NCBI GenBank assembly: GCA_964631415.1
Contig: CAZVZC010000004.1
Span: 13,814 to 77,813 of the forward strand
Length of the DNA: 64,000 bases
Direction of reading: 5' to 3'
Source: an uncultured archaeon
Lineage (GTDB): Archaea; Asgardarchaeota; Thorarchaeia; Thorarchaeales; Thorarchaeaceae
Positions 1 through 64,000 of this stretch are shown piece after piece (positions within the stretch are counted from its first letter, which is position 1; each line of letters opens with the position of its first letter). The notes below the pieces were generated by a model, which saw nothing but the letters and a program-made list of their open reading frames with translations, had not been told where the DNA came from and did not search any database. The position numbers and the translations under genes were made by a program.

Positions 1-444
1 CGATTCCTTCTCGACAACATCCGCGGCGACCCTCTGAAACGCCTGCGTCTTGACTAGGGTCCTGGCGGCGTTGGCGGTGCTTGCATCGGCAGCGATGCTC
101 TCCATACGGACTGCACGTACGAGGTAGGCGTGATGCTTGCGTACATGAGCGATGAAGCTATCAGCTAGTACGCTGCCGTTTCCAGAACTGGCAACTATGA
201 GGCTGCCCACGCCACTCGAGAATACAGGTTTCAGAGCAGCAATGATGGCGTTGAAGAAGTTGTAGCGGTCACCTTCGGTGCCACCGTCGCGATCTCTGGG
301 CCAGTCAATTGACCCGTGTTGTTTGATGGATTGGCTGTGCACGACCCAGAGGACTGCGCAATGGTTATCCAATCCCACCAGTGCAGCGACAGCATATCCT
401 CGCCGCGGACGTCCAATGCCACGATTCCTACTACGTTCAGGCAT
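1..444 (-). CDS. conserved archaeal protein resembling eRF1/pelota middle domains (baeRF-like); 3' end runs off the window edge
   Basis: Manually translated open frame from ATG 444 to position 1, not in the ORF track: MPERSRNRGIGRPRRGYAVAALVGLDNHCAVLW...YNFFNAIIAALKPVFSSGVGSLIVAS...FIAHVRKHH; alpha/beta pattern like release-factor domain 2. Confidence 0.6.
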   Translation of the reverse strand, partial: MPERSRNRGIGRPRRGYAVAALVGLDNHCAVLWVVHSQSIKQHGSIDWPRDRDGGTEGDRYNFFNAIIAALKPVFSSGVGSLIVASSGNGSVLADSFIAHVRKHHAYLVRAVRMESIAADASTANAARTLVKTQAFQRVAADVVEKES

Positions 445-483
445 AGCACTCTCACGACCTGACCTGTGCAATCAGGGAAGACC

Positions 484-720
484 TCATATTACCGGTTTTC
501 CGGAGGCCTGCTTCACAATCGCCCTTACTCGGCCGACCTGTCCGTCCTTCAGCCGGACCTTTATGCCGCGAGGATGAATGGAGGAGTTCGTTAGAATATC
601 ACTGACAACGCCCCGGGTCAGCTTGCCTGTGGCTTGGTCCTTCTTGAGAATCACATCGACAACAAGACCCGGGTGGATGTTCTCTCGATGTGTTCCTGCA
701 TTATCGGTTTCTGTGTTCAT
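484..720 (-). CDS. ywbE: YwbE / DUF2196 family small SH3-like protein
   Basis: IHPGLVVDVILKKDQATGKLTRGVVSDILTNSSIHPRGIKVRLKDGQVGRV matches the recalled family consensus. Confidence 0.85.
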   Translation of the reverse strand: MNTETDNAGTHRENIHPGLVVDVILKKDQATGKLTRGVVSDILTNSSIHPRGIKVRLKDGQVGRVRAIVKQASGKPVI

Positions 721-976
721 CTTGGCTCACGGAAAGCAACGTAGGACTGTTAAACGTGTGCACTCGTCCACGTGACAGAACTCTCTCACACGAACATCAC
801 TGATGACTCTGCACATCTGATCAGTGTCCTCTCACCATTCCTCAGAGGATTGATGGGTGATGAAATGGACGTTCTCTTTCTACTTCGTAACATCACACAC
901 AGGTGCGGTTGATGTCCGCTACAGTTTCTAGGAACTCACTCAAGAGCAGCAAAGACTGAGCCGTACGATAGGAAAT

Positions 977-1288
977 CTATGCGACGCCGAGAACCTTCTT
1001 CATGGCCCTTTGGTAATCGAGGAAGGCTCTTCGGCCCCTACCAGTGAGCTTCAGGGTTGTGCGGGGTTTCTTGCCCACGAACTCCTTGATCACCTCGACG
1101 TATCCCGCCGCCTCCAACTTCATGGTATGAGATGATAGGTTGCCCCATGTGAAACCAGTCTGGCGTTGAAGGAAGAGTAAGTCCGCGCTTTCTACGACAT
1201 ACAGCTGTGCCACTATCTTCAGCCTAGCAGGCTCGTGGATTATTCTGTCAATCTCGCCTTCCACGTCCTTCCTTTCACTGGACGCCAT
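977..1288 (-). CDS. winged-helix transcriptional regulator (HTH_34, ArsR/MarR-like)
   Basis: DRIIHEPARLKI...FTWGNLSSHTMKLEAAGYVEVIKEFVGKKPRTTLKLT; overlaps the upstream membrane gene. Confidence 0.9.
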   Translation of the reverse strand: MASSERKDVEGEIDRIIHEPARLKIVAQLYVVESADLLFLQRQTGFTWGNLSSHTMKLEAAGYVEVIKEFVGKKPRTTLKLTGRGRRAFLDYQRAMKKVLGVA

Positions 1289-1904
1289 TCGCAGAATCCT
1301 CCGTGATGAGAACCGGATACGTGCTCAGGAAGCGAGCTAGGATCATCCCACCGACAAGACCGATCATGCCGGCTAAAGAGAAGAGGTACACGACCAGTCT
1401 ATCTAGTGGAGTTGGAAAGGCAAGCTGAGAGAATAACAGTCCAAGCACGATGCTAAGGCCAGCCAGACCATAGTACCTCTTTAGACCGGACTTGCTCACA
1501 AGGTACATCGACGGGCCCACAAAGACCAGTCCGAATGCGGCAGGAGCCCAGATGAGCCAAGGGTACAGGTACGTCAGTTCTAGATGGGAAGCAATCACCA
1601 TGAAACCCAGGATTATGACTAGGGGCACCACAGTGAGCAGGAAACCGGTGACTGATAGCTGCTGTTTCTCCTCACGAAGCTTGAACTTGCCAAGCCTGGG
1701 GTATGTATACTGCTCCCTGAACTTCTCGATGGCTGTTGTCTGAAAGACTATGATTATCGCTAGGAAGATGACGAACCTGCCGTCGACGAGCACAACTCCA
1801 GAGAAAGCGAGCATCAGTGCCATCATCATCTCTTGCAGGCCGTCCTTCATCGACTCGCGATGCACATTCTGCTCAAGTTCGAACAAGTCCGTTTCAGTTG
1901 ACAT
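1275..1904 (-). CDS. multi-pass membrane protein, partner of the HTH_34 regulator
   Basis: About 6 hydrophobic segments; YTYPRLG motif; overlaps the regulator start. Confidence 0.8.
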   Translation of the reverse strand: MSTETDLFELEQNVHRESMKDGLQEMMMALMLAFSGVVLVDGRFVIFLAIIIVFQTTAIEKFREQYTYPRLGKFKLREEKQQLSVTGFLLTVVPLVIILGFMVIASHLELTYLYPWLIWAPAAFGLVFVGPSMYLVSKSGLKRYYGLAGLSIVLGLLFSQLAFPTPLDRLVVYLFSLAGMIGLVGGMILARFLSTYPVLITEDSANGVQ

Positions 1905-1939
1905 CTTAGACGCCTCAATACGGAAGCTATACTCTGTGA

Positions 1940-1955
1940 TACAAAGTACTTTGTA
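1940..1955. promoter_or_regulatory. perfect 16-bp palindrome TACAAAGTACTTTGTA, putative operator, next to TATA-like TTATAG (1964-1959, minus)
   Basis: Exact self-complementary sequence 36-51 nt upstream of ATG 1904. Confidence 0.65.
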
Positions 1956-2048
1956 CGTCTATAAGCTTATGCTCTCGAGCAAGCAACTGCAGATTTCGAC
2001 TGCAAGACTACATATTGGCTGAGGGGCGGTTCGGGGGTAGATTGCTTC

Positions 2049-2825
2049 TCACCGTGTCCAATCTTTCAGGGCAACCTTGACCGAACGACGCATTTCTGCT
2101 GCAAACCCAGAACCAGTTTTCCGCAAGTAGACACTCTGTCCTATGTTCTGAGTGTCGCCGTAGAAACCATCTGATATCCCAAAGTGTTCCATAAGCATGG
2201 TATCGAACTGTCGCCCATCTACTCGAGAGTATTTGTCCTTGAAGTATACGAATCGTTCCGGAAAGCGCGGAGATTTCTTGCGTATCGCTTCATGCTTGAT
2301 AGGATATCCGAAACACAGTAGTGCGATCGGGAAGACCCATTTTGGCAGGTCAAACATCTCACGGTGAATCTCTATGTTCTCCATTATGTCACCAATGTAA
2401 CACGAACCTATCCCGAGTGATTCGGCGGCTATCACGGCGTTCTGTGCCGCCACCAACGCATCACAGCAGGCAAGCAACAGGTCAGATTCCTTAGGAGTGG
2501 AGTACTCGATCTGGCGGTCCTCACAGAGCTCAGGGACACGTGAGAACTCAAAGAAGTCATACCATCTCTGTAAATCCGCAAGAAACAGGAGCACCAGAGG
2601 GGCTTTAGCGATGAAGGGCTGGTTGTCACACGTCTTCACCAATCGATCTTTCTTCTGTTGGTCTGCCACTTCAATAATCGAATAATGCATCATGTTCCCT
2701 GCAGTGGGTGCGCGCATGGCGCTGTATATGATCCAGTCTTTGTGCTCTGCACTGATAGGTCGAGAGTCATAGCCTCTCAGGGATTTGCGATTGTCGATTA
2801 CCTTCAGGGTTTCATTCATGAGCAA
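2049..2825 (-). CDS. NfrA/NfsA-like FMN-dependent nitroreductase
   Basis: IDNRKSLRGY, APTAGNMMHYSII, AESLGIGSCYIG, LCFGYP motifs. Confidence 0.9.
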   Translation of the reverse strand: MLMNETLKVIDNRKSLRGYDSRPISAEHKDWIIYSAMRAPTAGNMMHYSIIEVADQQKKDRLVKTCDNQPFIAKAPLVLLFLADLQRWYDFFEFSRVPELCEDRQIEYSTPKESDLLLACCDALVAAQNAVIAAESLGIGSCYIGDIMENIEIHREMFDLPKWVFPIALLCFGYPIKHEAIRKKSPRFPERFVYFKDKYSRVDGRQFDTMLMEHFGISDGFYGDTQNIGQSVYLRKTGSGFAAEMRRSVKVALKDWTR

Positions 2826-2902
2826 GCTCTTGTTGGGCTTTCACTTAACAATTATCTCTCTGCGTTCTGAACCATTCGTCAGAACATCCCACCGTCGTCT
2901 GC

Positions 2903-3823
2903 CTAGAGCCGTTTCCTGTAGGTATTGATGAAGGGAGCTGCAGCGACTCCGAGGCGAGAGAACAAATCATTGTACGCCTTGACATTGTCGGGCAACAAGG
3001 TCATGCGAAATCTCTTGAGCCCGTCCTTTGCCCCCGCCTCAATCAGCCTTCTGATGATCCTTCCGCCCACATCAGACAGGTCGACACCCGGAACCATCAT
3101 GACCCTGAGAACTCGCGCCACATCAGGCTCATTGTCTGGAACGGTCATAGCGGAAGCGGCTACTGTCTTGTTGTCCTTACGAAACACCGCCACTCTCCTG
3201 AAGTATGAATCCTTGGCGCCCGACTCATACTGATCCATGAGCAGTTTCACTCGTTCGACCGGGAATCCCAACCCGGCCAGCATTGTACCGAAGACGTCCC
3301 GGTCTTTGCCTCGCTCGTACTGTTCAACACCTCCTGCAGCGGGAAGATGCGAGAAGTCGATGGACGAGATGTTCTTCTCCGCAAGGTACTGTGAAACTCC
3401 AGCATCCTCGAACTTGTACTGCTTGAGAAGAGTTTCCCAGTTGCCCCATCCCTTTCCGACTTCTGTTGTGACAACTGATATGCCTCTCTCCTTGAGAACC
3501 TTGAGAGCGTGGTCCATGAGTGCCTTCTGTGCCCCCTCGTGCCCTTTCTTGACGAGTGGGAGCCTCATGACTGCCGTCTTCTCAGGGGTACCACTTACCA
3601 AGGATGCAGTCAGATAGCCCACCAGCGCACCTTTCACCAATGCATAGAATCTCGTGCTGGGGTCAAAACCTAGACCCGAGTAGGTCTTCCTGAGCTCTTC
3701 GGCGGGAGTCTGCCGGTACTGAGTCCAGTGCTTCGTGGCCTCGCTTCCGATTCTCGCCTGTTCCTCGATGAACTTCTCTTCGTAAGTCTTGATCTCGTAG
3801 GATGCTGTCTTTCGACTTGCCAT
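2903..3823 (-). CDS. tandem GNAT-fold acetyltransferase-like protein; start likely ATG 3823 or 3832 rather than 3931
   Basis: Two GNAT-like halves (GALVGYLTA...RLPLVKKGHEGAQKALMDHALKVLKERG; VAASAM...VGGRIIRRLIEAGAKDG). Confidence 0.65.
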   Translation of the reverse strand: MASRKTASYEIKTYEEKFIEEQARIGSEATKHWTQYRQTPAEELRKTYSGLGFDPSTRFYALVKGALVGYLTASLVSGTPEKTAVMRLPLVKKGHEGAQKALMDHALKVLKERGISVVTTEVGKGWGNWETLLKQYKFEDAGVSQYLAEKNISSIDFSHLPAAGGVEQYERGKDRDVFGTMLAGLGFPVERVKLLMDQYESGAKDSYFRRVAVFRKDNKTVAASAMTVPDNEPDVARVLRVMMVPGVDLSDVGGRIIRRLIEAGAKDGLKRFRMTLLPDNVKAYNDLFSRLGVAAAPFINTYRKRL

Positions 3824-4020
3824 GTTTCTCATGTCCTCTGTGTGCAGCCGTCTAGCGGCCCATGTCCCTCTTGTGAGAGTTTCAGGTTTCTCTTGTGTCT
3901 TCCTCCGCAATAAGAGTGGGGGTGTGCGCATTAGACTATGGAACGCTTATTGAACAGAAACCCCACAACCGGTGAGGCACACATGCCCGGCAGTCACCCA
4001 GATGCCGAGGCTTTGCGGGT

Positions 4021-4740
4021 TTAATGGCTCGCATTGCCGACAGACACAAGACTCATTGAGAGCACAACGGGGTTTCGAATCGGCTTTCTCCAGTCGCGTC
4101 GCTTCGTCTTATGCTTGCCATCGAACCACTCGACGAAGTCCTGTAGGCTCTTCAAGACCTCACCCGGGTTCTCACCCTCGCCGACACGGAAGACCATGAG
4201 CTTCGTCACCACATTGGGTGAAGAATCCCTCATTTCTTCTTGGCACGACATAGAGATCAGCAACTGGGTTGTGTGTTGATTGAGAGTAGCTGGAAGGAAC
4301 TCAAGGTTTCTGATCCATTCGGCCACCAAGCCCGCTCTGCCTTGTGACTCAGCGTAAGATGCAAGATCCAGAGAACTGAGCTCCTTGTTCATCTCAATGA
4401 TATTCTGGGAGATGTAGTAGTGCTGAGAGTATCTCTTGTCTGCCACTTCCGAGTCCGCCTCCTGTGCAAGCACGCCTGCTTCCGACATCAACGCGAGGCT
4501 GCGAAACATGGTCGCTTTGCTCAGACCGGTTGCATTTCTCAGCTCTGCTGGCGTTGTCTTTCCGAACAACATGAGATAGGAGTAAATGGATAGGCAGGAA
4601 TCAATCTTGATGATCCGACTCATCAGTTCCATTGTTCTCAGCTTGGCCTGCAGCTCTGAGTCCGTGCGGTTCGTCGGAATTGTAGTACACCTCCCAACTT
4701 GGGACTGAGATGGTGGACTCCTCCTGGTTGGCGAGTCCAA
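4021..4740 (-). CDS. winged-helix transcriptional regulator with C-terminal helical domain; start TTG 4740 or ATG 4632
   Basis: IYSYLMLFGKTTPAELRNATGLSKATMFRSLALMSEAGVL helix-turn-helix plus wing. Confidence 0.8.
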   Translation of the reverse strand: MDSPTRRSPPSQSQVGRCTTIPTNRTDSELQAKLRTMELMSRIIKIDSCLSIYSYLMLFGKTTPAELRNATGLSKATMFRSLALMSEAGVLAQEADSEVADKRYSQHYYISQNIIEMNKELSSLDLASYAESQGRAGLVAEWIRNLEFLPATLNQHTTQLLISMSCQEEMRDSSPNVVTKLMVFRVGEGENPGEVLKSLQDFVEWFDGKHKTKRRDWRKPIRNPVVLSMSLVSVGNASH

Positions 4741-4743
4741 CCT

Positions 4744-4759
4744 ATCTCATGTGTGAGCC
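4744..4759. promoter_or_regulatory. degenerate copy of operator ATCTCA-N4-TGAGAT (here ATCTCA-TGTG-TGAGCC), below TATA-like TTTTTA
   Basis: Shares 10 of 12 arm bases with the two copies at 5691 and 5716; directly upstream of the wHTH gene. Confidence 0.5.
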
Positions 4760-4785
4760 GTGTAAAAAGCTCACCTACTGTCGCT

Positions 4786-5664
4786 CTAGCTAGCCGTCCC
4801 AATCCTGAGAAGAGCAAACCTTCTGTTGGGGTAGTCGATCACAACTTCTAGGTCCCTCATGAAAGGATACCCGATAATGCCGTCACGTATCAGCTCGCCA
4901 CGGGGCGATACCACCTTCAGGTCGATGACTGCCGCTATTGTGTTCTTTTGGGTGACCGGACCGACAGTGAGGCTATCGATCTGAACACCATATGCCTGTG
5001 CTCTTCCCCCTACGCCTTGGCATCCATCCGCACATCCCCGATTGGTGGGACTGGCAACTTGAACTGCGGCCACCGCCTGATCTTCAGTGAAACCCAGCTG
5101 CTGTGCAATCCGGGGTGTGATTACTGTTCCTCCTGACCCTGTGTCAACCACAAGATGGAAGGGGCCATTTCCATTGATGTACGTTGGCACGCTTATCAGA
5201 TGCGAGTCTTCGACGTACTGCAACTCCTGCCAAGATAGGTTCTTGTCGCGGCGTGAGGTAGCACCCTTCGCCCGCTCCAATTTCATCTTCTTGGCGGGGT
5301 AGTTCACTGACATCACGTAGTTCTTCAGGAATGAGTGCCCGATGACGCCGGGGGTGAAACAGAAACCCCCCATGGCTGAATCGAAGTCTATGACGAGCAC
5401 TTCCTCATTCTCAACAACCTCTGTTCCTATTTGCAGTCTGTCAACCTTGGCAAATGCAACCGGAACACGACCGCCCCCGACACCGGACACAATCTTCCTG
5501 TCACCCTCGTAGGTCCGGATGCTGAGCTCCTCCGCCAGCGATTTTGAAATCGTTGTCGCAATCGCCCCGGTATCCAGTGTGAAGGTGAAGGGGCCCTGCC
5601 CATTCACGAAGACCGGCAGATGCGGATGACCCGACTCAGCACCAATGTCAAACTTGATTTCCAT
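4786..5664 (-). CDS. two-domain retropepsin-like aspartyl protease
   Basis: Two catalytic motifs, FTLDTGA and LVVDTGS, each followed by a GVIG/GIIG(Y)xFL closing motif. Confidence 0.9.
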   Translation of the reverse strand: MEIKFDIGAESGHPHLPVFVNGQGPFTFTLDTGAIATTISKSLAEELSIRTYEGDRKIVSGVGGGRVPVAFAKVDRLQIGTEVVENEEVLVIDFDSAMGGFCFTPGVIGHSFLKNYVMSVNYPAKKMKLERAKGATSRRDKNLSWQELQYVEDSHLISVPTYINGNGPFHLVVDTGSGGTVITPRIAQQLGFTEDQAVAAVQVASPTNRGCADGCQGVGGRAQAYGVQIDSLTVGPVTQKNTIAAVIDLKVVSPRGELIRDGIIGYPFMRDLEVVIDYPNRRFALLRIGTAS

Positions 5665-5690
5665 TGCATTTCACCACGTACTCAATACCC

Positions 5691-5738
5691 ATCTCATTGT
5701 TGAGATATAATACCTATCTCAGTGATGAGATATATTAA
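5691..5738 (-). promoter_or_regulatory. tandem palindromic operators ATCTCA-N4-TGAGAT (5691-5706, 5716-5731) with TATA box TTAATATA (5738-5731)
   Basis: Two perfect 6+6 inverted repeats, 25 bp apart, between the TATA box and protease ATG 5664. Confidence 0.8.
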
Positions 5739-5859
5739 GTCTTTCTGTCGGAACAGAGCTCCCAGCGCGGTTCAGGTGTAGGAGCGTGTTTCTGGATGGA
5801 CACCAGTCAGTCCATCTTTGTTTGCATCAATCCTCGCTTGGTCCGCACGTGCTAAGTCA

Positions 5860-6270
5860 TCAGACGGACACACCATAGTACCACTGGTACCAGTGTTCAC
5901 TGTCGATGGACGCAACAATGGCCGCAGCTGGGTTTGTGTGGCTGCTTGACACAACTCGAGGAGGAACAAGGACCATACCTCCAATCGAAGTGTTGAGAAG
6001 CTCGAACGATCCATCTAAGAATGTAGTCTTGAAGTGCACACGAATCGGAACATCTAGTGGGACTTCCTCTCTATATAGGAACGTGAAGTTTACGGAGTAG
6101 AAGAGCACAGAGTACGATGCGTTCATGTTTAGGTCGTACATCTGTGATTTGTGCCACAATCCCTCGAGCCCATCAATTGTCCTTACGTCAGCAAGAGCCA
6201 CCACCATCCCTGTGACTAAGTAGGCTATGACAATGACTGCGATGCCCGATTGTCGTCTATTCAGCCTCAG
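5860..6270 (-). CDS. small exported or membrane-anchored beta-rich hypothetical protein; probable CTG start upstream of the track ATG 6207
   Basis: Frame stays open 28 codons upstream of 6207 and encodes LRLNRRQSGIAVIVIAYLVTGMVVALA (basic n-region plus hydrophobic helix). Confidence 0.55.
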   Translation of the reverse strand: MRLNRRQSGIAVIVIAYLVTGMVVALADVRTIDGLEGLWHKSQMYDLNMNASYSVLFYSVNFTFLYREEVPLDVPIRVHFKTTFLDGSFELLNTSIGGMVLVPPRVVSSSHTNPAAAIVASIDSEHWYQWYYGVSV

Positions 6271-6315
6271 ACCACTGATCCCCGGTTGTGATTAGGTCAA
6301 ATAGCTAGATGAACC

Positions 6316-7527
6316 TTACTCACTCCGCAGGTCCTCCTGCTGACCAACAGACAAGGACTGTGCCATTCTGGAGAAGAGTGGCATGACAACGAAGATGGAA
6401 CCTATGACTACTATCGCCGTCAGCGTAAGAAAGTCCGTTCCAACGTATCCCGAGGCAAAAGCCTCCCGTGCGATGATAAGTGACATCTCTCCTCTCACAG
6501 CCAAGCCGAGTGTCGAACTCAGCAGGATTCTGCCATGCAGCCCCGCGGCCCGTCCCCCGGCTAGACCTCCGCCCAGCCTTGCACCAATAGCCACGACCAG
6601 GATGACGAAGGCCGTTGGCAGAAGGAGTGGAATATCGAAGGGGTTGATCGCCAGCCCAATACTGGCGAAGAAGACAGCTGTAAAGATGTCCTTCGTCATT
6701 CCCAGCTGTTTTTCGAGATTCTCGCCCACAGGCTTGTAGGGAATGATGGCGCCCACAATGAAAGCTCCTGTGACAGCGGCTAAGCCCACGGAGGTTGCCG
6801 CGAACGCGAAGACCAATCCCAGCCCAAGGAGCACTGGGAAGAGTGTTTCGTCAGACAGCCGACCCTCAAGCCGAACTATTACACGAGGCAGGAGTTTTCC
6901 TCCGAGGAGAACCGACCCGACTATGAATGCGGTCGAGATCAGACCGACACCAAGCAGATTGACCGGCACCAGGACACCACTGGCCATGACAGCTAGCGCA
7001 ACGGTCAGAATGATGAGACCCTCCACATCGTCAAGTACGCATGCAGTAAGAAGGGTTGAACCGTCTTGGGTTCTTACTAGCTTGTTACTGCTCAACAAGG
7101 CTGCCACTACACTTGTTCCGCTCGGTGAGATTACAGCTCCGAGCAAGAAAGATGTGTTGCTCGGGAAACCCAGAGCCAATCCAACACCGTATCCGCAGAC
7201 TAGTGAGAGCAACACTCCGACGGTCGTCAGGAGGAAAGCTCTTCTTCCCATTTTCCAGAAGGCGGATACTTCGAACTCTAGTCCAGTGGTAAAGAGAAGC
7301 AGGACAACGCCTAGAACAGCAAGGAAATTGATGGTGGCAAGATCCGTGACAAGACCAAGTCCTCCAGGGCCACCAATGAATAGCCCGACCAAGATGGCCC
7401 CAATCAGGCCGGGGAGGTTCAGCCGCTTGAACACCCCCGATACGATGGAACAGACAATTATCAACAGTCCCACTTGGTAGAGTAGGAAGACGGTTTGTTC
7501 TCCCGCCATGGGTTGGCAGCGGCTCAC
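6316..7527 (-). CDS. CPA2-family cation:proton antiporter (KefB/NapA-like)
   Basis: About 12 TM segments; LLFTTGLE, SPSGTSVV, ACVLDDVEG, VRGEMSLIIA motifs. Confidence 0.9.
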   Translation of the reverse strand: MSRCQPMAGEQTVFLLYQVGLLIIVCSIVSGVFKRLNLPGLIGAILVGLFIGGPGGLGLVTDLATINFLAVLGVVLLLFTTGLEFEVSAFWKMGRRAFLLTTVGVLLSLVCGYGVGLALGFPSNTSFLLGAVISPSGTSVVAALLSSNKLVRTQDGSTLLTACVLDDVEGLIILTVALAVMASGVLVPVNLLGVGLISTAFIVGSVLLGGKLLPRVIVRLEGRLSDETLFPVLLGLGLVFAFAATSVGLAAVTGAFIVGAIIPYKPVGENLEKQLGMTKDIFTAVFFASIGLAINPFDIPLLLPTAFVILVVAIGARLGGGLAGGRAAGLHGRILLSSTLGLAVRGEMSLIIAREAFASGYVGTDFLTLTAIVVIGSIFVVMPLFSRMAQSLSVGQQEDLRSE

Positions 7528-7623
7528 CTGGTGCTTAAGGCCCTTTCTGGAAGTCGAGATGCTCTCCTAATTCCAGTATACAAAGGTGTATATGGCACGG
7601 CTCGTTAACTATAGTGAACACAT

Positions 7624-7866
7624 ATGAAGGTAATGAGCAAGACTACGAATCTGTCTCCGAAGGAGATCATTGACAGGGCAGAGGCGTTCTTCAATGGGAA
7701 GTATGGACTGAAAATGCTTGAGTCCAGCGAATCCTGTTGTGCATATTTCCAGAGTGATATCGGTTTTGTTTCACTTCGGATTGTGACCTTAGGCAAACGT
7801 AATGAAGCCATACTGGAAACTCGTGAATGGGACTATCAGATTCAGGAGTTTCTGAAAACGCTCTAG
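7624..7866 (+). CDS. small conserved hypothetical protein with vicinal Cys-Cys and ETREWD motif
   Basis: SPKEIIDRAEAFF...ESCCAYFQSDIGFV...LETREWDYQIQEFL; protein-like composition, upstream TATA-like sequence. Confidence 0.7.
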   Translation: MKVMSKTTNLSPKEIIDRAEAFFNGKYGLKMLESSESCCAYFQSDIGFVSLRIVTLGKRNEAILETREWDYQIQEFLKTL

Positions 7867-7898
7867 ACAAGATTGCAGGGAAGTTGTTGATAATCCGC

Positions 7899-8843
7899 TC
7901 AGGCATGCTTCGGGAAGAACACGCCCAAGTTGCGCGGCAGCATATCGAGGTCTTCGAGTATCGAGAGATGCTGTAGTTTCTTCACTGTTTCAGGCGGCAG
8001 TTTCTCGCGTGTTACGCCTTCGAGAAGCATAGCGGTTTCTTGCTCCGAGAACTCCTCTCGGTCCTCAATCCATTTCAGGAACTCCTTGTCGACTGGACAT
8101 ACTCTCTGGCAGCGAAGGCAGCCCTCAATGCAGTTGTGCCACGAGGGTTTCATCCAAGCAGGAAACGGAATGTCACCCGGCCGCTCATTATGAAAGACGA
8201 TGCAACGCTCTGCACGTAAGAGGAACCGGTCAGACGGTATGGCACCCGTGGGACACGCCTTGCGGCAGACTTCACACGATTCGCAGGCCTTCATCATTGT
8301 GGGTTCTTGCCACTTATCCTCGGAACAGGGCATATCAGAGTAGACAGCAACAAGTTGGAGAAAGCTTCCCATTCCGGGCACATAGCAGACATTGTTCCGA
8401 CCGTACTGAGCCAGACCACTTCGCGCCGCCAAGAGTTTGAGCGGCAGACCTGTCTTTGCCACTCTGTAGCCCTTCTTCTCAAGAATCGTGCCTAACAAGC
8501 CCGCAGTCTGTTGCATGATTTCGTCATAGGCTGTATATGTTGGCGGAAGAATGAGCGATCGCTTCTGTCCGCTCCAAGTGAAAGTGGCTTGAGTCTGCGG
8601 CCGAGGAACTGCGACGATGATCAACGACTGAGTGTTTGGCAGTTGCTCAGGCACCTTGAAGTCGAACCATGCGAGACGTAGCTTGTAGAACTCCCGGTCA
8701 AGCTCCTCTCGCTGATAGCGCGACTCAATCTCATCTCGCAGCGAACGAACGTGTTCGGCCGATACAGTGCGGACACGATAACCGCGCTCCCTCAGGGGTC
8801 GAAACAATAAATCGTCAGTTGGATTCATGCCAAACGACACCAA
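7899..8843 (-). CDS. QueG / reductive-dehalogenase-like 2x[4Fe-4S] protein, probably cobalamin-binding
   Basis: LPLKLLAARSGLAQYGRNNV, CESCEVCRKACPTGAI, RCIVFHNE, CIEGCLRCQRVCP. Confidence 0.8.
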   Translation of the reverse strand: MVSFGMNPTDDLLFRPLRERGYRVRTVSAEHVRSLRDEIESRYQREELDREFYKLRLAWFDFKVPEQLPNTQSLIIVAVPRPQTQATFTWSGQKRSLILPPTYTAYDEIMQQTAGLLGTILEKKGYRVAKTGLPLKLLAARSGLAQYGRNNVCYVPGMGSFLQLVAVYSDMPCSEDKWQEPTMMKACESCEVCRKACPTGAIPSDRFLLRAERCIVFHNERPGDIPFPAWMKPSWHNCIEGCLRCQRVCPVDKEFLKWIEDREEFSEQETAMLLEGVTREKLPPETVKKLQHLSILEDLDMLPRNLGVFFPKHA

Positions 8844-8973
8844 ATGCCATCTTATCGACTTGACAGATGAACTTGCCTGCTTAGGAGCAAGTATGCTGGC
8901 AGCACATGATTGCAGGATAGCCTAGCAACATCAGCTCTTTCGTCACTCGGTATCGTAGTATCAGGTCCATTGA

Positions 8974-9588
8974 CTACCAGCTTCCGAAGTCCTTTTCCTT
9001 GCTGTAGTCTCTCTTCAGGGGCTTGCCTGTCAACATGGTGAGGTATCTTATCTGTGCCGAGAATTCAACTCCGGTTGCGTTCTGGAGAGCGTCTTCTAGT
9101 GTTATTCCCTTGGCGAAGACCCCGTGACTCCTGATAACACATGCAGGGTAGTTCTTCAGGACAGGAGGTACCTTCTCGGCCGCCTCAGAAGAACCTGAGG
9201 GTACATTGAGCTCTACGACTGGTACCTTCTTGTACATGAACATGCCTTCCGCATCAATGCATGTGATCTCGTCTTCAATGAGCGATAGGACCACGCTGTA
9301 GGGAGAATGTGTGTGGACAACAGCCATTGCGTCTGTCTGTTGGTAGATGGCACGATGTACACCAAGCTCTGTGCTGGCGAGTAACGATGATGAGTCCTCT
9401 TTGTTCAAGGAGCATTCAATGAGGTCCTCAGGTTCAAGCCAACCCAGCATGGCCGCACGCTTCTTGATGATGATTTTCCCTCCAGATCGGATTGAGATGT
9501 TGCCAGAATGACTGGATCCCAGATTCCGCATGAGCACCTCCTTTCCGACCCTCTGAAAGATGCGAAAGGTCTCTTCATCGATTGTCAT
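8974..9588 (-). CDS. class II aldolase/adducin family (archaeal FucA-like)
   Basis: SHSGNISIR, ASTELGVHRAIY, VVHTHSPY, VIRSHGVFAKG metal-binding His motifs. Confidence 0.9.
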   Translation of the reverse strand: MTIDEETFRIFQRVGKEVLMRNLGSSHSGNISIRSGGKIIIKKRAAMLGWLEPEDLIECSLNKEDSSSLLASTELGVHRAIYQQTDAMAVVHTHSPYSVVLSLIEDEITCIDAEGMFMYKKVPVVELNVPSGSSEAAEKVPPVLKNYPACVIRSHGVFAKGITLEDALQNATGVEFSAQIRYLTMLTGKPLKRDYSKEKDFGSW

Positions 9589-9600
9589 TCCATTCCACTC

Positions 9601-11421
9601 CTACAGCCTGATGCCAAGCTCCTCCAGCTTTGCTTTGGACGGAGCACCTGTTCTGTCCCAGTCCCTGAGTCTGTAGTAATCTTCGAGCATTGAGTCCAGT
9701 GGCACGGTTCTCCCCTTTGACAGCCCCTCGCTCAGAGGTTCTGTCAGGAACCGCTTGGGCAGGGTGTCGTCTTTCCTTGATAGTCCGGCCTTGGTGTTGA
9801 AGAGTCTCTCAAGGTTGTAGATTCGCTCACCAATCTTCATCAGACGAGTGATGTTGAGGTCTTCACCTGTCACAGCAGTCGCAAACCTTGAGTAGAAGTC
9901 GAATCCTAGAGCATAGCCTGCGAACTTGCAGACAATGAGACTGTCCTCGATTGCGCTCTGATGTTGTTTCAGCACTAGAAGGTCAGCCTTGCTGCCTGTG
10001 CTGGCACGGGGAATCTTCTTGGGTGCGGCGAAGACCTCCATCGCCACCAAGTAGCCTGTCAGGTGGCAGCCGCCTCTGTTCGAGGTGGCATAGCCCAGTG
10101 CATGGCCAATCGCGCCGCGAGGATCATACGCCGGGAGTTCCATTCCTTTGACATGTACCGCCGCATCAGGCATACCGTGTTTTGCTGCTAGCCGGGCAGA
10201 CCCGGACGCCAGCTCTTCTCCGATGCCCCGTCTGTAAGCAATGTCTTCTATCAAAGGAATCAGGATGTCTTTGTTTCCAAACTGAATCCTATCGTCATTT
10301 AGGGCTCCCTTCTCACGGAGCTCCATTGCACAGCTGATAGTTCCTGCAGTTGAAACAGTGTCCAAGCCGAGAAGGTTGCAGTGATAGTTCGCTTCAGCGA
10401 CAGTCACCAGATCGAATATACCGGTTAATGTCCCAAGCAGCAGGGATTCAAACTCAGGACCCTTACCATTCATTGATTGGGTCTTTGTCATCCGACCACA
10501 ACGAATGGGACAGGCATGACACCCCTCATCCTTCTCGAATATCTGTTCACGGATTGCTTCCCCGCTGAGGTTCTCAGCTTCATGCGAATAGCCCATCTGG
10601 AAGTTCCTGATTCCGAGCATTCCCAGTTCGTTGATCACGTTCAGCAGGCCTGCGGTTCCAAACATGGGGAGAGATGAGTTCGTGATGGGCGCGACCTTCA
10701 ACTTGTCTCTCGCAGATTTCACATACGTGATGAGCAGTTCCGGGTTGTCAATATCCGGCTTCGCCTTCCCGACCTTGATGACGATAGCTTTGAGATTCTT
10801 CGCTCCCATGACGGCTCCTGACCCACCTCGGCCAAAAGCGCGGTGGTTGCCATCGTTCATGATAGACGCGTAGAGGACTCCATTCTCCCCGGCTGGCCCA
10901 ACCATCAGAGAGTGGAACCTGCCAAGGCCTAGAGATTCAAGTCTGTTCTGAGTTTCCAGAGTGTCCAGACCCCAGAGGCCCCCACATGGCACAATCTGGG
11001 GGTTTTCACCCTCTGAGACCAGCACGTAGCCAGGTTCGTCGAGACGCCCGCTCACTATCAGACAGTCATAGCCTGTGCTCTTCAAAGCAGGTCCGACAGA
11101 GCCACCTGTGTTGGAGTAGAGGATCAAGCCCGTCAGTGGGGACTTTGTGACAAGTGAGAAGCGACCACTCGTTGGAACGATTGACCCAGTCAGAGGACCT
11201 GTTGCGAAAACAAGACAGTTGTTTGGAGACAGTGGGTCTGTTCGGGGATTGACCAGAAACGTGAAGAGCTTGACGCCCAGCCCACGACCACCTAAGTAGT
11301 CTGTGAGTGTTTCGGCATCTATTGCGGATTCCTCTGATGATTGGGCCGACAGGTCAACTGACAGCAGCTTGTTGTGCATTCCTTTCATGGTTTCCAGGTT
11401 CCCCGCAACTGGCGCACTCAT
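9601..11421 (-). CDS. aor: tungsten-dependent aldehyde:ferredoxin oxidoreductase; start may be ATG 11388
   Basis: YLGGRGLG, KSPLTG, FGRGGSGAVMGAKNLKAI, CHACPIRC, GLDTVS, KGMELPAYDPR, SNRGGCH, DSLIVCKF. Confidence 0.95.
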   Translation of the reverse strand: MSAPVAGNLETMKGMHNKLLSVDLSAQSSEESAIDAETLTDYLGGRGLGVKLFTFLVNPRTDPLSPNNCLVFATGPLTGSIVPTSGRFSLVTKSPLTGLILYSNTGGSVGPALKSTGYDCLIVSGRLDEPGYVLVSEGENPQIVPCGGLWGLDTLETQNRLESLGLGRFHSLMVGPAGENGVLYASIMNDGNHRAFGRGGSGAVMGAKNLKAIVIKVGKAKPDIDNPELLITYVKSARDKLKVAPITNSSLPMFGTAGLLNVINELGMLGIRNFQMGYSHEAENLSGEAIREQIFEKDEGCHACPIRCGRMTKTQSMNGKGPEFESLLLGTLTGIFDLVTVAEANYHCNLLGLDTVSTAGTISCAMELREKGALNDDRIQFGNKDILIPLIEDIAYRRGIGEELASGSARLAAKHGMPDAAVHVKGMELPAYDPRGAIGHALGYATSNRGGCHLTGYLVAMEVFAAPKKIPRASTGSKADLLVLKQHQSAIEDSLIVCKFAGYALGFDFYSRFATAVTGEDLNITRLMKIGERIYNLERLFNTKAGLSRKDDTLPKRFLTEPLSEGLSKGRTVPLDSMLEDYYRLRDWDRTGAPSKAKLEELGIRL

Positions 11422-11698
11422 CTCGGACCAGTACTAGTCCCAAAGTGGATGCAATCGCTATCACTTGACTGCTCTATTTTAGTGCTTTCTTTCGCAGGCA
11501 GGAATCATTTGGTTCACTTCCTGCGACATCAGTACCTTCATTGCATGGTCTTCGGTTTCTGTGAACACTCCACGTTGGTCGAGTCTGCCTTAAGAAACAG
11601 TGGAATGTACCTCTTGTCCTCCACTCCCAGCACTGGAGCCTACGACCTAATCAGACTGGTTCTACTGTAGCAGAGCTGACAGACTGAATCAAACCAGG

Positions 11699-12592
11699 CT
11701 ACTCTCGAGGCTTTCCTCGTAGAGCCTGTTTTTCCTTCTCAGACACCATCTCGCCTGTGACGTCAGTTCTGCCCGCTGCCCTCAGTCTTACAAGTGCATG
11801 AGGATAGGGATCGAGGTACTCCTCTTCGACGTTCCTCCGAATCGATTGATCTATGTCATTGAGTCGTCGATAGATTGTATCTTTCTCATTCTTCGATGTG
11901 AATCGAGGGTCAACAATCACGGCCACATGAAAGGAAACCCCCGCATCCCATAGTCGCTGCGCGGCAATAAAAGGCAGGTCAACGAACTCACGGTTGCAAC
12001 CAGTCTTCTCCTCGAAGGGCTCAGGGAGGCCGCCTCTGATTGACAGACGAACATGCCCCACCGTGCCATCTGATGGCTTTCTCGATGCATACTGTGCCAG
12101 ACGTGGAGCGAAGTCTGGTTCCATCGCAAGCACTACTCCATTCGTTTCAATCACAAACAGGTCGAAGGCACTTGATTCCTGATGAACTAGGTTCAGTATA
12201 GCACAGAGGTGGTCGGGGCACAGTGTCGGTTCAGCTCCACTCACTCTCGCCCTTCTGAAACCTCTTTCACGCATCACGTTTCGCAAGCGCGCATAGACCT
12301 CATTCGGCGAGTAGAAAACGCCGTGACTCTCAGGCCAGTCCCGGGACCAGTCAACCCAACAGAACACGCAGCGAAAGTTGCACCCGACCGAGTATGCGGT
12401 GGCTATACCTCCGTATACGCCCACAGCATAGAAGCTGGTGTACTTCCTGAGAGGCACCCCATCGACTACTTTGCATACGATTCTTCTGGTATCAAGAGTC
12501 AGCTGCTTTGGGTCCATTGGAAACGGAAACTCGAACTCTCCATCTGGGCCACGCGTCGCGAAGCGCACAGGACCTTGTTCAGACTTCGGCAT
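11699..12592 (-). CDS. radical SAM protein (COG5014-like archaeal Fe-S oxidoreductase); start likely ATG 12592
   Basis: GGIATAYSVGCNFRCVFCW (CxxxCxxC), RVSGAEPTL, VIETNG. Confidence 0.85.
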   Translation of the reverse strand: MPKSEQGPVRFATRGPDGEFEFPFPMDPKQLTLDTRRIVCKVVDGVPLRKYTSFYAVGVYGGIATAYSVGCNFRCVFCWVDWSRDWPESHGVFYSPNEVYARLRNVMRERGFRRARVSGAEPTLCPDHLCAILNLVHQESSAFDLFVIETNGVVLAMEPDFAPRLAQYASRKPSDGTVGHVRLSIRGGLPEPFEEKTGCNREFVDLPFIAAQRLWDAGVSFHVAVIVDPRFTSKNEKDTIYRRLNDIDQSIRRNVEEEYLDPYPHALVRLRAAGRTDVTGEMVSEKEKQALRGKPRE

Positions 12593-12781
12593 GGAAACCC
12601 CTCTGAAACTCCCTCCGCTTGAAACTTGTGGAGCGATTGAAGATGCATTTCGCTTCCTTACAACACCTGCTGCCAGCCGAGTCCAGTCCTTCACATCGTC
12701 ACGTACGTACGCAGGAAAAAAAGTAGGTGAGAAGGGATGCCGCTAAGCACTCCTCCTCACGATTCGGGTAATGACTTGCTA

Positions 12782-13870
12782 CTAAGAGGACTGCTTCGGG
12801 GCAGAATCATCTGATTGCCTGCCGAACAGCCTTCTTGACCACTTCTTCCAACCTGAGTGGAGTCCGGACCCCCAAGTCCCTTGCCACCACCAGCCCTTTC
12901 CAGCCTTCATGTACATAGAGACCTTCATCCCGGATATCACAAGCTGCCACGAGTTGGTGACGGCAACGATGAAGACTATGAACGTCCAGACACCATTGAA
13001 CAGGAGTGGCAGGAAGGAAATCTCACCGTACAGGCTTGTCATGTCAAAGAGCGACCACACACCATTGGTGTTATTCCAAACATTGACAATAGGCCAGCCA
13101 GTGGTGACCAGCACCATGCACACGACGATCCATACGGCTGAGAGAATGGCTTGGAGCAGTAGATTCGCATTGTTCTCTCCTGCCTTGAAAAACAGATAGC
13201 CCTTCGCCGCGCTCACTGCCATCAGAAACGCCATGACACCTAGGACCGGTAGAAATGCGGGGATGAAGCAGAGCTGTATCTGTGGCAGCAAAAGGATTAC
13301 TGCGAAGAATAGTCCGAACACAATGTCGGCGACTGCATCAAGCCTGGACTTAGGCGTGAAGACACCGCTTCCAGCGCCTAGGACTCCCTCAAGGACTGTC
13401 TTCTCAGTTGGCGCCTTGTACCTGTCAAGGAATGACAACACTCCAATGACGACGATGGCCAGTCCTACCCAAAACATGACCATGACAGGGATGTTGAATG
13501 GCCAGTTCTCGATAGTCGGGAAGCCCCACATTGATAGGGAGATTCCCACGAAGTAAGCGCCGATGCCGAATGCAATCGCAAGAGCCACAAGTGCCATCAC
13601 CATCCGACCGGCGGGCAGCATGTACTCAGCGGGTATGGGGCCGACCTTCTTGCCAGTCCCAGCATAGGCATTGGCGGCTTCCTTCGGATCGCCGAATCGT
13701 TCAATGGCCAGCATCACTGAGCCGCGGGTGAGCTTCCCTTGGCCTAGGGACTGGGCCTCCTCAATCAAGTGCGTTCTAATCTCGGTCAGTGTGTCCTGAC
13801 TATCAATGGGAAGGTATATCCTGACCCGTTCGAGATACTTCTCAATCATTTCCAATGGTTCTTCACTCAT
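12782..13870 (-). CDS. HAAS-domain (HTH-associated alpha-helical signalling) membrane protein
   Basis: IEKYLERVRIYLP...EIRTHLIEEA...AIERFGDPKEAANAY followed by 6-7 TM helices; overlaps padR by 4 nt. Confidence 0.85.
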   Translation of the reverse strand: MSEEPLEMIEKYLERVRIYLPIDSQDTLTEIRTHLIEEAQSLGQGKLTRGSVMLAIERFGDPKEAANAYAGTGKKVGPIPAEYMLPAGRMVMALVALAIAFGIGAYFVGISLSMWGFPTIENWPFNIPVMVMFWVGLAIVVIGVLSFLDRYKAPTEKTVLEGVLGAGSGVFTPKSRLDAVADIVFGLFFAVILLLPQIQLCFIPAFLPVLGVMAFLMAVSAAKGYLFFKAGENNANLLLQAILSAVWIVVCMVLVTTGWPIVNVWNNTNGVWSLFDMTSLYGEISFLPLLFNGVWTFIVFIVAVTNSWQLVISGMKVSMYMKAGKGWWWQGTWGSGLHSGWKKWSRRLFGRQSDDSAPKQSS

Positions 13871-14241
13871 TGTGCGTCAACTCTCCCGAGTAGTTCTTTC
13901 ATTTCATTCGTTAGCACAGACCATGTTTCGGTCATCATCTTGAGGGCTCTCTTGCCCTCGTCCTCAAGGCGGTAGTACTTCTTCGGTTTGGTTGGGTCCG
14001 CATAGTCCCACTCGCTGCTCAGCAGTTTTCGCTCCTTCTCGAGACGACGAAGCAGTGGATACACTGTTCCCTGTTCAAGCTGAAGGAATGTCACCTTGTC
14101 GCTCAGACGTTTGACAATCTCGTACCCGTAGGCAGGACCTTCCTCCAGCACTGCTAGGATTGCGAGGGCCGCAGCACCTTTCTTCACCTCAGTGGACCAC
14201 CGCTCGAATTCCTCTCTTGCAGGACCAGATCCACCGCTCAC
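13867..14241 (-). CDS. PadR-family transcriptional regulator
   Basis: ILAVLEEGPAYGYEIVKRL...EQGTVYPLLRRLE...KYYRLEDEGKRAL. Confidence 0.95.
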   Translation of the reverse strand: MSGGSGPAREEFERWSTEVKKGAAALAILAVLEEGPAYGYEIVKRLSDKVTFLQLEQGTVYPLLRRLEKERKLLSSEWDYADPTKPKKYYRLEDEGKRALKMMTETWSVLTNEMKELLGRVDAQ

Positions 14242-14296
14242 GGCTCAGTACTCGCCTCCCTGTGGGCTGTTTTGCTCATTATTGTGTTACACCTTT

Positions 14297-14337
14297 TACT
14301 ATGCGTTACATAGTAGTGTACTACATGCATATATAAA
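14297..14337 (-). promoter_or_regulatory. padR promoter: TATA box TTTATATA (14337-14330) followed by inverted repeats GTAGT-GT-ACTAC (14313-14324) and TACTATG-N5-CATAGTA (14297-14315)
   Basis: Read directly from sequence, 56-96 nt upstream of the padR start. Confidence 0.65.
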
Positions 14338-14853
14338 GCTTGCTTAGTACGCAGCCAGATTCACGCACTGTTTCTGAGCAGCTGAAGCGCAGCCGACCAT
14401 TGTAGTCCCCATCACATCCAAATGTATCAGGACCCGCTTCATGTCAATGAAGGCAGGTGATCTCCGGCACATCATCGCAGCACCTGGTTTCGGAGTACTT
14501 CGTTTCTGCTGTTGTTTGCAACGAAACCCTGCATGGAGTAGACTGGTTGATGTACACAAGTGTACGTTAATGTACAGTTATGAGCAATATTTATAAGATG
14601 ACCACCACGACCGCCTGACCCTAAGCCTGAGGTGAAGAGTCGCGATGAGCGTGCGTTCCTACCAATGGGGCAGGGGTCTGAAGCGACCCTTAAAGCTAGT
14701 TTTGTAGATACCGCTCTCGCGCCATATTCTTTCACGGCGTCGTTCTCTCACGAAACAGTCGTGCGAAGACTCGATTCAGGTCATGTCATAGCACGTAGTG
14801 CAGACGTGAAACCCCACGCCGTCCTCGGGAAACATGAATGTGAGGAATCATAG

Positions 14854-16173
14854 ATGACAAGACAACAGATCAGAATCACACTAGGTCCTGATGATACACC
14901 AAAGAGCTACGTGAACATAGTTCCCTACTTGCGGAGCCCACTTCCTCCCCCAATCGACGCGACGACGGGCGAACCGGTGAATCCCGAAGCGCTGACGAGA
15001 ATATTCGCGAAAGAGTGCGTGCGACAAGAGGTTTCCCAACAAAGGACTATACCTATCGCTGACGAGGTTAGGGAGGCAATGATCCGTTTCGGAAGGCCAA
15101 CCCCACTTCAGAGAGCGTACGGACTTGAAGAGATGCTAAAGACCCCGGCCAGAATCTACTACAAGAGAGAGGATGTTTCGCCGACTGGCAGTCACAAGAC
15201 GAACACAGCGCTGGCGCAGTGTTACTATGCTATGAAAGAAGGTGTGGAACGATACACGACCGAAACAGGTGCTGGTCAGTGGGGCTGCGCTCTCGCCCTC
15301 GCATGTTCACACTTCGGTCTCGAAGCAATGATATACATGGTAAGGGTCAGTTACGAACAGAAGGCATATCGTGGAACTCTCATGAGACTCTACGGAGCGA
15401 AAGTTGTTCCTAGCCCTTCGCAAAACACCGAGTTTGGGAGAAGACTCAATCGAGAACAGCCAGGACACCCCGGATCTTTGGGAATCGCAATCAGTGAAGC
15501 GCTTGAAGATGCGCTTGGCAGCCAGAACACGAAATACAGTCTTGGATCTGTCCTGAACCATGTCTTACTTCATCAGACAGTCATAGGTCAGGAAGCGAAG
15601 CAGCAACTCAATCTAATCGACACGAAGCCAGACTACGTGGTTGGCTGCGTTGGTGGGGGCAGCAACTTCGCGGGCCTGTCATATCCCTTCATCGCCGACC
15701 CCAGATTCAAGGACACCGAGTTCATTGCTGCCGAATCAGACGCCTGCCCCAAGCTCACTCATGGCGAGTACCGCTACGACTTTGGGGACACAGCAGGGCT
15801 CACACCAAAACTGAAGATGTACACTCTCGGCGCGAACTTCATTCCGCCGAAGATACATGCCGGCGGGCTACGATATCACGGCTCGGCTCCAACACTAAGC
15901 GCACTGATACAGGAGGGCAGGGTCAGACCATTGGCCTATAACCAAATCGACGCCTTGAGTGCGGGGGCCCTCTTCGCAAGGACAGAAGGCATCGTCCCGG
16001 CCCCTGAGTCGTCTCACGCAATAAAGGCAGTCATCGACCTCGCTCTCGAGGCAAAGCAAAGAAACGAAGAGAGAACGATTCTCTTCAATCTGTCAGGCCA
16101 CGGGCATTTCGATATGACAGCCTATGGCTCCTTGATGGATGGCACGCTAAGCGGAGAGAGCATGGCAACATAG
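14854..16173 (+). CDS. trpB2: TrpB2-type tryptophan synthase beta chain / PLP enzyme, stand-alone
   Basis: [27 protein letters not shown] (PLP Lys), [44 protein letters not shown]. Confidence 0.95.
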
Positions 16174-16277
16174 GATTCGATCATGGCACATGCTGCTGTC
16201 AAATGGCAGACGATGCGTGGAACACTGCAACTACCTGCAGCTGGACTTCCGCCACAGACCAGTAGGAAACGGGTCAT

Positions 16278-17021
16278 CTAAAACTCGTGCTTACGGAATC
16301 TCCAGACTGCGAGTTCGCCCAGCACGACCAAGACGACGATGGTTATGATCAGCGGATAGACTGAGAAGTCTGTGCCGTTTGCTATGCCCATCGCCACTGT
16401 GAGCAGACCCCATGGGCCATATGGTCCGATAGTGGGGTTCATTCCAAGGTTGACCCCAAAGAAGATGAAGAATATCGGCAACCACACAACTGATCCGGCC
16501 TTCTCGTAGAATGTTCCCATACATATAGTCAGGAAGAGCAAGAACACCTGCCAAAGAATGACAGGGACAAGACTTGCACAGAACGCCAATATGCTCGGAG
16601 CAGTACCAAACAGAACAGCTAGAAGGAACACTACTGAACCTGGTATCAGGACCATCGAGATGGCAATGTTCAGAGAGTTCGGCAAGAGCTTGGCCAAGAC
16701 AAATGCTGTTCTGGACACGGGCTTTGACAGGACCCACGCAGCAGAACCCGAATCCTTCTCTTCAAGTATCGTTCCTGTTGCGACGACTAGCACTGCAATG
16801 GACGGGAATATGAATGCCATGATGTAGAAAATCATCAAGCCTCCTTCCGCGTTTTGGAGACCTATAGACGAGAACAGGCCGAGCGCTCCAGTCCACATGA
16901 GTGCCTGCTGCCACCATGCTGATGTCCCGAACCAAGCCTTGAGCTCCTTACGCACTAGGTTCGAGAGTCCCATTCTCCAGCCAGTTTCAATGACAGGCTC
17001 GAATGCTTCACTGTGCGACAT
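16278..17021 (-). CDS. ABC-2 type transporter permease
   Basis: 6 TM; EEKDSGSAAWVLSKPVSRTAFVLAK motif; overlaps the ATPase gene. Confidence 0.9.
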   Translation of the reverse strand: MSHSEAFEPVIETGWRMGLSNLVRKELKAWFGTSAWWQQALMWTGALGLFSSIGLQNAEGGLMIFYIMAFIFPSIAVLVVATGTILEEKDSGSAAWVLSKPVSRTAFVLAKLLPNSLNIAISMVLIPGSVVFLLAVLFGTAPSILAFCASLVPVILWQVFLLFLTICMGTFYEKAGSVVWLPIFFIFFGVNLGMNPTIGPYGPWGLLTVAMGIANGTDFSVYPLIITIVVLVVLGELAVWRFRKHEF

Positions 17022-17955
17022 TGTTGCTGTCCTCCACCATCTTCATGAAAATCTCTTCAAGCTCATACTGCTTCAAGCCGAAATCCACGACGTCTACGGT
17101 GTCATCTGCCATTACTGTCCTCAGGAGCTTCTTCCTAGCCATCGAATCATCGCTCACACTGACGACCCATTGCGTTTTGTCCTTGGCCTTCTTCTCGGTA
17201 ATGCCTGTCACCCAAGGTTCCTTGGAGAGCCGTGCGTATGCCTTCTGGGGGTTTCCTTCCAGTGTGAGTGTATAGGCCACACCTTCGCTACCGGCAAGAA
17301 GCTGACCAATCGGTGCCTGCGCTATCATCCGGCCTTTGTTCAAGATTGCCACAGTGTCGCTGACTCGCTGCACATCATCCAGGATATGAGTGCTGTAGAA
17401 TATGGTCGATTCAGAACGTAACCCCTCCATGATCTTGAGAACGTCCTCTCTTCCTTCAGGATCAAGGCCCGCGGCAGGCTCGTCAAGGATCAGAAGCTCT
17501 GGATAGTTAATCTGGGCCTGAGCGATTCCCAGCCGCTGCATCTCTCCACCAGAGAAACCCTCAATCAGCCGGTCCGACTTGTCCTCGAGCTCCACAACCG
17601 AAAGAAGCTGCTCTATTCTCTCCTCGATTTTGTCACGTGGTCCTTTGAAGTAGAAACGCGCAGCAAAGCGCATGGTTTCTCTTGCCGTCATCTCTTTGTA
17701 GAACTTAGGATGCTGAGCAAGGTACCCCACTCCTCTTCTGACCTCGTTACTGTTCTGAACAATGTCATAGCCGAGCACGGTTCCACCGCCAGTTGTCGGC
17801 TTCGTGAGACCCACCAGTAGTTTGATTGTGGTGGTCTTTCCAGCCCCATTGGGTCCAAGGAAAGCAAAGATCGAATTCCTTGGAACTCTCAGATTGAGCG
17901 AACTCAATGCAGCAACGTCCCCGTATGTCTTGCCGAGCTCCTGAGTGCTTATCAC
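17008..17955 (-). CDS. ABC transporter ATP-binding subunit
   Basis: Walker A GPNGAGKTT, signature FSGGEMQR, Walker B LILDEP, STH loop. Confidence 0.95.
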   Translation of the reverse strand: MISTQELGKTYGDVAALSSLNLRVPRNSIFAFLGPNGAGKTTTIKLLVGLTKPTTGGGTVLGYDIVQNSNEVRRGVGYLAQHPKFYKEMTARETMRFAARFYFKGPRDKIEERIEQLLSVVELEDKSDRLIEGFSGGEMQRLGIAQAQINYPELLILDEPAAGLDPEGREDVLKIMEGLRSESTIFYSTHILDDVQRVSDTVAILNKGRMIAQAPIGQLLAGSEGVAYTLTLEGNPQKAYARLSKEPWVTGITEKKAKDKTQWVVSVSDDSMARKKLLRTVMADDTVDVVDFGLKQYELEEIFMKMVEDSNNVAQ

Positions 17956-18074
17956 GAATGACTGTTGGCTCGTGTCAGAATCGCCTCTTTCTCTTTGAAT
18001 GAGCGTCGTGGCTTGCCGGGGTCGTGTTATATAAACCCGGGGGGTGAGTCATCCCTACAAGATCTGATGAACGG

Positions 18075-19100
18075 ATGTCGGACAAGAGCATTGGAGTAGC
18101 TATTGCAGGACTAGGTTTCGTGGGAGCTCGTGCTCATGTTCCTGCCTTCAGAAAGATACCGGGAGCTGAAGTGGTGGGTGTCGTTGCCCGACCTGGTGGC
18201 AGCAGCGAACGCGTCGCCAAAGAGTTGTCCGAGAAGTATGGTTTCAATTACTATCTTGACTATGGGGCAGCCCTAGATGATCCCCGGGTTCATGCAGTAG
18301 TACTTGCAGTGCCAACACCGGATCACTTCGAGATGGCAGCCCAGGCCATGTCAAAGGGAAAGCATGTTCTGTGCGAAATGCCCTTGGCAACCACGATTGC
18401 TCAGGCAAGGAAACTGAAACAACAGGCCGAGAAGGAGGGAGTGCTACTCATGCCTGTCCTCAACTTCCGTTTCACTCCTAACTTCGTGAAAGCAAAGGAG
18501 CTGATTGACCAAGGAGTTGTTGGAAAGCCGCTTGCAGTGACGTTCAAGGAACTTATCGCAGCGAGGGATCTTGCGGCACAATGGCCGCTCACTTCATGGG
18601 CGTGGGATGTGAGAAAAAGTGGTGGGCTTCCGGATTTCACACTCTCGGTCTGGTCATTAGACCTCGTCAGATGGCTATTCAACACCGAAATCGAAGATGT
18701 GCATTGGGTCGCAGACTATGCCACTGTTGAAGGGCTAGAGAACTTCAAGGGGTATCAGACGATTGGTGTTGTTAAGCTCACGAATGGCATGGTTGGGAGT
18801 TTCCATTATGGTTCGACTGTTGCGCCAGGTAGGGGTACAAGTAGGTTGGAGGTCTATGGAAGCAATGGTAGAATCCTCGAGGCGAACCGGAACAACTCCT
18901 TGACACTGATTGGAGAGAACCTAGAGAAACAGGAATGGGCATTCGAAGAGAAAGGCAGCAGAGTATGGGGCCATTATCAGCTGGACTCGTACTTCGTAGA
19001 CTGCATACTCCATGGGATGAAACCATCATTCGGTCCGGAGGATGCCATCAAGGTACAGATGATTGCCCAGAAGATGGTTCGACGGGCCCCCAAGACGTGA
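18075..19100 (+). CDS. Gfo/Idh/MocA family oxidoreductase
   Basis: VAIAGLGFVG, VVLAVPTPDH, GKHVLCEMPLA, NFRFTP. Confidence 0.9.
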   Translation: MSDKSIGVAIAGLGFVGARAHVPAFRKIPGAEVVGVVARPGGSSERVAKELSEKYGFNYYLDYGAALDDPRVHAVVLAVPTPDHFEMAAQAMSKGKHVLCEMPLATTIAQARKLKQQAEKEGVLLMPVLNFRFTPNFVKAKELIDQGVVGKPLAVTFKELIAARDLAAQWPLTSWAWDVRKSGGLPDFTLSVWSLDLVRWLFNTEIEDVHWVADYATVEGLENFKGYQTIGVVKLTNGMVGSFHYGSTVAPGRGTSRLEVYGSNGRILEANRNNSLTLIGENLEKQEWAFEEKGSRVWGHYQLDSYFVDCILHGMKPSFGPEDAIKVQMIAQKMVRRAPKT

Positions 19101-19271
19101 CTCTGACTGACTATCGGGAGATTGTGAGATTCGGTCGGACACGACCTTTCATGCAATGGTTTATGTGCGGCAATGCATTATGGCTAACCGATTTCCCAAA
19201 ACAGTCGCCGCCCTGCCTGAAGCCTAACGTGCGCCGATACAACTGGAGAATCGTTCAGGAAATAGTCAGCG

Positions 19272-19886
19272 TTGATGGGTGTCAGAGTCATTCCCCGCCT
19301 ACTGAGGAAAGACGGAGAGTGCAATCGCTGGACGAGCATGCTCATACTAGTTGTCCTGGTTGGGATTGCCCTTTTCGCTCCGTTCATCGCTGTATTCCAG
19401 CATCCCTCAGAAGTCTTTGCGGAAGACATCACAGGAGTATTCAGCTCTGTGACATGGGCATTCATCGTCCTCAATAATCCACCTGCGTACGACAATCAGA
19501 TGACGTTCATATTGTTTCCAATGCTTGAAGTCCCGATTCTCTTGTTTGTTGCCGTCCTGCGGGTCGCGTATGTCTTGACAGTGATTGGTCATCGCCATGG
19601 ACTCGTCGGCGGCCGTTTCCCGGCATTGACCGGCGCATTGATGTTCTCGTGCATTATGATACTCTGTATCTCTGTCACGTTCAGTCCTCACCTTGTAGGA
19701 CTGCCGTGGGGACATCTCATACCCGTCCCGCCAAGCGAGATAGCCACTGCAGTCTGCTACCCGCTTCCTGCATTGTTCCTAATCGGACTGTTGTCTTATC
19801 CGGCGGCCAGAAAACACTCAGCAGACAGGAGCGACCCGCGTGGCGTAGACACTACTGTGACACAATCGGATTCTCTACCTGCGTAG
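19272..19886 (+). CDS. hypothetical membrane protein; true start uncertain, possibly about 19338
   Basis: About 5 hydrophobic segments; no family recognised. Confidence 0.55.
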   Translation: MMGVRVIPRLLRKDGECNRWTSMLILVVLVGIALFAPFIAVFQHPSEVFAEDITGVFSSVTWAFIVLNNPPAYDNQMTFILFPMLEVPILLFVAVLRVAYVLTVIGHRHGLVGGRFPALTGALMFSCIMILCISVTFSPHLVGLPWGHLIPVPPSEIATAVCYPLPALFLIGLLSYPAARKHSADRSDPRGVDTTVTQSDSLPA

Positions 19887-19963
19887 CATCTAGGACACTA
19901 GGGATTGATCAACTGCCCTGCGATATGAATGGCCTTCAAATCACAAAGCAGGAGGGACAGATC

Positions 19964-20752
19964 CTAGTTGACCAGCTTCAGAAGATGCTCTGGAGATAAG
20001 TAGTAGCAACTCAGCAGTCTGCCGTTGTAGACGATGTTGAAGGTCCCATAGGCAGACGGTGCAGAGGCTCGCACGTCTTCGGTGTTTCTTAGCTCGACAC
20101 TCTTGGCTTCGATTCCATTGTCTCTTGCCGCCTTCAGCACTCCGGCAACTGCCTTCGCAACATACGGACACTGTAGTGTATAGACCACCGTGATTCCAGA
20201 ACCGTATGCCTTGAGCCTATTGTCCCAGTCCTTAGGAAAACTCGGGGGAGGTGCTTGTTTGAATCTCAACACCAGAAGCTCGAAGCTCGGCGGGGCTGTG
20301 TCGACAAGCTCGAACCCATACTTCAGAAACAGACTCTTGTTTGGCAGCCAGGGCCTGTCGCTCGTTACTACTGCGACACCAGCCTTCCTCGTCTTCTTCG
20401 CATCGTCTATGTACATCTGGACGAGCTTGGTGCCATAGCCTTTGCTCTTCCATTTGCCTACGACCCAAAGACAATGAATCACTAGATAGTCCTCTGCATT
20501 CACGGCACGCCACGTGTACTTGCCGGGGATGTACTCAATGAAACCTCTTGATGTGAGGCCCTTTGCTTCCCTGATACGCAGAAGCTTGATGTGCAGACCT
20601 TCTTTGAACCGCTCTCTGATCCAAGCCACCTTGTTCTGATAGCCCTCTCCTCCCTTGTCGGACTTCTTGCAGAGGAAGTCGTAGTCATCTAAGTTGCTCT
20701 CATTCACATCGACTATCTCATAGTCGGCTCCGGTCATTTCTGAACCCTGCAA
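19964..20752 (-). CDS. GNAT acetyltransferase with C-terminal YoaP domain
   Basis: GFIEYIPG, IHCLWVVGKWKSKGYG, FLKYGFELVD, QCPY...APSAYGTFNIVYNG. Confidence 0.9.
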   Translation of the reverse strand: MQGSEMTGADYEIVDVNESNLDDYDFLCKKSDKGGEGYQNKVAWIRERFKEGLHIKLLRIREAKGLTSRGFIEYIPGKYTWRAVNAEDYLVIHCLWVVGKWKSKGYGTKLVQMYIDDAKKTRKAGVAVVTSDRPWLPNKSLFLKYGFELVDTAPPSFELLVLRFKQAPPPSFPKDWDNRLKAYGSGITVVYTLQCPYVAKAVAGVLKAARDNGIEAKSVELRNTEDVRASAPSAYGTFNIVYNGRLLSCYYLSPEHLLKLVN

Positions 20753-20901
20753 GCATCATAGGGAATTGCCTCAGTAGCAGAACAACCTTCTCATGAACTG
20801 TGCGGTGACCGACATACCCCGGTCAACAGGATTCCGAATTGTGGATGTGAAGGCGATATCCGCGAATGACATCATGGTGTTTCCAGACGACAGAAATGAT
20901 T

Positions 20902-20926
20902 GAGGGAGAGTAGTTCTCTCTCCCTC
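20902..20926. terminator. 9-bp hairpin GAGGGAGAG-N7-CTCTCCCTC, 14 nt past the stop of the 20940 gene
   Basis: Perfect inverted repeat read from sequence; terminator role is inferred. Confidence 0.4.
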
Positions 20927-20939
20927 TGCATCTGAACTC

Positions 20940-21704
20940 CTAGCTAAGGTTCGCCGATATGGCACCTGTCGTAGCCTGCGCCACGATTGTGAGCGTGGTT
21001 TCGGCGGTATGGTAGTCGTCGGTTTCGTAGTGACTCGTTGTTATCTTGTTCCATCCGACCTGAGTCACGGTAACTGGGCCGGCCGTGGTTGAGGCCTCGA
21101 AGCTCCCACCCACTCCTACTGGGAGGTCTAGGTTCACAGTGATGGCTCCGGCAGAGGCTTCAAGGTCAAAGATAGAGTCGCCTAGAACCTGCACGTCGTC
21201 ACCCATGATGACAGAGATGGCGCCGGCTGTCGCGGTCAGAAACATGTTACCAATGTGCGCTCCATGATCTAGTGTGATAGATACCGCGCCCGCGGACGTG
21301 ATCACGTCAATCGTGTAGTTGGCACCTGTGCCCAGGGTGAGATTCACCCCTGCAGCTGTATAGTTCAAACGAATCACGTTTGAAGCCAAGATGACGACAG
21401 GCGCCCCGTGTGCTTCGAGTGTAGAGTTCTGAACCTCGACAGTCATCCTGTACAAGAGGGTCGTGTTCTCCTCGAACTTGATGACAACTGCACCAGCGCC
21501 CAAGTTCATATCCAGAGTCACTGTACCTGTTGTGTTGCCGACCTCCTGTTCAAATGGAAAGACTGTCTTAGCAGTGTTCCAGCCCGGGAACCACCACCAA
21601 CCAGTGGATCCAAAGTAGGTCAAAGCGCCGACTGCGAGGGCACCTCCGGTTATGACAGCGATTATGCATGCAACCATTCCCTTGTTTCTTCGATATTCAC
21701 TCAT
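20940..21704 (-). CDS. membrane-anchored exported protein with repeated beta motifs (DUF4097/adhesin-like)
   Basis: N-terminal TM, then repeats of the type TAAGVNLTL / SAGAVSITL / TAGAISVIM / SAGAITVNL / TAGPVTVT / TTGAISANL. Confidence 0.7.
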   Translation of the reverse strand: MSEYRRNKGMVACIIAVITGGALAVGALTYFGSTGWWWFPGWNTAKTVFPFEQEVGNTTGTVTLDMNLGAGAVVIKFEENTTLLYRMTVEVQNSTLEAHGAPVVILASNVIRLNYTAAGVNLTLGTGANYTIDVITSAGAVSITLDHGAHIGNMFLTATAGAISVIMGDDVQVLGDSIFDLEASAGAITVNLDLPVGVGGSFEASTTAGPVTVTQVGWNKITTSHYETDDYHTAETTLTIVAQATTGAISANLS

Positions 21705-22341
21705 TCTTCATTCCACCCGTTCGATGAGACCGGAGGAAGTCGTGCCACTTCTCTCGCAGGTCTCGATACTGCGGATCTTCTTCCAAAGCAAACCGACGCA
21801 TGATCCGCGACACGTCTCCTCTGACCGATGGCGGAAGTTTGTTGTAGCTCGCCGCATCTATTACTTGAGTCTTTGAGCTGACAGCATTCTCGCGCTCGAT
21901 CAGATTCCTCAGCAACGCTGTTGCCTGCTCCGCCTCAGACTCTGGTATCTCCATGCCATAGACCGACAGGCTTGATATCATGGACTTGAAGCGGTTTCTT
22001 GCGAAACGAGCGATGCCTCCGTTAGCCTGTATCATCTCACTGATGCCCAAGCGAAACTCTCTGGCGGTCGCTCGGTAGTATCGCTGCACTATTCCAGTAG
22101 AAGTGAGCTGAGTGCGCTCCTGAACCACAAGACCGGCTTTCTTCAGCGCTTCAATGTGATGCAGTATGGTTCCAGGGTTCTTGCCAAGAGCGTCAGCCAG
22201 CTGCTTGACTGTCATTGAGCCATTCACGAGGTACTTGAATACAATATCAGATCGGACTGGCTCAAGAAGGACCCTGATGACTTTGGAGTCCGTCACCACC
22301 TCAAGGTCTTTCATGGGCTCTACTCGCGTCGGCTCTGTCAA
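21697..22341 (-). CDS. ArsR/HTH_20 winged-helix transcriptional regulator
   Basis: RVLLEPVRSDIV...MTVKQLADALGKNPGTILHHIEALKKAGLV...QRYYRATA. Confidence 0.9.
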   Translation of the reverse strand: MTEPTRVEPMKDLEVVTDSKVIRVLLEPVRSDIVFKYLVNGSMTVKQLADALGKNPGTILHHIEALKKAGLVVQERTQLTSTGIVQRYYRATAREFRLGISEMIQANGGIARFARNRFKSMISSLSVYGMEIPESEAEQATALLRNLIERENAVSSKTQVIDAASYNKLPPSVRGDVSRIMRRFALEEDPQYRDLREKWHDFLRSHRTGGMKNE

Positions 22342-22344
22342 GTT

Positions 22345-23217
22345 CTACACACCTCCGACGAGTCTCACGTCAGGACCTTCATCCTCTGTCGTTTCTGTCG
22401 CGTTGGGGTTGTCTGTCAGGATCAAGTAGACCCTGGTCAGTCCAATCGTCATAGCTGGCAGACCTAGAAACACAAGGGCCAGACCGGCAATCGCTCCTAT
22501 GGGAATCAGCACAACCGTCAAGGCAGACAAGAGGATGAACACAGCGATGTAGGACAACCAAGTGCCGAACACTCGGTCGAAGTACTGCCGGCTGAGTCGT
22601 ACAGACTGCTTGACGGCACCCAGAACAGAGAGCCCGTCTATTATCCCAGGAAAGAGCATTGATAGCATTCCAGTCGTCACTACGAGCCAGACAACTGCGA
22701 ACGCTGCCACTGCCGCCATTGGCAATCCTAACATCCAGCTTCCCGTGACAGTAAAGGCCCAGATACTCATGAGGGCGATTGGCATCAAGCTCACCAGAAA
22801 AAGGACTACACCTCCTCCGGCAAGAGACAGGAACTTCTTTCTGTACCAGACGAACACGCCCTCGGCAGTAGTGCCATCACTCTCGACTATCTCGCGAGCC
22901 ATACCGAACAAGGCACCAAGGGCCACGAGGAATGGACCAAGTAGAGGAATCGCCAGAAACATGATCAAACTGAACAGTTCGGCGCCTTGGAGTGCTGACC
23001 AGTTCTGACCAAGAGAAAAGAAGAACTGCATCATTGGTTCCATCCCCCATGCGAGGATAACAGGAATCATGATGGCGGCTGCTACGATGACCATCAGAAT
23101 GCCTGCGACTATCAAGACACCAATCATTGCCAAGACATAAGAGATGACGTTCTTAGAAGCGAACCTGAAACTGATTCTCAGATCCTGCAGAAGAGTTTCA
23201 AAGCTTGAGTTTTTCAT
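22345..23217 (-). CDS. multi-pass membrane protein (paralog 2)
   Basis: Shares VVALGALFGMARE/VVVGSIYGMSND, AGGG/AGAG, MLFPGIIDG/MVLPAVVNG, FDRVFG and GPDV/GPDI motifs with the upstream gene. Confidence 0.8.
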   Translation of the reverse strand: MKNSSFETLLQDLRISFRFASKNVISYVLAMIGVLIVAGILMVIVAAAIMIPVILAWGMEPMMQFFFSLGQNWSALQGAELFSLIMFLAIPLLGPFLVALGALFGMAREIVESDGTTAEGVFVWYRKKFLSLAGGGVVLFLVSLMPIALMSIWAFTVTGSWMLGLPMAAVAAFAVVWLVVTTGMLSMLFPGIIDGLSVLGAVKQSVRLSRQYFDRVFGTWLSYIAVFILLSALTVVLIPIGAIAGLALVFLGLPAMTIGLTRVYLILTDNPNATETTEDEGPDVRLVGGV

Positions 23218-23251
23218 TTTTCAGCCATCCAGTAGAGGTAGTTTGAGAACA

Positions 23252-23274
23252 CTCCCCTCTTGTTTCGAGGGGAG
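23252..23274. other. 8-bp hairpin CTCCCCTC-N7-GAGGGGAG between the tandem paralogs
   Basis: Perfect inverted repeat in the 79-nt intergenic gap. Confidence 0.45.
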
Positions 23275-23296
23275 CAATCTCTCATCTTGCGTGCGC

Positions 23297-24205
23297 TCAT
23301 ACAATGGGTATGTCGGGGCCTTGCTTCGGCGCGACCTTTCCATCTGTGATCTCATGGTAGACCTTAGCAAATGCGATGACTACCATTGGGAACAGCAGGA
23401 GTATCCACAGAAGACCTGCGATAACAGTCCAAGCCGCGAGTGCACCAATCACGGGCATGAACATTGACTCAGGTCCCATCATTGTCCAGTTGACCGTGAG
23501 CCCCCAGACCATCGCGGGCGCGAACATTGCTACAGCCAAGAGGACTATGGCGGTCCACAGGCCGAAGACACGATCGAAGTGCTTGACGGCCAGTCTGAAG
23601 GACTCACTCACCGCCGCCTGCACTCCTTTTCCATTGACAACAGCTGGGAGGACCATCGAAGTCAGACCGACAGTGACGAAGGTCCAGACGAAGGAGAAAG
23701 CAGTCAGAGCCTGTGCAGCCAGACCTGTAATTGTGTACCCGAGCAAGTACCAAGCGGTGCCCCAGACGACTACCTGGGGGACAATGACTATGATTGTAAG
23801 TATAGCACCCGCACCTGCGAAGGCGAAGAACTTGTGCCAGAGATAAGAGAACGCAGCCTCGGCTTTGGTTTCACCTATCATGACCAAGTCGTTGCTCATC
23901 CCATAGATTGAGCCAACAACCACCAGAAACAGGGACACAACTGGAATCATGACCAGAATGCCTAGTCCTCCTACTAGCATAGGACTGTGCCCGGCCCATG
24001 CCGACATCATTAGACCCATGTTGTTCCAGAACAGACCGCTGGTAGCGAGTGCTAGGAGCATGATGGGCATTGCAATGATGCCAAACAGTATCGCAATAAC
24101 AAAGACCATGCCAAGGTTAGCAAGTAAGTAGCTCAGTACGCTCTTCCTTGCGAGTCCGAGGCTTGTCTTGAGATCGTTGAAGACTGTGTGAAAGTCTGTA
24201 GACAT
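23297..24205 (-). CDS. multi-pass membrane protein (paralog 1); start ATG 24205 (MSTDFH)
   Basis: GGTGA RBS upstream of 24205; the longer track start would overlap the promoter; paralogous to 22345..23217. Confidence 0.8.
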   Translation of the reverse strand: MSTDFHTVFNDLKTSLGLARKSVLSYLLANLGMVFVIAILFGIIAMPIMLLALATSGLFWNNMGLMMSAWAGHSPMLVGGLGILVMIPVVSLFLVVVGSIYGMSNDLVMIGETKAEAAFSYLWHKFFAFAGAGAILTIIVIVPQVVVWGTAWYLLGYTITGLAAQALTAFSFVWTFVTVGLTSMVLPAVVNGKGVQAAVSESFRLAVKHFDRVFGLWTAIVLLAVAMFAPAMVWGLTVNWTMMGPESMFMPVIGALAAWTVIAGLLWILLLFPMVVIAFAKVYHEITDGKVAPKQGPDIPIV

Positions 24206-24237
24206 AGATTCATTCACCACGATGATGATTGTGGAAC

Positions 24238-24297
24238 GTTTGACATGTGCCAAACATAGCACTCTTTTGCTTATAAAGCGTTTGATATCTGCCAAAC
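24238..24297 (-). promoter_or_regulatory. two 18-bp boxes GTTTGA(C/T)AT(G/C)TGCCAAAC (24238-24255, 24280-24297) flanking TATA box TTTATAA (24277-24271)
   Basis: Direct repeats identical at 16 of 18 positions, each with GTTTG/CAAAC inverted ends, 42 bp apart. Confidence 0.8.
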
Positions 24298-24408
24298 GTT
24301 TGGGTCTTACTATCTAACGAACGACCAAGAACCTGCGGCTGTCCACAGGAGCCACTGCGCCTCTGCCTGTACACACGTAATCGCGGAGCCGATAATCGCC
24401 CCAATATC

Positions 24409-25023
24409 TCATACCCGTCTGGCATGCGGAATCCGCGACACCAGTGACTGCCAGACCCAGCTGAACAATGGTGTCAGCAAGAACACTGTGGGGACACCGA
24501 CTGTCAACAGTGGAAGTAGTACGAATCCCAGCGCCACTAGGTCAGCGTAGACTTCCACGGTGAGGCCGACCACAACCGTGACAAGCACTGTAAAGACGAA
24601 GCCAATTACAGACATGATCGACAGTTTGGCTAGTGAGCGACCATTTCCGAAGTCATACCGAACAAGGCCCACGATGAAGCCCATCAATCCGAAGGCCAAA
24701 GGATTCAACGAAACAGTCACGACAGTGCCGAAGAACAGAAGCCCATAGAGCAGCGCACCCAGATATCCGGTCAGCAATCCTGCCAAAGGCCCCCTAATGG
24801 CCCCGACCGTTGAGATGACTGCGAGAGCCGGCCAAAGTCCGAGTTTGAAGAGGTCAACCATTACGTACGGCTCAGGTGGGATCGACAGGACGACGAAGAA
24901 CGTCACGCCTGCGGCCGCAGATGCGATTGTCCAGAGTATGGCATTGCGGTCCTGTATGTAGAAGAGTTCAGAAACTGTTCGCCTCTCTTTCTGATTGACA
25001 TGAGCGTCTGCCTCTTGAGCCAT
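24409..25023 (-). CDS. ECF transporter S-component (substrate unknown)
   Basis: 6 TM; GAIRGPLAGLLTGYLG motif typical of S components; GGTGA RBS. Confidence 0.75.
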   Translation of the reverse strand: MAQEADAHVNQKERRTVSELFYIQDRNAILWTIASAAAGVTFFVVLSIPPEPYVMVDLFKLGLWPALAVISTVGAIRGPLAGLLTGYLGALLYGLLFFGTVVTVSLNPLAFGLMGFIVGLVRYDFGNGRSLAKLSIMSVIGFVFTVLVTVVVGLTVEVYADLVALGFVLLPLLTVGVPTVFLLTPLFSWVWQSLVSRIPHARRV

Positions 25024-25026
25024 GCT

Positions 25027-26682
25027 TCACCCTCCTGCAACAATGACCAGATGATATGTGCCCGGGTTCAGCGTCAACACGTAGTCAGATCCAGATGCAG
25101 TGAGCTGCCCCAAGGAGCGACCTCCCGAGTATGCACTGGGCACAGACCCGAAATTGCTGAAGGTCAGGGTTGCCGTCTGGTCTATCCGTACATTCAATAC
25201 GAAGCCCTCCTTGTCAGGGTCCCACTGAGCTTGGTACACCCACATTCTGTCATCATCTGCCTGAGAGATGTATGGATAGCCCCAGAACTCAGCAGGCCGT
25301 GGGTCACCTAGGTCCTTGATTGTCACTGGTACTGTGGCCCAGAGCCATCCGTAGGCCATACTCGACTGGAGGAACGGCTCTATGGCCATTGTATCCCAGT
25401 GCATTGCACGGCCATCAGCCGACCAGACCTTGTTGTATGGGGACCACATGAAGTTGACAATCCGATCTCTGGTGATCAAATCTCCTCTCTGTTGAGCAAG
25501 CGCCACAGCATAGAGGTTGGACAACATGTCGAACTCATCAAACTTGGTAGGGCAGTTGTACGTATCAATCATGGAAAGCTGGTCGGCAGAGATCTCCTTG
25601 GAGTAGTGCTCAAGAAACGTGGAGTAGTCTTGAGCAACTATGCTCTCGTTGGTGTGCTCTATGAATAACAGTGACCATGCTACACCATATCCCTGCACAA
25701 TGGGGCGTCCGTCTCGAACGAAGGGGTCTAGCATCTTGCCAGGAAACTGCTGTACCGGGCCACCGCCAGTCTGATTGAAGCCCATTGGGCGTTGCACGAA
25801 GTACTCGTCAGTATAGAGACCATAGTCGTCCGTCATGTTTGCCTCAATGAATCCCAGACCATAGTCCCACATTCCGCTCTCCATATAGCTCGTGTTGTGA
25901 ATATCGTCATACAGCTCTGTGAAGAACAGCGGGATGACATTGCACTGAACCCATACGGCATACGGCTGACATGGAATGAGCCCGCACTCCCATATCCCGC
26001 TCTCTCGTGCATTGCCCAGTCCATCAGTTGTCAGCGAGTTGTTCCAGTCGCGCATGTACCAGTCGTACTCGCTGAAGAACTCGCCCGTATTGAAGCTCCG
26101 CTCATAGAGGAGCTCCATCAATGCATAGTGACCAGTCCACATTATGTTAGCTGGGCCTCTGAAACCCCCTGTGAAGATGTCATCTCCGTCAGGATGTATC
26201 GGGTCTGGGTAGTAGTACTTGGTCCAGTTCGAGTAGCCGATGACAGGACGAATCCACTCCATGGACTCGATCGAGGTTTCGCCATACTCCTCCTCGGTGG
26301 TGTTCATCTTCTTGATGAGGTCGTATGCCATGTCCGAGTAGTAGTCAGTCCTGTAACCCGAGGTGACCTCGAACAGCCTTGCGATTGAGTAGGTCATGAA
26401 TGCCAGTTGGTAGTGGACCAAATAGTAGACATCAGAACCAACGTTCCATCCGTCCCACAAACCGTATGGCTGCTCGACAAGTCCGCGTATGTAGTTGTAC
26501 GCTGCGATTTGCTCATGAGTCAGTGACGGGTAGTCTGCCAGATTGAAGACTATACCATTGACTACTTGTATACTCGTCAGTGTTGCCGGGCCGGGCAGGT
26601 TACCGAAGGTCAGTCCTGCAAGAGCAATGGTGATGACGAGGGTGGTGATGAGGAACTTGCTGGCTTTGGGCGATTGACTCAT
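25027..26682 (-). CDS. secreted or membrane-anchored linalool dehydratase/isomerase (Ldi/LinD)-like protein with C-terminal beta domain
   Basis: N-terminal hydrophobic signal; HYQLAFMTY, ANIMWTGHYALM, IPCQPYAVWVQCNV...LYDDIHNTSY, GYGVAWSL align with recalled Ldi motifs KYSIAFYAY, ENIMYKGHLNLM, VCEPDNYFVQCNS...VYDRLHGTDY, AYTTAWTL. Confidence 0.8.
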   Translation of the reverse strand: MSQSPKASKFLITTLVITIALAGLTFGNLPGPATLTSIQVVNGIVFNLADYPSLTHEQIAAYNYIRGLVEQPYGLWDGWNVGSDVYYLVHYQLAFMTYSIARLFEVTSGYRTDYYSDMAYDLIKKMNTTEEEYGETSIESMEWIRPVIGYSNWTKYYYPDPIHPDGDDIFTGGFRGPANIMWTGHYALMELLYERSFNTGEFFSEYDWYMRDWNNSLTTDGLGNARESGIWECGLIPCQPYAVWVQCNVIPLFFTELYDDIHNTSYMESGMWDYGLGFIEANMTDDYGLYTDEYFVQRPMGFNQTGGGPVQQFPGKMLDPFVRDGRPIVQGYGVAWSLLFIEHTNESIVAQDYSTFLEHYSKEISADQLSMIDTYNCPTKFDEFDMLSNLYAVALAQQRGDLITRDRIVNFMWSPYNKVWSADGRAMHWDTMAIEPFLQSSMAYGWLWATVPVTIKDLGDPRPAEFWGYPYISQADDDRMWVYQAQWDPDKEGFVLNVRIDQTATLTFSNFGSVPSAYSGGRSLGQLTASGSDYVLTLNPGTYHLVIVAGG

Positions 26683-26920
26683 GTGAGCACCTCAAACGGA
26701 TTGCGGACAGGTTTCGGAACGCCCGGTGGTTCGTGAGTTATATACCTTCCAACCTCAACGATTATCACGTCGGCAGTTGACGTAGCGCCAACTGCTATTC
26801 ATGAAACCGTCTTTGAAGGGAGGAACCTGCATGGGGCGTGAGATATTGACTGGTATGATCCCCGTGCGAATGCCCAAGCAAAGAGAGGATTGCTCGACGC
26901 GTTTGTGCTCAATCCCTTGA

Positions 26921-28186
26921 CTAGTACTCTGGCTCTACGTTTGCTCTGACACTCGGAAACAACAGCCTGACGATGGGTTTCATTGACGCCCTGCAGGAAA
27001 CATCTGGCTCATGGAGCTGCAATTCATCGAGGGTTTCGTAGCCCATAATCAGACGGGTCAATGCATCAGGAGAGAATGCCGCATCATAATGTGCCGTACC
27101 GGCATCCTTGCCTTGAGTGACCTTGTGGAAAGCCCCATTCTCGAATTGGAGCGTGTAGAGGTCCCTGTAACTACTGATGATCAGGTTGCCTGTGAAGTTG
27201 TCATACTCAGTCCCCTTCAAGCGCTTTGTCAAGACAGATCCTATCGTTTCAAGAAAAGATGCGACTGAAGGAATCTTCACATACCACGCATAGACTCTCG
27301 GGAAGTGGTTGCGTGCAATCGCCATGACGACCTCTCTGACTGCTTCTTGGTCCGGAGGCACAACTCTGATACAGACTCCTCCAAGCTTAGTCGCCATGGC
27401 CTCCACGTGGCGCAATACACTTGCAGTGTGCTGTGGATTCTCTAGACAGAGCTCTGCAAGATTCAGCACCCCTTCGTCGCAGCGCAACGAGAATGAGCCA
27501 ACTATCGCACCTGCTTCTCTCACAGTGAAGAAGTTGTATGCGTAGCAGGTGAGCGAAACATCCGCATAATCGAGGTAGTCGTACTCGATAGACCTGAACT
27601 TTCGATAGAATGTGTGTTTCGGAGCGTGTTTCGCTCTGAATCTGAGGAACTGGTCGAGGCTCTTCTTGTTCACTCTCACGACGCTGACAGGCTCTGATTC
27701 TGCATCCTTGAGCTTGGGAATCAGCTCCGAAGGGACTATTAGGCCACCACCTAGAGATGCCGCATATTCGTACCCAAACATCCTGTAGAAGTATGGAATC
27801 CCTGCGATGACCCAGATCAAGACGCCCCGTTGCAGTGCTCGTTCTTCGTAGGCCTCGTTGAGCTTTCGGATGAGTCCTCTATTCCTGTACTCCTTTCGAG
27901 TGCCCACCATCTCCATTTGTGCCGCGGGAATCTCGGCTCCATCGATCACCCATGTCACCGGGAGCAGCATGATATGGGAAACCACGGTTCCGCTGTTCGA
28001 ATCGACTACGATGAAGCTGTCTTCTAGTTTGAAGTCCGCCATCCTTCTGTATATCGATTCTGTGAGCCCGACGACCCCTTCGTCATGGACGATAAGATTA
28101 TGCTCCAATATAGCAGAAAGATCCTCCATTGTGGCTGTCTTCAGAATCAGCCCATCACCGAGTTCCCTGTTCACTTTCCTATCCAC
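26921..28186 (-). CDS. Eis-like GNAT acetyltransferase with C-terminal SCP2-like domain; start likely GTG 28186
   Basis: QMEMVGTRKEYRNRGLIRKL, GIPYFYRMFGYEYA, C-terminal YTLQFENG...ALTRLIMGY...LFP. Confidence 0.85.
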   Translation of the reverse strand: MDRKVNRELGDGLILKTATMEDLSAILEHNLIVHDEGVVGLTESIYRRMADFKLEDSFIVVDSNSGTVVSHIMLLPVTWVIDGAEIPAAQMEMVGTRKEYRNRGLIRKLNEAYEERALQRGVLIWVIAGIPYFYRMFGYEYAASLGGGLIVPSELIPKLKDAESEPVSVVRVNKKSLDQFLRFRAKHAPKHTFYRKFRSIEYDYLDYADVSLTCYAYNFFTVREAGAIVGSFSLRCDEGVLNLAELCLENPQHTASVLRHVEAMATKLGGVCIRVVPPDQEAVREVVMAIARNHFPRVYAWYVKIPSVASFLETIGSVLTKRLKGTEYDNFTGNLIISSYRDLYTLQFENGAFHKVTQGKDAGTAHYDAAFSPDALTRLIMGYETLDELQLHEPDVSCRASMKPIVRLLFPSVRANVEPEY

Positions 28187-28389
28187 AACCTCTGGGCAAT
28201 ACTGTAGATTCGATGCCTTGGGCACAGAAAGCCTGCCGGAAGCGCACCAATGGCCTGTGACAACCAAGCCAGCCCCTTTATAGTTCACCTTCAATCGATT
28301 CTCGGCCGTTGCAACGGGAAGACGCTTCTTGGACATCGTTAATAAGAGGCGGTTTGGCCGTAAGACTACAGGTCGGGGCGTGCTCACGA

Positions 28390-29745
28390 ATGCTGCCGCT
28401 ACGCAAAAAAATCGGTTACGCCATGGGTCGGTTTCCGTCCTTTCTGATGACGTTCATCACGCTCACGAGTTTCTACATCTACGGCCATAGGTTTGAGCTG
28501 AACTGGCTGCTGACTGGCATATCTCTGTCTGCCTCGTATGTCGTGATTGGCCTGACCCACTGGTTCACAGGATACTACAGTGATAGTTTGAAGACACGAT
28601 GGGGGCGTCGACGCCCTTTTGTCGTGCTGGGAACACCGGCTCTGATCGTTTCCGGCTTCCTGCTCTTCGTACCCAACTGGTTCCTTGACATCGCCGACCC
28701 AGCCACTGAAACTCTGGTGTTTGTTTACTACCTTACGACTCTGTGTTTGTTCAAGTTCTCCTATGCATTTCTGATGACGGCGTACCAGGCTTGGTTGCCA
28801 GAGATTACCGATGAGAACGAGAGGCCGCTGGTGTCGAGCATGCAGAACACCGTCAACTGGTTTGCTGACTCGAGTGGTGCCGTGTTAGGAGTGATGTCAG
28901 CACTGCTCTTCTTGCAGGTGCCACCATACACCCTGACCAGTGATGGTGTCATGATTCTTGTGGCGTTCTGCCTTGTGACACTGGTGTTCAGTCTCCCCTC
29001 TATTCTCTTCATCAGGGAGAAACCAGACATCATAATCCCGGCAAGGAAATTGAGAGAGGAAACGAGTGTCGTCCTGCACAACCGTACCTATGTGGGTTGG
29101 ATACTTGCCGTAGGCTTTCTGTCCTTCACCTTCTCGGCATTCACAAGCCAGATCGTGGGGTTCCTAGAGCAGGTACTGAACCTCACAACAATCGAGTCGC
29201 TCATTCCTGCTGCACTCACCATGCTTGGATCCGTTTTCGTCTTCCTGTACCTCTGGATTACCGCGATACGTCGAATCGGCAAGCGAAAGTCGCTCATAGC
29301 AGGGCTCATTCTCCTTGCAGTCATGCTCCCTCTCACACCATTCTTGCGCGATATAGGCGGCTCAATTGGCTATACAGTCGTCGCCATAATGTTCTTTGTA
29401 CCCTTCGGAGCCGGCATGGCAATCTACTATCTCATGAGTTACATCGTGCCCGCAGACATCGCTCAAGTCGACGAGATTGTTTCTGGCGAGAGCCGTTCTG
29501 GAATGTACACAGGCTTCCTTGGCGTGCCTCTGAACATGTTCCAAGCAGCCTCAGCGCTAGTCCTCGGGTGGCTCATGGACTACTCGGAAGTGATGACGGG
29601 CGGCGAGCTATGGGGTCTGATGTGGTGGGGCCCGGTCTTCGCACCCACGCTACTGATCGCCGCATTGGTGCTTCACTTTATTGACATCGACCCCGACTTC
29701 AACTCGTTGAGGACACAAACAGAAACAAGTGAGAGCGAAAGGTAG
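28390..29745 (+). CDS. MFS transporter, GPH/MelB (MFS_2) type; start ATG 28390
   Basis: GYYSDSLKTRWGRRRPF, YQAWLPEIT, PADIAQVDEIVSGESRSGMYTG; about 12 TM. Confidence 0.9.
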   Translation: MLPLRKKIGYAMGRFPSFLMTFITLTSFYIYGHRFELNWLLTGISLSASYVVIGLTHWFTGYYSDSLKTRWGRRRPFVVLGTPALIVSGFLLFVPNWFLDIADPATETLVFVYYLTTLCLFKFSYAFLMTAYQAWLPEITDENERPLVSSMQNTVNWFADSSGAVLGVMSALLFLQVPPYTLTSDGVMILVAFCLVTLVFSLPSILFIREKPDIIIPARKLREETSVVLHNRTYVGWILAVGFLSFTFSAFTSQIVGFLEQVLNLTTIESLIPAALTMLGSVFVFLYLWITAIRRIGKRKSLIAGLILLAVMLPLTPFLRDIGGSIGYTVVAIMFFVPFGAGMAIYYLMSYIVPADIAQVDEIVSGESRSGMYTGFLGVPLNMFQAASALVLGWLMDYSEVMTGGELWGLMWWGPVFAPTLLIAALVLHFIDIDPDFNSLRTQTETSESER

Positions 29746-29842
29746 ACTGTTACCTCGGCCCTGCCCTCCTTCCAAGACAGGGCATTGCACAAGATTACAT
29801 TATATGCCGCGTGAGGTAGCACAGTCGGTAGTGGTGCATGTT

Positions 29843-30403
29843 ATGAACCGGTCCTGTCTGCTATGCTTGTACACCATCTTCTTTCTCGTCGGGCTCTTCG
29901 GTCTGGTATACGGAGGCCTCGGGTTCCTCACAGTGGGGCTCTTCGGTGCGATTCCTGGCTCAGGACTCCCTCCTGTCCTTCCAATCTCAATCGGCGTGGT
30001 CTTAGGGTTTGGAGGACTGTTCATGATTGTCAGCATGCTCAGGAAAGGTTCGATGATGTCTAGAGTCGTCGCCGTTGCCAGCGCTCATGACAAGATAGGA
30101 ATGGATGACATCAGCCGTGAGTCGGGCGTCGGCCCTACGAAAGTGAAGAGTCTGCTGTATGAGGCCATTGCGAAGGGACAGCTGCATGGTACAGTAAAAG
30201 AGTACACATTCATACGTGCCGAGCAGAAACCTGGTGAGAAGGTGACTATAGAAAGAGAGGTTCTCGTGTCACGCAAGCCCCCTGACCGCTGCATCAAGTG
30301 TGGAGCGTCCATCAACCCCAAGGACGTGGAGTGGGTGGGGCCAGACCAAGTCAGATGCCCACACTGCGGTACGACATTGTCCGTTTCGACCGAACGCATC
30401 TGA
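29843..30403 (+). CDS. 2-TM + winged-helix (PCI-like) + Zn-ribbon protein
   Basis: TM pair; MDDISRESGVGPTKVKSLLYEAIAKGQLHGTV; CIKC...CPHC. Confidence 0.7.
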   Translation: MNRSCLLCLYTIFFLVGLFGLVYGGLGFLTVGLFGAIPGSGLPPVLPISIGVVLGFGGLFMIVSMLRKGSMMSRVVAVASAHDKIGMDDISRESGVGPTKVKSLLYEAIAKGQLHGTVKEYTFIRAEQKPGEKVTIEREVLVSRKPPDRCIKCGASINPKDVEWVGPDQVRCPHCGTTLSVSTERI

Positions 30404-30487
30404 ACGAGCATCCGTCCCGTTTCAGTGTGCCTTAATAGCGTCAATTCTCAGCTTACGCCAGTTACAGTCCCCGAGTTGAATCAAAGC

Positions 30488-31315
30488 ATGCTCGATTTCA
30501 AGGGAGAGAATCGCATTCTCCAGTTTGAAGAGAGTGCAGGTAGGATTGTTTCCGAAGTGTCAACCCTTGATGGTGTGGTTGGCATCGTCTTCCTTGGCGG
30601 GCTCGTGAGAGGCTTCACGGACAGGTCCTCAGACCTTGACATAACGGTCTTTCTAGACGAAGAAGACCAGGGCCTGAGGAGAAAGATCGGACGGATAGGG
30701 CTTGAGGAACAGAAGAGGACAGGCGTTGATGTGGATCTTGAGGTTCACTGCCTTGAAAACTTCGAGAGGAAACGCTGGAGCGAGGTCGATAGATGGGACT
30801 ACAGTATTGCCAAGGTCGTATTCGATCCCATCGGCAAGGTGACCAAGATGATTAGCACGAAGCTAGAAGTTCCAGAAGAGTTCTGGGTGAGGCGGGTCGT
30901 GCTGTGCGCAGAATACATGAAGTGGTATTGCTGTCCACCGAGCAACAACATTGGCACAATCGCCGAAACTTCAGTCGAGAGAGGTGACTTGGCCACGGCA
31001 CAATACTGCCTGAATTATGGGCTTGACCTGCTGTTTAGGACCCTCTTCGCTATCAACAAGACCTTCCTCCCACCTCAGAAATGGCGGCTCATCTACGCCC
31101 GCAACCTGCCCTGGCTTCCCAGAAACTATGAGAGCACGCTAGCGGATCTCCTCACAGTCAAGAGCATTTCGAAGAAAGATGTGAGCAGAAGAATCGGACT
31201 GATCCGCAGTCTGTGGTCGGATATGTCAGTGAAGATGACAAAAGACATGGGACTGAGCCCGGACGCGGTTTCAAGATACTATATTGAGAAACACCTGCAT
31301 CAAGCGTCGGGCTGA
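30488..31315 (+). CDS. Pol-beta-type nucleotidyltransferase with DUF4037-like helical C-terminal domain
   Basis: GIVFLGGLVRGFTDRSSDLDITVF; FAINKTFLPPQKW. Confidence 0.85.
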   Translation: MLDFKGENRILQFEESAGRIVSEVSTLDGVVGIVFLGGLVRGFTDRSSDLDITVFLDEEDQGLRRKIGRIGLEEQKRTGVDVDLEVHCLENFERKRWSEVDRWDYSIAKVVFDPIGKVTKMISTKLEVPEEFWVRRVVLCAEYMKWYCCPPSNNIGTIAETSVERGDLATAQYCLNYGLDLLFRTLFAINKTFLPPQKWRLIYARNLPWLPRNYESTLADLLTVKSISKKDVSRRIGLIRSLWSDMSVKMTKDMGLSPDAVSRYYIEKHLHQASG

Positions 31316-31424
31316 GCGAGAAGTGAACTTTGAAGGAACATCGCTCTGTGAACGCTAGGCTGAATAGGGCGCCAGTCATGAGCATTTGTCAGTTCCTCAA
31401 TGGAGCCGTGGCCCGGTGTAAGAG

Positions 31425-32162
31425 TTGAGCAACCAGAACATTCGTGCAATCGTATTCGACTTGGACGACACCCTGTACACATCAGATGCGAGAATGCTGG
31501 ATGTAGCTCGAAGGCTGTTGGGGGAGGTTGGCCTAGACAAATGCAGTGGTCTATCTGATCAACGCCTTCAGGAAGCGTTTACTCGAGGACCAGACCGATG
31601 GCTCAGCGGGTATATGCAGAAGAACGACGCCGACCGACACTGGAAACCCTCTCGTGATTTGTGGGTTGAGTACGGCCGAAGGTTGCTGCAATCACTGGGA
31701 GTCAAGGAGTCCAAGGAATTCGCAGCGAACATGATTCTCAGATGGATGGGCTACGGAGTGGACATGCGCTCTCACTTGCCAGAGAAGTCTAAGCTGATTC
31801 TTGAAGAGTTACACTCGAGAAACTACAGGTTGGGACTGGCGACAAACCGGTGGGAAGACCCGACGCCGCTTCTTGATAGAGACTCAATACTGCACCTGTT
31901 CGATGCAGTGGAGTATTCACGTGTGCCCGGCTACATGAAGCCCTCTCCGTTCATGCTGATTCAAGCCGCATCTCGTTTGGGCACTAATCCCGCCAGATGT
32001 GCTTATGTTGGGGACTTCGTTAGCATTGACATCGAGGCAGCAAAGAGAGCAGGGATGAAACCATACCTCCTCACATGTTACAGCCATAACCACATGGAAC
32101 AGATTCCACCGGAAGTGATTGTTGTGGAGAGAATCATGGAACTGCTGGACTTGTTCCCCTAA
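31425..32162 (+). CDS. HAD-superfamily hydrolase
   Basis: FDLDDTL, LATN, KPSP, YVGDFVSIDIEAAKRAGM. Confidence 0.95.
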   Translation: MSNQNIRAIVFDLDDTLYTSDARMLDVARRLLGEVGLDKCSGLSDQRLQEAFTRGPDRWLSGYMQKNDADRHWKPSRDLWVEYGRRLLQSLGVKESKEFAANMILRWMGYGVDMRSHLPEKSKLILEELHSRNYRLGLATNRWEDPTPLLDRDSILHLFDAVEYSRVPGYMKPSPFMLIQAASRLGTNPARCAYVGDFVSIDIEAAKRAGMKPYLLTCYSHNHMEQIPPEVIVVERIMELLDLFP

Positions 32163-32337
32163 AGCGCCAATGTGTTGTTTACCTCGTGGACCACGACGTG
32201 AAACTGGTCCAAAGGTCATGAATGCCTATCTCTTGTCCTCAACCTGGCAGAAGGAATAAAGGAAACAGATAGATACGCTTCATCTAACAGTCCCTCAAGA
32301 GAACCACACACACACAGACGCTATGTGAGGTGAATCC

Positions 32338-33210
32338 ATGACCGATTCCATGACATCCACTAAGACCATCATTCGTGCTCCAATGGCTGAAGAGAGAGAA
32401 CGGTTCTACCAAGTCTACAACACCGGTCTGCCCAATGTCGATGAGATTGCTTTCGATCGATTCTCAAAATGGTGGGAAACAAGCACCAACAATGGGGACC
32501 TCGAGAAACTGTGGAGAGTAGCCGTCTTAGAACACCAAATCGTCGGGGTTGTGATTAACGCCGTTTTAGAACCACTGAGATGGGGCATGGTCTGGGAGTT
32601 GGCTGTACTTCCTAAACATCGAAACAAGGGCATAGGTTCCAGACTCATTAAAGAGTCGGAGCGATTGCTCGTCAAGCACGGAGGAGAAATCACGCATTTT
32701 GCCATTGGTGTGAAGACCCACAACACGCGTGCCTTCTCTCTCTATGAGAAGCTGGGCTACGGAGTGCAATTCTTGGTCCTTCGGTTGAGAGGCAAGGTCT
32801 GGAAGCCCGAGAAGACCCCATCAGTTTCGATTCACAATGCAGATGTCCGACATGCCGGAAGACTGTCGCGCCTTGTTTCCAATGCCTACTGGAGTACCAG
32901 AACAAAGGACAGCTGGAGGAGGCTGATTCCCATGGGGGACTGGCACGTGCTCACAACAAGAGAGGACTCGAAGATAGTTGGTGCCGTGAGCCTATCTGAG
33001 GATAAGAAGACCGGCAGCACCGAAGTGTCATTCAGCGCGAAACGCGGATTCGGTAACAGTGTGCTCGATGCTGCTTTGGACCTGGTGAAGACGAAGCAAA
33101 TCGATCTCTGGCTACAGGACGATCACCAAGACATCCTCGAGTATGTCTATCGGAGGGGGCTGAAGCGCGTCGACTCTGAGTATCTTCTGAAGAAACGCGT
33201 TGGCAAGTGA
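32338..33210 (+). CDS. tandem GNAT acetyltransferase
   Basis: VWELAVLPKHRNKGIGSRLI, NTRAFSLYEKLGY; second degenerate GNAT half. Confidence 0.85.
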   Translation: MTDSMTSTKTIIRAPMAEERERFYQVYNTGLPNVDEIAFDRFSKWWETSTNNGDLEKLWRVAVLEHQIVGVVINAVLEPLRWGMVWELAVLPKHRNKGIGSRLIKESERLLVKHGGEITHFAIGVKTHNTRAFSLYEKLGYGVQFLVLRLRGKVWKPEKTPSVSIHNADVRHAGRLSRLVSNAYWSTRTKDSWRRLIPMGDWHVLTTREDSKIVGAVSLSEDKKTGSTEVSFSAKRGFGNSVLDAALDLVKTKQIDLWLQDDHQDILEYVYRRGLKRVDSEYLLKKRVGK

Positions 33211-35348
33211 ATTATGAGGTGATACTCGTGCCATTCCGCGACTTTCTCACCGTGATAAGACCGCTACTGGACCTGTACGATGAATGCGAATACGAGGACG
33301 CATCCATCATAGCCAAGAAGGAACTCGCTGCTGCAACCGACCATGGACTGTCAGTCCTTCTGCAGGCACTGATGCTTCATTTCGAGGGCTACTCTAGGTG
33401 GGAGTCCTCATACGACTATGCGATGGCTAGGAACCTGTTGCGCCAAGCAGACGAGGTCATTGATGCGAGCGTCGATTCATGCCCAAGACTGGATCAGAAA
33501 GGACTGCGTTCGGTCAAGATACTCAATGGTGTCGTGACTTCGGCAATCGACCTTGAGAACGCTCTCATCTCGGCAGACCCACAATCGATGATGGAGTTGG
33601 CTAGCAGGGTGGAGAGTCTAGCTGAGAGTGGGCTTCAGCAATTGGAGGGTCTCGAGGAACAGAAGGGGGACTTCGTGGACTGGCTCCGATCACAGCTGAG
33701 AGTCTGGAAGCACTATGGGGCAGGAGTGGCCGCCTATGGCAGGGCAATGTCCGCACTAAGGACACCTAAGTTCAAAGAGGTATATCCTGAGTCGGAGAGA
33801 GTAATTCTCGCGAGCCTTGAGTTCCTCGACAATTATGGCGACGAAGACTCCTACACCGAACTCTCAAGCTACTACGCATTTCTGCAGCGCCATGCCGAGA
33901 TGGCTGACAGACACCCAGAGTATCTGGTTCTCAAAAACAACGAACTCACTTGGCTGTTCAGCTTCTGGGTTGAGGAGAAGTGCCTGAACACCATACTGGA
34001 CAGGCTAATCGAAGACGGCCGCGGATTCATTGACCATATGGGCTCAGCGGGCATACACGCTGAAGCCGTGGATGAGGACTCTCTCAGCGACCTGTTTGAG
34101 ACCGTGTTGGGAAAAGACCGGATGAAGAATGTGGTCATTCCATTGAAACCGGTCACCATGAGATTCAGAGGTAAGACCGTGTCATTGGCACTGTCTATCC
34201 GCCTGTACAGATATGCAGTTGGCAGCATCTATCTCAAAACGGAAGAGGATGAGATGACTGTTTCTGATTTACGAACTTATCTGACTTTCAATGGGCCTCA
34301 GTCGGCAGAGTATTCGATTGAGTGGGAAGACAGAGCATACAGATATCTGCCCGAGCTGGCCCTCGAAATTGTCGCAGCCCTGCAGGACACATTCAAGAAG
34401 ATCGAACCGAGTGCGGTCGTCAGATTCGTCCCACATCTCAATTGGTACGCATATGCTCTGATTCGTCGTGGCATATGGGGCAGGAGCGACAGAGGAGAAA
34501 CGGCACTCGCCCTCAATGAGGCCAGCGAGCACCCCGACTTCAGGGGTCTGCTAATAGGACAGATGGAGGCTCGTGCTGCCCTGAACGACTGGATTGCCAG
34601 AGACCCGCTTCGGTCCCGCAACCTGGCCCCGATACGCTCGCACACAACGGACCTCTTGGTGACGACTGAGAATCATGGAATCCTCTCTTTCCCAGATGAT
34701 CCTCATTGGGTGGTTGTGCAGTATCAGGAAACGATAGAAACAGTCGTACGTCTGCGCTGTCTGATCTCGACGCTCATAGAGATCGCAGGGGAGCTTCTGG
34801 ACTCCTTTGTTGAAGAGACCGCCGATCTTGCAGGAGAACTTGACAGCCTTGACGTTGATGTGGCCGAAAAGAGAATCGCAGAAACCCGCAGGCAGCTGTT
34901 GCCAGTGATTCACTTCGACACAATGGCGCACATGAACATCGAACTCATCCGTGGCACTTTCACATCCCACTTTCGGGACCACGCAGAACTGCTCAGAGCC
35001 GTAATGGATGCTGTGAATGTCAATCCCATGGTTGAGTTTCTGGAACGTAGACTAGGAATACTCTCTCATCATGAAACCCTCTTCTCCGAGATCGCGGCAG
35101 GGGTAGTGGAGAGAAGGGAGAAAGAGCAGGAGAAGATGGAGGCCAAACACGAAGAGCGACGGACTAGAGCGACTGAGCTGGTTGAGATATTCATATCTGT
35201 GCTGGCAATAGGCGAGATACTCGGCATGTTCTTTGGAGCCCTCAGGGGCGACCCCTTCTTGCTGGTCATTCTGCCGATACAGGAGTTCATTGTCTACGTC
35301 GCCACAATCATTGTGGTGTTCAGTCTGATCCTCTACATTCGTAGGTGA
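33207..35348 (+). CDS. large protein: helical (TPR-like) N-terminus + alpha/beta core + coiled coil + 2 C-terminal TM helices (CorA-like architecture, no GMN)
   Basis: GTGA overlap with the GNAT gene; long amphipathic helices, ERREKEQEKMEAKHEERR stalk, then LVEIFISVLAIGEILGMFFG and FIVYVATIIVVFSLILYIRR. Confidence 0.6.
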   Translation: MNYEVILVPFRDFLTVIRPLLDLYDECEYEDASIIAKKELAAATDHGLSVLLQALMLHFEGYSRWESSYDYAMARNLLRQADEVIDASVDSCPRLDQKGLRSVKILNGVVTSAIDLENALISADPQSMMELASRVESLAESGLQQLEGLEEQKGDFVDWLRSQLRVWKHYGAGVAAYGRAMSALRTPKFKEVYPESERVILASLEFLDNYGDEDSYTELSSYYAFLQRHAEMADRHPEYLVLKNNELTWLFSFWVEEKCLNTILDRLIEDGRGFIDHMGSAGIHAEAVDEDSLSDLFETVLGKDRMKNVVIPLKPVTMRFRGKTVSLALSIRLYRYAVGSIYLKTEEDEMTVSDLRTYLTFNGPQSAEYSIEWEDRAYRYLPELALEIVAALQDTFKKIEPSAVVRFVPHLNWYAYALIRRGIWGRSDRGETALALNEASEHPDFRGLLIGQMEARAALNDWIARDPLRSRNLAPIRSHTTDLLVTTENHGILSFPDDPHWVVVQYQETIETVVRLRCLISTLIEIAGELLDSFVEETADLAGELDSLDVDVAEKRIAETRRQLLPVIHFDTMAHMNIELIRGTFTSHFRDHAELLRAVMDAVNVNPMVEFLERRLGILSHHETLFSEIAAGVVERREKEQEKMEAKHEERRTRATELVEIFISVLAIGEILGMFFGALRGDPFLLVILPIQEFIVYVATIIVVFSLILYIRR

Positions 35349-35495
35349 AGCATCACCGGGGTCAGTAGTTCACTAATGATCTTGTGCACATGGGCGGCAG
35401 GAAGTGACCGTGAAACGGCCATGCCAAGGAGGAAGAATCTGTTCAGCCAATAGCGTAATTAGTCAGACTGGACCACGTGTAACACCAAACAGACC

Positions 35496-36230
35496 ATGAC
35501 CGTCCAAGGGTTCTCTGCAAACGCTGAGCAGGCGTGGAATGAACTCGAGTGGCTTGCCAGCGCTAGAGAGTTAATCCACTGGTCCAATACGACCAGTGCT
35601 GAAGAGCCCCTGATGCTAGTTGTCAGGCACTCCCACAGAGAAGTAATCGCCAGCTACGATGACATGATTGGCAGAGGACTGACCCCACTCGGGCACGCCA
35701 TGGCCAAGGAGTTTGGCAGGCGATTGCCGCCGCGAAAGAACGTCCATATATTCCACAGCTATGTGCCGCGATGCCAAGAAACTGCTGAAGATATCGCAGA
35801 AGGTATTCATGACAGAGGCGGGCAAGTAGACTTGGTTGAGGCATCAGACCTGCTCGTCGGCCCAATAGTGGTTGACCCTCAGTTGTGGCGGAAGCTGGGA
35901 AAGGATGGGATTTGGGTTCTCCAGTTCGTGAATGACTGGTCCAGAGGAGTGTTCACAGAGAGGCAGATTGAGCCTATTCAGGAGTTCAGGAGAAGGGTTG
36001 TTCGTGAGGTGATCGGGAAGCTCAGGATGGCTCCAACGGATTCGATGCGCCTACATGTGACCCATGACCTGTTCCTAGTGGCCGCAAGAAGTTTGCTACG
36101 GACAGCTTCTGCCAGCCGTGAGAGGCCCGCTTACCTCGGGGGGTTCGGTGTTTTGCTAAAGCCCGACAAGCTTGTCATCTTTGACGCGGGAAGAAGCGAG
36201 GAGGTTTCAACCCCGGAGCAGGAGCAATAG
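35496..36230 (+). CDS. histidine phosphatase (phosphoglycerate mutase-like) family
   Basis: LVVRHSHRE, LTPLG, SYVPRCQETA, LHVTHD. Confidence 0.85.
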   Translation: MTVQGFSANAEQAWNELEWLASARELIHWSNTTSAEEPLMLVVRHSHREVIASYDDMIGRGLTPLGHAMAKEFGRRLPPRKNVHIFHSYVPRCQETAEDIAEGIHDRGGQVDLVEASDLLVGPIVVDPQLWRKLGKDGIWVLQFVNDWSRGVFTERQIEPIQEFRRRVVREVIGKLRMAPTDSMRLHVTHDLFLVAARSLLRTASASRERPAYLGGFGVLLKPDKLVIFDAGRSEEVSTPEQEQ

Positions 36231-36306
36231 GCACCATTCGTATAGTTCGGAAAGATGACCCAATGCTGTGCACAGGTTCTCGGCATGTCTTCGAAACCCT
36301 CGTGCA

Positions 36307-37254
36307 TCAATCAGGGGCGTGAAGACGTTCACCAAGCCACGACAGGAAGACATCGCCGTCTTCTGCGAATACAATCTCAAGATGTGATTCTTTCTTGAGG
36401 ATGAACTCCGTGCTTGCATCATCGGGTTCCACATTTAAGACTCCCAAAGCACTCTTATATGGCACGCGATTGACAGCGACAGCCATCGCAAAACAGTCAT
36501 GCGGGCAGGTGCCTATGATAGGCTCGTTAAAGAGCGCAGACCGATAGCGCAGCCAGACATCTAACATCCTGCCTACAAGGCGAACATGAGGGACCTTTGT
36601 TTGACGAAAACGGTCTATGGCGCGCCCTTCCAGCCAGTATCGACAGGTGGCATCATTTGTGACGACACGCATCGGAACACCTGACTGAAGGACTCGGCTT
36701 GCGGCTGCCATGTCACAGAGGATATTGTGCGAATGCCTAGCCCGATAAGACTGGCCACTGAACAGTGTTGGTGGAAGGCTTTGGGGGTAGGTCAGACCCC
36801 CACCCATAAACACGATCTCCTTCAAATCGTCTATCAGATGGGGGCTGGACTCAAGCGCCTTAGCAACGTTTGTGAGAGCACCAAGTGCCACGAGTGTGAC
36901 TTCCTTGGGATGGGTCATCACTTGGTCCATGATGAGACTCGTGGCATCATCAATAACGTTGAACTTGTCAAGCGGCGCTTCAATCTCGTCCTTTGTGAGG
37001 ATACCTTCGCCTTCGGTACCTGCTGTCCAAACGGGCATGAGTGACAGCATGGGTTCGGAAGCTCCCGCCGCCACCGGCGTGTTCAGCCCAGCTGCTGCTA
37101 CAATCTTGCGTGCAATCTTTGCGCGTAGCTCAGTAGGTCCGTATACTGTTGTGATTCCTAGTATCTCCACATCTTTGAGATGAATCGCCAGCAACAGAGC
37201 CAAGGCATCATCAATGTCCGAACCAATGTCAGTGTCGATAAGAACACGCTTCAT
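36307..37254 (-). CDS. inosine-uridine preferring nucleoside hydrolase; start ATG 37254
   Basis: LIDTDIGSDIDDALAL, ITTVYG, LGALTNVA, MGG, HNILCD, CPHD. Confidence 0.92.
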   Translation of the reverse strand: MKRVLIDTDIGSDIDDALALLLAIHLKDVEILGITTVYGPTELRAKIARKIVAAAGLNTPVAAGASEPMLSLMPVWTAGTEGEGILTKDEIEAPLDKFNVIDDATSLIMDQVMTHPKEVTLVALGALTNVAKALESSPHLIDDLKEIVFMGGGLTYPQSLPPTLFSGQSYRARHSHNILCDMAAASRVLQSGVPMRVVTNDATCRYWLEGRAIDRFRQTKVPHVRLVGRMLDVWLRYRSALFNEPIIGTCPHDCFAMAVAVNRVPYKSALGVLNVEPDDASTEFILKKESHLEIVFAEDGDVFLSWLGERLHAPD

Positions 37255-37958
37255 TCTCGCTCCACCCTCTGACACGAAGATCGATGCCGAGTTTCATGAT
37301 GACCCGTATCATTCTGATGGACGGGATAGCCGTTATGATGTGCCGATAGAATGTCAGATCGCAGCAGAATCTCGACGCAGCAGAAACCGACTACAAGTAT
37401 CGCCAATCCTACTATGAACCATACTTCTGGTGGGGTATTGGCTATTCCATCTACGCACACTCCGAAAGTGCAGGAAACATCCTCAAAGAATGCAGCCGCC
37501 CCTGAGTCCACCCAACATACTACCACAAACTCTGCGACAGCCAAGAACATGTGACAACCATTGTTGGGCATATCATCATTTACGAAACTCACTTCGATTG
37601 ACATGTTCTCCGCATGCCATGTCACCTGCGAATGCGAGTCCGGCTCGGCAGTGGCATTGCTGGTCGCAAAGACTACTCCGATGTGTTTCCTCCACAGCAG
37701 CTCGTGTGTCGGCCACCACTCTTCGACACGAACTGCAGCCAATGTTTCCGAAATCGAGGTGTTGTAGGACAAGGCAGACTGGTTGAAACCTGCTAGGTCC
37801 AAGACGACACTGAATCCGAAGCCTTTGACATTGCCTGTCGGGGTCGCATCACCACTCAAGGTATAGCTGCCCACAAGCATGCTCGATGGGACCGCCCCGA
37901 CGGGTGAGCATGGAAGGCAGCACAGTGCGAGAACTAGGGGGATTGCAGTCTGATACAT
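37251..37958 (-). CDS. hypothetical exported protein with C-terminal TM; translationally coupled (ATGA overlap) to the nucleoside hydrolase
   Basis: Signal-like MYQTAIPLVLALCCLPC, late TM segment EVWFIVGLAILVVGFCCV. Confidence 0.55.
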   Translation of the reverse strand: MYQTAIPLVLALCCLPCSPVGAVPSSMLVGSYTLSGDATPTGNVKGFGFSVVLDLAGFNQSALSYNTSISETLAAVRVEEWWPTHELLWRKHIGVVFATSNATAEPDSHSQVTWHAENMSIEVSFVNDDMPNNGCHMFLAVAEFVVVCWVDSGAAAFFEDVSCTFGVCVDGIANTPPEVWFIVGLAILVVGFCCVEILLRSDILSAHHNGYPVHQNDTGHHETRHRSSCQRVERE

Positions 37959-38135
37959 GCGCAAGACGAACCACTCTCCAATGCACCCGAGCATCTGGTA
38001 CTGAGCTAGGAGCTCGAAACGAACACGATTGCCCTTATGACATACAGATGTAACACCGACCGCATATGTCTTTTGCAGGGAATGACCCCTCCTCGACACT
38101 GCGATGAGAGATTCCTAGGAAAAAGGATAAACCTG

Positions 38136-39125
38136 ATGCGAAGTGAGCATGCAAACATGGAGTATGATGGTGTGAAACTGCTGAAACCCCCAAGGCTTGC
38201 TGCAGGGGACACAATCGGGATCGTCGCTCCGTCCCACCCGGTTGCGCCCTTTCAGGCAATGTACGACCAAGGAATAAAGAACCTGAGAAGCCTCGGCTTT
38301 CGGATCAAGGAGGGCAACACAGTCAAGCTTCAGCACGAAGGCTACATGGCCGGCACGGACCAGCAAAGAGCCGATGACATCAACAGTATGTTTGCAGACG
38401 AAGAAGTGAAGGCGATAGTCTGCGCCCTCGGGGGACAAGTAGCCATTCGAGCTCTGCGCTACTTGGACTTCAGTCTGATAAGGAGAAACCCCAAGATATT
38501 CTCTGGAATGAGTGACATATCGACATACCACATTGCCATGCTGGCGAAGACGGGTCTCAGTGGTCTCCACCAGAGCGATGTGACTTTCGCATTTGGGGGA
38601 GAGGTGCACAGCAACGACACTTACGAAAGAGATCTCTTTCTGAGAATAACAGAGAACCCAGAACCACTAGGCATCCTGCCAGCTCTCACGAGCTGGGATG
38701 TCTGGCGCGAGGGCTCTGCCAAGGGCAGGCTGTTTGGTGGAAACATGAATAGCATTCAATGCCTGCTCGGGACTCACTACGTTCCCAAGCTGACCGAGGA
38801 TGTCATCTTCTTCTGGGAATCGATGACACAGCCTCTTAGCCACATCGACCAGAAGTTGGCTCACTTCAGAGAGGCAGGCCTTTTCGACAGAGCTGTTGGA
38901 ATGCTGATAGGCAAGATCAGGGGAGATGAGGGGGGTTCTGTGAAAGACATGACAGCTGAAGTGAAGCCGGTCGCTGTTGATATAGCTGAGGAGTTTGACG
39001 TTCCTGTCATTGCAGGCATGGACTTCGGTCACTATACACCCAACCTGCCTCTACCCATGTGGCTCAAGGCGAGCATGGACACTGAGAACCCGACCGTACG
39101 CATTGAGGAGTCCTATGTCGTATGA
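38136..39125 (+). CDS. S66 family peptidase (LD-carboxypeptidase / MccF-like); start about 38136-38157
   Basis: LAAGDTIGIVAPS, RADDINSMFAD, FSGMSDIS (Ser), GGNM, FFWES (Glu), DFGHYTP (His). Confidence 0.9.
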   Translation: MRSEHANMEYDGVKLLKPPRLAAGDTIGIVAPSHPVAPFQAMYDQGIKNLRSLGFRIKEGNTVKLQHEGYMAGTDQQRADDINSMFADEEVKAIVCALGGQVAIRALRYLDFSLIRRNPKIFSGMSDISTYHIAMLAKTGLSGLHQSDVTFAFGGEVHSNDTYERDLFLRITENPEPLGILPALTSWDVWREGSAKGRLFGGNMNSIQCLLGTHYVPKLTEDVIFFWESMTQPLSHIDQKLAHFREAGLFDRAVGMLIGKIRGDEGGSVKDMTAEVKPVAVDIAEEFDVPVIAGMDFGHYTPNLPLPMWLKASMDTENPTVRIEESYVV

Positions 39126-39143
39126 AGGGGCCGTTTCCGGAAT

Positions 39144-39743
39144 CTACCAGGGTGTGGAACTGCCCATCCAGCCAAAGAGGAAAGCCCAGACCAGCTGTGT
39201 GCCAATCAGCAGGTTGACCAATGCGATGGCAGGACCAAGCGGCACATCATGAAGCTTGTTGAAGGCGACAACATACAGATATCCCACCCAAAGACCAGAG
39301 ATCAGTCCGAAGAAGGGGATCCACCCAAAGAGCAATACAGGCGCAGTTGCGTATGCTCCCACCTTGAATGAGTCCAGAAGTGTGCCGTGACCTCGTAGTA
39401 TCTTGGCAAAGCCATGGAACAGGAGCCCTATGACAGGCAACTTCGCGATATTGCCAACGTATGTCAATAGAGCCACCCAGAAGTAGCGAGAGATGCCTGT
39501 TGACACGTCAAGCGAGGGAGCAGCCGCGTAAGCCCCCATCTGAGCGTTGGTCCCTGCATGGACTATGTCGCAGGGGACACCAAACCAGTTCACAACCGGA
39601 GTTAGTACTGCAATCACGATGTTAAGAATCAAGAACCAACGCAAGACCGGCCAGTAGCCCGGGACCGACTTCTCTTGAGCAAAGGCGGTATCGGGTCGCG
39701 AAATGAACTCCCATGACTTCCTGAAGTCCGGAGGGGCTCTCAT
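39144..39743 (-). CDS. Yip1-domain membrane protein
   Basis: WEFISRPDTAF, LFHGFAKILRGHGTLLDSFKVGAYATAPVLLFGWIP, LW...LYVVAFNKLH. Confidence 0.8.
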   Translation of the reverse strand: MRAPPDFRKSWEFISRPDTAFAQEKSVPGYWPVLRWFLILNIVIAVLTPVVNWFGVPCDIVHAGTNAQMGAYAAAPSLDVSTGISRYFWVALLTYVGNIAKLPVIGLLFHGFAKILRGHGTLLDSFKVGAYATAPVLLFGWIPFFGLISGLWVGYLYVVAFNKLHDVPLGPAIALVNLLIGTQLVWAFLFGWMGSSTPW

Positions 39744-40025
39744 GGTACCACCACCCAACAACTCTTCCTGAGCTGAACAAGGCCAACTGACCATTTATGA
39801 CCTTCGAACTGCGAGTTGTTTGCGCAGTTGTCAACTCTCTTCGTTATGGACCCCTTCTGTGATGTGCGACAGCTTTGTTGCTGCATCTCGTCCGTCATTC
39901 AACCATCTGATCGATTATCACCGATAAGGGTCCGGGCGGCATTGCTTTGGTAGGACTACTGGTAAGGATCACTCGATTATTCATGGTCAGTGATCGGATT
40001 TCCAGAAGAAGGAACACCAAGTTGT

Positions 40026-40796
40026 CTATGACCACATCGGAAATGGTTGAAGGTCCTGTATGATTATCTGAAACAGCTCAGGGTAACTCAGTCCTATCAA
40101 CACCGGTGTAAGAAAGAGAAGGACCACGCAGATGCCACCGAAGGCAATAGTTGCGTAATCGTTGCGCGTCCATTTCACCGGCATGTCCACGTCCGAAACA
40201 ACCGTTTCTGTTTCGATTAGGCGCTCCTCTGGTACATGTGCCCGAAATGCGGTGGCCCACTCCTCTTCAACGCCATTATCCTCTGGCACATTGTCGCTCT
40301 TCTTGTCGTTTCTCTTTGCAATTGCAGTGGTCGTGGTCCGGGCGACATCGTCAACAGACAACATGATTCCGCGTACTGCGCTCTCGTATGCTCCAATTCC
40401 TGCTCCACTACGAACACCAACCTGACTCACTCGTCCTACACGGGAAATGCCCCCGAGTCCAGCCATGCCAAACAGGACACCCAAGTATGCGCTCACTGCA
40501 AAGGAGAACGCGATAAACGACATGTCGAGCTTCAGGTTCCAGAAGGACCCACCAACTGCCTTCCTCAAACAATCTGGACAATGACTGTGTTGCCGTGCCA
40601 GCTCAAGCACAAAGTGAAAATCAACAATGACGACCAACCAGAATAGGCTGACGAAAACGCTGAGGACTACCGCGAGAACGATATAGAGCACATTGAAGGC
40701 TCTGCTCTCATCGTGGCTGATCATCCAAATGTGGGCAGAGCTCAGACGCCCAGGGCTCAGCTTGAACACCAGTGGTGACCATGGCATCTTGCGCAT
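40026..40796 (-). CDS. hypothetical membrane protein with a CxxC (HCPDC) loop
   Basis: 3-4 TM segments plus a Gly/Val-rich stretch; no family recognised. Confidence 0.55.
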   Translation of the reverse strand: MRKMPWSPLVFKLSPGRLSSAHIWMISHDESRAFNVLYIVLAVVLSVFVSLFWLVVIVDFHFVLELARQHSHCPDCLRKAVGGSFWNLKLDMSFIAFSFAVSAYLGVLFGMAGLGGISRVGRVSQVGVRSGAGIGAYESAVRGIMLSVDDVARTTTTAIAKRNDKKSDNVPEDNGVEEEWATAFRAHVPEERLIETETVVSDVDMPVKWTRNDYATIAFGGICVVLLFLTPVLIGLSYPELFQIIIQDLQPFPMWS

Positions 40797-40943
40797 TTAG
40801 ACTATGTGGACACGACTTCGAACAGGAAGGCACAGTGCTCCTCCTGGCTGCTGACGTTCCGGTTTTCCTCTTCTTGGGTCTGGTCGTATTCCCCACAAGC
40901 TAGAAGAACCGCTTCGATCAATTCATTGTGGGTACATCATTGT

Positions 40944-42002
40944 TTGAGTAGTGAAGTCGCCCTTAGACGGTTCGATCCGAGAGTAATCCATGATGGCCTT
41001 CTTCAGAGAAATGAGGAAGAGGGTGCAAGGTGTCTGACCTGCAACCATCGCTGCCTTATCCCAGATAGTGCAAGGGGCTTTTGCGGCACGAGAACGAATT
41101 TCAATGGCAGGGTGACCACGTTGTGTTTTGGCAACATTTCCTCGATCAGCAATAACCCCATAGAGAAGAAGCCATTCTTCCACTTCGCCCCGGGAACGAT
41201 GGCGCTCACTGTTGGAAGCTGGGGCTGCAATGCCACATGTGGTTTTTGTCAGAACTACGAGATATCGAAAAGACATCCGAGTCCTCAGATATCAAGGTAC
41301 ATGAGTCCAGAGGAGTTCGTCGAGCGGGCTATGATAGAAGGGAGCGAAGGAACATCAATCTCACTCAATGAGGCCGCCACGCTCATGCTCGAGTGGAACC
41401 TAGAGGTCTTCAGGAAAGCCCACAGCAAGGGTCTATACAACACAATCGTCACGAATGGATACATGACCACAGAGGCGCTCGATCTCATGATTGACGCAGG
41501 TCTTGATGCAGCTAACGTCGATGTGAAGGGGTGTGCGGAAGGCGTCAAGAGAGTCTGCGGCCTTACAGTAGATCGAGTCTGGGACAATATCACCCATATG
41601 AGCAAGAGAGGAGTGCATGTTGAGCTGACCACTCTGGTCGTACCAGGACTGAGTGACGACAATGAGTGTCTTCAAGAAATCTCATCTCGCATAGTCAGTG
41701 ACGTAGGTGCGGACACGCCTTGGCATGTGAACAGGTATTTCCCTCATTATCACTTCAGAGAACCGCAGACGCCGATTGAAACGCTCCTTGGTGCGAGAGA
41801 AGTAGGTAAGCATCAAGGTCTACAATATGTGTATGTAGGCAATCTGTGGCAGCAAGGACTGGAAGACACCATATGCCCGGCCTGCGGCCATGTCTGCTAC
41901 GTGAGGATGGGGTTCCAATCAAACAATACAGGCACTGATTCTCAGGGAAAGTGTACTCAGTGCGGGCACAACTTGGGAATACGATACTGGTCAAGAAACT
42001 GA
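40944..42002 (+). CDS. amrS: AmmeMemoRadiSam system radical SAM enzyme; start likely TTG 40944
   Basis: CLTCNHRC...GFCGTR, NPIEKKPFFHFAPG, GCNATCGFCQNYEIS, TNGY, WHVNRYFP, YVYVGN, CPAC and CTQC. Confidence 0.9.
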   Translation: MSSEVALRRFDPRVIHDGLLQRNEEEGARCLTCNHRCLIPDSARGFCGTRTNFNGRVTTLCFGNISSISNNPIEKKPFFHFAPGTMALTVGSWGCNATCGFCQNYEISKRHPSPQISRYMSPEEFVERAMIEGSEGTSISLNEAATLMLEWNLEVFRKAHSKGLYNTIVTNGYMTTEALDLMIDAGLDAANVDVKGCAEGVKRVCGLTVDRVWDNITHMSKRGVHVELTTLVVPGLSDDNECLQEISSRIVSDVGADTPWHVNRYFPHYHFREPQTPIETLLGAREVGKHQGLQYVYVGNLWQQGLEDTICPACGHVCYVRMGFQSNNTGTDSQGKCTQCGHNLGIRYWSRN

Positions 42003-42133
42003 CTCGTGGACGTCGTCCATGGAAACCGCGTCAGAGGGAGGCCCTCGAAAGCCCAGATACAACGGATGGCACGAGCGAGGCTCCCATCGGCACGATAGGT
42101 TTCACGAGCAGGCGGGCCCATGCACCTTCGGTC

Positions 42134-43999
42134 CTACTTCATTTCCGCCGATAGCCGGGCAGGAAGAAGACGCTTCATCAGAAGTGTCAATGTTGTGGTC
42201 AACGTGAATACTAGGAATGACAGGACGAAGAAGAAGTACATCAGCGACCTGTCAGCATTGCTCAAGAACCAGAGTAATCCGGGTCCACTGTCGACAATGA
42301 AGTATGCGGTGACAGAGAGATAGATCCCTGTTATGATGAAGATGAATAGTGCTAACCACACCATTGCATCCTTCGGAGCCCCCGATTTCTTGTCAGACAG
42401 TCTGAGAAGCAAGAAGAGAACAACCAGACTAGGCAACAGAGCAAACAACGTGGGGCCGAACAATCGGATCAGGAAGTCTTCGACAGAAGTGAAGAAGTAG
42501 CTGGCTGAGAACCTCCAGCCAAACAGAAGCAATCCGACATATAGCAGCGCGAAGTATATGACAACGACAACTACAGTGGCCGCCACTCGTTGTCCGTCTG
42601 CAAGCGCAGTCTTTGTACTGCTAAAAGAGTTTCTGAACAAGACAGGCACGACCAAGATTCCGGCGAAAATACACGCCAGTACGACCAGAAGCCTTGTGGT
42701 TCGTTCTTCAGCGACCTTTGCATTCCACGACGTTCGGAGAATGCTCTCGGAGACCTCGATAGATGTGATTGCACCGTTGGTGGCAGCACTGCTATTTCCG
42801 CTCGTGAAGTTGCCTCGGGCATACGTGATGAGTTGTTCGGCCTCTGCAATCTGGGACTGATATTGAGTAAGATAGCCCATCTTGCTGACTCTGTGTGTTG
42901 CCTGTGCTATGCGTATCTCTGATAGATTGATTCTGTAGACGGCCTCTTGTTGGAGGGTGAAGCTCAGGCATTGGAACAGGACCGTTCCTGAGCAGTCAGA
43001 AGGCACAGCCCAACCCATTACGGCAGCAATGGTGGGAGCAATCGAGTTCTGATGCAGAGGATCGGCATACGTCCCTGACTTCACACCCGGTCCTCTAATC
43101 AGCAGGGGTATGTGAAGCACCTCTTCCTCGATGCCGCCGTGTTCGCCCTTACCTGAAAGGACATCGACTTGCCCATGATCAGCAACTACAATCACAAGTG
43201 TGGTATTCAGCAGCCCCATAGCATCGTATGCGTCCAGCACCTCTCCAATGTACGTGTCTTCGTTCTTCAGCGCCGTCACATACGACTCGCTTGCAGTGCC
43301 GTTCTGATGGCCCGCCTCGTCAGTTTCGCCAAAGTGAACGAGCATGAACGTCGGAGAGTGCCTCTCCAAGACAAGACGTGCATAATCTGACACAAGACTG
43401 TCTCGATAATCAGGCAAGGTGGCCTCCGTGACCGGCACGCCGCTTGTCGCGTTTATCAGAACAGCTTCTTCATTGGGCACTTGGCTCGTGAACGCCAGAG
43501 AGTAGGTCAGCCAAGGGCCAAAAAGCCCGTACCAAGAGTCACTTCCAATCATGGCTGTAGTGCCCGAGTTCGTGACTGTCGTGTTCCAAATCGAGTCTGC
43601 AAGAAACACCCCTTTGTATTCGTTACTTATTACCTCACTCTCGGACGAGTTGACTCCGGATGAGATGACGCAGTAGCCGGTCTTGCTGACACTGAGAAGA
43701 GTGGAACACTGGACAGCAGTGAAATTGGCCCAGTCGTCGTAGGTTTCAATCTCTGGCTTTGACGTTCGATAGAAAGTGTCTGCGCGCACGCCGTCCAGTA
43801 CGAACACGACTGTCCGATTGGCCAATGGAGTCATCCCCATGCCTTCAATTGATGAAACAGGTCCGGAGGGCACGTAACTGTAAGGGTTCACAAAGGCCAC
43901 ATAGGTAGAGAGCCCGGACACTAAGAGCTGCAGGAAGCCAAGTGAAACGAGCAACATCAGTGCTACTGCATACCTGAGACTGCGATTGCATGCTGGCAT
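42134..43999 (-). CDS. membrane-bound alkaline-phosphatase-superfamily enzyme with GPI ethanolamine-phosphate-transferase-like architecture
   Basis: N-terminal TM; VLDGVRAD, SVSKTGY, HFGETDEAGH, ADHG, HGG, QNSIAPT; helical linker; about 5 C-terminal TM. Confidence 0.8.
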   Translation of the reverse strand: MPACNRSLRYAVALMLLVSLGFLQLLVSGLSTYVAFVNPYSYVPSGPVSSIEGMGMTPLANRTVVFVLDGVRADTFYRTSKPEIETYDDWANFTAVQCSTLLSVSKTGYCVISSGVNSSESEVISNEYKGVFLADSIWNTTVTNSGTTAMIGSDSWYGLFGPWLTYSLAFTSQVPNEEAVLINATSGVPVTEATLPDYRDSLVSDYARLVLERHSPTFMLVHFGETDEAGHQNGTASESYVTALKNEDTYIGEVLDAYDAMGLLNTTLVIVVADHGQVDVLSGKGEHGGIEEEVLHIPLLIRGPGVKSGTYADPLHQNSIAPTIAAVMGWAVPSDCSGTVLFQCLSFTLQQEAVYRINLSEIRIAQATHRVSKMGYLTQYQSQIAEAEQLITYARGNFTSGNSSAATNGAITSIEVSESILRTSWNAKVAEERTTRLLVVLACIFAGILVVPVLFRNSFSSTKTALADGQRVAATVVVVVIYFALLYVGLLLFGWRFSASYFFTSVEDFLIRLFGPTLFALLPSLVVLFLLLRLSDKKSGAPKDAMVWLALFIFIITGIYLSVTAYFIVDSGPGLLWFLSNADRSLMYFFFVLSFLVFTLTTTLTLLMKRLLPARLSAEMK

Positions 44000-44118
44000 C
44001 TAGCATTCGCCCCAAATGGTATTTGATGAGGAGTGCCTAAACCGGCAATCAATGCTATATCAATTGCTGCTCATGATTCTGAGCCCATATCTTGCTGCTG
44101 CTAGTCCCCTAGTCGGAT

Positions 44119-44412
44119 TCACGTTGGCTTGATCTCGCCTGCACGCCTCAACTCAAACACTACCACGTTGCCCGGGTCTGGACATGCCACAGAGGTGCGA
44201 TCCGGATCCTTTCCCCAAGGAAAAGCACCACCGAACTCGAGGACGGTGACGAATGGAAGCATGGAGTTGTACGCCCAGCGACAGACCTTTGCCCTCTCGC
44301 TGTCTTTCGACAGGTCAAACTCGTCACCCACTTTGTAGAGCTTGCACGGACTCTCTCCTTGCTGGGCACGAAGTTCTGCGACACGTGCAATTATCCGGTA
44401 TCTCTTTGTCGT
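44119..44412 (-). CDS. TIGR04076-like small Cys protein; canonical start missing (ACG at 44412, or a 1-nt indel after ATG 44420)
   Basis: Frame reads TTKRYRIIARVAEL...PCKLYKVGDEF...CRWAYNSMLPF...ACPDPGNVVVFELRR; no ATG/GTG/TTG between stop TAA and GTG 44331. Confidence 0.7.
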   Translation of the reverse strand, partial: TTKRYRIIARVAELRAQQGESPCKLYKVGDEFDLSKDSERAKVCRWAYNSMLPFVTVLEFGGAFPWGKDPDRTSVACPDPGNVVVFELRRAGEIKPT

Positions 44413-44434
44413 TCTTGCATCACCATCCGAAACA

Positions 44435-46084
44435 TCACTTTACCTCGCGAAGCTCACGTCGCAGTATCTTCCCCACGGCACTCTTCGGCAGTGAGGAAAC
44501 AAAAGAGATGATGCGAGGGTACTTGTAGGCAGCCATATGCTCCTTGGCCCACTCCTTGATCTCATCCTCAGTGACCTTTCCTTCGTACTCAGGCTTCAGT
44601 CTGATGAATGCCTTGATTGTTTCACCTGCCGCCGGGTCTGGAATGCCGATGACTCCAACTTCAGCGACTGCGGGATGTCTGTAGAGGAGATCCTCCACCT
44701 CCGCTGGGAATACCGAGTACGCCTTGTACTTGATGAGGTCTTTCTTCCTGTCGCCGATGTACACATAGCCGTCTGCGTCAAAGCGGCCGATGTCGCCAGT
44801 GTGCATCCAACCCCCTTTCAGCGTCTCATCGGACTCCTTCTCCTTGTGCCAGTAGCCAGCCATCACCTGTGGGCCTCGAATCAGGATTTCACCCCATTCA
44901 CCAATTGCCATCTCCTTGGCATCATTCGTAGTGTCCACTATCTTGATGTCAGTGTTGAAGATTGGGAGGCCCACGCTTCCTGGCTTCAAGACACCCTCCG
45001 GAATAAGAGTCTGTATTGGCGAGGTTTCTGTCATTCCGTATCCTTCGACTATGTATATTCCTGTGAGCCGCTGAAACTGCTCCAGAATCTCAACAGGGAG
45101 AGGCGCAGCGCCGGAGAAAGCATGCTTCAGGGACTGCAGCGTTTCTTTCTTGAGGTCAGGCCGCCCTAGCATTGAAACATACAGTGTTGGCACTCCAACG
45201 AGTACCGTCGCTCCATACTTCGGGATTACGTGAAGGACCTCCTTTATGTCGGGTCTTGGGATCATTATGATACTGGCCGCTATGTACGAGGCCAGTACAA
45301 GCACACATGAAAGGCCAAATGCGTGAAAGAACGGAAGGACTCCCACAAAGCACTCCTTGCCCTCATTGACCTTGAACCACCTACGACCCGCCTCTGCGTT
45401 GAACATCAAGTTGCGGTGCGTCAGCATCGCGCCCTTGGGCATACCCGTGGTCCCTCCTGTGTATAGCAGAGTGGCAACATCATCTGCGCCAAGAATGTTC
45501 TCAGGGGGTGTCACGGGCTGGTCAGACATCAAATCCTGAAAAAGACGGATCTCAGGTCCAACCGGTAACGTTGGGTGCTCGATCTTGCCAACAAGCTTGC
45601 CCAAAACAGCCTTGGCTTTCGGCAGATATTCACCTGTCCTCGTATAGACTACTGTCTGAACTTCTGTGCCCTTTCTCCCTTTCTCAGCAACCTCATGGAA
45701 CATGTCCAGAGCCACAAGAATCTTGGCTCCAGTGTTCTCAAGTTGATGGTGAAGCTCGAGTTCCTTGAGCAGTGGATTGACTGGTGAAATCATTGCCCCT
45801 GCTTTGAAAGCGCCGTAGAAAGCAATAGGAAACTGCGGCAGGTTGGGAACCATGATTGCTACTCTATCGCCCTTCTCGATGCCCAAGCCCAATAGAGCAT
45901 GAGCGAACTGATTACTCATCTCATCGATCTGTCTGTAGTTTATCGTCTTGCCCATGATGTAGAAAGCGGGATGACTGGGAAACCGCTTGGCAGTAGTCAT
46001 GAAAGTTTCATGAATTGTTACGTTGGGAACCTCGATATCATGTGGCAAGCCCTTCGGCCAGCTGTTCTGCCAGAACCTCTCCAT
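44435..46084 (-). CDS. fadD: long-chain fatty acyl-CoA ligase (AMP-binding); start ATG 46084
   Basis: YTGGTTGMPKG, VEGYGMTETSP, GWMHTGD, DRKKDLIK, KSAVGKILRR. Confidence 0.92.
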   Translation of the reverse strand: MERFWQNSWPKGLPHDIEVPNVTIHETFMTTAKRFPSHPAFYIMGKTINYRQIDEMSNQFAHALLGLGIEKGDRVAIMVPNLPQFPIAFYGAFKAGAMISPVNPLLKELELHHQLENTGAKILVALDMFHEVAEKGRKGTEVQTVVYTRTGEYLPKAKAVLGKLVGKIEHPTLPVGPEIRLFQDLMSDQPVTPPENILGADDVATLLYTGGTTGMPKGAMLTHRNLMFNAEAGRRWFKVNEGKECFVGVLPFFHAFGLSCVLVLASYIAASIIMIPRPDIKEVLHVIPKYGATVLVGVPTLYVSMLGRPDLKKETLQSLKHAFSGAAPLPVEILEQFQRLTGIYIVEGYGMTETSPIQTLIPEGVLKPGSVGLPIFNTDIKIVDTTNDAKEMAIGEWGEILIRGPQVMAGYWHKEKESDETLKGGWMHTGDIGRFDADGYVYIGDRKKDLIKYKAYSVFPAEVEDLLYRHPAVAEVGVIGIPDPAAGETIKAFIRLKPEYEGKVTEDEIKEWAKEHMAAYKYPRIISFVSSLPKSAVGKILRRELREVK

Positions 46085-46253
46085 TTTGCACACGTCCGGG
46101 ATTAGCTAGATGAAACTATACTAACCTGCAGACCCGGGATATAACAGCATTGCCCAATCAAGTGAAACAAAGGCATGTTGACCTCCAGACAAAAACGATT
46201 TGTGCCAGCAATACTATGCACCTGATTACTGAAACGCTCTTGGAGAGGACTAC

Positions 46254-48239
46254 ATGAAGACAATCACTGTGATTGGCGCAGGTACAATGGGGCACGGAAT
46301 AGCCCAGTTGGCTGCCAAGGCAGGTTATCAAGTGTACCTGAATGATGTGAAGAAGGAGTTCATTGACAAGGGTTTCGAACGCATAAAGTGGAGCCTCGGG
46401 AAATTCGCAGAGAAGAAGAACATCACTGAGGAGCAGGCGAAGGAGATCTTCGGGAGAATAAAGCCCGAACTGGATCTAGCAAAGGCCGCAAGAACTGCTG
46501 ACATCATAGTTGAGGCAATCATCGAGGACATGGCCATGAAGCAGGAACTTGGCCGTAACTTGGACAAGGTCATGAAGAAAGGGGCCATATTCGCTACCAA
46601 CACAAGCACACTGCCCATCACAGAGATAGCCTCTGCTTTCTCGCATCCTGAGAATGTAATTGGGATGCACTTCTTCAACCCACCACAGCTAATGCCACTG
46701 GTAGAGATAATCCGCGGCGAAAAGACTTCAGAGAGCACGCTGACGACAATAGTCGAACTGTCGCGCGAGATGGGAAAGGACATTGTCACTTGTAAGAAGG
46801 ATGTCCCTGGCTTCATTGTGAACCGCATGCTCGGGCCTCTGCTCAACGAAGCCGCATGGATAGTCGAACGAGGTGAAGCGAGCATCACGGCCATAGACTC
46901 TGCATCGAAGTACAGGCTTTCTCTGCCCATGGGTCTGTTCGAACTCGCAGACTACAGCGGAGTCGATGTGATCTACAATGCACAGAAGTACTTCGTCAAG
47001 AGAGGATTGATTTCCAACCAGCCGCCCATTTGGGAGAAGAAGGTCAAGGCCCAGGAGTTCGGGATGAAGGTCGGGAAGGGCTTCTACACGTACAAGCAGG
47101 GTGCCCTCGGATGGGAGAGACCAGACATCCCGAGAGATGCAGGAAACAGCGTAGACCTCGTCAGACTCTTCGCTCCGGCAATCAACTCAGGAGCAGAAGT
47201 TGTGCGACTGGAGATTGCCACCAGAGAGGACGTCGACAAGTCGGTGAAGATGGGGCTGGGATTTCCGAAGGGCATTCTCGAGATGGCAGATGAGTTTGGC
47301 ATAGACAAAGTGATGGATGCTCTGAAAGACCTGCGCAGCAAACACGGCGAGTTCTACAAACCAGACCCTATGCTAGAACAGATGATGAGCGAGGGTCGCA
47401 CAGGGAGGGCGGCTGGCAAGGGATTCTATGATTACAAGGAGAAGGCAACCGAGCTGGAAACACTCATTTTGAGAAAGGAACCCGAGAACAAAATCGCTTG
47501 GCTGATTGTGAACCGGCCGCACAGACTGAACACATTCACCCTTGAGTCCATAGGGGACTTCCGACGGGCATTCCTTGATGTCGCCGCTGACAAGAACATC
47601 AGAGTACTCATAATCACTGGCGCAGGAGACAAAGCGTTCTGTACGGGAGCAGACCTGACAGCTTTCTCTGGTGACATCAACCCCTCGGCAGCGCGAGACC
47701 TATCCGCACAGGGTCACGACCTCTTCGCCATGATTGAGAAGCTGCCGCAACCCGTCGTCGCAGCCATAAACGGGTACGCCTATGGAGGTGGGTGCGAACT
47801 CTCATTGGCCTGTGATTTCCGGATTGCCGCTGAGCGTGCCAAGATCGGTCTGACAGAGATGCGCTTGTCACTCCTTCCTGGATGGGGTGGTACACAGCGG
47901 CTACCGAGAATCATCGGGCTTGCGAAGGCCAAGGAGGCCATCATGCTTGCACGGAGGTACACTGCTGAGGAGGCACTGGCGATAGGTCTCGTTCACAAGG
48001 TCGTTCCAAACGAGCACTTCGAGGAAGAGGTCAGAGCATTCGCAAAGGAACTGGCCAAACAGTCCCCAATCGCGATAAAACTCGCCAAGCAATGCCTGAA
48101 TCAGGGTACGCAAGTACCACTCGACGTAGGCATGGAACTTGAAGCACAGGCCTTCGGGACACTCTTCTCGACAGAGGATCTCTTTGAGGGGATTGCGGCA
48201 TTCATGGAGAAGAGGGAGCCGGACTTCAAGGGCAAGTAG
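46254..48239 (+). CDS. archaeal-type 3-hydroxyacyl-CoA dehydrogenase / enoyl-CoA hydratase fusion (HAD N-terminal, ECH C-terminal)
   Basis: VIGAGTMGHGIA, ATNTS, GMHFFNPP, PGFIVNR, PMGLFELAD; AFCTGADL, GGGCELSLACD, GLTE...PGWGGTQRLPR. Confidence 0.95.
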   Translation: MKTITVIGAGTMGHGIAQLAAKAGYQVYLNDVKKEFIDKGFERIKWSLGKFAEKKNITEEQAKEIFGRIKPELDLAKAARTADIIVEAIIEDMAMKQELGRNLDKVMKKGAIFATNTSTLPITEIASAFSHPENVIGMHFFNPPQLMPLVEIIRGEKTSESTLTTIVELSREMGKDIVTCKKDVPGFIVNRMLGPLLNEAAWIVERGEASITAIDSASKYRLSLPMGLFELADYSGVDVIYNAQKYFVKRGLISNQPPIWEKKVKAQEFGMKVGKGFYTYKQGALGWERPDIPRDAGNSVDLVRLFAPAINSGAEVVRLEIATREDVDKSVKMGLGFPKGILEMADEFGIDKVMDALKDLRSKHGEFYKPDPMLEQMMSEGRTGRAAGKGFYDYKEKATELETLILRKEPENKIAWLIVNRPHRLNTFTLESIGDFRRAFLDVAADKNIRVLIITGAGDKAFCTGADLTAFSGDINPSAARDLSAQGHDLFAMIEKLPQPVVAAINGYAYGGGCELSLACDFRIAAERAKIGLTEMRLSLLPGWGGTQRLPRIIGLAKAKEAIMLARRYTAEEALAIGLVHKVVPNEHFEEEVRAFAKELAKQSPIAIKLAKQCLNQGTQVPLDVGMELEAQAFGTLFSTEDLFEGIAAFMEKREPDFKGK

Positions 48240-48241
48240 GA

Positions 48242-49426
48242 GTGGATGTTATGGTTGTGAAGAAACTGCGCGAAGCAGTCATCGTCGAAGCAGTACGAAC
48301 GCCTATCGGCAAGAGAAACGGGAGTTTTGCCAATGTCCGACCTGACGAGTTGGCCTCCCACGTCCTGAAAGAGATCGTCAAGCGGGTCAAGATAGATCCT
48401 GCCACCGTCGACGACGTGATCATGGGCTGTAACACTCAGACTGCACAACAGGCGGCAAACATAGGCCGCCTCTCGGTATTGGGTGCCGGCTTTCCGTACA
48501 CAGTGCCGGCTTGCACACTCAATCGAGCGTGCGGCTCATCCCAGCAGGCAGTCAACTTCGGAGCTCAGTCTATAGCTACATACAACGCAGACATCATCAT
48601 AGCTGCCGGCGTCGAGCATATGACCCTGCTCCCAATCGGTGCGGATTTCGGAGAGGGCTATGCGTCGTTCAATCCGAAGCTCGTGGAGAAGTATGCCCTC
48701 GTGCCTATGACGATGAGTTCGGACATGATGGCAGAGAAGTACAAGATAGCAAGGGAGGACCTAGACAAGTTCGCCCTATGGAGCCACAAGAAAGCGGTTG
48801 CCGCTTGGGATGCTGGGAAGTTCGAGAAGGAAGTGGTGCTCATGGAAGTGGCTCAGCCAGACGGAGGAACCACAATCGTCAAGAAGGATGACAGCCCTCG
48901 TCGTGAAACCTCTCTTGAGAAGCTGGCTTCACTGCCCACACTGCATGGCGGAACGACCACTGCTGGAAATGCCTGTCCCATAAACGATGGAGCTGCCGCA
49001 GTGATGATGATGTCCCGCGAGAAGGCGGACGAGCTCGGTCTCAAGGCTCGTGCGTTAGTCCATACTCAGGCCGTCGTAGGGGTTGAACCTGTCACCTGCC
49101 TTGAGGGACCAATCTACGTCATACCCAAATGCCTGCAACGTGCAGGACTGACGTTGAAAGACATCGACCTCATGGAGATCAACGAGGCATTTGCATCGGT
49201 TGTCTTGGCCACAGGCAAGATGCTAGGCTTTGATGCCCTGACGGACAAGCGACTTGCGGTTCATGGTGGCTCAATTGCCCTAGGACACCCTCTTGGCGCC
49301 TCTGGTGCTAGGCTGATAACAACGTTGCTCCATGCGCTAGAGGACCGAAAGCTGAGATACGGGCTAGTTTCGATGTGCATTGGGCTCGGACAGGGAACAG
49401 CTACAATCATCGAACGTGTGAAATAA
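48242..49426 (+). CDS. thiolase (acetyl-CoA acyltransferase, bacterial-type degradative)
   Basis: NRACGSS (Cys), EINEAFA, GHPLGASG (His), SMCIGLGQG (Cys). Confidence 0.95.
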   Translation: MDVMVVKKLREAVIVEAVRTPIGKRNGSFANVRPDELASHVLKEIVKRVKIDPATVDDVIMGCNTQTAQQAANIGRLSVLGAGFPYTVPACTLNRACGSSQQAVNFGAQSIATYNADIIIAAGVEHMTLLPIGADFGEGYASFNPKLVEKYALVPMTMSSDMMAEKYKIAREDLDKFALWSHKKAVAAWDAGKFEKEVVLMEVAQPDGGTTIVKKDDSPRRETSLEKLASLPTLHGGTTTAGNACPINDGAAAVMMMSREKADELGLKARALVHTQAVVGVEPVTCLEGPIYVIPKCLQRAGLTLKDIDLMEINEAFASVVLATGKMLGFDALTDKRLAVHGGSIALGHPLGASGARLITTLLHALEDRKLRYGLVSMCIGLGQGTATIIERVK

Positions 49427-49491
49427 CAAGCATTCATCTGCATAGGTTCTTTACGCGACATGCCACATCAGAACTCGCAGGCGGCAATGGC

Positions 49492-50298
49492 ATGAACATC
49501 GAGAAAGCTGTTGCTTTCGTGACGGCCAGAGGCAATCCAATCGAGATTGCTCGAATGTCATCCATACTATGGAATCAGAAGAGCAGCCGTTCTGCTGTCA
49601 CCAGACTCAGTAGGATGCAGAACGAAGACGGAGGGTACTCGTTGGAGCAAGGGGGCATCAGCACAGTCTGCACCACGGTCAATGTGATCTCATGGTTGGA
49701 TGATCTTCAACTTCGCAGTGGCCCGCTCGTAGACATGGCGTTCAGGTTTCTACTCAAGCACGAACACACCGATGGCGGCTGGGACGAGGTGGAAGGAATC
49801 ATCGGAACAAACCCTCCTCCATTCCTCATGCCCGGAGAAGCGAGTACGAGAACTTGGCTCACTGCGTGCTGCGCCCACTGGTTTGTGCGGTTTGGCCGCG
49901 GTCAGCCGCTCGACGCCAAGGGACACCCAGTGGATTTCCTGCTCCAAAGCCGGGAAGCGTCGGGCAGACTGAAGGGGTATCTTCGTGCTACTTGGGATGC
50001 TCTGGTCCTATTAAGTCAACACCCCGGGCCTGACTCCAGCGAGTTCAAGGAAACCTTGGCAGCGATAGAGAGAGAGCTTGCCCCAGAGAACTGGGAAGGG
50101 TCCAACCTGGCTTGGCTGCTGTGTTGCTTCAGAGATGCGGGACTGCCCGGTGACAACCTGCTGGTCAAGAAAGCCCTGGATGAACTCGCCAGAAAGCAGC
50201 GCCCGGATGGGAGCTGGTCCTCTGAGGACGGTGAGAAGTTCGCTGTGAGTGCCACCATTGAAGCGCTACGCGTGCTCAAGCACTATGGCAGAGTCTAG
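49492..50298 (+). CDS. prenyltransferase / squalene-oxidase (QW/PFTB) repeat alpha-alpha barrel protein
   Basis: MQNEDGGY, HEHTDGGW, KQRPDGSW repeats. Confidence 0.8.
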   Translation: MNIEKAVAFVTARGNPIEIARMSSILWNQKSSRSAVTRLSRMQNEDGGYSLEQGGISTVCTTVNVISWLDDLQLRSGPLVDMAFRFLLKHEHTDGGWDEVEGIIGTNPPPFLMPGEASTRTWLTACCAHWFVRFGRGQPLDAKGHPVDFLLQSREASGRLKGYLRATWDALVLLSQHPGPDSSEFKETLAAIERELAPENWEGSNLAWLLCCFRDAGLPGDNLLVKKALDELARKQRPDGSWSSEDGEKFAVSATIEALRVLKHYGRV

Positions 50299-50359
50299 AG
50301 AGCCGCCATTTGGCCTGACCGAGCCACAACTGACAAGTGGGAGTCATGTGTGGCAGAAA

Positions 50360-50863
50360 ATGGGTGCCGATACGAGAGAACTCCGTCGAAAGGAGAAAGC
50401 GATTGCAAATCGGAACGAGATGCTGTGGATTCTGGAGCACACACAGTACATCACAGTTGCGATGTGTGCTGACAACGAACCGTATCTTGTGACCCTGAGC
50501 CACGGCTATGACAGAGAAAGGAACTGCATCTATTTTCACTGTGCGAGAGAGGGCAAGAAGATTGATGTCCTGTCAGTCAACAATGTCGTCTGGGGTCAAG
50601 CTCTGATCGACAAGGGCTATGTTCAAGGCGCATGTGACCATCTATACGCCACCGTGCATTTCAGAGGCAGGGTCACATTTGTGGGGAATACGGAGGAGAA
50701 AGAACATGCGCTCAGAATCATGATACATGCCTTGGACGATGACCCATCAGCAGTCATCAAGAAACAGCTCACCCCTCAGTCAGTTGCACGCGTCAACATA
50801 GGCCGGATCGATATCGATTACATGACGGGAAAGAAGGCAGAGAAGGTAGTCATGTCAGTATAG
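50360..50863 (+). CDS. pyridoxamine 5'-phosphate oxidase-like / NimA-type flavin-binding protein
   Basis: LRRKEKAI, EPYLVTLSHGY, IYFHCAREGKKID, YATVHFRGRV. Confidence 0.85.
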   Translation: MGADTRELRRKEKAIANRNEMLWILEHTQYITVAMCADNEPYLVTLSHGYDRERNCIYFHCAREGKKIDVLSVNNVVWGQALIDKGYVQGACDHLYATVHFRGRVTFVGNTEEKEHALRIMIHALDDDPSAVIKKQLTPQSVARVNIGRIDIDYMTGKKAEKVVMSV

Positions 50864-50977
50864 AGGACTACTGTGCCATTGTATCCACGGCCAGTCTTCT
50901 TCTGACATCAAGGTTCGTGCTCAGGACAAGCAAGAGGGTCATATTCATCTAGGTGAAGCAGCTGATTCTGCTTGGCT

Positions 50978-51601
50978 ATGTTGTTTCTTCTTTCTGTCAT
51001 AGGGATGATAGTTGCGGTTCCGATTCACTTCTTGTCGGTCGAACATTCAAGGCTGGAGAAGAAGTACGGGCAAAAGAAGGGAAGAAAAGTTGGAAGCATA
51101 TTGGGCATGATATCAGGATGGGGTTTCTTCGGATTCTGGGTGGGAATATGGGTATCTTCTCAGCCGAAGTTCAGTATCCCGGTTCTTCCAGAATTCGTCG
51201 TGTTTATCCCGATTAGTGGCTTGGCAGTCCCCATGGTCCACTTCTTCTTTGGGCTGCCTCTCGTCTTAGTGGGAGCTTGGTTGGGAATCGCAGGCGTCAA
51301 GGAGATCACGCTCAAAGTCGCCGAAACTCACAGAGCAGAGAGAGTCGTGAAGACGGGGGTCTACTCAACAATTAGGCACCCTCAATACCTAGGCGGCGTT
51401 GTTTCTCACTTGGGAATCATACTCATCCTGTGTGCTTGGTATGCTCTTCTTGTGACGCCGCTGATTGTTTCACTGAACTATGCACTTACCTGGAAAGAAG
51501 AGAAGGAGCTCGCGAGGGAGTTCGGCAGTGAATACATAGAGTATCAGAGGAGCGTGCCAATGATGGTGCCCCGAGTCGGGGGTCGCAAGGCAGATCATTG
51601 A
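50978..51601 (+). CDS. isoprenylcysteine carboxyl methyltransferase / PEMT family membrane methyltransferase
   Basis: VVKTGVYSTIRHPQYLG, EEKELAREFGSEYIEYQRSVP. Confidence 0.9.
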   Translation: MLFLLSVIGMIVAVPIHFLSVEHSRLEKKYGQKKGRKVGSILGMISGWGFFGFWVGIWVSSQPKFSIPVLPEFVVFIPISGLAVPMVHFFFGLPLVLVGAWLGIAGVKEITLKVAETHRAERVVKTGVYSTIRHPQYLGGVVSHLGIILILCAWYALLVTPLIVSLNYALTWKEEKELAREFGSEYIEYQRSVPMMVPRVGGRKADH

Positions 51602-51778
51602 CATATCGAGAAACATGGGTGAGTGCGATCGGTATCGTTGGCTTTCCGACCCGCACTAACCGTATTGATTCAGTGGTAGACTACAACATGGCGGAACCTT
51701 CCAACTAGAAGCTCGTACCAACGAGAGCTGTACTCAGCGGGCTCCTGTCGTCCTTGATTTCGCGGCGATGTACAGCGC

Positions 51779-52171
51779 CTACTTGATTCCCATTCTCGTA
51801 GTGAGCTTGATTATGACGAATATCACGAAGGCGATTGTTATGAAGGTGATTAGGTCACCCACGAATGCGCCCACGCGAAATGGCCCAAATACTATCTCCT
51901 CCCATACGATGCCGACGGGTAGGAAGAACTGAACAATGGGCATCACGAGATTATCCACTAGCGACTTCACAAGACCTCCAAGATAGAGGCCGAGGATGAA
52001 TGCAGTGGCCAAGCCCATAACCTTGTACTCACTTAGAAAGAACTTGAATTCGTTCAACAGACCCTTTGGTCTGGGAACGGGTGGACCTGGTGTAAGCAGC
52101 TTTCGTATACCTCTTAGCTCTTCCAGAATGGAGTCTTCCTGTTCCATAGTAGCACCGTCATGTCTTGACAT
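51779..52171 (-). CDS. mscL: large-conductance mechanosensitive channel MscL family
   Basis: EFKFFLSEYKVMGLATAFILG...LVKSLVDNLVMPIV...GAFVGDLITFITIAFVIF. Confidence 0.88.
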   Translation of the reverse strand: MSRHDGATMEQEDSILEELRGIRKLLTPGPPVPRPKGLLNEFKFFLSEYKVMGLATAFILGLYLGGLVKSLVDNLVMPIVQFFLPVGIVWEEIVFGPFRVGAFVGDLITFITIAFVIFVIIKLTTRMGIK

Positions 52172-52304
52172 GTTCGCACCTCAAGCATGAGTTGTGTGTG
52201 TTCAGAGCGGCAGGGAACTCCCGTATCAATCCTATATTATCTACCAATGTGCACCAAAACCGCGCTTTATCTGCTTGCTTGGAGATTTTCGGGAGGGAGT
52301 TCAT

Positions 52305-53093
52305 ATGGTACTGTCCGCGGAATCATGGTACCAGTCGATCTTTCTACGTCATTCAGAACGAGTCTACTCAAGTAAACCTGTCCCAGAGAAGGAATTGCTC
52401 GAACTCGACAAGCTATGCGAGCAGTTCCGACCATTCTCGGGTTCTCGAGCGAAGCTTGTCAGAAACCCGCCAGATGATGTCTTCAAAGGTATCATTGGTC
52501 CCTATGGCAAGGTCAAGAACGCCCCGCACTATATCGCGTTCATTGGTGACACCAAGTCACCGACTGTGGAGGAGGCACTTGGCTACATGGGCGAGGGCAT
52601 TATCCTCGAGGCGACAGCCCTAGGTCTCAATACATGCTGGGTGGCCGGGTTCTTCCGTCCAGAGAGAGTGATGGAGCATATCGACGTTTCTGAGAATGAG
52701 GTAGTCATGGCAGTCACTCCCATCGGCCATGCGGAGGAGGAATCTGACCGCATTGAGGAGATGAGGCCGGGCCATGACAAGCCGCACATGCGGCGTGACC
52801 TCGAGAGTCTGATGGTGCAGGGCAGTCACACTCCGAAAGATTGGATGAGACTGGGGCTTGAGGCCGCAAGATTGGCGCCATCTGCAGTGAACAGGCAGCC
52901 ATGGCGGTTCCGCCTCGGAGAAGATACGGTGCTGATCGAGCATCTGAGGACTAGGAACTACTTTCGTATACCTTACCGCCTAGACTGTGGCATCGCAATG
53001 CTTCATTTCGAACTGGGGGCACTTGTCGCTGGCGCATCAGGCAACTGGACACTGCTACAATCGCCAAGTGTTGCGGAGTACAGAATCACTTAG
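52305..53093 (+). CDS. nitroreductase-family protein (two-domain, TM1586-like)
   Basis: RHSERVY, YGKVKNAPHY, GYMGEGIILEATALGLNTCWV, APSAVNRQPW, DCGIAMLH. Confidence 0.88.
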   Translation: MVLSAESWYQSIFLRHSERVYSSKPVPEKELLELDKLCEQFRPFSGSRAKLVRNPPDDVFKGIIGPYGKVKNAPHYIAFIGDTKSPTVEEALGYMGEGIILEATALGLNTCWVAGFFRPERVMEHIDVSENEVVMAVTPIGHAEEESDRIEEMRPGHDKPHMRRDLESLMVQGSHTPKDWMRLGLEAARLAPSAVNRQPWRFRLGEDTVLIEHLRTRNYFRIPYRLDCGIAMLHFELGALVAGASGNWTLLQSPSVAEYRIT

Positions 53094-53181
53094 TCGACTG
53101 GGTTCACATCTTCTTTCTTATGAGCAATCACAAAACGGCGATGGTTGTGGGGTGACACATGTCATGTCACATGAGGTTGAG

Positions 53182-53445
53182 ATGGAAACTAGTGCGAGAA
53201 TTTTGTCCATTGCTTCTCGATATATCATAGTCAGTGTGCTGGTGATTGCTATCGGCGCTGTCAGCATAGTCTACGCTTTGCTCATCTTCTTAGTGTCCGG
53301 GGCAGCGGGCTTGATATTCGAGGTCGCCGCAGGCATCTTCATGGGTCTGGCTTTCGCCGCAATTGGACTATTCATAGGGGCCTGGGGTCTCTTCTGGATG
53401 CGGACTGAGGGAAAGAGACTTCGCAAGATGCTTGAAGCTAAGTAA
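53182..53445 (+). CDS. small 2-TM membrane protein (paralog A)
   Basis: Two hydrophobic helices ending AWGLFW, like the next gene. Confidence 0.65.
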   Translation: METSARILSIASRYIIVSVLVIAIGAVSIVYALLIFLVSGAAGLIFEVAAGIFMGLAFAAIGLFIGAWGLFWMRTEGKRLRKMLEAK

Positions 53446-53460
53446 CGGGAGGTCGTAATA

Positions 53461-53799
53461 ATGGCGAAAGATGATCGAGTGACACACAGTGACGATAAGA
53501 AGACAGGACACGAACCAAAGCGCGATATTCCAACTTGGGAGCAGATAACCCAGAACGTATATGATCGCATCGAGTGGTATGCCACCCGATTCATTGTGTT
53601 CTCAACCGTGGGTGTAGTGATTGGGTTCATCGCTCTTGTCTACGGCGCATTGGCGGTCGTATACTTTGGACAAAGCCTGCAGGTGGGCAGCGTCTTTCTC
53701 GCAGCGTTCGTGGGCATCGGAGCGCTCGTCGCGTCAGTCGTCTTGCTTGCCTGGGGTTTGTTCTGGCGCAAGAAGGTCGAAACACGAAGCATTTTCTAG
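53461..53799 (+). CDS. small 2-TM membrane protein (paralog B)
   Basis: GGAGG RBS; two hydrophobic helices ending AWGLFW. Confidence 0.7.
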   Translation: MAKDDRVTHSDDKKTGHEPKRDIPTWEQITQNVYDRIEWYATRFIVFSTVGVVIGFIALVYGALAVVYFGQSLQVGSVFLAAFVGIGALVASVVLLAWGLFWRKKVETRSIF

Positions 53800-53898
53800 T
53801 CTGACTCCACTTCAATCATACATTGCTGAAGTGCCTGACCCCGACAAATGGGGAAATGGGGGCTGCTGAGCCCCCTAGTCTTTCTGATTCGGAATTGT

Positions 53899-54690
53899 CT
53901 AGGACTTAGCTGTCTTGCGCCTGCGAAGGAGAAGCAGGGCAAAGATAGCGACAACGACAACCAGCGCGGCCGTAACGGCAGTTGCCATTATCGTAACACT
54001 GGCCATCTGCTTGACAGCAATACCGACCACGGCCCAGACAAACACGAGGCCGAACGCGATGTCACTCCTCCTGATGATCATTAGGAGATTGATCACCAGA
54101 GCCACGACTATCACAGCGGCTGTCCAGATCTCTTGTGTGGGCAATGGTATTCCAGGCACAAGCACATTCAGAGCGGACGCGATGTTGGCTATGATAGCCA
54201 CCGAGACCCAACCCAGATAGACGCTCACAGGCAGATGCACTGCGAGTCTTTGCTTCATGGGAACCTCCTTGATGCCTACCCCAAGTCGTACGTACATCAC
54301 GAGCAACGACAGTAGAAGTACCGTCATTGGCAGGATAGAAAGTAGGTAGAGTGAGGGTACACCATAGGAGTAGTGGAACAGGACCAGCCAAGTGATGTTG
54401 GCGATTGCAGCCAGAAGATGTAGGAACCCTATCTGTGCAAGATAGCCTTGACTACGTTGGTTGACCCTTGCCTGATAAATCATGAATGTCACCAGAAGTA
54501 CATAGATGACACCCCATATCGCAAACACATACCCCGATGGCGTGAACAGGTTATGGTACGAGTCGGAAACCTGACCAGTGTACACCCCATTCAAGGGAAG
54601 AATGTTTGCGAGCAGGTTGACAAGTATCGTGACGAATATCGCCAGCACGTTTGCAGCCTGCAGGACTTCCGAACTTGTTTTGAATGACAT
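53899..54690 (-). CDS. TspO/MBR-related tryptophan-rich sensory protein; start ATG 54690
   Basis: GQVSDSYHNLFTPSGYVFAIWGVIY, SVYLGWVSVAIIANI, DIAFGLVFVWAVVGI. Confidence 0.85.
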   Translation of the reverse strand: MSFKTSSEVLQAANVLAIFVTILVNLLANILPLNGVYTGQVSDSYHNLFTPSGYVFAIWGVIYVLLVTFMIYQARVNQRSQGYLAQIGFLHLLAAIANITWLVLFHYSYGVPSLYLLSILPMTVLLLSLLVMYVRLGVGIKEVPMKQRLAVHLPVSVYLGWVSVAIIANIASALNVLVPGIPLPTQEIWTAAVIVVALVINLLMIIRRSDIAFGLVFVWAVVGIAVKQMASVTIMATAVTAALVVVVAIFALLLLRRRKTAKS

Positions 54691-54694
54691 GGGT

Positions 54695-54720
54695 TTAACA
54701 ATTGTTAACCCGTTAATAAG
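54695..54720 (-). promoter_or_regulatory. perfect 14-bp palindrome TTAACAATTGTTAA between TATA-like TTATTAA and the ATG (probably leaderless)
   Basis: 54695-54708; TATA-like element about 25 nt upstream of ATG 54690. Confidence 0.6.
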
Positions 54721-54783
54721 TCTTCCCATGTTCATCTGTGCTTGTGAGCCCGATTCACAGTGCACTTGTAGAATCCGACGTAT

Positions 54784-55506
54784 TCACAAGACTGCCTTGA
54801 TTGGCGCTCCACAATAGGGGCAGTAGCGATCCTCGGGTTTCAATGCAAAGCCGCAGTAGACGCAACCTCTAGCTCCACTGACGCCACTGTCTGCAGGGTG
54901 CGCAGGTGCCGAGCTTGTCGTCCCTGTTGCAGGATTGAACCAGACATCAGATGCCCCCTTTCTCTTCTGACCGATTATGAATTGTATTGCTTCGTCCTCT
55001 GGAACTCCCGCGCTGCCTGCAATCTCAGGCACCGTGCGACCTTGCCCGCGCTCAAACTCGGTCAGGACCTTTGACCTGTGACTCACGTTCTCGACAACAC
55101 TTGAGAGAAACACGAACACGAGCACAAAGAGAGGTATCAGAAACACCCAAGAGAAACCACTCTCAAAGTAGAGCCAGCCAAGGATGCCAATCGGAATCAG
55201 AACCCCTACTGCGACGCCTTCCTCCTTCTGCTTCCGACGATCGTAGATGGGTTTTGTGTCGATCTGAGCAGGTATTGGAGTTTCCGAACTGGCAACCGTG
55301 TCCTTTCTTGCCCGTATCCTCTTCTCTTCGGTCACACTTGACACTAGTGACACAAGTAGGACGAAGATTGGAATCAGAAGCCAGACTACTCCTGTAGCCA
55401 CCATAATGATGGACAACACCCCTATCGGGATCAGCAGACCAACTGGCCTGTCTTCCTCATCCTCACTGTCATCATCTTCGTCTTCTCTGAACCGGCGACT
55501 ATGCAT
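54784..55506 (-). CDS. membrane protein with duplicated 2-TM unit + winged helix + C-terminal Zn ribbon; start about 55506
   Basis: GLLIPIGVL...WLLIPIFVL and GVLIPIGIL...VFLIPLFVL repeats; TVPEIAGSAGVPEDEA; CVYC...CPYCG. Confidence 0.7.
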   Translation of the reverse strand: MHSRRFREDEDDDSEDEEDRPVGLLIPIGVLSIIMVATGVVWLLIPIFVLLVSLVSSVTEEKRIRARKDTVASSETPIPAQIDTKPIYDRRKQKEEGVAVGVLIPIGILGWLYFESGFSWVFLIPLFVLVFVFLSSVVENVSHRSKVLTEFERGQGRTVPEIAGSAGVPEDEAIQFIIGQKRKGASDVWFNPATGTTSSAPAHPADSGVSGARGCVYCGFALKPEDRYCPYCGAPIKAVL

Positions 55507-55538
55507 CGGCACATCCGTTCCTTCCTTATTGTCCTCGG

Positions 55539-56531
55539 TTACGACCTGAAGAACCTGTATGCCACGGCAACGATTAGCACTACTGTCAATGCTATACCGG
55601 CAGTCAGCCAGAAGCTGCCATCGAGGCCGCTGCCATCTGGTGTCGTGCTCGTTACTGAGGAGGTCGTGCCATTTGCGTGTTGCGGGACCCATCCGCTCAG
55701 AACTGCAGCCAACCACCAGAATGCATGGCCTTTCTGCTCGCAGCTCGTGTATGTTGTGTGGCCCGCTTGGTCGCCATGGAAGTCCTCGTGCTCGACCGGA
55801 ATATAGTAGTCCCCATACGCATAGGTGCTCTGTTCACCGTTGCTCCATGCATCGAGATCTTCGAAGTCAAAGAGCACCTTGTCATTTGCTATGCAATACT
55901 GGCGAATCTGCTCGTTCCTCTGCCACCTGTTGTAGCCTTCATCTCCGGTGGACTGAGCGTTGCATGTCATGTACACAAAGATTACACTGGGATTCGCCGT
56001 TTCCAGTGAAGACATCGCATCAAGATAGGCTTGGGTTTCAGCCTCACCATACCAGTACAGCTGAGTGCACCATGACCATATGGACACGGTCAGTGTGGGG
56101 TTCTCATCAAGTGTGTTCTGAGTGATGGCAAGACCATCGGGTGTTTCCCAGTATAGGTCTGGCGTGATGTATGACTCAGGGGGATTGCCGTCAAGCACGC
56201 ACAAAGCACCGGACTCGGTTGGCAGGTATCGATCGCCCTGAGCCTGACTGAAAGTAGAGTTAGCATCCTCAATCAAGTCAAGGCCCGTGGTGATCTGACT
56301 GCCATGGCTTGTGTGTGCATAGTGAACTTTCACATCTGACTGAGCGGCCTCTATCCACTCTGCAGGAATCGCATTCAAGTCTGTGCAGGTGTGGTCTACG
56401 ATGAGTCCACTCGGCCAGTCAGCAGAAACCCTGCCGGACGTTGTATAAAGGATTTCAGAAGAGGCCGAGTAAACCTGTAGGGACAGGAAAAAGACAGACA
56501 ACAGTAAGGCAAGACTGGCGTGGCGCGGCAT
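55539..56531 (-). CDS. secreted, C-terminally anchored protein, possibly SGNH-hydrolase-like
   Basis: Signal peptide; HYAHTSHGSQ, WSWC, VYMT, LFDFEDLD, DQAGH...QKGHAFWWL; Ser/Thr linker, TM, RFFRS tail. Confidence 0.7.
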   Translation of the reverse strand: MPRHASLALLLSVFFLSLQVYSASSEILYTTSGRVSADWPSGLIVDHTCTDLNAIPAEWIEAAQSDVKVHYAHTSHGSQITTGLDLIEDANSTFSQAQGDRYLPTESGALCVLDGNPPESYITPDLYWETPDGLAITQNTLDENPTLTVSIWSWCTQLYWYGEAETQAYLDAMSSLETANPSVIFVYMTCNAQSTGDEGYNRWQRNEQIRQYCIANDKVLFDFEDLDAWSNGEQSTYAYGDYYIPVEHEDFHGDQAGHTTYTSCEQKGHAFWWLAAVLSGWVPQHANGTTSSVTSTTPDGSGLDGSFWLTAGIALTVVLIVAVAYRFFRS

Positions 56532-56544
56532 GTTTCATCCTCCA

Positions 56545-56560
56545 AGATTGCCGGCAATCT
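56545..56560. promoter_or_regulatory. perfect 16-bp palindrome AGATTGCCGGCAATCT in a divergent promoter region
   Basis: 14 nt upstream of ATG 56531, downstream of TATA-like TATTAAC on the minus strand. Confidence 0.55.
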
Positions 56561-56648
56561 CACTGGTTAATAGTAAAAGCCTTTTCTCGTGCCAAGTTGC
56601 GACCCACACCGATATAACCGCAATCACGCCCTCCGTGTTCAAGAAGTC

Positions 56649-57467
56649 ATGAGTGAGCGGACTGAAACTGTGTTCGTATCATGTTCCACAATCGGCGGCA
56701 TAAGATCAGGAGCAGTGCCAGAGCTGTTCCTAATAGACCAAGTCCGCACGCTGCTAAGAGTCCATGACGCTGGATATCATCACGTCGAAATGATCTACAC
56801 CAACCAACCAGAATGGGTTGGCAAGACAATAATGGAAGCGTTGGGTGAGCTCTCGCTTGAACCATACTCAATACACCTGCCGAAGTTCATCTTCTCCTAC
56901 AGTGACGACGAGTTCACGGCGTTCACTGCCGCAGCATATCCCTTCATCGAGAAACTGGGGATTCAGGTCGCTGTCCTACACCCGCCCGACCCATCACAGA
57001 TCATGAACACAGACTGGTCGAAGAGATTCGACACACTCCTAGAACTCTCGGAGAAGGCTCACTGCAGACTGACGCTCGAAAACATGCCGTATCTTCCCAA
57101 TGTGGACCAGTTCATCTTGGATCACATATCAAAGAACGTTTCCACCTCCCTTGGCGTCACAATCGACCTAGAGTACATGAGATACAACGGGTCTGACATA
57201 GGCGAACTGATCAAGATGTTTGGAGAACGTCTGTTGAATGTTCACTTCCGTGACGGGGACGGTAGCCTCGTGGACAGTGAGGGGCACAGGCGATACCTGC
57301 TTCCTGGCTCAGGAAACATCGACCTGCTTGGTGTACTCCGAATGCTCCATCGTTCAGGATACAGTGGAGTACTGACCGTTGAAGTTTCACACAGACAGAG
57401 GGACAACATCACCAAAGCCAAGGCGTTTCTTGAGGACAGTCTCAGAAGCATTGGAGTTCAGCTGTGA
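56649..57467 (+). CDS. sugar phosphate isomerase/epimerase (AP-endonuclease-2 TIM barrel)
   Basis: YSIHLP, AVLHP, LTLENMP, TIDLEY, NVHFRDG, LPGSGNID, LTVE. Confidence 0.88.
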   Translation: MSERTETVFVSCSTIGGIRSGAVPELFLIDQVRTLLRVHDAGYHHVEMIYTNQPEWVGKTIMEALGELSLEPYSIHLPKFIFSYSDDEFTAFTAAAYPFIEKLGIQVAVLHPPDPSQIMNTDWSKRFDTLLELSEKAHCRLTLENMPYLPNVDQFILDHISKNVSTSLGVTIDLEYMRYNGSDIGELIKMFGERLLNVHFRDGDGSLVDSEGHRRYLLPGSGNIDLLGVLRMLHRSGYSGVLTVEVSHRQRDNITKAKAFLEDSLRSIGVQL

Positions 57468-57495
57468 AAGAAAGAGATGGGGAGTCCAACCCCTC

Positions 57496-59193
57496 TTAGG
57501 CAGACTCCCTCACGCGGTTGATTCGAATGCATACTGCTGACAGGACAAAGACTGCACTCCCACCTAGGAACAGCGAGGTGTACAGTATCCCTGAGATTCG
57601 CCCGCTGACATCACCAGGAGCCATTTGAGGGAACACCGTGAAGATTGGGTCGTGAACGATTGAGTACCCGTCCCACTCTCCATAGCACGAGCTGTAGTAG
57701 TACGAACCGGACATCATCCCGGTTGATCCTGTGGCAACTCCGCTCAAAGAGGGGGTTGCTTCTGCAGCAAACGCATAGAGGTACACGGGCATGATTGCTG
57801 TGCCCACATCGTGTGTAGAGTTGTCCTTTCTCCAGACATAGGTGCCGCCAAACTCAACAGATGCCAGCGGGTTCTCACCTTCATTGAAGGAGATTCCCCC
57901 ACTGATGACGGGTTCTGCCATGTTGACGGTGGTGGGGGCTATTGGCTGATCATCTCCTCTGACGAGAAGATCAGAGCTCGAGAAGGAGCTCCAGTAGTTC
58001 AACATCAGGCTGAGCCCCTCGGCCTGCGGCAGCATGCCGCCTGTGACCGGTTCTCTAAAGTCACCGATGAGCTGGTCAATCTTCAGTACTGCCGCTTTCT
58101 CATTGACCTCAAAGCGATAAGTCATCTTGAGACTGTCAACCTTAGCCGGGATTGTTTCTGGTTCAGCAAATGGCTCACCACCAGGATAGTCGTATGAGGC
58201 GACCATGTACGGATAACGAGAGTTGAGGACGCCCTCAATGTCAACGACCTCGGTGCTCCATTCTATCTGTCCTTGTGCGTTCACGAACGGAGTCTGGACA
58301 CTGCCCACTGCTGCACTCTGTGCATAGAAGTCATACTTCAGTTCGGAGTTGGTGTAGTTGACCACATAGTACGACCAATCAATGTGACTGTCGTTATCAA
58401 AGTCGTACTCGACCAGGTCATAGGCAATGTCTACTACTCCGTCATCATCTGTGTCATTGAATACGCTTAGCCCTGAGAAGTAGTGCTGCATCCACTGTGT
58501 CTGGTCGTCAGCCGTTGTCATTTCGCTCACATCATATCCAAAACCGCAGTAGTACCAGTCCTGAGCATCACTGTATGATCCGTTCATGAAGGATGCCCAC
58601 TGATACTCCTCCTTCAGGAGTGGAACAATCAGACTAGGGTCTACGACACTCCAATTCTCATCCATCCATGTGTACTGGGCGCTGTACGAGTAGCTGTAGT
58701 TGTAGGTGCTATAGTAGAACGAAGAATAGACAAGGACCTCGTCTCCTGTGAGCGCATCGGCAGTCGGCCACCAGTACATCATCCAGATGTCACCGGCTGT
58801 TGGCTGAGTAGATAGCCATGAGATGAAGCTACCATCAGGATCTAGCACTATCGTCACAAGTAGATTCGAAAAAGACCAATCGGAAGTCGAGTTGTATTCG
58901 GCGTCTTCAAGGATCCAGTAAGTGTTGTTGTTTCTGTCCTCCACCATGTAGTAGTACTCGTAGTCGTACTCATTGCGCATCTCTACAGGAACTGGCCCCA
59001 TATCGTCACTGGATGCGTTCCACCATTGCCAGTAGACATAGACACTGGGCAGCATCTCATCAAAGGGTACGGTGGTCTGTATTGGCGTGGTGATTGGGCC
59101 CGTCTGCATGGCAGCGACCGGACCGACACCAAGCAACAACAGGGCGGCCAGTAGCCCTATTGTAGTGGCGCATTGCCGTGCTCGATCGTTCAT
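57496..59193 (-). CDS. large acidic Tyr/Trp-rich secreted surface protein with C-terminal TM anchor
   Basis: Signal peptide; many N-x-S/T sequons; IVHDPIF before the TM; RINRVRE tail. Confidence 0.8.
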   Translation of the reverse strand: MNDRARQCATTIGLLAALLLLGVGPVAAMQTGPITTPIQTTVPFDEMLPSVYVYWQWWNASSDDMGPVPVEMRNEYDYEYYYMVEDRNNNTYWILEDAEYNSTSDWSFSNLLVTIVLDPDGSFISWLSTQPTAGDIWMMYWWPTADALTGDEVLVYSSFYYSTYNYSYSYSAQYTWMDENWSVVDPSLIVPLLKEEYQWASFMNGSYSDAQDWYYCGFGYDVSEMTTADDQTQWMQHYFSGLSVFNDTDDDGVVDIAYDLVEYDFDNDSHIDWSYYVVNYTNSELKYDFYAQSAAVGSVQTPFVNAQGQIEWSTEVVDIEGVLNSRYPYMVASYDYPGGEPFAEPETIPAKVDSLKMTYRFEVNEKAAVLKIDQLIGDFREPVTGGMLPQAEGLSLMLNYWSSFSSSDLLVRGDDQPIAPTTVNMAEPVISGGISFNEGENPLASVEFGGTYVWRKDNSTHDVGTAIMPVYLYAFAAEATPSLSGVATGSTGMMSGSYYYSSCYGEWDGYSIVHDPIFTVFPQMAPGDVSGRISGILYTSLFLGGSAVFVLSAVCIRINRVRESA

Positions 59194-59368
59194 CGATAGA
59201 CCTCATTCGTTGTTGTCGGTAGGCCTGCTAGGAAACAGAAAGAACATAGTTGTTACCTGTGAACTGTTCCAGAACAGAGAGTTGAAGGATATGATTTGCC
59301 TTGAAAAACGATTACGAGGGCGAATAGGTCTTCGAATCGTTCGAAGAGATGATTTCGATGAGTAAAAA

Positions 59369-59893
59369 TCATCGTGGGACATTGCGTACCAGAACGACTG
59401 TCTTGGTCCTGCCGTGGGCCTCTCGACTGATAAGCGATTTTCTCTCCAGTGAAGACAGGATGACACTCAATGTTGACTTGCTCAGGCCCGATACTCTTCT
59501 GAGCTCGTCTTGAGCCATCTCACCGCCGTTCTCCTCCAATCGGTTGATCACTCGTCTTTCGGTGCTACTCAGAGTGATCACTAGGACCTTTTCGCTCTCG
59601 GATACAGGGACTTGAGTTTCAGTGCCTGCCACCAAGCCCTCTAAGCGAGAAACCCTTCTCTGAAGCCTCAGTACTACTAGGACTGCCACGTTCACAATCA
59701 GTACTAAGGATATCACGAGTGCGATTGTGGTGGCAAGGAACACTATCTCTTTGGCGATGGGCATCGCCGCCATCCAGACCCCTACAGAAGCAGACAGTAT
59801 CACTACAGAGATGCCAACGAGGACTGCATCGATCTTCGCATCCCGGTCTTCATGTCCGTCCATCTGTGGCACCTTCTGATGGTAGTCTGTCAC
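59369..59893 (-). CDS. membrane-anchored winged-helix regulator (2 TM + coiled coil + MarR-like wHTH)
   Basis: TM pair; LSSTERRVINRLEENGGEMAQDELRRVSGLSKSTLSVILSSLERKSLISREAHGRTKTV. Confidence 0.85.
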   Translation of the reverse strand: MTDYHQKVPQMDGHEDRDAKIDAVLVGISVVILSASVGVWMAAMPIAKEIVFLATTIALVISLVLIVNVAVLVVLRLQRRVSRLEGLVAGTETQVPVSESEKVLVITLSSTERRVINRLEENGGEMAQDELRRVSGLSKSTLSVILSSLERKSLISREAHGRTKTVVLVRNVPR

Positions 59894-60143
59894 CTCTTGC
59901 TACCGTAAAAGCAGATTGAGGCGTCCTAGTCAATCAACAGATTCTCACGTCTTCTTCCAGACGCTTTGACTGAAGATATGTGCAGGAAACCCGCCAGTGC
60001 TGATGAAGTTGACGCCGACAGAGACCTGACACAGAGCGGCCCAGAGTAGACATACATGGTACATTGCACAGGATTGCTGACAGTCTGCTATCATAGAACA
60101 AAGAATAATACGGTCCCTCCACTTTCCAGCTAATGTCATGTGA

Positions 60144-61184
60144 ATGGGGCTTGGTGAGATGCTGAAGGAGATATACCTTATCAGCCATGGTTTGCTGCTG
60201 TTCCACTACAACAGGGACAGGAGTCAGAGCGACACAGACGAGGCAGTCCTCTCATCGGGTCTCATGAGTGCCATGCGCGATTTCAGTGAACAAACGAGAT
60301 CAGACGTACTTCAGTCGTTCTCCACTGAGAACGAGTACTTCCTATTCCAACCATGCAAGGACATGAATCGGATCATTGTTGGGGTGTTTGACCGCCGTGC
60401 ACCTGAGGAACTGGCAAGGGACATTCTGGATCGGATACAACGGCTCATCGCGGCCACAAGAATGCCTGAAACCATAGGGGTCCAGTTGAAACCCGAGGAG
60501 AAGGATGATCTCAGGAGCAGAATCGACAAGATACTGGATCAGACGTTCAACACTGGGCAGATGGCAGCATTTGTGGAGAAGCAGATGAGCGGAAGAACAG
60601 ACATTCCACTCGCTTTTGTCTTGGATTTGGATGAAAAGAAAGTCCTAGCTCATTTCGCAAGGCCACATCCTCTCTTCAAGGACACTCAAGTCAGGGATCT
60701 TCTGCTAGTTCACACGACAATCTGCACGACACTATCCAAGCTTGGCATTGGTGAGAAGTACAGCTATTTCTCGGTGCAGTCACCAGAGTACTCCATTGCT
60801 ACCTGTTGGAGTGGACGGCTGCTGAGCATGGCCACCGGAGCTATGCAGGCCCGAAGAGAAGACGTGAGGCAGGCTGCCGCGCAGATCTGCTTTCAAGACA
60901 CTGAGGAACCCGGAGTTAGCTCTCCAGATGCCCCGCGACTTCTCAATAAGTCTAGCCTCCTGGAGAACGGAGTGGTTTCTCACCAGTCTGGCGAATTCCT
61001 TCCCGCTATCAGTGGAGTGTTGCTGTCGACACTCGCCAACAACTTGGATGGTTTCTTCAAGTCCATAACCCGGCGCACCTTCCAAGGATTCGAGATTGCC
61101 AGTCGCAATGGCAGCCCAAAGAAACTGGTAGTGACCCGAAAGGAGTCCGAGAAGACAATGACAGTCGAAGTATATCAACAGTGA
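60144..61184 (+). CDS. longin-domain + roadblock/profilin-like multi-domain protein (Asgard eukaryotic-signature type)
   Basis: N-terminal LKEIYLISHGLLLFHY...VLSSGLMSAMRDFSEQ...beta-beta-beta-helix-helix longin pattern; second domain helix-beta-beta-helix-beta-beta-beta-helix. Confidence 0.7.
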   Translation: MGLGEMLKEIYLISHGLLLFHYNRDRSQSDTDEAVLSSGLMSAMRDFSEQTRSDVLQSFSTENEYFLFQPCKDMNRIIVGVFDRRAPEELARDILDRIQRLIAATRMPETIGVQLKPEEKDDLRSRIDKILDQTFNTGQMAAFVEKQMSGRTDIPLAFVLDLDEKKVLAHFARPHPLFKDTQVRDLLLVHTTICTTLSKLGIGEKYSYFSVQSPEYSIATCWSGRLLSMATGAMQARREDVRQAAAQICFQDTEEPGVSSPDAPRLLNKSSLLENGVVSHQSGEFLPAISGVLLSTLANNLDGFFKSITRRTFQGFEIASRNGSPKKLVVTRKESEKTMTVEVYQQ

Positions 61185-61256
61185 TGAACTCGGTCCAGAC
61201 AGTAAGCGATTTTAGATGCGGGTCCACACTACTCAACCGCTAGAGTTGGGAACACA

Positions 61257-61994
61257 ATGAGCACTGCTAGTATGAATAAGTCCGCGACAAGACGGTCAGA
61301 GCTTGATGCTGTCTTTCTATACATGGGAATACTGGACGCGTACGAGGCAGTTGGCATCGAGCTCATCGGTTCAAAGGTCTTAGACGAACAGGTGCTGCCG
61401 CGCATGGCCTATTATGTGAAGGAATTCTTGCCAGAGCTGTCGTCGGCCAAGGGAAGCTCTGAGGACCTGGTGCCAGAACTGAGAGTATTCCTGAAGGACT
61501 TCCGTGAGAGAGTACAGAAGGCGAAACAGACGGGGTCGGCTCAGGGCTTGTCAATGGAGGACATCTGGAAGCTGAGAGCAGCTGTCTTTGGGTTCGAAAG
61601 TGTCTTCATCAGTATCTTGGGTGACGCCGCAATCAAGAACTACGTCTTCGTGAGAATGTCTGACATTCTGTCAGCCTACTTGCCCGAGAATCTCCTCGAT
61701 CCTAAGATTTCACTTCTCCAGAAGCTAGAAGCCTATGCGAAGTACATCAAGGAACATGGATTCGTTGGGTACTCTAGGGTTTCGGTTGACAGACAGGGCA
61801 TAACCGTCGCTGCAAACAACTGTGCCTTTGCCAGAATCCACGATTCGGAGGCATACAGAAACCTGAACGTGAGGTTCTGTCCGTGGGGGATGATTGCTTC
61901 TGCGATAATAGCCGGGCACGAGGGCAAGGGATCACTGTTGAAGTCGAGTACTTTCACAACAAGGGGGAGTCTAAGCAAGATATCGTCCAATTAG
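61257..61994 (+). CDS. V4R / Bet3(TRAPP) / H-NOX-superfamily-like protein with a duplicated N-terminal helical segment
   Basis: C-terminal GFVGYSRV...ITVAANNCAFA...FCPWGMIASAII...STFTTRGSLSKI; internal 32-aa gap-free repeat. Confidence 0.65.
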   Translation: MSTASMNKSATRRSELDAVFLYMGILDAYEAVGIELIGSKVLDEQVLPRMAYYVKEFLPELSSAKGSSEDLVPELRVFLKDFRERVQKAKQTGSAQGLSMEDIWKLRAAVFGFESVFISILGDAAIKNYVFVRMSDILSAYLPENLLDPKISLLQKLEAYAKYIKEHGFVGYSRVSVDRQGITVAANNCAFARIHDSEAYRNLNVRFCPWGMIASAIIAGHEGKGSLLKSSTFTTRGSLSKISSN

Positions 61995-62009
61995 AAAGGA
62001 GGAGGAGTC

Positions 62010-62450
62010 ATGCAAGTCCAACTCACACCATTCGAGATAGCATCAATCGTGATGGTGGCAGAAACTGTGGTCGTTGTCGGGCTCTTGATCGGATGGTACT
62101 TCGGATCCAGACGAATGAAATTCACCATCCATCACGGGGCGGTCTACTCAGTGGTGCTAGTTCATCTTCTGACAGTAAGCATCTGGATGATCCCACAGGC
62201 ATTGCTGCTTGCCTCCTCTGGTTTGTTCAGCGACCCACTAGGCAACTGGTACCAGATCGCACATGATATGATTGGGCTACTGGCCATAGGCCTTGGGTCG
62301 ATTTTGGTACTTGTCTTCATTACCAGAAGAGGCATGCCGCTCAAGCTTCTGAAGAAGACCCGTCCTCTGATGATAGTCACGTTGGTGATGTGGATACTTT
62401 CGTTCGGGCTTGGTATAGTGAGCTATGTCGCCAACCGTCTGTTGGGTTAG
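62010..62450 (+). CDS. 4-TM membrane protein (DUF420-like)
   Basis: GGAGG RBS; HHGAVY, HDMIG intramembrane His; LWILSFGLGIVSY. Confidence 0.65.
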   Translation: MQVQLTPFEIASIVMVAETVVVVGLLIGWYFGSRRMKFTIHHGAVYSVVLVHLLTVSIWMIPQALLLASSGLFSDPLGNWYQIAHDMIGLLAIGLGSILVLVFITRRGMPLKLLKKTRPLMIVTLVMWILSFGLGIVSYVANRLLG

Positions 62451-62548
62451 TCTTGTTCCAACGCATGGCTCAGGCAATGGGTTCAGGAACTAATGCAAAG
62501 AGGTAAATCACCAAGCACACAGTACGTCGTTGAACAGAGACGGTTGAT

Positions 62549-62926
62549 GTGACAGAGCAAGTGAGTGGGCAGCTGTCGAAGGAGGAACTCCGGCAGCTTA
62601 GAAGACTAAAGATGGTCAAGGAGGCCCTTGATGAGTTGAAGAGGAGGGGAATCTCTGCGGACATACCCGTGTGCCCTGTGTGCAAGAGCCCTCGCATTGT
62701 TCACATGACATCGTTTCAAGACCTGGGGTACATTGGGAGCTTTCAGCCGGCTTATTATTGCCTTGACTGTGGTTGGTATGGGAGAACTCTGACCATCATG
62801 ACCAACCGGCCTGAGGATGATGCTGTGTCCGAGGATCTCAGAGAGGCATTCCCGTCATTCCGAGAGGAAACTCCAGAAGAAGAAGAGTATCCCGAGGACG
62901 AGGAAGAGCGCTCTTGGGAATCCTAG
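62549..62926 (+). CDS. Zn-ribbon protein with acidic tail
   Basis: CPVCKS...YYCLDCGWYG; EEEEYPEDEEE tail. Confidence 0.75.
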   Translation: MTEQVSGQLSKEELRQLRRLKMVKEALDELKRRGISADIPVCPVCKSPRIVHMTSFQDLGYIGSFQPAYYCLDCGWYGRTLTIMTNRPEDDAVSEDLREAFPSFREETPEEEEYPEDEEERSWES

Positions 62927-62984
62927 TAGCCAAGGGCCCAGACGGCACAGATAACAAGAAACTGGCATCAGTTGTGCAGTGATG

Positions 62985-63659
62985 CTACTTCCGCGTTCCG
63001 CTTGCGTACCAATCACATAAAGTAGACAGGAAACAATCTGAGCACAGAGGATTGCGGGCCCGACAGACTTGCCTGCCATGGAGAACTAGATTGTGGTTGA
63101 GGGAGTACAGGCAATGCGCGGGTATAATGCTCTCAAGCATAGGCTGTGCATTCTCACGCGAAACCTTGAGAGGGACCAGACCAAGTCGTCTTGTCACACG
63201 CCAGACGTGAGTGTCGACAGGCAGCGTCGGCCGTCCGAATGAGAAGAGTAGCACAATCGCTGCGGTCTTAGGTCCAACCCCATGCAGCGATGTGAGCCAT
63301 TGAGTCGCATCCTCAGTAGTCATGTCACTAAACAACGAGAGATCCAGACGTCCCACTCTTCGCTGTATCTCCGAAAGCGCGGCCTTGATACGTTTCGCCT
63401 TCAGCTTGTAGTACCCTGACGACCTTATCACTTGTGCTATTTCATCCTCTGGTGCTGACATCACTTCTTCCCAAGTCGGGTAGGTCGCCCTCAGCTTGTC
63501 ATACGCCCTCTGAGAATTCACATCAGCTGTGTTCTGACTCAGTATCGTCATAACGAGCTCATCGATTGGCGGACTGGCTTGCTCTACAACTGTGTTGCCG
63601 TAGTTATGCTGTAACAGCTTGCATATGTGAGAAGCCTTCTTCCGTGCTGCAACATCCAA
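62985..63659 (-). CDS. nth: endonuclease III (HhH-GPD, 4Fe-4S)
   Basis: ILSQNT, LHGVGPKTA (Lys), VDTHV (Asp), CRARNPLCSDCFLSTLC. Confidence 0.92.
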   Translation of the reverse strand: MDVAARKKASHICKLLQHNYGNTVVEQASPPIDELVMTILSQNTADVNSQRAYDKLRATYPTWEEVMSAPEDEIAQVIRSSGYYKLKAKRIKAALSEIQRRVGRLDLSLFSDMTTEDATQWLTSLHGVGPKTAAIVLLFSFGRPTLPVDTHVWRVTRRLGLVPLKVSRENAQPMLESIIPAHCLYSLNHNLVLHGRQVCRARNPLCSDCFLSTLCDWYASGTRK

Positions 63660-63738
63660 ATGTCATGAACCACCTGCTCTCAAGCCTGTGGCTTGCTTCA
63701 GAACGCTTTTCTGTTGGTTGGTCTAGCTGCGTCGATAG

Positions 63739-64000
63739 ATGAAGATGCGCGTAGCTGTAATCTACGAGAGCACCATGGGTCGCACTAGGGCCATGGCCCA
63801 AGCCATTGGCGAAGGTGCTCGTCTAGAAGGGGCACAGTGTGACGTCATAGAAGCGGCTCAGTTCAAGGAATTGGGTGATGCATGTGCACTTGCAGTAGGC
63901 AGCTCCACACGCATTGGGAAACCGCTGCCAAGAATCCGCCAGATTCTCTCCGAACTGAACAACCTGAGTGGTATCACGGCTGCGAGCTTTGGCTCATACG
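63739..64000 (+). CDS. flavodoxin-family protein, truncated by the window end
   Basis: Manual translation MKMRVAVIYESTMGRTRAMAQAIGEG...LAVGSST...AASFGSY; not in the ORF track. Confidence 0.85.
   Translation, partial: MKMRVAVIYESTMGRTRAMAQAIGEGARLEGAQCDVIEAAQFKELGDACALAVGSSTRIGKPLPRIRQILSELNNLSGITAASFGSY

Follow-up and report, generated by a model that had tools for sequence, protein, structure and literature searches.

Four consecutive genes in a Thorarchaeota-like Asgard genome, at positions 60144-62926 of the 64,000-nucleotide stretch analyzed here (the window), raise the question of whether these archaea encode a forerunner of the TRAPP core, the eukaryotic assembly of longin-fold and Bet3-fold proteins, or a regulator of another kind. 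A sequence-only reading of the locus had proposed a proto-TRAPP operon. That proposal stood as far as its folds and synteny are concerned, but the first gene product has an architecture like that of Mon1/Ccz1 rather than Bet5/Trs23.

Results

Gene organization

The open reading frame list gives four plus-strand genes separated by 72, 15 and 98 nt, in full agreement with the first description: g1 (60144..61184; 346 aa as called), g2 (61257..61994; 245 aa), g3 (62010..62450; 146 aa) and g4 (62549..62926; 125 aa, GTG start). Judging by their strong homologues, all four are real genes. The 57 homologues of g1 are ~340 aa long, with E-values down to 5e-131; g2 has 145 homologues at 50-73% identity (mean column identity 60%), g3 has 42, and g4 has orthologues in 16 of 36 species-level loci. 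The true start of g1 is probably Met6 (nt 60159) because homologues open with MLKE, and GGTGA lies upstream of that codon. For g2, the database entry begins 5 codons downstream of the call used here. A Shine-Dalgarno-like purine-rich stretch read from the sequence, AAGGAGGAGGAG (61996..62007, plus strand), begins 1 nt past the g2 stop and lies directly 5' of the g3 ATG, placing a GGAGG motif ahead of g3. In nearly all related loci, g2 and g3 are spaced by -8 to +19 nt, a tight or overlapping junction that would be compatible with translation off a single mRNA.

Conservation across Asgard archaea

Synteny was compared among 36 species-level representative Asgard loci, from records labelled Thor, Hermod, Hod, Heimdall, Kari and Freya. 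In all 36, g1 and g2 are adjacent and co-oriented. A co-directional g3 comes next in 33; of the remaining loci, L013 reaches a contig end, L037 is interrupted by a run of N, and L038 has g3 adjacent but inverted. The three genes are contiguous in every locus with sufficient sequence, while the genes flanking them are unrelated between Asgard classes. Adjacency of the cassette genes is far above chance, and synteny, which had been put forward as a check on the original proposal, came out strongly for g1-g2-g3 across classes. The result for g4 was different: it lies beside the cassette in Thor-type loci alone (16/36; after g3 in 13, before g1 in 3) and was not found there in the other loci of the 36, and the Freyarchaeial gene in its position is unrelated to it. 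Thus, g1-g2-g3 is a conserved, Asgard-restricted three-gene cassette, to which g4 is added in Thor-type genomes.

No small GTPase gene lies in or beside the cassette in the window or in most loci. In the window and two other loci (L001, L002), a gene encoding a transmembrane (TM) segment and a MarR/DUF7343 domain lies upstream on the opposite strand; among the loci examined, this regulator gene is absent from the cassette neighborhood outside Thor. In three loci of a single Hodarchaeales clade (L005, L034, L044), g3 is followed by co-directional genes for DOMON-COX3-COX2-COX1-COX4-SCO1. Heme-copper oxidase and Sco genes are absent near the cassette in the window, in the Thor loci examined and in Freya, as are COX genes in other Hod loci (L033, L042) and in the Heimdall and Kari loci listed. 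A DOMON-cytochrome b561 gene is the convergent neighbor of the cassette in one distant lineage, and a CopA-like HMA P-type ATPase is encoded 2 kb upstream in Freyarchaeia.

Three longin-type domains in g1

The AlphaFold2 model of g1 (pLDDT 85, pTM 0.74) contains three bb-a-bbb units by DSSP, at residues 7-104, 156-248 and 265-345, all encoded on the plus strand. The first, LD1 (60162..60455), is bb-a-bbb-a and the most conserved domain, with invariant columns in the motifs SSGL...A..DFS and STENEYF. LD2 (60609..60887; bb-a-bbb-a; pLDDT 87-97) and LD3 (60936..61178; bb-a-bbb, lamtor-like; pLDDT 85-97) follow, LD3 with its C-terminal helix missing. Between LD1 and LD2 lies a linker (60492..60587; residues 117-148) of two helices, 117-135 and 137-148, in which DSSP calls no extra strand. 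In eukaryotic tri-longin proteins, LD1 is a canonical longin (bbabbbaa), LD2 a roadblock (abbabbba) and LD3 of lamtor type (PMC8833172). Compared with that description, the two linker helices may correspond to the final helix of LD1 or alphaX and to the helix that opens a roadblock-type LD2, and LD2 becomes a roadblock-type a-bb-a-bbb-a unit if helix 137-148 is included. As modeled, g1 is a compact chain of ~340 aa in which three longin-type domains stand in tandem (longin, roadblock-like and lamtor-like), a subtype order that holds if helix 117-135 belongs to LD1 and helix 137-148 to LD2, an assignment made from DSSP only.

Structure searches gave the same picture. The top 20 Foldseek matches of g1 in the PDB are all tri-longin RabGEF chains, from MON1-CCZ1, Fuzzy-Inturned/CPLANE and BLOC-3 entries (E 3e-10 to 4e-5, probability 1.0), with near end-to-end alignments of 390-470 columns. 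Against these chains the monomer model has a global TM of 0.19-0.29 and an rmsd of ~19 A, a poor superposition which implies that the domain arrangement in the model is unlike the eukaryotic triangle or was not captured. Single domains of g1 match LAMTOR2 and MP1-p14 (TM 0.60-0.66), and TRAPP Bet5-type chains align with one g1 domain (E ~7e-4, target-normalized TM ~0.54). The next-best full-length matches are phytochrome PAS-GAF-PHY structures (E 8e-5 to 1e-3, probability 0.4-0.8). The longin/roadblock fold suggested for g1 from sequence is thus supported by model and search alike, but a single TRAPP-type longin subunit is not what they describe.

Sequence comparison links g1 to longin families indirectly. 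The protein has no Pfam match at E<=1, with no longin family significant, and no NCBIfam or PDB sequence match; g1, g2 and g3 all stay below every Pfam and NCBIfam cut-off. Across 41 g1-family members, Pfam returned one weak Fuz_longin_1 match (0.079) and one to Fuz_longin_3 (0.24), and membership in Fuz_longin_1-3, Intu_longin_1-3 or Mon1 was not found. An hhalign comparison, however, shows LD1 to be a homologue of the longin domain that opens a longin-roadblock-Ras GTPase fusion protein (probability 92%, E 5e-7), and the best match of the LD1 family profile among PDB sequences is TRAPPC1/Bet5 (E 0.026, whole domain), with MglB at ~0.1. Distant single-domain relatives of LD1 do match a Pfam longin family (Intu_longin_1, Fuz_longin_1 or Longin), and one of them passes the cut-off (P0231; 27.1 bits on Intu_longin_1 versus 23.7). 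On this evidence, the connection is transitive, running through other Asgard proteins.

A Bet3/V4R fold in g2

In its AlphaFold2 model (pLDDT 78.7, pTM 0.78), g2 has an N-terminal four-helix region (residues 3-121) followed by an a-a-bb-a-a-bb domain of Bet3/V4R type (residues 123-245), the fold that had been proposed for it. Foldseek matches are marginal by E-value (0.04 and above) and are led by the V4R sensors MopR, PoxR and DmpR (E 0.04-0.3, probability 0.9-0.99, TM 0.3-0.45); BcsD reaches a TM of ~0.5. With respect to TRAPP subunits the matches are mixed: the Drosophila TRAPP core chain 7b6d_G (target-normalized TM 0.50, probability 0.69) and TRAPPC3 (6aq3, probability 0.44) are matched, yet V4R phenol sensors do at least as well (0.98-0.99). 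Neither g2 nor 37 homologues match Pfam TRAPP or V4R (PF02830).

Four candidate metal-binding residues (61821..61919, plus strand) are invariant in 37 sequences from several Asgard classes: Cys189 (codon 61821-23), His195 (61839-41), Cys208 (61878-80) and His221 (61917-19). In the model they are found where beta2 ends, within helix C and at either end of helix D, the same region of the fold that holds the Zn sites of Thor-TRAPPC3 and PoxR (PMC10933270). In g2 as modeled, a four-helix domain thus precedes a Bet3/V4R-fold domain with an invariant Cys2His2 set. Thor-TRAPPC3 (PDB 7YH2; Tran et al. 2024, PMC10933270) is likewise an Asgard protein of V4R/TRAPPC3 fold, and in proteins of its type the beta-sheet is tied to helix D through a Zn site built on Cys, with ligand binding proposed (PMC10933270). 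That g2 might be this already crystallized protein was ruled out, since it has no detectable sequence similarity to 7YH2 or to any other PDB chain. It further differs from Thor-TRAPPC3 in having Cys2His2 rather than Cys4, an extra helical domain, much wider and stronger conservation and a fixed place in an operon.

A membrane protein, g3, and an accessory gene, g4

Hydropathy and loop charge agree with the description of g3 as a four-TM protein with conserved His: the sequence has four hydrophobic stretches and loops rich in K/R at residues 33-42 and 106-119, and His41 and His85 are invariant. The predicted topology places both termini outside and the two conserved, positively charged loops in the cytoplasm. 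With the alignments added, His41, His42, Met121, Arg34 and Arg118 are predicted at the cytoplasmic face and Trp59, Met60, Pro62 and His85 at the outer face, so that the invariant His41, His85, Met60 and Met121 would form a His/Met pair at each. The family is found in Asgard archaea only. DUF420/CtaM is matched weakly, over the full length, by 4 of 25 members (best E 3.8e-4), with every score under the Pfam cut-off of 30.5 bits for DUF420 (PF04238; best score in the detailed table, 18.7), and neither the window g3 nor the family consensus matches this family. These are hints of a CtaM-like metal role, which the sequence-only reading did not include.

The zinc ribbon with acidic tail ascribed to g4 is there: an N-terminal helix, a CPVC...CLDC ribbon (Cys4) and a C-terminal tail with 17 D/E versus 3 K/R. 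Pfam gives weak zinc-ribbon matches, and the L001 orthologue is 67% identical.

Discussion

The explanation we favor, at a probability of roughly 0.4, is that g1, g2 and g3 form a membrane assembly that recruits and switches a small GTPase. To our knowledge, all longin/roadblock platforms characterized so far (MglB, Ragulator, TRAPP, Mon1-Ccz1) bind a small GTPase and regulate it, and the same is proposed for the cassette by analogy. The three proteins would come together on the cytoplasmic side of the membrane, with g3 as anchor, g1 as scaffold, probably a homodimer and hence a six-longin platform, and g2 as a metal- or ligand-binding partner. Such an assembly would most likely recruit and switch, as GEF or GAP, one of the numerous Rab-, Arf- or Rag-like GTPases of Asgard archaea, encoded elsewhere in the genome; g2 could tie this activity to a bound small molecule or metal, and g4 may serve as an accessory or adaptor subunit in Thor-type genomes. 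We infer both the complex and the GTPase regulation from synteny, the tight g2-g3 junction, the tri-longin matches of g1, the conservation and sequence links of LD1, the V4R/Bet3 fold of g2 with its invariant Cys/His, and the K/R loops of g3 predicted to be cytoplasmic. Two published results count in the same direction: a single homodimeric tri-longin precursor of Mon1/Ccz1 has been predicted (PMC7703760), and Tran et al. reported a Heimdall longin-TRAPPC3 fusion (PMC10933270). Against this reading count the missing GTPase linkage, the lack of a direct longin-family sequence match for g1, its poor global TM and rmsd, the marginal E-values of g2, and the His/Met pairs, DUF420/CtaM similarity and Hodarchaeales oxidase neighbors of g3, which suggest metal handling instead.

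The tri-longin RabGEF subunits (Mon1, Ccz1, Fuzzy, Inturned, HPS1, HPS4) resemble g1 in having three consecutive longin-type domains per chain, in the inferred subtype order, in a helical LD1-LD2 insert and in LD1 being the best-conserved domain. In these proteins LD1 and LD2 are connected by an alphaX-betaX linker, which also completes LD3 and bridges the sheets of LD2 and LD3, the domains are arranged in a triangle, and dimers form through the LD1-LD1 and LD3-LD3 sheets. The archaeal protein is far shorter, without the long eukaryotic loops, and differs also in global superposition and in lacking direct Pfam Fuz, Intu or Mon1 longin matches. Its operon partners are a Bet3/V4R-fold protein and a four-TM protein, whereas we know of no such partners of tri-longin RabGEFs. 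It is furthermore one gene where they are heterodimer pairs, and a single, presumably homodimeric protein is the precursor form predicted (PMC7703760). Ragulator (LAMTOR1-5) and MglB are, as proposed for the cassette, membrane-tethered platforms of roadblock/lamtor type that regulate small GTPases, but they consist of separate single-domain subunits and have no Bet3-fold partner. Ragulator is held at the membrane by a lipidated subunit rather than by an integral membrane protein.

A live alternative, though a distinctly less probable one, is metal or cofactor trafficking or sensing that involves no GTPase. Here g3 would be CtaM/DUF420-like and would move or bind copper, another metal or a cofactor through its His/Met sites, g2 would be its partner in the cytoplasm, binding a metal or ligand with Cys2His2, and g1 would act as a scaffold or regulator; the outcome could be assembly of the adjacent heme-copper oxidase in aerobic Hodarchaeales and, in anaerobic lineages, service to other metalloproteins or detoxification. 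The paired His/Met residues of g3, its weak DUF420/CtaM similarity and the DOMON-COX-SCO1 adjacency point this way, as do the DOMON-cytochrome b561 and CopA-like neighbors and the invariant Cys2His2 of g2, a member of a fold that binds Zn and small hydrophobic ligands (PMC10933270). Like CtaM, a heme-copper oxidase assembly factor, g3 is a small four-TM protein, but the DUF420 scores all fall short of the cut-off, the oxidase adjacency is limited to a single Hodarchaeales clade, and g3 is always coupled to g1 and g2, also in lineages without nearby oxidase genes. Weak matches among four-TM proteins are often compositional. Trafficking of this kind would, moreover, leave the three-longin scaffold without a role, and we know of no part played by the longin fold in metal handling.

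A proto-TRAPP in the strict sense, with a core of Bet5/Trs23/Trs20-like longin and Bet3-family subunit on a membrane anchor and a zinc-ribbon subunit added, appears unlikely. Like the TRAPP core (Bet3/Trs31/Trs33 with Bet5/Trs23/Trs20), the cassette brings longin-fold and Bet3-fold proteins into one presumed unit; the synteny of the two genes is very strong, the LD1 family has TRAPPC1/Bet5 as its top PDB sequence match, TRAPP longin chains align with one g1 domain, and g2 superposes on TRAPP chains. However, TRAPP longins are separate single-domain subunits (the Bet5/Trs23 heterodimer and Trs20), whereas g1 fuses three such domains in one chain and matches tri-longin RabGEFs over its full length, with E-values some six orders of magnitude below those of TRAPP chains. 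The second protein is closer in probability to bacterial V4R sensors and carries an extra N-terminal four-helix domain and Cys2His2 set, neither g1 nor g2 matches Pfam TRAPP, Sybindin or Sedlin, the cassette has a dedicated integral membrane partner, and, among the loci compared, g4 accompanies it in Thor-type ones alone. The sensors themselves (XylR/DmpR/MopR/PoxR) contain both a zinc site and a pocket for hydrophobic ligands; unlike them, g2 has no AAA+ or HTH output domain and no Pfam V4R match, and its TM to them is 0.3-0.45.

Signaling by PAS/GAF-like sensor or scaffold modules in g1, with a ligand-binding g2 and membrane-bound g3 relaying a membrane or small-molecule signal, for instance to the divergent membrane-anchored winged-helix regulator of Thor genomes, would draw on the phytochrome matches of g1, the use of V4R domains as sensors in XylR/DmpR-type regulators and the upstream MarR/DUF7343 gene, but it is highly doubtful given phytochrome probabilities well under the 1.0 of tri-longin chains and much weaker E-values, the restriction of the regulator gene to Thor neighborhoods, and LD1 sequence links with longin and MglB proteins rather than with PAS/GAF domains.

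With a tri-longin protein, a Bet3/V4R-fold protein and a small membrane protein kept together across Asgard archaea, the cassette is a candidate forerunner of eukaryotic trafficking regulators.

Gene layout and homologues

Four consecutive plus-strand ORFs occupy 60144-62926: g1 (60144-61184, 346 aa), g2 (61257-61994, 245 aa), g3 (62010-62450, 146 aa) and g4 (62549-62926, 125 aa). Their coordinates reproduce the intergenic gaps of 72, 15 and 98 nt reported in the sequence-only reading. The true start of g1 is likely Met6 (nt 60159), since g1 homologues begin MLKE; when the junctions were read by eye, GGTGA preceded this codon, and AAGGAGGAGGAG directly followed the g2 stop codon, ahead of the ATG of g3. 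Base composition is uniform over the four-gene region, which is bordered upstream of g1 by a membrane-anchored winged-helix gene (MarR/DUF7343; 59369-59893) on the opposite strand and downstream of g4 by a convergent endonuclease III-type glycosylase gene (62985-63659). Antisense ORFs of 50-130 aa that overlap g1-g4, including one at 59934-60206 on the minus strand, are presumably spurious since the plus-strand frames are strongly conserved. No paralogues were found within the window.

Judging from their homologues, g1, g2 and g3 are real, unannotated genes confined to Asgard archaea. None of the three reached Pfam or NCBIfam cut-offs, and g1 and g2 had no significant match in Pfam, NCBIfam or the PDB when searched with phmmer and hmmsearch as single sequences, family profiles, all members or consensus. 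The 145 homologues of g2 share 50-73% identity (mean column identity 60%), and those that are named are "hypothetical protein" entries from Thor-, Hod-, Heimdall-, Freya- and other Asgard MAGs. A word-index search recovered 57 homologues of g1 at 36-59% identity, and an exhaustive comparison of the g1 profile with 1.84 billion representative proteins found only 58 at E 0.001, the full-length ones being ~340 aa in nearly all cases. Every named member among the 42 homologues of g3 is Asgard; the window as a whole is best matched by Thorarchaeota MAGs.

Conservation of the cassette and its surroundings

Searching a single genome for each GTDB species with the g2 profile yielded 36 loci, from which six-frame ORFs were called and searched with the g1, g2 and g3 profiles and with g4. 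The g1 and g2 genes are neighbours in the same orientation at all 36 loci, and g3 lies downstream on the same strand at 33, the exceptions being a contig end (L013), a run of N within g2 (L037, where the truncation of g2 is only apparent and not biological) and an inverted yet adjacent g3 (L038). Spacing between g2 and g3 is -8 to +19 nt in nearly every locus, across genomes labelled Thor, Hermod, Hod, Heimdall, Kari, Freya and "Promethearchaeota". These counts rule out chance adjacency. Furthermore, the flanking genes are wholly different from class to class while the trio stays, so selection holds just g1, g2 and g3 (the cassette) together. No fusions of these genes occurred among the homologue-search hits. 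At one Thor-type locus (L029), a 193-aa minus-strand ORF (7265-7846) that may be an insertion separates g1 from g2, widening the gap to ~790 nt.

By its distribution, g4 is a lineage-specific accessory gene, mobile yet attached to the cassette: it occurs at 16 of the 36 loci, all Thor-type, following g3 at 13 and preceding g1 at 3, and the Freyarchaeial gene at its position is not g4 but an unrelated coiled-coil protein.

Among more distant neighbours, window genes at 57496-59193 (565 aa) and 55539-56531 (330 aa), both on the minus strand, encode large proteins that lack Pfam matches; both combine a signal-like N-terminus with a TM segment at the C-terminus and are predicted to be secreted or membrane-anchored. 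A 579-aa protein of similar size, also without a Pfam match, holds the equivalent position (1721-3460) in the complete Thorarchaeota genome CP070761 (L001). That genome also encodes an arrestin-like protein (Arrestin_N, 286 aa; 794-1654) ~3 kb upstream of the cassette; this gene has no counterpart at the corresponding window position, where a xylose-isomerase-like TIM-barrel gene is found (56589-57467). The complete Freyarchaeum genome encodes, 1.6 kb downstream of the cassette, a protein of 514 aa (L003 8838-10382, equal to L031 10838-12382) that is Sec23/24-like by sequence, since it scores above both the Sec23_trunk and the Sec23_BS cut-off of Pfam. The window also contains, 9 kb upstream of the cassette, a gene for a 209-aa membrane protein (50972-51601, plus strand) of the PEMT/ICMT (isoprenylcysteine carboxyl methyltransferase-like) family, which processes prenylated small GTPases in eukaryotes and is common in prokaryotes too.

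A tri-longin protein encoded by g1

In an AlphaFold2 model built on an alignment of 41 sequences (pLDDT 85, pTM 0.74), g1 is a tri-longin protein, with three successive bb-a-bbb units of strands (E) and helices (H). The first (LD1) comprises E7-14, E17-23, H38-51, E58-60/64-70, E76-83 and H88-104; a linker (H117-135, H137-148) leads to the second (LD2: E156-161, E166-172, H180-200, E205-212, E217-223, E226-231, H238-248), which is followed by the third (LD3: E265-272, E278-283, H290-309, E315-321, E326-332, E339-345). Comparison of LD1, LD2 and LD3 with one another by hhalign gave no similarity, and the triplication is discernible in the modelled structure alone.

The first 20 Foldseek matches of g1 in the PDB are all chains of MON1-CCZ1, Fuzzy-Inturned/CPLANE and BLOC-3 entries (E 2.8e-10 to 4.3e-5, probability 0.98-1.0, 390-470 columns aligned). 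Phytochrome PAS-GAF-PHY modules rank next (~1e-4, lower probability), while profilin and the single-domain longin/roadblock chains of TRAPP (Bet5-type), MP1-p14 and Ragulator score ~1e-3 with target-normalised TM 0.53-0.66. The Mon1-Ccz1 family is defined by a canonical longin as LD1, a roadblock-type LD2 and a lamtor-type LD3, to which the LD1-LD2 linker contributes the completing helix (PMC8833172). The order of elements in the g1 model agrees with this layout, with two helices in the linker and no final helix in LD3. Global TM against chains with the tri-longin domain (TLD) is only 0.19-0.29; therefore, the domain arrangement of the monomer model is not superposable on the eukaryotic triangle.

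Sequence comparison links g1 to longin families through LD1, and this link is real yet transitive, since it runs via remote LD1 relatives. Neither g1 nor its 41 relatives had a meaningful Pfam match, but the weak end of the exhaustive search is made up of Asgard proteins with a single longin, which match LD1. One of these, P0232, fuses longin and roadblock domains to a Ras-family GTPase and carries a CxxC-rich insert; its N-terminal domain aligns with LD1 at 33% identity over 80 residues (hhalign probability 92%, E 5e-7). A profile of LD1 plus remote relatives best matched TRAPPC1/Bet5 among PDB sequences, over the whole domain (E 0.026), followed by MglB (0.09-0.14) and then Ykt6. Intu_longin_1, Fuz_longin_1 or Longin is the best Pfam match of 6 of 10 remote relatives, one of which (P0231, Candidatus Harpocratesius) exceeds the Intu_longin_1 cut-off (27.1 versus 23.7 bits). 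In P0222 and P0223, from metagenome contigs that are probably Asgard, an LD1-like longin is joined directly to a C-terminal multi-TM region; these TM regions are unrelated to g3.

A Bet3/V4R-fold protein encoded by g2

The g2 model (pLDDT 78.7, pTM 0.78) has four N-terminal helices (3-36, 41-57, 68-92, 100-121) and a C-terminal part of helices 123-141 and 153-166, two strands, helices 192-201 and 209-222, and two further strands. This C-terminal part has the a-a-bb-a-a-bb layout of TRAPPC3/V4R proteins (Tran et al., PMC10933270). Foldseek matches include the phenol-sensor domains of MopR/PoxR/DmpR (E 0.04-0.3, probability 0.9-0.99, target TM 0.34-0.45; 0.21 when normalised to full-length DmpR), BcsD (E from 0.15, probability 0.2-0.96, target TM ~0.5), Drosophila TRAPP core chain 7b6d_G (E 0.6, probability 0.69, target TM 0.50) and TRAPPC3 (6aq3; E 1.1, probability 0.44, target TM 0.43). 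From the model, assignment to the V4R/Bet3 superfold is sound, with no branch within it specified. The product of g2 is not the crystallised Thor-TRAPPC3, since it matches no PDB sequence, even by profile. Cys189, His195, Cys208 and His221 are invariant in the g2 alignment and are candidate metal ligands by analogy: Thor-TRAPPC3 and PoxR hold zinc in the matching region (PMC10933270).

The g3 membrane protein and a possible role in metal handling

Four hydrophobic segments characterize g3, with K/R-rich loops (residues 33-42 and 106-119) predicted to be cytoplasmic. His41, Met60, His85, Gly89, Met121 and Gly135 are invariant, and Glu18, Arg34, His42, Trp59, Pro62 and Arg118 nearly so. In the predicted topology, the inner face carries His41/His42 and Met121 and the outer face Met60 and His85, and the conserved cytoplasmic loops would be a suitable place for g1 and g2 to dock.

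The His/Met pairs of g3 resemble metal ligands, and a CtaM-like metal or cofactor module ranks second among explanations of the cassette, possible though rather unlikely. Full-length, sub-threshold DUF420 matches in 4 of 25 g3 members point the same way; DUF420/CtaM is necessary for heme-copper oxidases to work and is a proposed copper exporter (PMC13344008). Gene neighbourhoods agree in part: DOMON, COX3, COX2, COX1, COX4_pro and SCO1/SenC follow the cassette on its strand at three Hodarchaeales loci (L005 7364-12738, L034 9304-14159, L044 8442-13895), a complete heme-copper oxidase operon in one clade; in a distant lineage, the cassette borders on a gene for a DOMON-cytochrome b561 protein; and in Freyarchaeia (Freyarchaeum, L003) the DNA 2 kb upstream encodes a CopA-like HMA/YHS P-type ATPase. 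However, oxidase- or metal-type neighbours are absent from the other Hod, Heimdall and Thor loci examined. The Hodarchaeales lineage was reportedly placed nearest eukaryotes by Eme et al. in 2023. If the cassette does traffic metals, it would link a longin scaffold with the handling of copper or a cofactor, a connection that would likewise be new.

A putative small-GTPase regulatory platform

We consider a small-GTPase regulatory platform the leading interpretation of the cassette, at a probability of roughly 40%, because to our knowledge all characterised longin/roadblock platforms (MglB, Ragulator, TRAPP, Mon1-Ccz1) regulate small GTPases, and because an LD1 homologue is fused to a Ras-family GTPase. 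The picture with the best support is a putative assembly, anchored in the membrane by a small integral protein, that joins a tri-longin scaffold to a Bet3/V4R-fold protein (g2), the latter a candidate metal- or ligand-binding partner. A scan for P-loop, DxxG and NKxD motifs revealed no GTPase near the cassette. A GTPase-like ORF of 319-320 aa with all three motifs lies ~6.5 kb upstream of g1 at six loci (L010, L011, L013, L015, L016, L024), at constant distance from the cassette and in one Thor subclade only. The sequence-only reading had proposed a proto-TRAPP-like operon; this TRAPP-specific version ranks third and is unlikely. In its favour, TRAPPC1/Bet5 is the best PDB sequence match of the LD1 profile; against it, tri-longin chains are ahead of Bet5-type chains in structural comparison of whole g1. 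A GTPase-independent sensor, ranked fourth, is improbable.

The g1 model has the architecture, three longin domains in one chain, that Sanchez-Pulido and Ponting predicted for a single homodimeric precursor of Mon1/Ccz1 (PMC7703760). Three of the families that Liu et al. listed as Asgard core genes are of Roadblock/longin type, and g1 may belong to one of them; the operons described there are others. Tri-longin RabGEFs are regarded as eukaryote-only in the searchable literature, where, within incomplete coverage that makes an earlier description possible, we found no article tying Asgard archaea to tri-longin or Mon1/Ccz1-type GEFs and no description of the cassette itself. These RabGEFs (Mon1-Ccz1, BLOC-3, CPLANE) govern endosome/lysosome identity and cilium formation. 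A more speculative and doubtful proposal is that g1 is a living form of the homodimeric precursor predicted for all eukaryotic Mon1-Ccz1, BLOC-3 and Fuzzy-Inturned RabGEFs, obligately sharing its operon with a Bet3-fold and a membrane protein. In that case the two major longin-based Rab activators of eukaryotes, TLD GEFs and TRAPP, would both descend from one membrane-anchored archaeal module. A compact archaeal protein with the three-domain plan of these RabGEFs has been kept in genomes ranging from Thor-type to those of Hodarchaeales and those labelled Heimdall or Kari, and the cassette offers an expressible three- or four-protein system for studying pre-eukaryotic longin-based GTPase regulators. 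The operon may also reveal partners of Asgard trafficking-like proteins, for which such cases are rare.
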